36,146 bases of DNA from a virus (IMGVR_UViG_3300005573_000192:1-36146), one strand, 5' to 3'; numbered from the stretch's first letter, positions 1-36,146 are shown. Made by a program: numbers and translations. The notes: generated by a model from the letters alone, not told the origin.

Positions 1-121
1 CTCCCACCATAGAATTCCTGGAGCCTAGGAATCAAGTCTCCATAGTCTGGTTCTCCGCCTCCAGTTCCTTCGTCGCCGCCTGGATTTTCTTGGTGGCGAG
101 GCCGAAAAAAATCGCTAACAC
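1..121. repeat. Terminal direct repeat, left copy (circular assembly overlap)
   Basis: 1-121 is identical to 36026-36146 and falls inside coding sequence. Confidence 0.95.
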
Positions 122-415
122 CTTCTGCTTTTTCTCAATAGACAACCGCGCTGCGTCTTCCGCCGAAATACCTATCAGCACTTTCTGCACCATAGTGGTC
201 AAACGGGCATCAAATTCAGTGAGCTCTTTGTCTGACAAGTCTTTTGCCCTGGCCGCCATTTCATTAATTTCGCCGTATTCTTTCACCATTCTGGAATACA
301 GAACAATGCCCACATCTTCATAGTCCAGCAGTTCGTATTCTTTCCCAAAGACGCCACTAACAATTTCATGGTCAGGAACCATTGCATCCAGCACCAAAAT
401 CGGCTTTTTAGCCAT
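32..415 (-). CDS. Tail assembly chaperone (lambda gpG-like)
   Basis: Lies between the tail tube and tape measure genes across the junction. GGGAGG RBS precedes ATG at 415 (MAKKPIL). Confidence 0.8.
   Translation of the reverse strand: MAKKPILVLDAMVPDHEIVSGVFGKEYELLDYEDVGIVLYSRMVKEYGEINEMAARAKDLSDKELTEFDARLTTMVQKVLIGISAEDAARLSIEKKQKVLAIFFGLATKKIQAATKELEAENQTMET
104..110 (-). other. Putative -1 programmed frameshift site T TTT TTC
   Basis: X XXY YYZ heptamer in ATT TTT TTC. The -1 frame is open from here into ORF 35809-36060 and is closed by TGA a few codons upstream. Confidence 0.75.
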
Positions 416-444
416 CTTGTCCTCCCAAGGATTTTCAAGAAATG

Positions 445-464
445 CTGGGGGCATTTGCCCCCAG
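445..464 (-). terminator. Hairpin after the tail tube gene, possible weak terminator
   Basis: 8-bp stem CTGGGGGC/GCCCCCAG with a 4-nt loop, followed by CATTTCTT on the minus strand. Confidence 0.5.
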
Positions 465-469
465 ATTTA

Positions 470-1378
470 TCATGCTGGTGTCACTGCAATGCTCTTGGCA
501 ACACAAGCCACACCGTTTGCGTCCTGTAGTTCCGCTGTAACCACGATGGTATGTGCCGCCGCGGTCAAAGAAGTGTACACGATGGACAACGTTGGAGTGG
601 CGCTGGGTGCGCCTGCAGTGAATGACACAGGCACAAGCACCGAGTGGTCACTATCAAGGATTGCGATGACATTCGTAGCCGAAGCATTCGCAATTCTTGT
701 GCTTCCGCCGCCCGCCTTTGCGAAGGTCAGTGTGATGGTCTTGGCTGATACAACGCCCGCGCCGGAAGTCAGCGTCAATGCGCCAAGGTCGACACCCGCA
801 GAGAGCACTACAGAAGCGAAGAAACTGTTCAAGAGAGTGGCATTCGCGTTCGGGTCATCCGTGCGCACCTTCAGTTGCCAAGCCCCCGTTGCAATGAGCG
901 GCATGAATACGCCCTTGAGCGATACGCCGCGCAGAGAGACAGACTCCTTCTTGGTTTCCTCAGAATTGTCCGGCTTGATGAATTTGCATTTGTAGAGCCA
1001 AGCATACGTTGCCACACTTGACCCTGTGCGTGTAGTCTTGAATCCAATTGCCACATACGGTGACTGGTCTGTCGCCTGTTTGAGAATGCCCCCATTAACA
1101 TAGGTGTGTCCGAGGATTTCAGCCTCTGCTGCTGGGTCAATGTCGGCTAGCTCGAGAGTCACATCACCTTTCCCAATGCTGTCGGCAACGTGCAGCGCTT
1201 GGTCATCGCCATACAACACAGCGGCATTGCCGTTCGGGTTGATTGAGATTTTGCCCAGCCCCGCAAGCGATTTCACTGCCCCGTACAGTGGGGTGCCGCC
1301 CGCAGCATCAGAGGATTCATTCAGCACAGCATACACAAGGTCTTTAGCGCCAATCGCTGGTCTCATTGATACACTCAT
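470..1378 (-). CDS. Major tail (tube) protein, phi13-like, with C-terminal Ig-like extension
   Basis: IGAKDLVYA, LYGDD, PYVAIGF and WLYKCKF motifs; position; about 100-aa beta-rich C-terminal addition. Confidence 0.85.
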   Translation of the reverse strand: MSVSMRPAIGAKDLVYAVLNESSDAAGGTPLYGAVKSLAGLGKISINPNGNAAVLYGDDQALHVADSIGKGDVTLELADIDPAAEAEILGHTYVNGGILKQATDQSPYVAIGFKTTRTGSSVATYAWLYKCKFIKPDNSEETKKESVSLRGVSLKGVFMPLIATGAWQLKVRTDDPNANATLLNSFFASVVLSAGVDLGALTLTSGAGVVSAKTITLTFAKAGGGSTRIANASATNVIAILDSDHSVLVPVSFTAGAPSATPTLSIVYTSLTAAAHTIVVTAELQDANGVACVAKSIAVTPA

Positions 1379-1389
1379 AATTCACTCCT

Positions 1390-1764
1390 TCATACTAAAT
1401 CTTCAGCGCGCAGTACGCGCCGATATCTACTGGTCTTGTGACGAACGTTCGAGTCAGCGTCCGAGACATCCGCATCAAATTCTCGATTGTACATCAATCC
1501 CGCCATAACAGTGTGCAGTGCCTCATCAATGGCGGAAGTAGACCCATCAACAGTGTAAATGTCAAAAACAACTACACTATCGGCAGCAGTGGCAACGTTG
1601 TCAAAATACCCTGTATCCGCATTATTCATCTCTGTATAGATGAGGCAAGGAAACGTCGCAATCGTGCCCGGATGTTGAGGCAATAGATGACTTGTTCCGC
1701 CGAGCACAGTCATCAATGCGGCATTTGCAGTGAGCTTGCCAACGAGCCATGATTTAATCGTCAC
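1390..1764 (-). CDS. Tail terminator/completion protein
   Basis: FPCLIY...FDIY pattern, 124 aa, immediately upstream of the tail tube gene. Confidence 0.7.
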   Translation of the reverse strand: MTIKSWLVGKLTANAALMTVLGGTSHLLPQHPGTIATFPCLIYTEMNNADTGYFDNVATAADSVVVFDIYTVDGSTSAIDEALHTVMAGLMYNREFDADVSDADSNVRHKTSRYRRVLRAEDLV

Positions 1765-2204
1765 GATTCACTCTCCACACTTGCAGGATTCGTTACCACA
1801 GCTTTGAGCTTGGCAGCAATCCAATCCTTATTACGCTCGATGGCAGGCACAAGGAACGGTCGTGGAGCCATTCTTTCCGTACCGAATTCAAGCCCTTTCA
1901 ATTCGCCATTCAGAATGCCGGCATAGTCAACGTTCGTCCCAACATAACCGACAACTTCATCGGCCTCCATTTCCACACGATGAGTGATTGATGCACGAAG
2001 CCTGCCGGTGTCCACTGCAGGTGGCTCGCCTGGAGCACTGGGACCATTCGGAGACATACTTTCTTTGATGTCACGCTCCACCTTGAGGCAGCATGTGTTG
2101 ACAGCTTTCTGCATGTCGGTGCCAAGCTCCTTCGCCCGCGCTCGGAATTTAGCTTTCAATGCGGCAACCTGTGCAGCCAAGTCATCATTCAATTCGATGT
2201 TCAT
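1761..2204 (-). CDS. HK97 gp10-like neck/tail completion protein
   Basis: PAVDTGRLRASI, LEFGT and PRPFLVPA motifs. Confidence 0.85.
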   Translation of the reverse strand: MNIELNDDLAAQVAALKAKFRARAKELGTDMQKAVNTCCLKVERDIKESMSPNGPSAPGEPPAVDTGRLRASITHRVEMEADEVVGYVGTNVDYAGILNGELKGLEFGTERMAPRPFLVPAIERNKDWIAAKLKAVVTNPASVESES

Positions 2205-2497
2205 GGCAATGGCACCAGAATAGCTTCAGAGTGGGATGGCCACACATTCACTGCCCGTACATTATAGCCGCCTAACCGTGTTCCAACTGCCACATCATCG
2301 TCATGGTCGAAGAAAAACACGGCTGTATTAGCTGCTTGTAGCGAAATACCATATTGCGCAAGCTCGGCAGTAGTAAGCGATTTTGGCTGCAGATTCCCTG
2401 CAATGGTACGCACAGACTTCCACACTTTCACAGGATTGTTCTCACCATCGTATGTCGTGGTCTGGGTATAGAGAACAAGCGCTGTGTTTTTAATCAT
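2201..2497 (-). CDS. Head closure (stopper) protein
   Basis: 98 aa, beta-rich, located between the adaptor and gp10-like genes with ATGA overlaps. Confidence 0.6.
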   Translation of the reverse strand: MIKNTALVLYTQTTTYDGENNPVKVWKSVRTIAGNLQPKSLTTAELAQYGISLQAANTAVFFFDHDDDVAVGTRLGGYNVRAVNVWPSHSEAILVPLP

Positions 2498-3159
2498 GTC
2501 GCAAACCTTCTGTATCTAGCCAGAGCCGTCTTGAGAGAGTCGGTCAGCAAAGAGCCACCTGGCTCAAAGGTGTAAGACACGCCGCCTTCATTAATAGACG
2601 CCAAACCATCCGCACCTTTCACAATCGCACCATACCTAGCACACACCGCTGCTTCAGCAATGGCCTGCAAGTCAACAGGCAAAGAGTCAATAGCACCGGG
2701 CACATAATGCGGAGAGTCAGGAGGAACGGTCACGTCGTCAGGCAAGTAGTAACCTGCAGTGTAGGTCACAGAGATGTCTCTGGCGCCCTCATACGGGTCT
2801 GGTGTCAAGCCGCGCGTCAGCATGGTGCCGTTCCAGAGCTGCGGTCGGTACAGCCGACCCACCGCGGCATCTTCAGAGCTCATGAAATAGCCATCGTTCA
2901 CAATGAGAGTTTCAGAGCCAAGTGTGACGGCAGACACAGATTGTATCGGCCACTGGCTGAGATACAGATAGGGCAAACCGTTAACGGTGTGGGGTTCAGC
3001 TGTATATGTTGCCCTCTTGAACGTGCGCTCGGTGTAAGCGCAGATTGCTGCGCTCGCTTTAGTGATGAGCATCTCCAGGAGAGCATCGTGTGATGTGTCG
3101 TTAATATTCAGCAGCAACTTCACGCTGGAGAGTGTGCACAGTCCGTCAACGGTCGCCAT
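2494..3159 (-). CDS. Head-tail adaptor (gp6-like connector)
   Basis: TLSSVKLLL..DALLEMLI, ISVTYTAGY, LPVDLQ and GGVSYTF motifs. Confidence 0.8.
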   Translation of the reverse strand: MATVDGLCTLSSVKLLLNINDTSHDALLEMLITKASAAICAYTERTFKRATYTAEPHTVNGLPYLYLSQWPIQSVSAVTLGSETLIVNDGYFMSSEDAAVGRLYRPQLWNGTMLTRGLTPDPYEGARDISVTYTAGYYLPDDVTVPPDSPHYVPGAIDSLPVDLQAIAEAAVCARYGAIVKGADGLASINEGGVSYTFEPGGSLLTDSLKTALARYRRFAT

Positions 3160-3162
3160 ACA

Positions 3163-3591
3163 TCACCGCCCGTAGACCACTGCAGGTCCCGTGTCCACAT
3201 CCTTGTCAAACAGTACAACGTCAGCAGCGAGCTGGTTCGCAGGAGTGGTGCCGCCGGTGTATGTGGTGTCTTCAGTGACGCGGATATAACGCTTCGCCTT
3301 GGACAGGTCAATGCTGTACTGAGCCAAGCCCGCGGTCTTGATGTCCTTTGCAGATTCCAGTGTGGCGAAGGTTGCCGCATCAGACAGATTGGCAGCGTCT
3401 CCATCTTCAATGATGAGAGAAGCAACAGCTGCACTTGGAGACCCACTGGCAGCCTCATTGGAGAAAATCAGCAACGCAGACTGATAGCCAAGCCGGTCGA
3501 TGACTGCACCAACTATCGGAGTGCCATCAGAAAGTGTGGAGGGCAGTGCCTTCGCCGCGGTTAACCGACCCAAAGTATTAACAATGCTCAT
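3163..3591 (-). CDS. Putative head decoration/cement protein
   Basis: Small beta-rich protein directly after the capsid gene (IDRLGY..KRYIRV). Confidence 0.5.
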   Translation of the reverse strand: MSIVNTLGRLTAAKALPSTLSDGTPIVGAVIDRLGYQSALLIFSNEAASGSPSAAVASLIIEDGDAANLSDAATFATLESAKDIKTAGLAQYSIDLSKAKRYIRVTEDTTYTGGTTPANQLAADVVLFDKDVDTGPAVVYGR

Positions 3592-3623
3592 AAATCCTTC
3601 CTTTGCGCAACTACGCGCATCAT

Positions 3624-3641
3624 GGGTGGGTCACCCCACCC
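3624..3641 (-). terminator. Hairpin after the capsid gene
   Basis: GGGTGGG/CCCACCC stem with a 4-nt loop and no clear U-tract. Confidence 0.35.
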
Positions 3642-3647
3642 GAATTA

Positions 3648-4868
3648 TCATGCCTCAGCGAATATGCCGTGCACAAACGCCAACGGCTGTTTCACTGCGA
3701 AATCCAGGTCAGAGACGATTTTGATAACCGTTTCATCACGCTGGAAAGCAGAATAGGTTACGCCACCAGAGACATAGGTAGCCTCTTTCGACATGGTCAG
3801 CTCCATATCTCGCCCAACGCCCCACGCAAAATACGCCCAGTCTGCCAGCCACAAGTCAGCGTAATCGGTTGTGGAGTCGGTGTAGCTCGACAGTGTAGTT
3901 GCGATGAACGGAACAGATTCAAGAGTTTTGTCCTTGTTCATCTCGTCACGATAGATATACGCACCGGCTGTGGTTTTGAGATTTTTGAGCCAGCTCTTCA
4001 TTTTTGGGCTCATGACCCAGAACGGTTTGAGCATGGCGATGTTCGCCTGCTCAAGCAGCGTTAACATATCAACAGGAGTGTTTGCAGACAGTGGCGTGCT
4101 GGAACTACCTAGTGTCTGTATACCAGCAACGTTCACCAGCCCTTTGGGCTGATACGCAGTGCCTTTGCCATACAGAGCGGCAGTGTTGATGGCAATCGCA
4201 TAAATTTCCTGCAGGTCACGAGCGATGATGGCTTGCACCTGGGCAGGCGAGTAGCGCAGCAGGCTATTCGACACAGGCACATACGCAGAGCCAGACTTGG
4301 CAGACAGCTTCACTTCATCGAAGGTCATGCCAGTCTTGTCATTGACAGGATTTTCCGCACCCCAGGAGAATGCCCCAGATGTTGCGCCGCGGCCAAGATT
4401 CAGAGAGCCGTTAGGCATTGGATACTTGGAAATGCCAATCTTGTCAAGAAACGTTCCAGCATACAGTGGGTCGATGAATTCACTGGAAAGCTGCTGCGGA
4501 ATGAGGAATCCACCCGTTGATGGCAGCCCCGCTTCCATGCCTTTCTGAATGTAGCCATGAAGCTCTTTGTCAGAGTCGAACATCTTCTTTGCCACATCGA
4601 GCATTCTGTCCGGCTCACACTTCCCTGCCGCAGCCACAGTGATAAGCCGGCCAAGCTTCTCCAAAGGAGTGAGCCCACTTTTCACGCCTGTGGCCTCTTC
4701 CCGCTTGCGATTCTCTTCATACACCGCCTGAAATTCAGCGCGCAAGGCACTTTTGTGCTCCTCGTCTTTTGCCTTGTCCGCTTCCGCCTTCTGAGAGAGT
4801 GCAGCGTCGACAGCGGCTTTCGCGCCATCATCAATCATCTTCTTCAATTCAACATCGGTAAGCTGCAT
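3648..4868 (-). CDS. Major capsid protein, HK97 fold with N-terminal delta domain
   Basis: GGFLIP, LYGKGT..PKGL and WVMSP motifs; coiled-coil N-terminus; follows the protease gene. Confidence 0.92.
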   Translation of the reverse strand: MQLTDVELKKMIDDGAKAAVDAALSQKAEADKAKDEEHKSALRAEFQAVYEENRKREEATGVKSGLTPLEKLGRLITVAAAGKCEPDRMLDVAKKMFDSDKELHGYIQKGMEAGLPSTGGFLIPQQLSSEFIDPLYAGTFLDKIGISKYPMPNGSLNLGRGATSGAFSWGAENPVNDKTGMTFDEVKLSAKSGSAYVPVSNSLLRYSPAQVQAIIARDLQEIYAIAINTAALYGKGTAYQPKGLVNVAGIQTLGSSSTPLSANTPVDMLTLLEQANIAMLKPFWVMSPKMKSWLKNLKTTAGAYIYRDEMNKDKTLESVPFIATTLSSYTDSTTDYADLWLADWAYFAWGVGRDMELTMSKEATYVSGGVTYSAFQRDETVIKIVSDLDFAVKQPLAFVHGIFAEA

Positions 4869-4871
4869 AGC

Positions 4872-5684
4872 CTACTCCTTGTGTTTAGATTCACCGTTCT
4901 TCGGCTCATCGAACTCAAATATATGAGTGTCGATGATTTCAATTATGTCGGACACGTTCTTCGCATCCGGCTCAGTCGCTTTAGGTTCGTCTTGCCCATC
5001 GTCCTGCTGGTCAAGGTCACCGACGAGCACAGCATATTCAGCCCGTGCCTCGTCCAGTTTTGCATTAGCCTCGTCGAGCTTGTCCCGAATAGCATGCAAC
5101 GAAGCGAGTGACGCAGCGGATAGCCGCCGCCCCACTTTCGTAACAACGCTCTGAAAACTTTTTATCACCGCTGCATCCACATTGGCTTCGCGCATGATAG
5201 CAACGGCATTGGCGTTCGCAGGCACCGGAACGATAGACAGCTCCATCAATTCCTGAGACAAGAACCGTCGTCCCACCCACTGACCTTTCTCGTCCAGAAT
5301 TGGTTCCACCTGCAATCCTCGAAAGCCCACAGACACAGCGTTCAGTACACCGAGCTTGGCAAGGTTGTACACGCTGTCTACAAACAAGGCATGCTCAGAC
5401 GGAACGCCACTGGAAAGCTCTTCAACGGTGGGGAATTGCACATCAATAATCAATTGCCGCGCCGCGGTATCAATCTGCACCGATGTAGCCTTGCCAACAG
5501 GAAGTTTGTCATAGTCGTGGCCATAAAGTACCACAGGATTTTTCAGATAGTTCCCTAGTTGCCACCCCGTTGCAGTAATGATGTCACCATCACGGTCAAG
5601 AGATTCGTCTGAAGCAATGAATCGAATAACCCGCTCGCTTTGCTGAGCAGATTTAACAGATAACGTTCTCAGCTCGTCCATCAT
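4872..5684 (-). CDS. HK97-family prohead protease
   Basis: DRDGDII, NPVVLYGH, SVGF and ELSIVPVPAN motifs. Start placed at the ATGA overlap at 5684 with a GAGGAG RBS. Confidence 0.92.
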   Translation of the reverse strand: MMDELRTLSVKSAQQSERVIRFIASDESLDRDGDIITATGWQLGNYLKNPVVLYGHDYDKLPVGKATSVQIDTAARQLIIDVQFPTVEELSSGVPSEHALFVDSVYNLAKLGVLNAVSVGFRGLQVEPILDEKGQWVGRRFLSQELMELSIVPVPANANAVAIMREANVDAAVIKSFQSVVTKVGRRLSAASLASLHAIRDKLDEANAKLDEARAEYAVLVGDLDQQDDGQDEPKATEPDAKNVSDIIEIIDTHIFEFDEPKNGESKHKE

Positions 5685-7765
5685 GACTCCTCTATCACAG
5701 GCACAATGGTGCACCTGCAATTTATAACGTTCTCCGCACTGCCGTTAGGGTCTAGTGGATACATCAACGCTTCCCCGCCAACTATAAACGGCTCATCAAT
5801 ACCAACCACTTGCCCGTCTGCAGCAGCATGGATATCTCGTGTACGGTCATCCTGGGTAGCGAGCCACTCTTTCCGCTCGACACCTTCACCTTTATACACT
5901 TCGTACTGTCCAGCATTCACACTCGCTGCAGTTTCCGTGCGAGCAATAACCATAGCACGGTTTTGACTCATGTTGTCATACACGCCAGCCGTTGCAGCAC
6001 TTACACGGTCGGCAATCTCAGCCATCGATTCACCAGACTGCAGCCCGTCTGATATTTCGGCAGCAAGTTTTTCGCGCAGCTCAGAACGAGTTGTGTCGTT
6101 AATTTCTTTAGCCTTCAAGAGGCCAGCCTTATCAACCCACGCATTAAACTTCGGATTGTACAGCGAAAAATCAATGCCACCACCAAGCAATTCTTGCGCC
6201 AGCTCAAAGCCGTTCTTCAAAGATGCAAGCCAGGCAGGAGCCAATCCCGATTTCACAGCAACATCAGCGCTTTCGCCAAGCACTTTCTGTGTGGTACGTT
6301 CAACAGCGCCCATAAAGTCGCGCCCGTTGCCCAGTTCAGCTTTGAATGTGTCACGGAAAAGTTTGTCTTGGGTAGCAGCCAGTTTGCGCACAGCTTCCAT
6401 AAAGAACGGTTCGCCGCCAGCAGCTTTCGTGTCAAACACTTTCCAAACGGCAGCACGTTGCTCGGCAGAGAATTTATTCTTGACAGCCTTCGACAAAGAA
6501 TAATCAATGGTCTTTGCAGCCGGCTCAGCAATTGGCGTAGGCGCAGGAGCAGGAGCAGGCTGTGGAGCGAGCTGCGCTCCAGGTTTCACTTCAGTCAGTG
6601 AGAACGGAATGACATACACATTGTCTCGTGCTTCATCCACAGGATAGCCCATAGCCTTGCGCCATTCGGCACGGGTCAGCATGCCACGGCTCACGCCTTC
6701 ATTAACTTTTTGAAGCTTGAACGCTTCATCTTGAGGAGTCACATTCTTGTGGCGATACACAATACGATTATCATAGTCAGCAGCAATGAGCTGCCGAGTG
6801 ATGGTCGCATCCAGCGCAGCAATCTCAGGCACAAGAACGTTCTTCATGAGCAAATAGAACGCTGCATCAATGGTGGAACGATTCGAATTCTCAATAATGC
6901 CGGCAATCTCAGGAGGAAGCTGTTCATGCTGATTCGCCATGTCACGCATAAACTTGCGTGACTCAACAAAATCCATCTCGCGCTGAGAGTCAGCAATCTT
7001 CTCTATCTTCGCACCTTCCCAGGTCAAGAACGCCGGAGCACGTGCGCGAAGGAACCCACCAACGCGCTGCATCCAGGACTGCTTGAGCTGGGTAACCTCT
7101 TGCTCTGTCGCACCGGGTGCGGAAATGGCAATTGGTGGAGTGGCATCATTGTAGAAATAATTCTTCTGATATTTCGCAGCCAGTTCATCAGACTCATACT
7201 CATCCAACATATTCTCTGAACGCCCACGACCACGAGAATACGGGTCGGCAATATTTGGACTTTTAAACCACACAATGTCGGCTGGGTCAGCTTTGACAGT
7301 TTGCCCGCCCGCAACGCCCATGGGCATAAACAGAAAATATGGACTACCATAGCTCGGTGTCTGCAAGCACCATGACTTCGGCATAATGTACAGCGCTTCA
7401 ATAAACGAGCCGTTGCGAATCTTCCACCAATACGCTTCGCCGGTCAGACGCTTATAAACATAGGTCAAATATATAAACACCGAGCCATCAATCTCAGGAT
7501 ACGCAGGACAAGGTTCAAGCAGCAACGCGGTGGCAGGATGATTCAGTATCGGCTGCGCTTCGTCAGGAGAGGCATCCCACGCAGCCTTGTCATACAATGC
7601 CCACGGCACACTGGCAATGTGCGTTGCTTTAATATCAATAGCATCCAGACGAGGATTGGTATGATACAGCTCAAGCAGCGAAGCAACATTACCTTCCGGT
7701 GCTTGAGTCCACAGCTTACGAAGTCCACGCTGCTGGTCGAATTCAGCTCGCCTGGTAAGTGACAT
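5681..7765 (-). CDS. Portal protein fused to a C-terminal MuF (gp7-like minor head) domain
   Basis: HK97-type portal motifs (TGEAYW, YFYNDATP), PAPAPAP linker, then IARTET, KEW..DDRTR..H and NCRC. Confidence 0.9.
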   Translation of the reverse strand: MSLTRRAEFDQQRGLRKLWTQAPEGNVASLLELYHTNPRLDAIDIKATHIASVPWALYDKAAWDASPDEAQPILNHPATALLLEPCPAYPEIDGSVFIYLTYVYKRLTGEAYWWKIRNGSFIEALYIMPKSWCLQTPSYGSPYFLFMPMGVAGGQTVKADPADIVWFKSPNIADPYSRGRGRSENMLDEYESDELAAKYQKNYFYNDATPPIAISAPGATEQEVTQLKQSWMQRVGGFLRARAPAFLTWEGAKIEKIADSQREMDFVESRKFMRDMANQHEQLPPEIAGIIENSNRSTIDAAFYLLMKNVLVPEIAALDATITRQLIAADYDNRIVYRHKNVTPQDEAFKLQKVNEGVSRGMLTRAEWRKAMGYPVDEARDNVYVIPFSLTEVKPGAQLAPQPAPAPAPTPIAEPAAKTIDYSLSKAVKNKFSAEQRAAVWKVFDTKAAGGEPFFMEAVRKLAATQDKLFRDTFKAELGNGRDFMGAVERTTQKVLGESADVAVKSGLAPAWLASLKNGFELAQELLGGGIDFSLYNPKFNAWVDKAGLLKAKEINDTTRSELREKLAAEISDGLQSGESMAEIADRVSAATAGVYDNMSQNRAMVIARTETAASVNAGQYEVYKGEGVERKEWLATQDDRTRDIHAAADGQVVGIDEPFIVGGEALMYPLDPNGSAENVINCRCTIVPVIEES

Positions 7766-7992
7766 TACACCCTATCCTTCCTGCTTTTCGGCAGCATAGG
7801 CTTCGTTTCCACGACATTCGCCGGCTTCGTTTCAACAGCAGCCGCAGCCAAATCTGTTTCCGGCTTGGCAAACTGCTTGTCATGACAAACGGTGCACTTG
7901 CCATCAGAATAGTCGTAATGATAACCACACACAGGCTTTCCACATTCACGACATTTGAGAACGCTTGGCATCCCGCAAATATAACACACCAT
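7765..7992 (-). CDS. Small zinc-finger protein
   Basis: CxxC, CxxC, CxxH and CxxC motifs; AGGAG RBS; fills the gap between terL and portal. Confidence 0.65.
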   Translation of the reverse strand: MVCYICGMPSVLKCRECGKPVCGYHYDYSDGKCTVCHDKQFAKPETDLAAAAVETKPANVVETKPMLPKSRKDRV

Positions 7993-8004
7993 AGTCTTCT
8001 CCTA

Positions 8005-9414
8005 TTAAAGAATTGCAAAAGTCGGCCGAGACAAGCTCTTCTCCACCACACCGGTTAGCGCATCCATGGCATCGTCGTGAGCCCACTTGCCGCTTCGACC
8101 CACACGAGTGATGTCCTCATAAAATCGTGGCCAACGATATTGCCATCCTTCAGGAAATAACACACAGTTATTAACAGATATTGCATTAGAGAGTATTCGC
8201 GCTTGTTTATTTTCAGACTGATGGAACCAATCGATGGCAGTTTCAGTATTGCCTGCAGCTCTAATCAATTTCTCCACAGCACGCGCAAAGCCGCGCCCAC
8301 CATTATTCGACTCAATGTGTGCCCGGTGCACCTTATGATTGATGAGTGTTTTAGCCAGCGCCGGTTCCGTCACTTCCATGCTGTCCTGGGTGTAAATAAC
8401 GTCCAGAACATAGGCCAACCCCGAGGCCACACCATAAGTAATGGACGCCAAGTAATCCGAGCCTTCGTCCGCAGTGTCTGTGTAGTTTTCAATCTTTGAG
8501 AATTTCGGAGCATCCTCAAGGCGATACGTTTTCAATGACGGATAGAGCTTGTCGGTTGAATCATACGGCTTTTGGTCATAGTTGGCTGCGTGAATCACCG
8601 GGTCGGTTTTTGTCCTGCGGTCAAGATAGGTCGCAGCGTCCAAAATGGCAGGACACAACATGTCGTCGTCAGTAGGATTCTCCGCACCGGTAACGTTCGC
8701 TGGCAGAACAACAACGTGCCACTTCTCAGGTTCTTTTTCGAGCAGCCAACCACACAAGTCGCCCGTTGCCCAACGTGTCATCAAGAGCAGCTGCTTCGCG
8801 CCAGACTCCAGCCGCGAAAGGAATGTGTTGACATACCAGTCACGAATGTTCTCCAGCACAGTGTCATTAAACGCTTCATCAGAGGATTTGACTGGGTCGT
8901 CAATAATGCCGCGAGTGCATCCAATGCCGGTCAAAGTGCCGCCAGGAGACGTCGCCAAAAACGAGAACGGAGAACCTTCCACGCTCCAAGCCTCATACGC
9001 ACTGTCGCCAGCTTTAACCCGTGTACGGAAATAGTCGCTGTACACCAACCGAGAGCCCATCTTCACTTCTTGCATAGCATCCCGAACGCCGCGAGCGAAT
9101 CGAGAGGACAGCTTCTCATTGTACGACACGCACACATACGACTGCAACGGGTCACGTCCCAAATCCCACTGAACCAGCCCCATCACAGACAACGTTTTGC
9201 CGTGTCGTGGAGGCATGTTCAACATAAGATTCTGAACAGGCTGCCCGGTGTCGTCAAGCAGCTTGTCCTCAATGAATGCTTGGAGAGTGTCGCACAGTGT
9301 TTTCAGATGTGGCTTATCACGAGTATAGAATCGCGGATACTGATTCCGCATGTACTCATACAGCGAAAGCTGTCCTGCGAGTATGCGAATCTCAGTAGGC
9401 GAAAGTATTTTCAC
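8005..9414 (-). CDS. terL: Terminase large subunit
   Basis: Walker A MPPRHGKT, Walker B IIDDP, MTRW, nuclease motifs DTA, IESNNGG and HDDAMDA. Confidence 0.95.
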   Translation of the reverse strand: MKILSPTEIRILAGQLSLYEYMRNQYPRFYTRDKPHLKTLCDTLQAFIEDKLLDDTGQPVQNLMLNMPPRHGKTLSVMGLVQWDLGRDPLQSYVCVSYNEKLSSRFARGVRDAMQEVKMGSRLVYSDYFRTRVKAGDSAYEAWSVEGSPFSFLATSPGGTLTGIGCTRGIIDDPVKSSDEAFNDTVLENIRDWYVNTFLSRLESGAKQLLLMTRWATGDLCGWLLEKEPEKWHVVVLPANVTGAENPTDDDMLCPAILDAATYLDRRTKTDPVIHAANYDQKPYDSTDKLYPSLKTYRLEDAPKFSKIENYTDTADEGSDYLASITYGVASGLAYVLDVIYTQDSMEVTEPALAKTLINHKVHRAHIESNNGGRGFARAVEKLIRAAGNTETAIDWFHQSENKQARILSNAISVNNCVLFPEGWQYRWPRFYEDITRVGRSGKWAHDDAMDALTGVVEKSLSRPTFAIL

Positions 9415-9770
9415 TCATCACCTTCAGCAAGTGCTTCGTTCGCCGCAATAACGGCAGCCTTCTGCTTCTCTGTCAGAGCGCCATATTGAATGGCAACAGC
9501 GGAGCCGGAAAGCTGAACCACAGTACTTTGAGGCACAGCGCCCCACGCACGGTCAAAAACAATTTTGATGCACTTGGTGTTGCCCTCGATTGCGCCTTTC
9601 ACAGTCTTGAGCACAATTGCTTCAGCTGCGGTGATGGTCTTGCCATCTTCCACAGTGAACTTCGCTTTGAGCGCCTTGCGCAGCAGTACATCAAAGCGAA
9701 CCTCACCCCGCTGCTTGCCTTTCGGATTGCCCGAAACGCCAGGCTTGAAACGGGTCGCTTCATTAGACAT
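9411..9770 (-). CDS. terS: Terminase small subunit (DUF5681-like)
   Basis: RFKPGVSGNPKG motif; overlaps the terL start. Confidence 0.75.
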   Translation of the reverse strand: MSNEATRFKPGVSGNPKGKQRGEVRFDVLLRKALKAKFTVEDGKTITAAEAIVLKTVKGAIEGNTKCIKIVFDRAWGAVPQSTVVQLSGSAVAIQYGALTEKQKAAVIAANEALAEGDE

Positions 9771-9899
9771 AGAGACCTGCAATGAATAGCGCTATTTCCA
9801 TACATTGCTCCCTCATCGTTAATCATCGCACTTCCTGGAAGAAAAAGCAAGGACATATACGGACATATCACGACATAATTTCTAGTCAAAAATTTCACT

Positions 9900-10355
9900 G
9901 TAGACTTATTCGTCAAGTCCCGCGGAAAATTGAATATAATCCGAGACGCTTTATCCGTCATAATTCAAGCATCTCATGGTACAGCCACGACTTAGACAAA
10001 ATCAACAAACGTGATAAAACAATTTTTCCGCGCGGCTTCGCGCGGTATTTCTATTTGCCGCGCGGACGAGTATCTCCTGTTACAGCCACGACTTACGAGC
10101 ACTTTTTCTCAGTGCCGCGCGGCTCCCGCGGAAAATCTAACCTTTTATAAAATTGTACTCTGTATAGAAGTTTCGAAAATACCGCGCGAGCCGCGCGGAC
10201 ACTCTTTTTGTGTGGCTAACTCGTTGCCTTGTAAGGAGTTATCCATCCGCGCGGCTTTTATTTTTCCGCGCGGATTTGAACAATAATTCTTGGTAAGTTG
10301 TTACTCTACAAAGACTTGTTTTCCGCGCGGAAAATTTTGACCCGCGCGGAAACTG
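9900..10355. repeat. Putative replication origin with two iteron families
   Basis: Eight perfect CCGCGCGG palindromes plus variants, and four 25-bp TAAST-N15-ASWTR boxes, in AT-rich intergenic DNA directly downstream of the helicase gene. Confidence 0.7.
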
Positions 10356-10370
10356 TTTGTGGTGAGATGG

Positions 10371-11789
10371 TCAGAATGTGGCTGCACCGCGAGTGGCGAG
10401 CGCTTCTCTGATGAGCCGGAGCTGTTCTGAGCGGCTCAATGACTTGTCGGCAAATGCTGTCCTGCTGCGATATTCCCCATTTCGCCACTCTGCAGTTTCG
10501 GGGCAGCGCACCAAGTCGTAGCCCCGTTCTGCCATTTTAAAGTGGAAGTTTTTGGCATTGAGCGCTGTCAGCAGTTTCTCGGCGTCGTCGAATCTTTCCG
10601 CGCGAACGAAGTCCGTCAAATCCCGATGGAAGAACACTTTTGGTCGCTTGCCGCCCATGATTATCTGGCAAAAATCCTCCCACACATCATCCACCGCGGT
10701 GCGGCGAACTTGTGCGGCTGATTCGATGATGGCTGTTTTGCCTCGCGTGAGTGGTGGCGCCGCGGTGATTAATTGCTGAGGAATCTTACGCCGCTTGAGC
10801 CAATCAATCACACTTTCCGTTCCGCCGTTGTTTAGCCAGTGGTACAATTGGTCAAAGTAGTCTGCTGAGAACTGCCCGGACGTCTTTGGGTCGCCGAGTG
10901 CCGAACTCATGACGAACAACCTCCGGTCTTCTGTGGGGATGTACATGGCCAACGGGTCATTGGTAGTCAACACCACATGGCACAAGTTGCGCACGTAGAT
11001 TGTGTTGGCATATTTCAGTGTCATTGGTAGCATTTCCGGTGGCGAGGACAAGATTGGCTTCAATAGATTGTAAAAATTAACTGCCTTGAATTCTTCTTCC
11101 TGTGGTCGAACTTCATTGATGATGAGCAGCACACTTTTCACGTAACCGTTATAGGCGCTCATGATGGCGTCGGGACCGATTTCTGCGGCATTCCACTCGC
11201 CTACCCCGCGCCTGATTGGCATCAATGCAGTGTCTTTGCCAATACCCTGAACCCCTGCCATGACTATGCCATGATTCACTTTTTCGTCCGGTCGCTGAAT
11301 CATATGCGCGCAAAAATCGAAAAAGTGCTCATGCTCTTCCGGTTCTGGGTATAGCTTTTTGACATGATTGAGCCATGGCGTAGGGTCTTCGGTGTGAGGA
11401 ACCCAGCACCGGCTGGGCTCAATGTATAAATTGTAGCAGCATGCGCCGCGCAGCGGCATGGCGCCGCGCTCTGAAATTACCACATCATGAATAAACTTTG
11501 GCTGCCCAGGCCACCAGGTGGAACCTTCCACGGTGAGTCCTGTGTCAATATTGTTGATGGCACGTGACGGTGCCACTTTCTTCTTTTCCCCATCACTACC
11601 CAGGATGGTTGGCCATAGGCTGCGTGGGATTGCGCCGTCCACACTTTTAGCTGCCAAAAGGTTCCCGGTGGTGGTATCCCAGTATTTTTCCTGTTGCTCG
11701 TCATATCTAAAATCTTCGATAGTTCTTGTCCGCCGAACAAAGTCATGCTCGTGGCACGCTGCTTCAGCTAAGAGTTCTTCATCTGTCAT
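10371..11789 (-). CDS. Primase-associated helicase/NTPase (DUF5906, SF3-like)
   Basis: Walker A GVQGIGKD, Walker B IINE, TTN and DRR motifs; overlaps the primase stop. Confidence 0.85.
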   Translation of the reverse strand: MTDEELLAEAACHEHDFVRRTRTIEDFRYDEQQEKYWDTTTGNLLAAKSVDGAIPRSLWPTILGSDGEKKKVAPSRAINNIDTGLTVEGSTWWPGQPKFIHDVVISERGAMPLRGACCYNLYIEPSRCWVPHTEDPTPWLNHVKKLYPEPEEHEHFFDFCAHMIQRPDEKVNHGIVMAGVQGIGKDTALMPIRRGVGEWNAAEIGPDAIMSAYNGYVKSVLLIINEVRPQEEEFKAVNFYNLLKPILSSPPEMLPMTLKYANTIYVRNLCHVVLTTNDPLAMYIPTEDRRLFVMSSALGDPKTSGQFSADYFDQLYHWLNNGGTESVIDWLKRRKIPQQLITAAPPLTRGKTAIIESAAQVRRTAVDDVWEDFCQIIMGGKRPKVFFHRDLTDFVRAERFDDAEKLLTALNAKNFHFKMAERGYDLVRCPETAEWRNGEYRSRTAFADKSLSRSEQLRLIREALATRGAATF

Positions 11790-12762
11790 AGAATGCCTCG
11801 AATCCTGGTGCTGTGGCATTGACTCGCTCGAGCAGCTCACTTTGGTGCTCGGCGAGCCAATCTGTCAGGTCTCTCCAGCCTCTGCCCGCGCATGACCCAT
11901 GGTGGCACCGGAACGCGCCGACCCAGCCATTTTCCTCCGCTGGCTCTCTGATGGCCGCTCCGTTGTCCGCTGCGTCCGTGTGGCCTGCCGTCCATGGGCA
12001 GACTATGTCCTGCCAGCCCGACGGGTCTGGGGTTAGCCGCTTGAGCATGCCTGCGTCGCGCAATGCTTGTCTCACTGCCACGAACGCGCGGATGTTGTCC
12101 GCCTTGCTTGCGGTAGCTGCGCGCGGCAACGGCACGCCGCTGTGTTCGTCCAAGTTTACCTTGAACGCTTCCGCGATGTGCGCAATGCTGTATCGTGCTT
12201 CGGGATTCCAAGCTCTGCACACAACGTGCCAGCCGGAATATTTCTGCTTTCCGTTTACACCGTATGGCGGTCGGAACACCCTGTTAATACCCGCCATACC
12301 GGTGTCGTGACCCAGGAATTGCTTGGCTATAAATCCGGTGATGAGTGCGTCGAACTCCGCGCTGTCTGTCACCAGGCTGTCAAACATGTAAACGGCTTGA
12401 TGATTGCCCGGTGACGTTTCGATGAGTGCTGTGGGCTGGAGTGCCTCCAGAATGGACAACGGAAACTTGCTGCCCGCACCGGTGCCAATGTCATCAATCA
12501 TTAGCAGCACTCCGCCGGCGAAGTTATCTTTGCGCCGCCGGAATTCCCCGCGCTCATTGCGTTGCATGGCGCTGACTGTTAGGTATACATTCGCCTGGTC
12601 GTCTAGCTGCGCCACAGTGGTTATTGGTGTGACACGCCACTTGCCTGGTTGGTCTGCATTTGGGTCGCCACGAAACTGGCAGCCGAGCACCCGTGCGTGT
12701 GATGGCACGTAGCGATACATCGCTGCCAAGAATTCTTTCATTAATTGCTGACGCTCGCTCAT
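11779..12762 (-). CDS. RepB-like (AEP) DNA primase with C-terminal Zn-binding domain
   Basis: MIDD, IETSPGNHQ, RVFRPP and CPW..H..FRCHHGSC motifs; AAGGAG RBS before ATG 12762. Confidence 0.85.
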   Translation of the reverse strand: MSERQQLMKEFLAAMYRYVPSHARVLGCQFRGDPNADQPGKWRVTPITTVAQLDDQANVYLTVSAMQRNERGEFRRRKDNFAGGVLLMIDDIGTGAGSKFPLSILEALQPTALIETSPGNHQAVYMFDSLVTDSAEFDALITGFIAKQFLGHDTGMAGINRVFRPPYGVNGKQKYSGWHVVCRAWNPEARYSIAHIAEAFKVNLDEHSGVPLPRAATASKADNIRAFVAVRQALRDAGMLKRLTPDPSGWQDIVCPWTAGHTDAADNGAAIREPAEENGWVGAFRCHHGSCAGRGWRDLTDWLAEHQSELLERVNATAPGFEAFYDR

Positions 12763-12787
12763 AACCCGCTCCTTTGCTATGCTGCGC

Positions 12788-12830
12788 AAAAATGTATGGG
12801 CGAGTGCTGCTGTGCCCCTCGCCCATACAT
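12788..12830 (-). terminator. Rho-independent terminator after the SSB gene
   Basis: Perfect 13-bp stem (12792-12804 with 12818-12830) followed by a T-run on the minus strand. Confidence 0.7.
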
Positions 12831-12851
12831 AAACGTGTTCGTCAGGAGCTG

Positions 12852-13685
12852 CTAGAACTTTTCTTCTTCGTCGGTGGAGCCATCCGCCTCTGCGTCGTGG
12901 TAGTCTGCCTTGGCCATGCCCGCCGCTATTGTGTCGTGGAATTCTCGCGCCATGTCATACAGATTCGGGTCGTCCACGAAGCCTGCATGCTCTACCCGAA
13001 TGCCGAACCACGACCCCTGGTCGTTGCTTTCGGGCAGTGTGGTGATGCGAATCTTGCTCAGCCATGTCGGCGGCACCTGGCCGTTGATGCGAATGGACGA
13101 AAGAATGCCCATGAGCTGCTTGGATTTTTTGATTTGAGTAGAGCTGAGCGACAGCAGCACCTGGGTGACACCTCTATCTGTGACCATGAGCCCGAAATGG
13201 TTACGTGTGTCTGCCAGATAATCACTCTTTTTGGGATTGGGCTCACCAACGTAAATGCGTCCATCGTCCCCTTTCTTGAGTTCCCCAGCGATGAGCTTTG
13301 CCGCAACATCTTCTGGCAACCACTCGCCTTTGTATGACCCGCCGGTGCTGCTGCGTGGTGCCCACTGGATGAATCGCCGCTGGAACGCGCATGGTATGAA
13401 AATGAATCCTTCGTTGCCATCGATGAGCTCTCCAGTCACCGTGTTGATGAATTGTCCCGCTTTTGCTGCAGGATTATATCCTGTTTTACCAGCAGTGCAT
13501 TGCGGCGACATTTGCTGCAATACCCGGATGAATGGGATGGCGAACGAGTCGCGGTCGACACCTTCCATGCCGGCACCAGCGTCTTGGGCAATTCTGTCTG
13601 CGAGTGCAGTGGTGGGAAGCGCAGCTGACTGGGTAGCCGCTGCGTTGGCGTTCTTGGTTCTCTTCGTGTTCTTTTCCTCTTTCAT
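12852..13685 (-). CDS. Putative ssDNA-binding protein
   Basis: IPFIRVLQ..SPQ and ESNDQGSWF motifs; acidic tail ending in Phe (DEEEKF); in the replication block. Confidence 0.65.
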   Translation of the reverse strand: MKEEKNTKRTKNANAAATQSAALPTTALADRIAQDAGAGMEGVDRDSFAIPFIRVLQQMSPQCTAGKTGYNPAAKAGQFINTVTGELIDGNEGFIFIPCAFQRRFIQWAPRSSTGGSYKGEWLPEDVAAKLIAGELKKGDDGRIYVGEPNPKKSDYLADTRNHFGLMVTDRGVTQVLLSLSSTQIKKSKQLMGILSSIRINGQVPPTWLSKIRITTLPESNDQGSWFGIRVEHAGFVDDPNLYDMAREFHDTIAAGMAKADYHDAEADGSTDEEEKF

Positions 13686-13709
13686 TCTTGACTCCTTGTT
13701 CTTATTTGG

Positions 13710-14216
13710 TCAGTCTTTGATGACTGCCTTGCTATAAACATACACGCCGAACAGGTCAACCGGTACTGGTTCTCCTGCGGTCATGCGCTCTTTAACAAAC
13801 GCCTTGAGTGTTGCTGGATGAACGTTTTCCTCCAAGGCCACTTGATTGTTGCGGTATTTCTTCTGCAATGCTGCGGCCACTTTTTGTGCTTGGTCATGCT
13901 CGCCTTTGCCGAATTGCACTGCCACGAGCACCTTGATAATGCCGCCGAAGCCGTTGTCTAACAGCCAACGGAACGCCGCTGGTTTGTTTTTCTCGCTGAT
14001 GGCGGCATCACAGTCCTCTTGCACCGCAATCTTTTTGCCATTGGTCAGGCGAATTTCGCTGACACCAATTTCTGCCATGAGCGCAGGCAGGTCTTCACGT
14101 TCGAGCTGTAGGACTGTCGCTTTAATGGTCGCAGCCGCTTTTTCTGCTTCGACCAGCTTAGCTCGTTGTTCGACGAGTAGTTCACCCAGTTGCACTACAC
14201 GCTGTAAATCACCCAT
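13710..14216 (-). CDS. Conserved phage replication-module protein (coiled coil + alpha/beta)
   Basis: LPALMAE, AFRWL and VHPATLKAFVKE motifs; GGAGG RBS before ATG 14216. Confidence 0.6.
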   Translation of the reverse strand: MGDLQRVVQLGELLVEQRAKLVEAEKAAATIKATVLQLEREDLPALMAEIGVSEIRLTNGKKIAVQEDCDAAISEKNKPAAFRWLLDNGFGGIIKVLVAVQFGKGEHDQAQKVAAALQKKYRNNQVALEENVHPATLKAFVKERMTAGEPVPVDLFGVYVYSKAVIKD

Positions 14217-14550
14217 TCTGAATATCCTCCGTTCTGTACATTTTCGTTTCGTTGTCCCAGCGCAGCAATGTGGCTCTTCCGTTGCGTTGCAGGGCATGAA
14301 CGATGGTTAATGCTAACAGCACTACATCGCCAACGGCGAGTATGTAGTCGTCCGCTTCAATTTCCACGCCGAGTGGTTGACCAGCACGCAACATTGCGAG
14401 CGCTTGAGAACGATTGACGTCTTGCCCGAAGATGGTTACTAGCTCGCCGAATTGGGCGGCTGGGTTTGCGTCAATAGCTGGAATGCGTTGGTTGGTTGCC
14501 TTGTCGTAGCGTGTTGGTAGCTGTGGGATGTACACCTTTCTGGTTTTCGT
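14209..14550 (-). CDS. Hypothetical protein, first gene of the leftward operon; probable ACG start
   Basis: AAGGAGG lies 8 nt before an in-frame ACG; overlaps the next gene. Confidence 0.6.
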   Translation of the reverse strand, partial: TKTRKVYIPQLPTRYDKATNQRIPAIDANPAAQFGELVTIFGQDVNRSQALAMLRAGQPLGVEIEADDYILAVGDVVLLALTIVHALQRNGRATLLRWDNETKMYRTEDIQNG

Positions 14551-14615
14551 GGTTCTTTCCTCCTTTCTTTCTGTTGTGACGCACGCCAATGCCTGCGTCG
14601 AGCCGTTCTGGATAT

Positions 14616-14644
14616 AGTATCGTTCGTAATTGCGTAAAAAGCAA
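14616..14644 (-). promoter_or_regulatory. Leftward sigma70-type promoter
   Basis: TTGCTT-N17-GATACT on the minus strand, the same style as the rightward promoters. Confidence 0.7.
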
Positions 14645-14754
14645 CCTCATCTGTCCGATTATGTCTGAGACTGTCGCCCCGAGCGCCTTATTAAAAGGAA
14701 CATTTTAAAAATAATGCAAAAATAGTGCAAAATAATGCATATTTTTGACGATTT

Positions 14755-14807
14755 TGTTCAAAAGTACTTGCCTTTTAAACAGAAAAGAACGATAATAGAG
14801 AATAGAT
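14755..14807 (+). promoter_or_regulatory. Promoter repeat copy 1 (53-bp identical core)
   Basis: TTGCCT(14768)-N17-GATAAT(14791), AT-rich upstream tract, AAGGAGG downstream. Confidence 0.85.
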
Positions 14808-14829
14808 AGAACGAAGAAAGGAGGCCATC

Positions 14830-15033
14830 ATGAATCAGTGCCAGATTAGCGCAGAGATTGTTGCCGAGAGGAACGGCATATCTTTGGTCAAGATGCATAC
14901 TCGATTTGGAACAATCGAGTACTTTGTTGAAGACAAAGTCCATCTCGACGACATTGGGCTGCCGAGCATTGTGTGCCAGTGCGGCGACATTTATGAGGCT
15001 GTCAAAGCGTTTCGGAAACTTTCAGACAGGTGA
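14830..15033 (+). CDS. Small early protein, paralog of 15803-16000
   Basis: Own promoter and RBS; shares LVK, GT(I)EY and YEAVKAF with the paralog. Confidence 0.75.
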   Translation: MNQCQISAEIVAERNGISLVKMHTRFGTIEYFVEDKVHLDDIGLPSIVCQCGDIYEAVKAFRKLSDR

Positions 15034-15070
15034 AAATAATGCAGAAAAAGTGCAAAAATATGCAGATTTC

Positions 15071-15123
15071 TGTTCAAAAGTACTTGCCTTTTAAACAGAA
15101 AAGAACGATAATAGAGAATAGAT
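15071..15123 (+). promoter_or_regulatory. Promoter repeat copy 2
   Basis: TTGCCT(15084)-N17-GATAAT(15107). Confidence 0.85.
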
Positions 15124-15152
15124 AGAACGAAGAAAGAAGAAAGGAGAACGTT

Positions 15153-15362
15153 ATGACAGTGACAATCAAGACGAGCCAGTACAAGTTTTCTCACGGCAAG
15201 GAACCCCGCGGTACCGGTCGCTGGATGTTTGAGTGCCGCGAGTATGGGAAAGATACCGAGACGCTCAGTTCTTATGGTACCTACGCCGAGGCCAAGAAGG
15301 CAGTGGTAGCTATGTTGAAGGCACGTGGAGCGAAGTACCCCACCATTATCGTATTGCCGTGA
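15153..15362 (+). CDS. Small early protein
   Basis: AAGGAG RBS; HGKEPRGTGRWMF motif. Confidence 0.75.
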   Translation: MTVTIKTSQYKFSHGKEPRGTGRWMFECREYGKDTETLSSYGTYAEAKKAVVAMLKARGAKYPTIIVLP

Positions 15363-15376
15363 AAAAGGAGATTGGC

Positions 15377-15646
15377 ATGTATAAAGCAGAAAAGCAGTTG
15401 TTGAGCTTGTCCCACGACGAGTGGAATCAGATTGGTCAGCGGCTCGCCATGTCTGGTCAGGCAGCGCAGCGCAAAGCTATTGATGGCCTCGAGAGAATCA
15501 TTTGGAATGAAGAGGCTCATTTTAGACCACGCGCACGGCATGTAAATTTGGACGAGCTGTTTGTGTGGTCTGAAACGGACGAGGGACTTGATTTCTGGGT
15601 GGCTGTGAACGCCATGATTATTCGCTCGGAGCGGAAAGGTGTCTAA
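15377..15646 (+). CDS. Small early protein
   Basis: AAGGAG RBS before ATG 15377; FVWSETDEGLDFW motif. Confidence 0.7.
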   Translation: MYKAEKQLLSLSHDEWNQIGQRLAMSGQAAQRKAIDGLERIIWNEEAHFRPRARHVNLDELFVWSETDEGLDFWVAVNAMIIRSERKGV

Positions 15647-15727
15647 TGAGTTGATTGCTCGGGCAGACAACGGGTCTGCCCGACAGGCAAAAAATAATGC
15701 AAAATAATGCGTATTTTTGACGATTTT

Positions 15728-15780
15728 TGTTCAAAAGTACTTGCCTTTTAAACAGAAAAGAACGATAATAGAGAATAGAT
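15728..15780 (+). promoter_or_regulatory. Promoter repeat copy 3
   Basis: TTGCCT(15741)-N17-GATAAT(15764). Confidence 0.85.
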
Positions 15781-15802
15781 GGAACGAAGAAAGGAGGACG
15801 TT

Positions 15803-16000
15803 ATGAAGCAGAATGTAGAAGTGATTGTGGCGCACGGCGACATGATTCTGGTGAAGGTGAGCAGCAAAGCAGGTACCGAGTACTTACTCGAGAATAGCAG
15901 CATACTCACTGCAGAGTGCCAGCCCACTGTGGTGAGCCGGTTCACTGATGCGTATGAAGCAGTTAAAGCCTTTACGTATTTAGCGAGTATTTCAGAGTGA
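15803..16000 (+). CDS. Small early protein, paralog of 14830-15033
   Basis: AAGGAGG RBS before ATG 15803. Confidence 0.75.
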   Translation: MKQNVEVIVAHGDMILVKVSSKAGTEYLLENSSILTAECQPTVVSRFTDAYEAVKAFTYLASISE

Positions 16001-16003
16001 GAC

Positions 16004-16050
16004 ATTTCCGGACAGAATGCGTTGCTTTTTGTCCGGAAATAGAGCATACT
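16004..16050 (+). promoter_or_regulatory. Promoter with an inverted repeat flanking the -35 box
   Basis: TTGCTT(16022)-N17-CATACT(16045); 11-bp inverted repeat at 16004-16014/16030-16040. Confidence 0.55.
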
Positions 16051-16073
16051 ATCTTTAGAACAAGGAGACCATT

Positions 16074-16544
16074 ATGAAAGAGAAAGAGAAAGAGAAAAGA
16101 GCGATTATGACCTTAACTGACGTGATGAATGCCGACACCAAGGCGCTGGTTGAGTACTACAATGCTCATGCCAGCATTCCTGTAAAGAGATTTTCTAGCA
16201 GAGCCTCAGCAATCAAGCGAGTGGCTGCGCTCATGCAGTCCATCTCCGCCCCATCTGCAGCTCCCCAGGCGATTGCAGACATGTTGAATGCGTCGTCGGT
16301 GCCCCAGAAAGTGTTGGTGAGCCCCGCGCAGAGCAAGGCATGGCAGAACCCTGACGTGCGCAGTGCGCGGTGTGAACGTTCTGCCGTGTGCGTGGACGGC
16401 AAGGACTATCCATCTGTGCGCGCGGCTTTCCAGGCTTTAGACTTGCCCATGGGCAAGCATATTCAGTTCCGCGGCAAGCTCAAAGAGCAGGGCAAAATGG
16501 AAGCATTCGGGCACACATGGGAAATTATCCCCATTAATTACTGA
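16074..16544 (+). CDS. Hypothetical protein with C-terminal NUMOD1-like DNA-binding motif
   Basis: VDGKDYPSVRAAFQAL motif; AAGGAG RBS. Confidence 0.55.
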   Translation: MKEKEKEKRAIMTLTDVMNADTKALVEYYNAHASIPVKRFSSRASAIKRVAALMQSISAPSAAPQAIADMLNASSVPQKVLVSPAQSKAWQNPDVRSARCERSAVCVDGKDYPSVRAAFQALDLPMGKHIQFRGKLKEQGKMEAFGHTWEIIPINY

Positions 16545-16674
16545 TATGTGGAATCCTAATGATTGGCCAGACCCGCCGGTGGAGCAAGAGTCCCAGGCAG
16601 CTCGAGCGCAGCGCGAGGAAGCGCAGCTCGACGCTGCCGATGACCAACGATGGAATAGAACAAAGGAGACTAGG

Positions 16675-17715
16675 ATGAACAAGAACGAGAACGGAGTGGC
16701 AGCATTTTTGGAATTGGCCGGGCACGTTGGGTCGGTGCGAGGCATTGGAACCCTGTACAACTATGTCTGCAAGAGCAATAACACTCTTGCGGCAATGGAC
16801 GGCAAGCAATTCCTTATGCTGGTGGCCTCTTCCCTAGAAGCGATTGACGATGGCGTATACGAGCTGGCAACGAGCAGAGCTTACAGCCAGCTCGCGAAAA
16901 AATCTGCAATGAGCACTATGGAATTCTCAGATACTTACTTCTTGATGAGCTTGGACTTCCTTTTGGCTATGCCTATCACCAAAAGCCAGGCCGAAAGAAT
17001 GCTCATAGCATATACGTTCGCCAGCACCGACGATACCAGACCATACATAGAAGGTGTGCATTTTGACAGTCCATACGCTGTCGCCACGGACGGTCGCCAG
17101 ATGTACGCAGCCCTTGGATTCGATGGATTCCCCGCTGTGACACTTCCCCACACTAGGCTGATTGATATCATGCTGAAGAAAGGTGTGAACATCAGATTTA
17201 TGATGCATGGCGAGTATGCGGCATTCAGATTCGACTATCGTGACAGCACATTCTTGTATGTGGTGAAAGCGATTGATGGTCACTTCCCGAATTGGCGCCT
17301 CGTGGTCCCCGCCGGTCATACCAAACTATTGAATCTGTGGGCTGATGGTAAGCAACCCGTTCGGAAGCTTGCAGCTCCGAGTGTCGCTGAGTGGCACGCC
17401 ATTCATGCCGTTTACAGAAAGCTGGGGAAGGAAGTGCGAGACTATGCAAAAATTTCCATTCGCCCGAAAGAGCAGTCTGTGGTCGAAGTGAGGAATGAAT
17501 ACGACGACATGGTATTAGGCACCATGACATGGAACGGCTTCAAAAATGACGCCGCTGATGAAGCCCACAATGTCCTGTACATCAATGAAGAATTCTTCAA
17601 TCATGCCCTCACCGTTCTGCCCGTTGAATCTATCACTCACACAGACTGGTTGCATGCCATCGTGTTCAATTATACTGATGACAGTTTTGCCATCGTGATG
17701 CCATTTTCACGGTGA
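16675..17715 (+). CDS. dnaN: DNA polymerase III beta-clamp homolog (divergent)
   Basis: ASTDDTRPYIEGV, VATDGR, IDGHFPNWRLVVP and IVMP motifs. AAGGAG RBS at ATG 16675; the frame is open from 16546. Confidence 0.75.
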   Translation: MNKNENGVAAFLELAGHVGSVRGIGTLYNYVCKSNNTLAAMDGKQFLMLVASSLEAIDDGVYELATSRAYSQLAKKSAMSTMEFSDTYFLMSLDFLLAMPITKSQAERMLIAYTFASTDDTRPYIEGVHFDSPYAVATDGRQMYAALGFDGFPAVTLPHTRLIDIMLKKGVNIRFMMHGEYAAFRFDYRDSTFLYVVKAIDGHFPNWRLVVPAGHTKLLNLWADGKQPVRKLAAPSVAEWHAIHAVYRKLGKEVRDYAKISIRPKEQSVVEVRNEYDDMVLGTMTWNGFKNDAADEAHNVLYINEEFFNHALTVLPVESITHTDWLHAIVFNYTDDSFAIVMPFSR

Positions 17716-17730
17716 TGGAAGGAGAGCCCA

Positions 17731-17907
17731 ATGACCGAAGAAGAAGCGAGATTGCGCGCTGCGCTCATGGACATTGCCGACACAGCCCAGGCAGCGATAC
17801 AACGGTGGCAAGCCGTTGGATGGCATTATTTGACAGAGGACGAAGCTGCGTTGTATGATATTTTTACCCGGTGCAACAATGCCTTACTGTATGAGGCACC
17901 AAAATGA
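17731..17907 (+). CDS. Hypothetical 58-aa protein (not in the ORF track)
   Basis: AAGGAG RBS, MTEEEARLRAAL...EAPK, ATGA overlap with the next gene. Confidence 0.65.
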   Translation: MTEEEARLRAALMDIADTAQAAIQRWQAVGWHYLTEDEAALYDIFTRCNNALLYEAPK

Positions 17908-18146
17908 TGCAATGCTTGTCTGGTGTGTTGCGCCGGCTGAAAGTGTGCTTCAGTGCCCCACTACCCGCGCTCGATGAACGTGACTCGCTCATTCGCGGCT
18001 TTGTGTCGATGATGACTGCTGCCCAGTTTGAGCGCTATGAGCAACTGGTTGAGCGCAAGCGCGGAACCGCCATGACTCGTGCCGAGTGGCGAACGTTTGC
18101 TCAAGAGTGTTTTGAAGAAGCATGTGCGGAGGAGGAAAAATCATGA
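17904..18146 (+). CDS. Hypothetical protein
   Basis: Translationally coupled on both sides. Confidence 0.6.
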   Translation: MMQCLSGVLRRLKVCFSAPLPALDERDSLIRGFVSMMTAAQFERYEQLVERKRGTAMTRAEWRTFAQECFEEACAEEEKS

Positions 18147-18343
18147 TGTGCAATGAGCTGCGCCGAATAATAGACTGGGCGAACGCAGCTGCGGTGTATC
18201 TCGATGAGTACAGAGAGGAACTGGTTGAGCACGGAACAGATTACGATGACCCCGCAGTTGATGACATCACTCAGTTGATACATGAAGCAGAGGACAACGA
18301 ATGGATTGATGATTATGACACACGTCATAAGGAGGAATTATGA
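18143..18343 (+). CDS. Small acidic hypothetical protein
   Basis: GGAGG RBS, ATGA overlaps, very Asp/Glu-rich. Confidence 0.6.
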   Translation: MMCNELRRIIDWANAAAVYLDEYREELVEHGTDYDDPAVDDITQLIHEAEDNEWIDDYDTRHKEEL

Positions 18344-18582
18344 GACAAGCATTAGGTAGACCACCCATCTACACCGCCAAGTCTAAGGTGTATCTGTGTG
18401 CAACAGGTCAAACCAAGCTGCAGTCTGGCAGTGACCGCCGTGCGATAATCAACGCATTGGTGGACAATGGCGGCAGCATGACACTCGGAGAATTGGACGC
18501 TCGGTTCGGATTCTCCGTACGCAGCCGTGTGTTCGCGCTCCAGCGTTCTGGCTGGGTGCGCATTGAAGGAGGCACACCGTGA
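18340..18582 (+). CDS. Putative winged-helix DNA-binding protein
   Basis: RAIINAL..GSMTLGEL..LQRSGWV pattern; AAGGAGG RBS. Confidence 0.55.
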   Translation: MRQALGRPPIYTAKSKVYLCATGQTKLQSGSDRRAIINALVDNGGSMTLGELDARFGFSVRSRVFALQRSGWVRIEGGTP

Positions 18583-19553
18583 TTATAGGAGCCGGCTTGG
18601 CAGGCATGATTGCCGCTTACGCTTTCCCGACCCACGAGCTGTGGGAGTCGCGCAGCCGAGAACATGTAGAGCATCAAGCATTACTTCGGTTCCGGACTCC
18701 GGCCATCTCTGACATCACGGGCATTCCGTTTCAGAAAGTGGCCGTGCACAAAGGTATTTGGTGGAACGGTGGCTGGGTCAGCCCCACTATTGACGCCTGT
18801 AATATGTACTCCATGAAAGTCATTGGCCGCCTCGCTGACCGTTCTGTGTGGGACATCGCACCGTGCGTCCGCTGGGTACCACCACACGACTTCCACACGC
18901 GGCTGTGTGATGCACTGGGCAATCGTGTGCATTGGAATTCGCCGGTGTCTTTCTTGGATATGGCGAAGCATAATACCCGTGACGAGTTCATCATCAGTAC
19001 CATGCCACTGCCCGTCATGGCGAAAGGCATGCTCGGTTTTGAGCATGAGTTTCACTCGGCCAAGATTATCACCACCAGCGCCGAAGTGCCAAACAGTGGC
19101 GTATATCAAACGGTATATTTCCCATCGGACGCATATGGCTTGTATAGAGCCACATTGGCTGGAACCCAGCTCACGTGCGAGTGGACTGGTGATGAGTCTG
19201 CAGACGTTGGAGACCTTGACCTTGCATGTAGAGACGTTGCCGAGGCATTCGGCTATGAGCCCCTCTTTGACGCCGTCAGTCAGTCGTTAGCTAATTTTCA
19301 CACACAAACGTTTGGCAAGTTGCTACCGATTGATGAGAATTTGCGTAAGACGCTGGTGGCGCAGCTTACTCAGCGCTGCGGTATATATTCGCTGGGAAGG
19401 TTTGCCACATGGCGTAACATTCTGCTGGACGACGTCATTCATGACGCCGCGGTGATAAAACGGTTGGCTTCAGCGTCGTTCTACGAACGCCAGATTGCTG
19501 CTTTTGCACCGGCCACCGAGGAGGAATCCAATGCCTACAGTGTCGCTGATTGA
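18579..19553 (+). CDS. FAD-dependent oxidoreductase, UDP-galactopyranose mutase/HemY-like
   Basis: IIGAGLAG dinucleotide-binding motif, ISTMPL, C-terminal SLGRFATWR. Confidence 0.8.
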   Translation: MIIGAGLAGMIAAYAFPTHELWESRSREHVEHQALLRFRTPAISDITGIPFQKVAVHKGIWWNGGWVSPTIDACNMYSMKVIGRLADRSVWDIAPCVRWVPPHDFHTRLCDALGNRVHWNSPVSFLDMAKHNTRDEFIISTMPLPVMAKGMLGFEHEFHSAKIITTSAEVPNSGVYQTVYFPSDAYGLYRATLAGTQLTCEWTGDESADVGDLDLACRDVAEAFGYEPLFDAVSQSLANFHTQTFGKLLPIDENLRKTLVAQLTQRCGIYSLGRFATWRNILLDDVIHDAAVIKRLASASFYERQIAAFAPATEEESNAYSVAD

Positions 19554-20307
19554 TTTTACTGGCAAAGGCACACTCAATCCTGTGTGGCATGCCGCTGACA
19601 TTTTGATTTTCACCAAGAGCACCAGACTCACCATGGCGCCCGAAGGATTGGAACAGATTGAACGTTTGCCCGAAGAAGCAAAGCTCAAAGAATTGGAACA
19701 GATGGCTAAAACTATTCCCAGCAGCTGGGAGTTTGTGGACTTGACCTTTCTGTTTTCTGGTGTTACGAGAGCCTGCGCTCAACAGATTACCCGCACGAGG
19801 AATGCTAGTTATTCCATGCAATCTCAACGAATAGTTAATATGAGTGACGCTGTCGTGACCAACCCGTTTCCGCATCCAGCGCTTCATGGCGAAGCACCCG
19901 TTTCTGTGCAAAGCTACAAGTTGTTCAAGACATTTCAACAATGCTCAAACGCAGCGTTGAAAGGTTACCAAACATTAATAGAACAAGGAGCAGACGCTCA
20001 AGACGCTCGCGGCTTGTTGCCCATGAATACCCAATGCAATCTGGTAGCCAAGTACAATCTGCGTGCGTTCGTTGAGTTGGTGCGTTCTAGGTCGTCGCTG
20101 CGTACTCAGCAGGAATATGCCCAAATAATAACACAAGCTGTGGACTGCGCCAAAGCGGTGTGGCCATGGGTTGCGCTATTCCTCAAGAATCCGAAAGATG
20201 AAGCCATCAAAGATTTGGAAGCGATAGCCAAAGAGCTGGGTGTGGTTCCAGGCACAGGAGCCGGCTGGAGAATTGCCAAAGCGCTCGACATGCTGCGTAA
20301 AGCCTAA
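19531..20307 (+). CDS. thyX: Divergent flavin-dependent thymidylate synthase homolog
   Basis: RTR-x7-S variant of RHR-x7-S, DARGLLP, NLR..R..Q.E; GGAGG RBS before ATG 19531. Confidence 0.85.
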   Translation: MPTVSLIDFTGKGTLNPVWHAADILIFTKSTRLTMAPEGLEQIERLPEEAKLKELEQMAKTIPSSWEFVDLTFLFSGVTRACAQQITRTRNASYSMQSQRIVNMSDAVVTNPFPHPALHGEAPVSVQSYKLFKTFQQCSNAALKGYQTLIEQGADAQDARGLLPMNTQCNLVAKYNLRAFVELVRSRSSLRTQQEYAQIITQAVDCAKAVWPWVALFLKNPKDEAIKDLEAIAKELGVVPGTGAGWRIAKALDMLRKA

Positions 20308-20322
20308 AAGGAGGCCAATGAT

Positions 20323-21162
20323 ATGTATAGAACTGTGGTGGTGTGTGACTTGGACGGTTGCTTGTCTGACGACCGATGGCGCCGACACTGGTTGCCTGCT
20401 GCTGGCGCAACCGGTGACGCTTATGACAACTACCATGAGCGGCACCTGGCAGACAAGCCTGTGCCCGGTGTGGTAGATGAGTTAATGCGAGATTTGCGCG
20501 GTTCCTCTACAGGAATAACAACGCAGGAGAATTATCTGCTCCTCGTCACCGGTCGTCCTGAAAAGTTCAGAGGAACTACCCAACAATGGATTCGTGACGA
20601 GTTGCCCGGTGTCGAATTCACCGTGCTGATGAGGCCACCCGAGTGCACATTCCATTCGCCCGCTCTGAAGCAGTGGCTCATTGCTCAGTGGCTGTCTCAG
20701 CACTCGTATGGCGCTGACAGCTGGACTAGGATTATAGCGGCATATGACGACAGGCAGGATGTGCTGGACGCTTATCCTATACCAGACGACCGAAAGAAGC
20801 TCAGAGCACTGCCGTATGGCTCACCCGAAGCTCCTAGCGGCTTGCTCGCTAAAGCGCAAGCCGTTCGTGACGCTGCCGCAGATGTTCCGGCTATATTACA
20901 GAGCATGGCGAGCACGTTTCAAGCACGCAATGCGGTGTATGGCAGCAACTACATGAACGTTGCCCCTGTCATTAAAGTGCTGTGGCCTGATGGCGTGCCT
21001 TCAGCACTGGTGACCACTACTGCATGGCATCTGTTTGAGTTGATTGTCATAAAAATGACTCGGTTCGCTGTCAGCGGATTGCGTCATAAAGATTCTATCC
21101 ATGACATAGCGGTGTATGCTGCCATGATTGAGGCAATTATCGCCAAGGAGGAACGGCTATGA
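20323..21162 (+). CDS. HAD phosphatase fused to an all-alpha nucleotide-modification-associated domain (DUF1599/DUF6378-like)
   Basis: DLDG, TGR and DDRQD motifs; C-terminal RNAVYG..K..R..DSIHDIAVY. Confidence 0.75.
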   Translation: MYRTVVVCDLDGCLSDDRWRRHWLPAAGATGDAYDNYHERHLADKPVPGVVDELMRDLRGSSTGITTQENYLLLVTGRPEKFRGTTQQWIRDELPGVEFTVLMRPPECTFHSPALKQWLIAQWLSQHSYGADSWTRIIAAYDDRQDVLDAYPIPDDRKKLRALPYGSPEAPSGLLAKAQAVRDAAADVPAILQSMASTFQARNAVYGSNYMNVAPVIKVLWPDGVPSALVTTTAWHLFELIVIKMTRFAVSGLRHKDSIHDIAVYAAMIEAIIAKEERL

Positions 21163-21395
21163 GCTTGCAAAAAGAGGAAGAATGGTATCACAAGGTTGAA
21201 GACAGTCCGGTGGGACCCTGTCAGTATCAAGTGTGGGATGCAGAGAAGAAATGCTTGCGCCCGTGCGGCGAACCAGGCCATGTGTGGACGGATGGTTGGC
21301 GCCCCACAGGCACTCCGAATGCCATGCTATGCGATGTGCACGGTGCGTTTGTATCTGACGCCGTGCGAGGCACGAAGCCGAGGAGAGAAGTCTAA
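21159..21395 (+). CDS. Small Cys/His-rich hypothetical protein
   Basis: Coupled to both neighbours; C..CxxxC..CxxH ligands. Confidence 0.55.
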   Translation: MSLQKEEEWYHKVEDSPVGPCQYQVWDAEKKCLRPCGEPGHVWTDGWRPTGTPNAMLCDVHGAFVSDAVRGTKPRREV

Positions 21396-22072
21396 TGAGT
21401 GGTGGAAAAATTGCCGTTGTGACTGGCAGTGAAAGCGGTTTGGGAGCTGCCATAGCAGTTGCCCTAGAGAACAAAGGTTATGTCGTCGTACGCTATGACT
21501 TACGCATGGGACGTGATGTGCGCAACCCACACCTGGAATCCCTGCCCAGTGAAGTTGATGTGCTGGTGAATTGCGCCGGTGTCAATCGCATTGGGTGGCT
21601 TCAGGATGTCACAGAACGTGACTGGGACGAAGTAATGGACACGAATGCCAAAGGCATCTTTCTGATGACTCAAGCGCTGCTCCCCGCGCTAAAAGCAGCA
21701 AAGGGCACGGTGCTCAACATCGTGAGCAATGCGGCACACATGCCAATGCGGTGCTCTGCTGCATACAATGCCAGCAAAGGTGCGGCACTCATACTCACCA
21801 AGCAGCTGGCTAGAGAGCTGGCGCCTGACATCACAGTATTCTCCATTTCTCCGAATAAAATCGCAGACACAGGAATGAGCCGCAGCATTGATTCGCAAGT
21901 GATGCAGACACGCGGCTGGACTGCCGAACAAGCGCGAAACTATCAGCTGAGCTCATTGCTCACCGGCGAAGAAACGCCAGTCGATTGCATTGCAGAGTTT
22001 GTCGGCTTTTTGCTACAGGACAAACGCCATCACAAATATCTTGCTGGGTGTGATATCCCCTATGGAGCTTGA
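21395..22072 (+). CDS. Short-chain dehydrogenase/reductase (classical SDR)
   Basis: TGSESGLG, NCAG, catalytic Ser and YNASK motifs. Confidence 0.92.
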   Translation: MSGGKIAVVTGSESGLGAAIAVALENKGYVVVRYDLRMGRDVRNPHLESLPSEVDVLVNCAGVNRIGWLQDVTERDWDEVMDTNAKGIFLMTQALLPALKAAKGTVLNIVSNAAHMPMRCSAAYNASKGAALILTKQLARELAPDITVFSISPNKIADTGMSRSIDSQVMQTRGWTAEQARNYQLSSLLTGEETPVDCIAEFVGFLLQDKRHHKYLAGCDIPYGA

Positions 22073-22551
22073 TTATGGTAACATTCAAAATTGAACAAGT
22101 TGCTCTTTATCCACGTGACCCTGAATCTGCGAAAGAATTGCTCATTGCCATGGGCATGAGTGACTGGGTGACTGACCATGTTAGTGCCAAAGGTTCTGTG
22201 CGCAAGTTGCGCAACGTGGACAATGAAGCGGATTTGTCGTTCAACTACAACGGCATGAACGCGGCTGGTGAATTGGAAGTGCTTCACTACACACGTGGAG
22301 CACACTGGATGCACGGTATGCGCCCCAGGGTTAGTCACATCGGCATGCATTGCACGGAGCAAGAGTTGACTGAATGGTACAGCTTCTTTGCAGGACGAGG
22401 CATCCCCGTTGCCCAAGAAGTCTACACCAGAGCGCACACCAATCCGGCTATCGCAGGCAAACGCAAATATCACTATGTGATTTTCGACACGTACGACATT
22501 CTTGGCGTCGACGTGAAGTTTATAGTTCGTCATGACGTATCTGATTTTTGA
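22069..22551 (+). CDS. VOC-fold (glyoxalase/methylmalonyl-CoA epimerase-like) protein
   Basis: IEQVAL, ELEVL, SHIG and terminal VKFI strands. Confidence 0.65.
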   Translation: MIMVTFKIEQVALYPRDPESAKELLIAMGMSDWVTDHVSAKGSVRKLRNVDNEADLSFNYNGMNAAGELEVLHYTRGAHWMHGMRPRVSHIGMHCTEQELTEWYSFFAGRGIPVAQEVYTRAHTNPAIAGKRKYHYVIFDTYDILGVDVKFIVRHDVSDF

Positions 22552-23065
22552 CACTGAGACCACTGGGCTCATTCTGCATCCGGCTGCCAAGGATGAGCTC
22601 CAGCCTCAAATTATTGAGTGGGGTGGCTTGCTAGTGGACGAGCGAGGCAATGAGCTCCAGGAGCTTGATGTCCTCATCAACCCTGGCAAGCCCATCCCCG
22701 AGCACATCACAAGTATCACCGGCATCACAGACGCTGATGTGGCCAATCAGCCACCATTCCCGGTAGTGGCTCAGATGTTGAAACCGTTGTTTGCCGCCGC
22801 GGACGTGCTCGTGGCACACAATTTGCCGTTCGACCATACCATGATGGAGCTAGAGCTGCGCCGAGCGCACTTGTTGGATGATTGGCCTTGGCCAAAGTTT
22901 AATATGTGCACCGTTCAAGAGCACGCAGAGGAGTGGGGCTATCGCCCAAAGCTCACCGAGCTGTATAATTTCTACACAGGTCACCCGTTGGCGCAATCAC
23001 ACCGGGCATTAGACGACGTGCGCGCGCTGAAAGCCGTGTGCCTCGCGGCAGGACTACTGCAATGA
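22532..23065 (+). CDS. dnaQ: DEDDh 3'-5' exonuclease (DnaQ/epsilon-like)
   Basis: DTETTG, HNLPFD and HRALDD motifs. Confidence 0.92.
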   Translation: MTYLIFDTETTGLILHPAAKDELQPQIIEWGGLLVDERGNELQELDVLINPGKPIPEHITSITGITDADVANQPPFPVVAQMLKPLFAAADVLVAHNLPFDHTMMELELRRAHLLDDWPWPKFNMCTVQEHAEEWGYRPKLTELYNFYTGHPLAQSHRALDDVRALKAVCLAAGLLQ

Positions 23066-25851
23066 GCAAGAAAAATGATTCAGCGTTTCCCCAGCTGCGG
23101 TTGCGTTCTGAGTACAGCTTCCGGACTGCCTATGGCAGCATAGAGCAAGTAGTTGCCGCAGCAAAAGCAGCTGGCGCCACTGCGGCAGGTCTGGTGGACA
23201 CGTCTGGCACGTGGGGACACGTTCACTGGCAGAAGGTTGCTTTGGAGCACGGCATAGAGCCTTTGTTTGGCGCCGAGTTTTCAATCGTGTGCGATGATGG
23301 CCGCCGGCGAACCTACTGGGCATTGGCACAATCACTGCCCGCATTTTATCATTACTCTAGCAATCCACCCCAAAGCCAGTCTGAGATTGCAGCGCGCAAG
23401 AGTGGCCTCATAATCTTCGCCGGTGCAGCATTAACCGACCCCGCAGCGATAGATTACATTGACATCAACCCTCGCTCCAGACTGCGCACGGAGCATGCAT
23501 TGGCACTAGCCAAAAAGATTAACAAGCCGGTAGTAATCACGAGTGACGCAGATTATCCCACACCGGCAGACAGAGAGCGGTTCCTGGCCTGGGACGATTC
23601 GTTAAAAATGACGCCCCAGCACATTCTCACCAAATCCGAGCTGCGCGCAGCTCTGTGGTACGTTCCCACCGCAACGTTCAACCGTGCCGTGAGCAATACC
23701 ATAGCAGCGGCTGCCGCAGCTTCCGGGTGTAGGCTGCACCGGGCACCTTTGATTAGCGTACCAGGAGATTTGCGTGCGTTGGTCATGGCTGGAAAAACAG
23801 AACGGTTGGCCTCTGGGCAGATTAAAGCATGGACTGATGAATATGAAGCGCGGCTCAAACGTGAGCTGGAATTGATTTACGCGAAGAAGTTTGACAGTTA
23901 CTTTTTGATGGTTGCCGATATGATATCTTGGGCAAAGCAGCACATGCTTGTGGGTCCTGGCAGAGGCAGCTCCGCCGGCTCATTGGTATGTTATTTGTTG
24001 CACATCACTGAAGTCGACCCGCTGGTATATAATTTGGTGTTCGAACGGTTCATTGATGTGAATCGAGCAGATTTGCCAGACATTGACAGCGATTTCAATG
24101 ACCAAAAGCGCGATATGGTGTTTCATTATCTTGAAGAAAAATATGGCAAGGAGAACACCGCCCGTATTGGGTCAGTGAATCGGCTCAAGCCCCGCTCCGT
24201 GCTCGCGCACGTTGGCAAGCGGCTAGGCATCCCCCTCGGCGCAACGTTCTCCGTGACCAATGTACTGATTGAATACAGCTCTGGCGATAGCCGCTATGGC
24301 AAAGGATTGGAGGACACATTAGCGAACACCCAGCCTGGCAGAGACTTCCTGATTAGGTACCCCGAAGCAGCTGTCATGACCGAGCTGGAGAACCATGCGT
24401 CGCATGCCGGAGTGCATGCGGCAGGATTTATAGTGTCGAACACGCCTGTAATAGATTATTGCACGGTACGAGATGGTGTGGCTCAAATAGACAAAAAGGA
24501 CGCCGAGGAGCTTAATCTTTTGAAGATGGACATTTTGGGCTTGAGAACGCTTGGCGTTATTGAGGACGCTGCGTGCATCACGGCTCAAGAGCTTTACAAT
24601 TTGCGGTTGGACGACCCAAACGTATTCAAAATATTCAATGACAGGAAATTCTCTGGCATATTCCAGTTCGAAGGTGCAGCGCAGCGCCGAGTGTCTATAC
24701 AGATTCCCATTAAAGAATTTCAGCAGATTGACCACATCACGGCATTGGCTCGTCCCGGTCCCCTGGGTGGTGGCGCAGCAGGCACGTACATCAATCGTAA
24801 CGCCGGCCGAGAGCCTGTTGTGTACAAGCACCCCTCCATGGCACACTATCTCGCAGACACGCAAGGTGTGGTATTGTACCAGGAACAAGTCATGCGCATT
24901 GTCAAAGAGCTGGGTGATTTTTCCTGGGAGGACACATCCGTCATTCGCAAGGCGATGTCCGGTCGCAAGGGCAAAGAGTTCTTTGACCGACACGGCGAAA
25001 AATTTGTGGCAGGAGCCGCACGCCATGGCATAGACGCGGCAACGGCAGCAACCATTTGGAACGAAATAGTGAGCTTTGGCGCATGGGGCATGAATAAAAG
25101 CCACACGGTGTCGTATGCTGTGATTAGCTATTGGTGTGCCTATTTGAAGTGTTACCACACATTGGAATACGCTGCGGCTTGTCTGCGCAATGCGAAAGAT
25201 GACGACCAAACCATGGAGTTGCTGCGAGAGCTGCGCGCGGAAGGTGTGCGCTACATCCCGTTTGACCCAGAACGGTCAGACATTGATTGGCGAGTGGTCA
25301 ATGGCCAGCTCATTGGCGGATTCAAAAATCTGGTAGGTGTCGGTCCCATGAAAGCCGCACGGTATGTGGCTTCCAAGCCGTTGTCCGAACAAGATAAGGC
25401 AGCTGTAGCCAAGTGCAAAGTCAAATTTGCTGACCTCACGCCCGCGCATACACTGTGGGGTGATGTGTATGCGCACCCGGAACGATTCAACATCAACGGG
25501 TGTGTCAAGGAGTTCGCCGACTTGATGGATTTTGAAGAGGCTGTAGTGGTGTGCCAGCTCGTGCGCCAAGAGCGCCGTGATGAGAACGAAGCAGTCAGAG
25601 CCCACAAGCGCGGCTACCTAAAATCTGGCAATACATTATTCCTTGATGCATTCGTGGTGGATGACTCCGTCAGCAAGCCTGTGGTGCTACGCATCAAGCC
25701 CTGGCAATGGTTCTCTATCGGAGTACGCATGGCAGACAAAGCTGTGCCAAAGAAGGACTGGTTCCTCGTGCGCGGCAAGTGGTTGGCGCAATTTTCGATG
25801 ATGACTGTGATAAAAATAAAATGCCTGACTAACAAGGAGATGTTCTCATGA
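23062..25851 (+). CDS. dnaE: DNA polymerase III alpha (family C), degenerate PHP domain, short C-terminus
   Basis: GPGRGSSAGS, PDIDSD, HAAG, KMDILGL, RPGP, YQEQ and NKSH motifs. Confidence 0.95.
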   Translation: MSKKNDSAFPQLRLRSEYSFRTAYGSIEQVVAAAKAAGATAAGLVDTSGTWGHVHWQKVALEHGIEPLFGAEFSIVCDDGRRRTYWALAQSLPAFYHYSSNPPQSQSEIAARKSGLIIFAGAALTDPAAIDYIDINPRSRLRTEHALALAKKINKPVVITSDADYPTPADRERFLAWDDSLKMTPQHILTKSELRAALWYVPTATFNRAVSNTIAAAAAASGCRLHRAPLISVPGDLRALVMAGKTERLASGQIKAWTDEYEARLKRELELIYAKKFDSYFLMVADMISWAKQHMLVGPGRGSSAGSLVCYLLHITEVDPLVYNLVFERFIDVNRADLPDIDSDFNDQKRDMVFHYLEEKYGKENTARIGSVNRLKPRSVLAHVGKRLGIPLGATFSVTNVLIEYSSGDSRYGKGLEDTLANTQPGRDFLIRYPEAAVMTELENHASHAGVHAAGFIVSNTPVIDYCTVRDGVAQIDKKDAEELNLLKMDILGLRTLGVIEDAACITAQELYNLRLDDPNVFKIFNDRKFSGIFQFEGAAQRRVSIQIPIKEFQQIDHITALARPGPLGGGAAGTYINRNAGREPVVYKHPSMAHYLADTQGVVLYQEQVMRIVKELGDFSWEDTSVIRKAMSGRKGKEFFDRHGEKFVAGAARHGIDAATAATIWNEIVSFGAWGMNKSHTVSYAVISYWCAYLKCYHTLEYAAACLRNAKDDDQTMELLRELRAEGVRYIPFDPERSDIDWRVVNGQLIGGFKNLVGVGPMKAARYVASKPLSEQDKAAVAKCKVKFADLTPAHTLWGDVYAHPERFNINGCVKEFADLMDFEEAVVVCQLVRQERRDENEAVRAHKRGYLKSGNTLFLDAFVVDDSVSKPVVLRIKPWQWFSIGVRMADKAVPKKDWFLVRGKWLAQFSMMTVIKIKCLTNKEMFS

Positions 25852-26267
25852 GAAAGAAAGAACAGCTGTTGTGGGACGCATTGAAGCGCAATGCTCCCGA
25901 ATCATTATGGCTGCAACGGGTGGAGAATGTGGTTGGTGAAGGCATGCCGGATGTGTACATTGGTGCAACGGGTGCGTGGCTAGAGTTGAAAGCGCCGCCG
26001 CGCATCCCTGTTCGAGACAGCACCCCGCTGCTAGGTGCGCAAGATGGCTTGCGTGTATCGCAGATTAATTGGCACCTCAAGAATGCATCAATTCTGACAG
26101 CGCCGCAATCATACATTTTGATTAGAACCACTCAAAAAGAGCTGTTGCTATTGCCAGGTCGCTTGGCCGGCATTGTGAACACTTGCTCATTGAGTGCATT
26201 GCGCGCAGCCAAGCTGAACCAAGCCACTACTACCGAATGGGATGAGATTGTGAGGATTTTGCAATGA
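25848..26267 (+). CDS. PD-(D/E)xK nuclease (VRR-NUC/resolvase-like)
   Basis: E..GMPDV..WLELK..Q..W motif. Confidence 0.8.
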   Translation: MRKKEQLLWDALKRNAPESLWLQRVENVVGEGMPDVYIGATGAWLELKAPPRIPVRDSTPLLGAQDGLRVSQINWHLKNASILTAPQSYILIRTTQKELLLLPGRLAGIVNTCSLSALRAAKLNQATTTEWDEIVRILQ

Positions 26268-27730
26268 AAACAAAGCCCATGAGCCACCAAGTTGTTGGTT
26301 GTCGCCGATTGGCAGCTGCAGACGCCTTCGCCGTTGGAGCAGAGCAGGGAACGGGTAAAACGTGGATGTTACTGGCGGACGCGGAAGCCCGCTGGAAGCG
26401 CAACGAAGTTGATGCACTGCTGGTGATAGCTCCGAATGGCGTCCATGTAAACTGGGTGGTCAGAGAGATTCCTGCGCATCTGGAAGTGCCTTATACTGCC
26501 ACATTCTGGTTGAGCACTCCATCGAAAAAGCATCAAGCTTTATTGCAACGGCAGCTCGCCACCGCATTGGAGCCGCCGCGCAAGTTGGTGATACACGCGA
26601 TGAACATAGACGCAGTCAATACCAAAGCCGGCTTGGCTCATGCTGAAAAGTTCATTGCAACATTCGCTCCCGGCAGAGTAATCATGGTGGTGGACGAAAG
26701 CCACACCATCAAGAACATAGACGCCAAGCGCACCCAACGAGTCATTGCCCTCGGTAAGCAAGTTGCTATACGCCGCATTGCCAGCGGCACACTGGTGGCT
26801 AATTCGCCGCTCGATTTGTTCAGTCAGTATGAGTTTTTGGCTAGTGGTCTGCTTGGCACGCGCAGCTATAGAGCATTCGTTTCAGAGTATGCCGAGTTAA
26901 TGCCGGCCAGCTCCGCTTTGGTGCGAAACATAGTGCAGCGCACGGGTGCTCGTGGTGTGCCTCAGATTGTTGCTAAAAACAAAGATGGCACCTTGCGCTT
27001 CCGCAATTTAGCCAAGCTCAGCGGCTTGATGGCTCCTCACACATTCCGGGTCACGAAAGATGAATGTCTTGATTTGCCCGAAAAAATATATCAGACATAT
27101 TATTTTGACCTTGAGCCACAGCAACGTGCGATGTATGACCAAGTTAAAAGTGAACGCAACTGGGTGCGTGACGACGGGTCGATTGATGCATTCACCGCAC
27201 TCACTGTCATCACTAAGCTGCGCCAGATTACATCAGGATTTATATTGGTGGACGGAGCACCCACCACACTGGCATATTCCAAGCCGCGCATCGAGGCATT
27301 GCTATCAATTGTTGAGGAGTATCCCGGTCCCATGATTGTGTGGGCAACCTTTCAAGAGGAGATAAAGCAAATAGCCAAAGCGCTACGAGACACCGGTGAA
27401 ACGGTGCGAGAATATTATGGCGCAACGAACGTTGCTAACCGAACAACAGCCATCAATGACTTCCAATCAGGCAAGGTGCGCATTTTCCTGGGCAATCCCG
27501 CCGCGGCTGGACTGGGCTTGACGCTCACTGCCGCCGAAACTGCCGTGTATTACAGCTCATCATTCTCATTGTCTGAACGGCTTCAGTCTGAGGACAGATG
27601 TCATCGCATCGGCACTACCCACCACGTTGTGTACATTGACATCGTAGGCCGAGACACGATTGACGAGCGCATTGCCCATGCATTACAAACGAAAAAGCTC
27701 ACAGCAGAAATGATTATGGCTGGACTGTAG
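26264..27730 (+). CDS. SNF2-like SF2 helicase
   Basis: GTGKT, DESH, SGT, GLGLTL and QSEDRCHRIG motifs. Confidence 0.92.
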   Translation: MKTKPMSHQVVGCRRLAAADAFAVGAEQGTGKTWMLLADAEARWKRNEVDALLVIAPNGVHVNWVVREIPAHLEVPYTATFWLSTPSKKHQALLQRQLATALEPPRKLVIHAMNIDAVNTKAGLAHAEKFIATFAPGRVIMVVDESHTIKNIDAKRTQRVIALGKQVAIRRIASGTLVANSPLDLFSQYEFLASGLLGTRSYRAFVSEYAELMPASSALVRNIVQRTGARGVPQIVAKNKDGTLRFRNLAKLSGLMAPHTFRVTKDECLDLPEKIYQTYYFDLEPQQRAMYDQVKSERNWVRDDGSIDAFTALTVITKLRQITSGFILVDGAPTTLAYSKPRIEALLSIVEEYPGPMIVWATFQEEIKQIAKALRDTGETVREYYGATNVANRTTAINDFQSGKVRIFLGNPAAAGLGLTLTAAETAVYYSSSFSLSERLQSEDRCHRIGTTHHVVYIDIVGRDTIDERIAHALQTKKLTAEMIMAGL

Positions 27731-27732
27731 CA

Positions 27733-28119
27733 TCAATGCACAGACAAATACACGATTCCTCCGAACATTATCATATTTGCAAGGATGGAAATTATCAGGT
27801 TACGGTTGGCTGACTGCAACCGGCTTTCGCAAGTCTTTTGAGATAGCTTCAATTGCATCAACGATTGCTCTAAGTTTTGATATGCTGTCTCCCGCTCCGC
27901 CAATCGCATTTTGAGCGCTTGCGATTCTGCTTGAGATTGAGTCAAGTCGCTGTTGATACTCGCCAGTTGTGAGTTCAAGCTGTCGATTTCTTGCCTCAAG
28001 CTCGCTACAAGATTGTCGAACTGCTCCCAGCTCACGGCTGGCTGTGATTGCGCTGTAAGCGGCCACAACAAGCAACAAGCAAACAACAGCGAGAGCAATG
28101 TCCTTACCGATTTTGTCAT
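27733..28119 (-). CDS. Spanin-like protein: signal/lipobox-like N-terminus, coiled coil, C-terminal TM
   Basis: LLSLLFAC(C), heptad repeats, C-terminal hydrophobic helix; last gene of the lysis cassette. Confidence 0.55.
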   Translation of the reverse strand: MTKSVRTLLSLLFACCLLWPLTAQSQPAVSWEQFDNLVASLRQEIDSLNSQLASINSDLTQSQAESQALKMRLAERETAYQNLEQSLMQLKLSQKTCESRLQSANRNLIISILANMIMFGGIVYLSVH

Positions 28120-28123
28120 TCAT
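27800..28123 (-). CDS. i-spanin-like protein: N-terminal TM plus coiled coil
   Basis: IALAVVCLLLVVAAY followed by a coiled coil; ATGA-coupled to the holin; overlaps 27733-28119 in another frame. Confidence 0.55.
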   Translation of the reverse strand: MNDKIGKDIALAVVCLLLVVAAYSAITASRELGAVRQSCSELEARNRQLELTTGEYQQRLDSISSRIASAQNAIGGAGDSISKLRAIVDAIEAISKDLRKPVAVSQP

Positions 28124-28425
28124 TCATCCCTCCGTTCGTCTTTAGGTGGGAGTGGCTCTTCGGCCACAGCGTCTACTCGTTTTGCTGCGCCGGCTGAATT
28201 GGTCACCGGCATCAATAACCCGAGATTTTTGATGTCGCTGATAGTTGTCAGCCCTAGCAGTACCAATACCACTATCGCGCATCCCAGTCCGCCGTAGATA
28301 CCTGCCGTCGTGCCATGTAGCGCAGCTATGACAAACAGCGCTCCAGACAGCAATGAGTAATAGAGCGCCAATAATCTACGCATCGACCTGGAGCCGTCTT
28401 GTTCCTGCAAAAATCCTGCATTCAT
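28120..28425 (-). CDS. Putative holin (2 TM)
   Basis: SMRRLL, two hydrophobic helices, charged C-terminus. Confidence 0.65.
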   Translation of the reverse strand: MNAGFLQEQDGSRSMRRLLALYYSLLSGALFVIAALHGTTAGIYGGLGCAIVVLVLLGLTTISDIKNLGLLMPVTNSAGAAKRVDAVAEEPLPPKDERRDE

Positions 28426-28844
28426 GACAACCTCTTAATGATACGTTTGGACACCAGCTGTCCCTCGGCAACCGTTCGAGAATTCCCCAATGGGTCATCA
28501 ATAACATGCCCAAAGCCATCGCCGACCACGAAGTGTGCGTAAGTGACAGTGGTATCCTTACGCTCGAATCGTAAAATTTCCCACTCATCACGCTGGGTCT
28601 GATAGTTGGCATCCTCACGCCGCACGCTCCACGTGCCGCCTGCTGCAAGAGCGAGTAGCGCCGGTGGGTCTTGCACAAAGCAATCCTCATCGATAATCTT
28701 TGCGTCCAGCGCCTGTTGGTATAGTCCAATGGCAGCATAATCGCACTGCACAATTTTCAGCAGTGAGACAAAATAGCACCCCGAGTCGCCAATCTTTTTG
28801 CAAACAAGCTGTGTATACACAACGTCCTCCCGAGCTGCGCTCAA
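28422..28844 (-). CDS. DUF261-like papain-fold (C39-like) protein, candidate endolysin
   Basis: Q..GCYF, HFV, DPL and SKRI motifs; located between membrane lysis genes. Confidence 0.65.
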   Translation of the reverse strand: MSAAREDVVYTQLVCKKIGDSGCYFVSLLKIVQCDYAAIGLYQQALDAKIIDEDCFVQDPPALLALAAGGTWSVRREDANYQTQRDEWEILRFERKDTTVTYAHFVVGDGFGHVIDDPLGNSRTVAEGQLVSKRIIKRLS

Positions 28845-29182
28845 TTACGCAGCCGCCTGGCTTCCTCAAGATATTTCTCAAGCCGCGCAGCCAGTTCATC
28901 AATTTGCTTGCTGATGTGTTGCAGTTTCGTATTCACCTCGGCGATGACAATGTCTTTCTCCTTGTCGTTGTGCTCGAGTGCGGCGAGTTGCTCGTCATGA
29001 CACACTAATTTGTCTTGCATGTCCTGGATACGCTGCATCGCTGCTCCTTCATCTTGTGCCGACTTTTTCTGCGCCCGCAGGAAAGTAATGATTGCTGCAA
29101 ACGTTGCGAGCGCCCCGAGAATTTGTCCTGCTGCGACAATGTCAATGGTGAGCACGATTACGCCTCCGGCTGTGGCGGCCAT
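28841..29182 (-). CDS. Holin/antiholin-like membrane protein (TM + coiled coil)
   Basis: N-terminal hydrophobic helix, heptad-rich C-terminus. Confidence 0.5.
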   Translation of the reverse strand: MAATAGGVIVLTIDIVAAGQILGALATFAAIITFLRAQKKSAQDEGAAMQRIQDMQDKLVCHDEQLAALEHNDKEKDIVIAEVNTKLQHISKQIDELAARLEKYLEEARRLRN

Positions 29183-29523
29183 TGCGGATTGAGATACCAG
29201 CCCTCGGCGTCATTGATAGCTCGCAGGCTTTCTGCATAGGCATCCCATGCCGCAAGCTTTTCTTCTGCGCCAGCTATGCCGAGTCGTACCTCACGCTGAT
29301 ACTGCAAGACCTTTTTGTCGTACTCGGCAAAGAGCGCCTGACGTGTGGCTTCGGCGGCAGTTTTGAGTTGCTCTTCTTTTTTGGCTGCTTCATATTCCTC
29401 TGCGGTTACAGTTTTAAATTCGCCAAGCTCGGCAATGAGAGGTGAATCAAATGGCAACGTATCCCAATTCCCGTTGTCCATTTCGATTACAATGCCATCA
29501 TCTTTGGTAAAAATATATTTCAT
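29158..29523 (-). CDS. Tail fibre assembly chaperone-like protein
   Basis: W..Y..LR.I...WP..P C-terminus; follows the fibre gene; AGGAGG RBS. Confidence 0.65.
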   Translation of the reverse strand: MKYIFTKDDGIVIEMDNGNWDTLPFDSPLIAELGEFKTVTAEEYEAAKKEEQLKTAAEATRQALFAEYDKKVLQYQREVRLGIAGAEEKLAAWDAYAESLRAINDAEGWYLNPQWPPQPEA

Positions 29524-29535
29524 TATTCCCCTCCT

Positions 29536-30465
29536 TTAGAATGCAGACCATGCACCCCAGGCCGAACCATCATATATGCGTTTGTAAGTATTCCCACTTT
29601 CAGCATTAAAATAATATTGCCATTTTTTTAATATGTCGCTCGAATATCCCTGTATTAAAAATGCCCAGTTGTTTTCTCCTGATGGTCTATTCGCACCATC
29701 ATATAATATAAATAAGCCAGACCCAGATATAGTATTAATGTCTGAGGTTCCAAGATATTTTGACTCTGACCCAATCCCGAATGCCGACACGCTCGCCGCA
29801 TTGAACGTCCCGCCATTGATTGCATCAGCCTTTGCCGCTTGGACTCGCTTGTATGACGTGCCATTGGAGATGTCATCCTCGGTAAGACCAGCGTTGATTT
29901 TATCAGCCTTCGCCGCTTGTACTCGCTTGTACGACGTGCCGTCAGCGATATCATCTTGAGAGAATGTTCCAGCATTTAATTTTGCGATGATTGCCTTTGA
30001 TACAAGCCCATCACAGTATACCCGCTCATCGGTTAGGGTGTAGACATAGTTTCCGCTTGAGCGGTTGATGAGGATATTGGCCAGGGCAACATCCGTTGTC
30101 CCGTCGATTGTCGGCAAAGACGGACTCGCGCCTTCCACGCCTTTAATCACCGTAATGAGCATTGTTCGCGCTGTTTCATCCACATGCACCACGACACGGT
30201 CGTAGCGCTTGCTTCCCGACGTTACAGCGTCCAGTGTTTTGTTCACGCTTGCGGTGGTCTCATAGACACGCCCATTTTTGATACATGAGCCGGTGTTGAT
30301 GTCAACCGCCAGCGCACCGGAGTTCGTCACTGCGAGAGCATTCCCCAATCCCCTGATAACGCCGCTCTGCTCTTGCAAGAGCTGGTCAATAATCCGATTA
30401 AATTGTGCCGCGGTGGTTAATCTGTCCCCGCCGACATCCGCAAAAAATCTGCTTATTTCTGCCAT
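29536..30465 (-). CDS. Baseplate-attached fibre/receptor-binding protein with pyocin-knob-like tip
   Basis: N-terminal RYDRVVV..DER, a 26-aa tandem repeat, C-terminal Q.Y..YKR..WGAW. Confidence 0.7.
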   Translation of the reverse strand: MAEISRFFADVGGDRLTTAAQFNRIIDQLLQEQSGVIRGLGNALAVTNSGALAVDINTGSCIKNGRVYETTASVNKTLDAVTSGSKRYDRVVVHVDETARTMLITVIKGVEGASPSLPTIDGTTDVALANILINRSSGNYVYTLTDERVYCDGLVSKAIIAKLNAGTFSQDDIADGTSYKRVQAAKADKINAGLTEDDISNGTSYKRVQAAKADAINGGTFNAASVSAFGIGSESKYLGTSDINTISGSGLFILYDGANRPSGENNWAFLIQGYSSDILKKWQYYFNAESGNTYKRIYDGSAWGAWSAF

Positions 30466-30466
30466 A

Positions 30467-31348
30467 TTACACTCCTATATACCGATTCCGATACGTGATT
30501 GTCGCGCTAGACCCTGCCGCCGCACCTTCATCTGTGAACGTTAGTTGGTTATTCCCCACAGCGAGTTTGAGAAACGTGCTTAAAAGGTCAAGATACATCG
30601 AGGCATTTGTGATACTTCCTGATTCCGATATCACCACTGTATTTGCGCCGAACGCTGTATTGACTTCGACATAGTCGCCCAGCGCAATTGTCTTCACGAT
30701 TCGGATATATTCACCAGTGGTCACATTCGATATTTTCGGATTTGTAGTTTCGCCATAAAACCTGATAAGAACCGGGCATGGAACGTCCCCAGAATTATTC
30801 ACGATGATTGATTTGCCATTAATCGTTGCTACTGTCTCGATAGCAAGCCCATTTGCAGGGATTCCTATGCCCGCCGCCGGTATTGCAAATCCAGTTCCGG
30901 CCTCAGTAAGCGTTTTTACAGTGTCGGAAACATCCATCCAATATGGGGTGGAGGCATGAAACACAATCTGGAATCTTTGATATGGGTCGGTGGCGTCCTT
31001 CGAAGAAAATGTCGGTGATGAAACAGGCTTTGCTGTGATTCGCCATGCCCCCAGTTCATTGATATAATCCAGCGTCCCCGCTCCATTTTTCGGGTTCAGC
31101 ACTTGCACCATCAATCGCCGAGCCGCGGCAATTCCACTCATGGTCTGTGGCGCCAGTGCGCCCTCAACAGTAATATCCCGAGTCTGGAACGTTCCGCCGA
31201 TGTCTGTTGCGCCATCCTGATATGGTGCTTTCGTTTCAAGCGCATCCCAGTCCGGTGTGCCAATGCCATCGAGACTTGTAATCACATATGGCGGAGCGCC
31301 AAAAGTAATCGTGAGGCCATTCGGATTCGTATAGACCAGGCTTCTCAT
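30467..31348 (-). CDS. Distal tail protein (Dit, Sipho_tail-like)
   Basis: YQDGA, RDIT, PYW, NSGDVPCP, FLKLAVGNN and YRNRY motifs. Confidence 0.8.
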   Translation of the reverse strand: MRSLVYTNPNGLTITFGAPPYVITSLDGIGTPDWDALETKAPYQDGATDIGGTFQTRDITVEGALAPQTMSGIAAARRLMVQVLNPKNGAGTLDYINELGAWRITAKPVSSPTFSSKDATDPYQRFQIVFHASTPYWMDVSDTVKTLTEAGTGFAIPAAGIGIPANGLAIETVATINGKSIIVNNSGDVPCPVLIRFYGETTNPKISNVTTGEYIRIVKTIALGDYVEVNTAFGANTVVISESGSITNASMYLDLLSTFLKLAVGNNQLTFTDEGAAAGSSATITYRNRYIGV

Positions 31349-32467
31349 TTATTGCTCCGTTGCGGTCATAGCCGCACCTAATTCTTCATCGTTCCTTGCC
31401 GCTATTTTCTGTGCTTCCGGATAAGGTTTGCCAAAGGTTAGTCGTATTGAATACCCCGACTCGTCCCATGATTCCTGTGCCTCGGATATTCGTGCGTCAA
31501 CAACTTTCCCTAGCGCTGACAGTGTACAAAGGTCGCCAATATCATAGTTCGTTTGATAGACAATCGAGGAGTAGGGCAATATTTCCGCCTCTAGATAATC
31601 CTGGAACGCATTTTCTGCGAGCTTTGCATTCCCCCGTTGCGTCAAATCGGCAGTTGCGGAAACGTCCCGTGCATCAACCCACATTTCTTTACGCGCCCAG
31701 CCCGCCGGTTCAGCTCCAGAATACACCGGCACAATCGTTCGCGCAGCGCCGACGCCCTGTCCACCGACCAAAGCATAATTGCGATACGCGATGTCGGACT
31801 CTGTCACAGTGGCAGTTTTTAATGTGTCAAAGTCGGTCGAAAATATCGCCCTGCCATTGATAGTCTGCTCGACTGTTCTATCAACGCCAATGCCAATATC
31901 GAACACAAAGAGTTTATTCGTCAGGTCGAGATAAATTCGCGGTCCCACATTCGTCGCCCATGCCGCTTGTTCTACTTCTTCATCAAGCCCTGAATAGCGT
32001 GCGCTAATAAGATAGCTCGCCCCGCGCCCCAGGTCACTCGCCATCGTCAGCAGCGGAATCCTTCGAGCGGTAGCAGCACCTGCGCCGGCCTGCGCATAGA
32101 CAAGGTTTTTCAAGATGGTTTCAACGGCTGCTGTCGCTTCCCAGCGCGCAGTTCCTGTCGGAGGAATAACCCTGCGCCACGAAAAAATGCGCCGCAGTTC
32201 AAAGCCCGATGCACTCACCACCCGTTCGCCGCGCTCATCAATGGTTTTCTGGACTTCAGTAATTATTCCGCATTTATATGGGTCATTGCCAATCATCACT
32301 ATTCGCCCGCGCACGAGTTCGTCCGAGTGCAACAGCTCCATGTCCATCGTGATGTTGAAATCTCCAACCCCATACCAAGCCCGAGTAAAATAGAGGCTTT
32401 TGTAATTATCGAGCTCAGCTTGCAATGTGAGCGCAGTGTCGAAAATCCTCACTGGGGTGCTCGTCAT
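31349..32467 (-). CDS. Tail tip hub protein (Tal; ReqiPepy6 gp37-like)
   Basis: WYGVGDF, GGQGVG..R, E.WVDARD and YDIGD motifs. Confidence 0.8.
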   Translation of the reverse strand: MTSTPVRIFDTALTLQAELDNYKSLYFTRAWYGVGDFNITMDMELLHSDELVRGRIVMIGNDPYKCGIITEVQKTIDERGERVVSASGFELRRIFSWRRVIPPTGTARWEATAAVETILKNLVYAQAGAGAATARRIPLLTMASDLGRGASYLISARYSGLDEEVEQAAWATNVGPRIYLDLTNKLFVFDIGIGVDRTVEQTINGRAIFSTDFDTLKTATVTESDIAYRNYALVGGQGVGAARTIVPVYSGAEPAGWARKEMWVDARDVSATADLTQRGNAKLAENAFQDYLEAEILPYSSIVYQTNYDIGDLCTLSALGKVVDARISEAQESWDESGYSIRLTFGKPYPEAQKIAARNDEELGAAMTATEQ

Positions 32468-35400
32468 AGTGCACCCTGGAACGCAAGCTTCCTAGCCGTC
32501 AGTTGGAATTGCCGCTTCATCTCCGCCGGAGTTAGAGCAATCGGTGAATGGAAGTGGAATTCATATCTCCCATTTTTATTGAGAATATTCTGTGTCTCGT
32601 TGGTAGTATAAATTCTCGCCCCGACTGGCGTTGATATCAATTCGGGACCCTGCTCACCAACGAGCGCAAGCCCACCCTGCGCCACGCCGCCAAGCGCGAA
32701 CGCAGCTGGCGGTTGTGGCTTGTTCGCATTCATCACAGCAATTTGTGCGGCAACCGACGCCCCAACAATCACTGCTGCAATCGCACCCGCAATGGGACCC
32801 AACTGTGCGAATGCCTGGATAACCGCCAAAGCGCCTTGCGCGATAGCCTGTGCAACGTTCACTGCATGCTGAACCAAGTCAGCCTTGTATTTTATCACCG
32901 CCTTATCATATTCTGCTTTCTTAGTGGCCTCGGCTTCCTTCGCATTGTAGTCTTCAAGTATCTGCTCTTTCTTTAATGCCGCTTCTGCCGCCGCAATCGC
33001 CTCGGCATCACCGGATTGCTTGGCTGCATCCAATTTCTTTTGCAAGGTTTCGAGTGTAGTTTCATCAGCTACACCGGCTGCCTCGAGTGCGGCTTGTTTT
33101 TCTTGCTCATAGGCAGCCAGTTGCGCCTTGAGCGCCGCATCGATTGCATCGGTTTGCTGTTTGGCTGACGCCGCTGTAAAATCGGAGAACGTTTTGAGAG
33201 TGTCTAGGCCATACTGCACGCCAATTTGGGCTGCGCTTTGAATATTGGCCATGAGTTTCTTGTAATCTTCTTCGCGCTTCTTATTTGCCGCGGCTTCTGC
33301 ATCAGCGATTTCTTTATTCTTCTGCGCGATATAATTCGAGTAAGAGTCCCAATAAGATTGTTTGGTTTTTGCAAGGTCTGATTCTTGTTTTTCCTCTTTC
33401 TGGGACACTTCCTCGGTTTTTGCAAGTCTTGTAGTTACATAGTGATTGGTGATTTTTTCGAGCGATATTTGTCGTTGAAGTTCCTGATTAACCCTGTCGT
33501 CAGCGGCTTCTCCTTCTTTCACTTCAGCGTCATCGCGTGCCTTGACCCTATCCTGTACCGACCTGACATAGTGCTGGGTAATCTTATCTTGCGACGCCTG
33601 TGCAATCCGCTGTCGGTCTGCCTCCGCTTCGGCTTCGGCCTGCACTTGGCGCTGAATCAAATTTTGATTCGCAGCAAGAGTGCGCTGCTCAGTCTGGATT
33701 CGCCGTTGTGCCGCTTGTTCGGCTAATTGTGTTCTGCTCGATGCACCATCCATGACTGCATAAGTGATTTTCTGCTCATCCGCCTCTTCTTTGATTGAAA
33801 CGGCTTCAGTTGCATTGAGCCGCCGGTCGATGTAACTCTTCTGCACTTTTAATGCCGATTCTGTGGCATCCTGCTCCGCCTGATTGGCTTTATCAATTCT
33901 TGCCTGCGCCTCACGCGCTTCGATATTCGATATTGCTTGCTCTGAATTCTTAGCTGTTTTAATCTTGTTCTGCGCGAGCTGTTCGGCTATCTGCGCCCGC
34001 CCGGAAGCACCATAGTCCTCGGCTTGCACCAATTTCCAATAGTCTTTTTCTTCTTTCTCTGACACTTGCTCAGTCGCCTTGAGACGCCGATTCACATAAT
34101 TCGTCTGTATCTTGAGCGCTGTGTCTGCGCTGTCTTGTATGCTTTGATTATAATTATCGCTTGCATCTTGTGCACCGCGCGCCGTGATATTTATTATTGC
34201 CTGAGCGGCATTCTGGGTCGTCTTTATTCGATTCTGCGCCAACTGTTCTTCTATCTGCGCACGCCCGGAAGCACCATAAAAGACAGCATCATCGATTGCC
34301 TTCTCGGTAGCCTCTTCCTTGACATGCACCTGCTCTGTAGCTTCGAGCCGTTTATTAACATAGTGTTTTTCTATTGCAATCTGAGACTCTTTCCGTTGCC
34401 TCATCCTCTCAAGATATGCTTTCTCCCACGCTTCAACGTCTAGTTGCTGAAGATAAATCTCATAATTCCCTTGGAGGATTTTATCCTTCATCTCCGTAGT
34501 GTTGTTTAAAAGTTGCTGATTGCGGTCAATCGCCGCACGCAGGGTTTTATCGCCAATGTCATTCGACTCTTTCGCGCCGGTGTAGCCAAGCGCTATCAAA
34601 TCATTGATGAGTTTTTGATTCGCCTGATACTTTGCGTCAGCGGCTTCCTGCTCAGTCATCACGCCGAGCTTCACCTTGGTATCTATCTGCGCAAGCGAAT
34701 CAGAATAAGCTTTTTCAGCATCTTTCCGGCCTTTAATCTGAGCCGCAACGCTATCTTCTACTGCTTTCTTCTCCGCCGCAACCCTATCATCATTCGCTTT
34801 CTTCTCTGCGGCAAGTCTGTCTTGCGTAACTTGGTATGATTTCAGTCTCAACGTTTCCAGTGCATCGGATTGCTGGGTTATTGCGCTAATGTTGTCCGCA
34901 AAGGCTTTCTTTTGTGCCTCTGCGTTCTTCAAATATTGGTTTGTCAGCCCAAGCACTACCCCAGCAACCGCACCAATCGCCGCAACAACGGGTGCTACAG
35001 CGGCAAGTATTGTGCCAAAAGCAATAGCGAGTTCGACGAGTGCAGTCTTAGCTCGTGGGGCATCATCGGCAATGCCTCTCATTATCTGAGTGATTGCATC
35101 GCGCACTGGTTGCAATGTTGTCGCAATAGAACGCCCCATCGCCGACATCATGTCGCTGTAAGCATTTTCATAATTCTTGATTGATACGTCGGTTGAATGA
35201 GTTAGTGTGCCGGCAAACTGTTCATACTTTTCACTCAATAGCTTGACGCCTTCGCCGTTTTTCAATTGCTCCGCAGTAAGGTCTCTCAGCGCAGGAATTT
35301 GTTGCCCGAGCCGGCCGATGTTCCCCGAAAGCGTCATGTTCAGTTTCATGAGCGCATCGTTCACATCCCCGCCCAGAACGTTCGACATCCCGAGGGCAGT

Positions 35401-35799
35401 GTTCATCATGGTCTGAATCTGCGCATCGGTACGACCATAGGCAGAGAGCATGGCCACTATCGATTGGGTATTGGCAACCGATATACCAGACATCGAAGCA
35501 AACACTGGAACGAATTTGTCAAGAATTTCTTTGCCATCGGCACTAATAGAATTCGAGGCTTGTAAGGCAGCATTATATTTTAGCAGTGCAATTTCATCAC
35601 CGCGGAACGCTTCTACCATTTTCTGAGCCGCATCATAGGCAACTTTTATCGCCCCTGCGACACCGGCTGCGCCGAGCAATCCGGACAGAAGTCTGCTGCT
35701 ATTGCTGAGCGCATCCATGCTGTCAGCGCCTTGCTCCATAGCAGTCTGCAATGAAGTTGAATCACCGGTTATTTTAACAACTAGCTCTTCTATGGTCAT
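32464..35799 (-). CDS. Tape measure protein
   Basis: 1111 aa, helical and Ala/Gln/Glu-rich, EELVVKI N-terminus, LVGEQGPEL C-terminus, internal repeats. Confidence 0.92.
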   Translation of the reverse strand: MTIEELVVKITGDSTSLQTAMEQGADSMDALSNSSRLLSGLLGAAGVAGAIKVAYDAAQKMVEAFRGDEIALLKYNAALQASNSISADGKEILDKFVPVFASMSGISVANTQSIVAMLSAYGRTDAQIQTMMNTALGMSNVLGGDVNDALMKLNMTLSGNIGRLGQQIPALRDLTAEQLKNGEGVKLLSEKYEQFAGTLTHSTDVSIKNYENAYSDMMSAMGRSIATTLQPVRDAITQIMRGIADDAPRAKTALVELAIAFGTILAAVAPVVAAIGAVAGVVLGLTNQYLKNAEAQKKAFADNISAITQQSDALETLRLKSYQVTQDRLAAEKKANDDRVAAEKKAVEDSVAAQIKGRKDAEKAYSDSLAQIDTKVKLGVMTEQEAADAKYQANQKLINDLIALGYTGAKESNDIGDKTLRAAIDRNQQLLNNTTEMKDKILQGNYEIYLQQLDVEAWEKAYLERMRQRKESQIAIEKHYVNKRLEATEQVHVKEEATEKAIDDAVFYGASGRAQIEEQLAQNRIKTTQNAAQAIINITARGAQDASDNYNQSIQDSADTALKIQTNYVNRRLKATEQVSEKEEKDYWKLVQAEDYGASGRAQIAEQLAQNKIKTAKNSEQAISNIEAREAQARIDKANQAEQDATESALKVQKSYIDRRLNATEAVSIKEEADEQKITYAVMDGASSRTQLAEQAAQRRIQTEQRTLAANQNLIQRQVQAEAEAEADRQRIAQASQDKITQHYVRSVQDRVKARDDAEVKEGEAADDRVNQELQRQISLEKITNHYVTTRLAKTEEVSQKEEKQESDLAKTKQSYWDSYSNYIAQKNKEIADAEAAANKKREEDYKKLMANIQSAAQIGVQYGLDTLKTFSDFTAASAKQQTDAIDAALKAQLAAYEQEKQAALEAAGVADETTLETLQKKLDAAKQSGDAEAIAAAEAALKKEQILEDYNAKEAEATKKAEYDKAVIKYKADLVQHAVNVAQAIAQGALAVIQAFAQLGPIAGAIAAVIVGASVAAQIAVMNANKPQPPAAFALGGVAQGGLALVGEQGPELISTPVGARIYTTNETQNILNKNGRYEFHFHSPIALTPAEMKRQFQLTARKLAFQGAL

Positions 35800-35808
35800 A
35801 ATTTCACC

Positions 35809-36060
35809 TTACACCCAAAAATCACTCGCTTCCTCTTCTTCCTTGTCAGGATACGCAGCAGCTTGCCATGCGTCCCAAATCTCACTAGCGCTCTCATCGG
35901 TTAACTGTCGTGTTCCTAATTGTAACTCAGTTACCCTCCTCATGCTCTGCTCGGCACGCAATCTTGGCAGCATGGTGATGTACACATTCAGCCATCGCAG
36001 CGGCATATCTAGCCATTCCATCGGTCTCCCACCATAGAATTCCTGGAGCCTAGGAATCAA
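35809..36060 (-). CDS. Tail chaperone frameshift extension (gpT-like)
   Basis: Lies in the -1 frame of the chaperone gene, has no evident RBS of its own, and precedes the tape measure gene. Confidence 0.75.
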   Translation of the reverse strand: MIPRLQEFYGGRPMEWLDMPLRWLNVYITMLPRLRAEQSMRRVTELQLGTRQLTDESASEIWDAWQAAAYPDKEEEEASDFWV

Positions 36061-36146
36061 GTCTCCATAGTCTGGTTCTCCGCCTCCAGTTCCTTCGTCG
36101 CCGCCTGGATTTTCTTGGTGGCGAGGCCGAAAAAAATCGCTAACAC
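36026..36146. repeat. Terminal direct repeat, right copy
   Basis: Identical to 1-121. Confidence 0.95.

What the first reader, a model, noticed from the sequence alone, without database searches (positions are those of the whole stretch)
18579..25851. Candidate new pre-replicative DNA base-modification pathway coupled to a phage DnaE
Seen: one overlapping operon of UGM-like flavoprotein, ThyX variant, HAD/all-alpha fusion, small Cys protein, SDR, VOC protein, DEDDh exonuclease and DnaE. Known: SDR, VOC and UGM-like enzymes are sugar/small-molecule redox, isomerase or lyase enzymes and are not needed for dTMP supply; phages that swap a base usually cluster a synthase, a nucleotide-pool hydrolase and their own polymerase. 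I saw none of the hallmark genes of known pathways (ThyA-type hydroxymethylase, hmU-DNA kinase, DNA glycosyltransferase, Que/DpdA, PurZ, TET/JBP). Inference: the ThyX homolog adds a non-methyl, perhaps sugar-derived, group to C5 of dUMP; SDR, VOC and the flavoprotein build or tailor it; the HAD fusion trims it or depletes the canonical nucleotide; DnaE incorporates it. The dihydroxypentyl-uracil of Bacillus phage SP-15 shows such chemistry exists, but the product here is unknown.
Basis: partly seen in the sequence, partly recalled or inferred. Interest (0 to 1): 0.92.

Follow-up and report, generated by a model that had tools for sequence, protein, structure and literature searches.

The report
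Phage TG-thymine sugar-modification gene cassette
Next to its own DNA polymerase, this uncultured phage carries a widespread phage enzyme set that likely attaches a sugar to thymine in TG sites of its DNA, a modification already measured in related therapeutic Pseudomonas phages but not yet assigned to genes; as a group, phages with this set almost never avoid TG-containing restriction sites while avoiding others.

Summary
The operon is real. Its core (sugar-mutase-fold flavoprotein, altered ThyX, HAD phosphatase, DUF6378, DEDDh exonuclease, DnaE) recurs in 44-47 of 47 distinct viral loci and in Pbunavirus/Wifcevirus phages. SDR+VOC are an optional pair (25 of 47); the Cys ORF is not conserved. 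ThyX keeps its dUMP/FAD arginines, but 0 of 63 homologues keep folate-site His53 or Tyr91. Pbunaviruses F8 and 14-1 share the core and carry a sugar-bearing thymidine at TG sites (362/390 Da; Yee 2025 preprint), genes unassigned. Sequence evidence ties the two: cassette loci strongly avoid 1 of 187 TG-containing palindrome cases versus 113 of 409 others; ten control genomes 19 of 119 versus 60 of 268. Two complete Pbunavirus-like genomes lacking flavoprotein and ThyX lack the footprint. The window itself is uninformative on it. TG specificity with ordinary T elsewhere argues against a purely pre-replicative route; a pool step plus a DNA-level step is likelier. SP-15 is an analogy, not an orthologue. 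No chemistry is shown. The scan noted this cassette before on five other genomes. Verdict: new biosynthetic variant of phage thymidine hypermodification, about 0.8 likely in outline.

The parts
18340..18582 (+).
   Evidence: Homologue directly upstream in 30 of 47 loci; weak AbiEi_4/MarR hits in two homologues; alignment; no match in F8 or 14-1
18579..19553 (+). Core: FAD-binding protein of UDP-galactopyranose-mutase-like fold; predicted to work through a flavin-N5 adduct; best candidate for the TG-specific step
   Evidence: 32 invariant residues in 121 homologues; 1744 homologues; Atlas clusters 96-100% viral; 37% identical to F8 gp65
19531..20307 (+). Core: ThyX variant; keeps R88/R90/S98/R100/R187 (T. 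maritima R78/R80/S88/R90/R174); His53->I62, His79->T89, Tyr91->I101
   Evidence: roles of H53/Y91/S88/R174 from passages of PMC11940539 and PMC8316439
20323..21162 (+). Core: PNKP-type HAD phosphatase (DxDG, T, K, DD motifs intact by eye) fused to an all-alpha DUF6378-like domain; one ORF in 21 of 47 loci, separate ORFs in most others
21159..21395 (+). Cys-rich 78-aa ORF; not part of the conserved cassette
   Evidence: 1 of 47 groups; in frame with the SDR, without a stop, in relative L007
21395..22072 (+). Accessory: classical SDR (TGxxxGxG, NCAG, S, YxxxK intact); likely sugar carbonyl reductase/dehydrogenase
   Evidence: present in 25 of 47 loci
22075..22551 (+). Accessory: VOC-fold protein, methylmalonyl-CoA-epimerase-like; invariant Q8, E68, H88, K148; likely epimerase/isomerase
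   Evidence: never seen without the SDR in loci that span the slot
22532..23065 (+). Core: DEDDh 3'-5' exonuclease (proofreading subunit)
   Evidence: 46 of 47 loci
23062..25851 (+). Core-linked: phage DnaE (PHP, NTPase, finger domains)
   Evidence: 52% identical to F8 gp55 over 796 aa; also occurs without flavoprotein and ThyX
25848..27730 (+). Downstream nuclease-like ORF and SNF2 helicase of the same transcription unit (replication module, not modification)

Best explanation
This is a conserved phage gene cassette that likely puts a sugar-derived group on C5 of thymine at TG sites in two stages: the altered ThyX is predicted to build a C5-substituted uracil nucleotide from dUMP without folate, and the mutase-fold flavoprotein would then place or fix it at TG in the DNA. 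Shown: the genes, their folds, their tight co-occurrence, the loss of the ThyX folate-side residues, and a TG-protection footprint in cassette-bearing phages as a class. Inferred: ThyX uses its flavin N5 to take up a sugar aldehyde in place of the formaldehyde equivalent (or releases the exocyclic methylene to a sugar hydroxyl); the HAD removes a phosphate from the product or its sugar; DUF6378 handles a nucleotide (pyrophosphohydrolase-like); SDR and VOC, or in other phages a methyl-, carbamoyl- or sulfotransferase, tailor the sugar; DnaE and its exonuclease copy the bulky template. The purpose is likely protection from restriction. Odds: about 0.8 that the cassette makes a modified T; about 0.5 for this two-stage form.
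For: Co-occurrence: ThyX 47, HAD 45, DUF6378 46, exonuclease 46, DnaE 44 of 47 dereplicated flavoprotein loci; flavoprotein in 45 of 45 ThyX-variant loci with >=5 kb upstream (not dereplicated); flavoprotein+ThyX in 28 of 35 DnaE-seeded loci. ThyX: 0 of 63 keep His53 or Tyr91, 1 of 63 keeps His79; R88, R90, R100, R187 in 63 of 63 (mapping); His53 stacks the folate pteridine and Y91 mutation slows flavin oxidation 1000-fold; ThyX accepts free formaldehyde through a flavin-N5 carbinolamine, and UGM forms a flavin-N5 sugar adduct. F8 and 14-1 carry 362/390 Da T derivatives at TG; of the genes the window shares with the 42 kb of F8 examined, flavoprotein, ThyX and HAD-DUF6378 are the only ones recognisable as small-molecule enzymes. 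Footprint: strongly avoided 6-bp palindromes (E>=8, O/E<0.35) are 1 of 187 TG-containing versus 113 of 409 others in 43 cassette loci, the same with SDR (0/108 vs 67/229) and without (1/79 vs 46/180); 19 of 119 versus 60 of 268 in ten control genomes; 0 of 8 versus 18 of 23 in M6, a known T-hypermodified phage. Per-locus ratio median 1.40 in 63 dereplicated cassette loci (49 above 1.2), 0.98 in 39 terminase-seeded loci, 1.14 in 15 PolA-bearing kin (cassette > PolA kin p=3e-4 on 43 vs 15). Complete genomes G001 and G004, sharing 20 and 22 of 42 F8 proteins but with no flavoprotein or ThyX match, give 1.07 and 1.10 against 1.45 for F8. Other group-transfer enzymes occupy the same region in other loci. 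Wifcevirus phages, which have the full SDR+VOC form, resist nearly all tested RM systems with no known mechanism.
Against: No enzyme has been assayed and no gene has been knocked out; the phage is uncultured. The window itself shows no TG contrast (ratio 1.03; 0 of 12 versus 0 of 16, no power); its avoided words GATC (0 vs 114), GGCC and GGNCC lack TG, which fits but does not prove. The footprint has background: phiKMV ratio 1.37, G006 1.27, G005 1.25, GC-rich terminase loci up to 1.98, and terminase loci 2/178 vs 32/666; terminase controls are AT-rich (GC 0.39) and loci within a clade are not independent. TA- and TT-containing sites are also seldom avoided in cassette loci (1/25, 2/55), so only TG versus TC/no-T is resolved. 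The TG assignment in F8 rests on ten restriction enzymes in a preprint. F8 and 14-1 make different products with the same cassette genes at 80-97% identity. The flavoprotein family is not basic (median pI 7.0) and no DNA-binding domain was found in it.
Confidence: 0.5

Rival explanations
1. Purely pre-replicative: flavoprotein and ThyX build a sugar-dUMP in the pool, it becomes a triphosphate, and the phage DnaE plus exonuclease keep it only in front of G.
For: Cassette lies directly upstream of exonuclease and DnaE in 44-46 of 47 loci; the UGM fold normally acts on a free nucleotide sugar; SP-15 makes dihydroxypentyl-dU before DNA synthesis, has a divergent ThyX beside an SDR, and shows a neighbour bias.
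Against: Near-complete modification at TG with ordinary T elsewhere has no polymerase precedent that I know of (recalled); no dNMP kinase recognised; the same DnaE clade exists without the cassette.
Confidence: 0.25
2. Not a DNA-modification pathway: a nucleotide-supply or cofactor cassette (for example a folate-independent dTMP synthase with helpers); the Pbunavirus modification comes from other genes.
For: ThyX can use free formaldehyde; HAD and all-alpha hydrolases are common phage pool enzymes, and DUF6378 also sits beside PolA in cassette-less phages; the window shows no TG footprint.
Against: Does not explain the class-wide TG footprint and its absence in G001/G004, the invariable pairing of flavoprotein and ThyX variant, or the methyl-, carbamoyl- and sulfotransferases in the same region.
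Confidence: 0.15
3. The cassette modifies DNA, but in this SDR+VOC lineage the base or sequence context differs from the Pbunavirus one.
For: ThyX is only 29-31% identical to F8/14-1; the window's sub-clade has Met in place of Gln at position 96 (15 of 63); the window lacks the footprint.
Against: SDR-bearing loci show the TG footprint as strongly as the rest; the uracil-binding Arg174 equivalent is invariant.
Confidence: 0.1

Closest known systems
TG-context hypermodified thymidine of Pbunavirus F8 (362 Da) and 14-1 (390 Da); Yee et al., bioRxiv 10.1101/2025.03.31.646159 (PMC12191111)
   Same: F8 and 14-1 carry flavoprotein, ThyX variant, HAD-DUF6378, exonuclease and DnaE in the same order and show the TG footprint.
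   Different: The parts read assign no genes; Pbunaviruses lack SDR and VOC; the window is a siphovirus-type genome (HK97-type capsid, Dit) at 29-52% protein identity.
Canonical flavin-dependent thymidylate synthase ThyX (T. maritima TM0449, M. tuberculosis ThyX)
   Same: Thy1 fold; R78, R80, S88, R90, R174 equivalents kept.
   Different: His53, His79 and Tyr91 replaced across the clade; clade-specific N-terminal K29-x-T31-R32 motif; always paired with the flavoprotein in the loci examined.
UDP-galactopyranose mutase (GR2-type flavoenzyme with N5-sugar adduct)
   Same: Best structural match, Z 20.2 over 302 residues.
   Different: 18% identity, no Pfam or PDB sequence match, shorter, almost only viral; amine oxidases and monooxygenases follow at Z 13-17, so the fold fixes no reaction.
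5-hmdU-based thymidine hypermodification (M6, ViI, PhiW-14, PaMx11; PMC5889632, PMC8989533)
   Same: Pool step plus DNA-level step; genes clustered near the polymerase; variable tailoring enzymes, including a DNA-acting flavoprotein (PaMx11 gp47).
   Different: No ThyA-type hydroxymethylase, 5-hmdU DNA kinase or aGPT-PPlase match in the window; sugar rather than amino-acid group; DnaE rather than PolA.
Bacillus phage SP-15 5-(4,5-dihydroxypentyl)uracil (PMC5977210)
   Same: A second, divergent Thy1 protein (gp130) directly after a FabG-like SDR (gp129); by hand arithmetic 362 Da equals dihydroxypentyl-dU plus two oxygens.
   Different: gp129 and gp130 score about 9 bits against clade profiles (hhalign probability 3%); no flavoprotein, VOC or DUF6378 match found in SP-15; PolA-type polymerase.

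Membership tests
Canonical ThyX (dTMP synthase) | Thy1 fold | tested here: met
   PF02511 E 6e-29; clade profile hits 23 PDB ThyX sequences
Canonical ThyX (dTMP synthase) | RHR motif with His79 | tested here: not met
   RTR in the window; His in 1 of 63
Canonical ThyX (dTMP synthase) | Folate-stacking His53 and Tyr91 | tested here: not met
   I62 and I101; 0 of 63 keep either; SP-15 gp9 keeps both by eye as a phage control
Canonical ThyX (dTMP synthase) | dUMP/FAD residues R78, R80, S88, R90, R174 | tested here: met
   R88, R90, S98, R100, R187; the four Arg in 63 of 63, position 98 is T in 35, S in 25, A in 3
Canonical ThyX (dTMP synthase) | dUMP to dTMP with CH2-THF and NADPH | not testable with these tools
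   Needs assay or thyA complementation
UDP-galactopyranose mutase | GR2 FAD-binding fold | tested here: met
   GxGxxG; Z 20.2, rmsd 3.7
UDP-galactopyranose mutase | Sequence-level family match | tested here: not met
   No Pfam hit; no PDB hit with protein or profile
UDP-galactopyranose mutase | UDP-sugar-binding residues and mutase activity | not tested
   The structure tools gave ranges, not residue pairs; activity needs assay
Pbunavirus TG-thymidine hypermodification | Shared core genes in order | tested here: met
Pbunavirus TG-thymidine hypermodification | Protection of TG-containing sites | tested here: inconclusive
   Met for cassette loci as a class; no power in the window
Pbunavirus TG-thymidine hypermodification | Modified nucleoside in virion DNA | not testable with these tools
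   Uncultured; needs LC-MS
5-hmdU-based pathways (M6/ViI/PhiW-14) | ThyA-type hydroxymethylase, 5-hmdU DNA kinase, aGPT-PPlase | tested here: not met
   No tblastn match of M6 gp51, 54, 55, 58 in the window; the genome may be incomplete
SP-15 DHPU pathway | Orthologues of gp129/gp130 | tested here: not met
   9.0 and 9.7 bits; hhalign probability 3%
Classical SDR | TGxxxGxG, NxAG, Ser, YxxxK | tested here: met
VOC epimerase/glyoxalase | VOC fold | tested here: met
   Foldseek E 1.4e-8, TM 0.66
VOC epimerase/glyoxalase | Four metal ligands (H/Q, E, H, E; recalled) | tested here: inconclusive
   Invariant Q8, E68, H88, and K148 where an acid is expected; placed by eye

The most novel reading that the evidence does not exclude
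A new route to DNA hypermodification run by two flavin-N5 enzymes: a folate-free ThyX joins a sugar carbon directly to C5 of dUMP (pentose with reduction gives 362 Da, hexose minus water gives 390 Da), HAD and DUF6378 release the modified base, and the mutase-fold flavoprotein acts as a flavin-dependent DNA transglycosylase that swaps it for thymine at TG, as DpdA does for guanine (recalled). This would explain TG specificity, ordinary T elsewhere and the missing dNMP kinase, and would equip hundreds of phage lineages, including therapeutic Pbunaviruses.
Probability: 0.15. Interest if true: 0.95.

Novelty: new variant of a known kind. Interest (0 to 1): 0.74.

Why it matters
Pbunaviruses are among the most used therapeutic Pseudomonas phages. 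Their DNA was found in 2025 to carry a sugar-modified thymidine, with no known modification genes to account for it. This cassette names three or four genes to knock out or express, and the TG footprint plus natural cassette-less relatives (G001, G004) give sequence support beyond gene neighbourhood. If right, ThyX has been repurposed from a methylase to a sugar-carbon transferase, a large viral flavoprotein family (1744 clusters) gains a function, and the variable SDR/VOC, methyl-, carbamoyl- and sulfotransferase genes predict a set of undescribed bases. It would also offer TG-specific DNA labelling or protection enzymes.

Tried and rejected
SP-15 orthology: profile searches and hhalign negative; these searches also missed the more distant flavoprotein candidates of Gumball and Sparcetus, so absence in SP-15 is weak. 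Mapping the 362/390 difference to gene content: F8 and 14-1 have the same cassette genes; differences cluster in the HAD-DUF6378 linker and DUF6378 domain, with one flavoprotein change beside the invariant DRS motif; not decisive. Fusion search for the flavoprotein: one partial hit only. Complex of two ThyX chains with the flavoprotein: no answer. Sequencing runs: no RNA holder listed; nothing laid. PDB sequence searches for flavoprotein and VOC: nothing. Nmad1 label for the all-alpha domain: not seen, DUF6378 instead. TG footprint in the window: none, for lack of 6-mer avoidance. A control group 'PolA kin with M6-type hmU genes' was empty. Prokaryote genome scan: 5 hits, all metagenome-assembled contigs; the scan covered 34 of 64 parts. 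Literature: searches found no paper assigning these genes; Iyer et al. 2013 (NAR) and the journal version of Yee et al. were not held, and either, or their supplements, could already name the cassette. Figures and fragmentation spectra of Yee et al. could not be seen, so O-linked versus C-linked sugar stays open. Mass arithmetic is by hand, not from a call.


Full report
Observation. The window is one 36,146-bp viral contig with HK97-type head, siphovirus-type tail and a replication module. All eight ORFs of the finding are present on the + strand and closely packed; one junction (ThyX-HAD) is a 15-nt gap. Pfam confirms ThyX, SDR, DEDDh exonuclease and DnaE. The two ORFs without Pfam hits were folded: the flavoprotein (pLDDT 92.7) matches UDP-galactopyranose mutase best (Z 20.2, next 16.6), and the 158-aa protein (pLDDT 96) matches methylmalonyl-CoA-epimerase-type VOC proteins. 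The all-alpha domain is DUF6378-like.

Distribution. The flavoprotein matches 362 GenBank phage records, 292 of them Pseudomonas phages, and the VOC protein 55. Aeromonas phage Gekk3-15 and Wifcevirus Bas98 have flavoprotein, ThyX, HAD, SDR, VOC, exonuclease and DnaE in this order; Pbunavirus Banzai, F8 and 14-1 lack SDR and VOC. The best 80 of 460 IMG/VR loci fell into 58 groups; in the 47 long enough to judge, ThyX was present in 47, HAD 45, DUF6378 46, exonuclease 46, DnaE 44, SDR and VOC together 25 and neither 22, the upstream winged-helix-like ORF 30, the Cys ORF 1. Seeding with the ThyX variant found the flavoprotein in 45 of 45 loci with 5 kb upstream (not dereplicated, and the seed patterns carry the variant motif); SDR occurred without VOC in 6 of those loci and 1 DnaE-seeded locus, VOC never without SDR. 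Seeding with DnaE found flavoprotein and ThyX in 28 of 35, so the polymerase can stand alone. Of 62 unassigned ORFs (those of about 110 aa or more) from the cassette region, 6 were methyltransferases (all in loci without SDR/VOC), 2 carbamoyltransferases, 2 Nmad5, 5 pyrimidine-dimer-glycosylase-like and 3 MazG-like; a Vibrio phage has a sulfotransferase in the slot.

ThyX is altered. Aligned to T. maritima ThyX (numbering after removing the tag, recalled), the window keeps R78, R80, S88, R90 and R174 equivalents but has Ile for His53, Thr for His79 and Ile for Tyr91. Among 63 homologues none keeps His53 or Tyr91 and one keeps His79. Passages of PMC11940539 and PMC8316439 state that His53 stacks the folate pteridine, that Tyr91 is conserved and its mutation slows catalysis by two to three orders of magnitude, that ThyX can take free formaldehyde as a flavin-N5 carbinolamine, and that UGM forms a flavin-N5 sugar adduct. 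Normal folate-dependent dTMP synthesis is therefore unlikely, while uracil-C5 chemistry is likely kept (inference).

A product is known in relatives. Yee et al. (PMC12191111; section 8 and passages read, figures not seen) report nucleosides of 362 Da in F8 and 390 Da in 14-1, replacing about a quarter of T, read as a tetritol and a cyclic aldopentose derivative, at TG by restriction pattern; the text says Pbunaviruses lack known modification genes. T followed by G is 27% of T in both genomes. By hand arithmetic 362 fits tetritol-O-hmdU or tetrahydroxypentyl-dU, and 390 fits pentosyl-hmdU or dU plus hexose minus water. The window shares with the 42 kb of F8 examined primase, two Pam3-like proteins, one unknown ORF, helicase, exonuclease, DnaE, flavoprotein, ThyX and HAD-DUF6378. 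Wifceviruses resist nearly all tested RM systems with no known protection (PMC11990801, section 16 read).

A sequence test links cassette and TG protection. If T in TG is shielded, TG-containing restriction sites need not be purged. Observed/expected counts (Markov) of 6-bp palindromes were 0.97 for TG-containing versus 0.67 for others in F8, and 0.91 versus 0.66 pooled over 57 cassette groups; 36 of 38 loci of 14 kb or more had a ratio above 1. Strongly avoided cases were 1 of 187 versus 113 of 409 in 43 cassette loci, alike with and without SDR, against 19 of 119 versus 60 of 268 in ten control genomes (phiKMV, LUZ24, T7, T1 and six IMG/VR genomes with no flavoprotein match) and 0 of 8 versus 18 of 23 in M6. 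Two complete Pbunavirus-like genomes with the same DnaE but no flavoprotein or ThyX match (G001, G004) gave ratios 1.07 and 1.10, against 1.45 in F8. Against this: phiKMV gives 1.37, G006 1.27 and G005 1.25; 6 of 15 PolA-bearing kin loci exceed 1.2; terminase-seeded controls are AT-rich and show a weak trend of their own (2/178 vs 32/666); TA and TT sites are not resolved from TG; and related loci are not independent. The window itself has almost no 6-mer avoidance (ratio 1.03), so it is uninformative; it lacks GATC altogether (0 vs 114 expected) and avoids GGCC and GGNCC, which argues against blanket T replacement and is neutral on TG.

Mechanism. ThyX acts on a free nucleotide, so a pool step is likely. 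A strict TG pattern with ordinary T elsewhere, and no recognised dNMP kinase among the 43 window and 21 F8 proteins scanned, points to a second, DNA-level step. The flavoprotein is the best candidate: it is always paired with the ThyX variant, and a flavoenzyme acting on DNA is known (PaMx11 gp47; passages of PMC8989533). This step is inferred only; the family is not basic. SDR and VOC would tailor the sugar in about half of the lineages. I give about 0.8 to 'the cassette makes a modified T', divided as 0.5 two-stage, 0.25 purely pre-replicative with polymerase selection; 0.15 goes to a non-modifying role and 0.1 to a different base or context in this lineage.

Known systems. It works like the 5-hmdU pathways (pool step, DNA step, variable tailoring; passages of PMC5889632 and PMC8989533) but lacks their defining genes. 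SP-15 has a divergent second ThyX beside an SDR and makes its pentyl-uracil before DNA synthesis (passages of PMC5977210; the 1978 papers seen only as reference titles; locus), yet its proteins score at noise level against the clade profiles. It is not a canonical ThyX or UGM by sequence features. Passages of PMC13506937, PMC12390725 and PMC13326640 add no gene assignment. Seven literature searches found none either; two relevant papers were not held. The scan's earlier notes describe the same cassette on five other genomes, three of them with the same Pbunavirus link; my reading was recorded before seeing them.

Verdict. Real, widespread and probably the missing biosynthetic cassette for TG-specific sugar-thymidine; a new variant of phage thymidine hypermodification with possibly new flavin chemistry; unproven at the bench. 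Interest 0.74.

Noticed in passing
window 14709-14823, 15025-15139, 15682-15796: Three copies of a ~115-nt repeat in the divergent intergenic region, each with a TTGCCT-17-GATAAT promoter-like site; probably repeated early promoters.
   Followed up: partly
window 1-36146: GATC is entirely absent (0 vs 114 expected); GGNCC 12 vs 60 and GGCC 69 vs 155: strong host restriction pressure on sites without TG.
   Followed up: partly
window 17830-17859: Near-consensus sigma-70 promoter-like site (11 of 12) upstream of the small ORFs that lead into the cassette.
   Followed up: no
window 16546-17715: 389-aa ORF with weak similarity to a polymerase processivity-factor family (phrog_947, E 2e-8); possible phage sliding clamp for the DnaE, seen only in close relatives.
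   Followed up: no
L177 5594-8844 (G005): Same DnaE clade with a different cassette: YfbR-like HD nucleotidase, unknown ORF, nucleoside 2-deoxyribosyltransferase, phosphoribosyltransferase and DUF6378; possibly another base-modification pathway.
   Followed up: partly
L413-L420 (G001, G004): Complete Pbunavirus-like genomes without flavoprotein or ThyX match: natural cassette-less controls.
   Followed up: yes
L004 6779-18426, L010 6620-14766: Microbacterium phage Sparcetus and mycobacteriophage Gumball carry a diverged version: oxidoreductase, phosphatase, SDR (plus VOC, DUF6378-like domain and a GT2 glycosyltransferase, or a methyltransferase), DnaE and a ThyX also lacking His53 and Tyr91.
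   Followed up: partly
L220, L227, L249, L253: PolA-bearing kin with DUF6378 downstream of the polymerase and a partial TG pattern, without the cassette; unexplained.
   Followed up: partly
L009 38729-41910 (SP-15 genes 127-130): A nucleoside 2-deoxyribosyltransferase, SDR and divergent ThyX (RHR and Tyr91 lost, by eye) lie together; a better candidate for DHPU synthesis than the hydroxymethylase role proposed in PMC5977210.
   Followed up: partly
L013 29894-31090 vs L090: F8 gp70 is the most divergent of 42 F8 proteins compared with 14-1 (57% identity).
   Followed up: no
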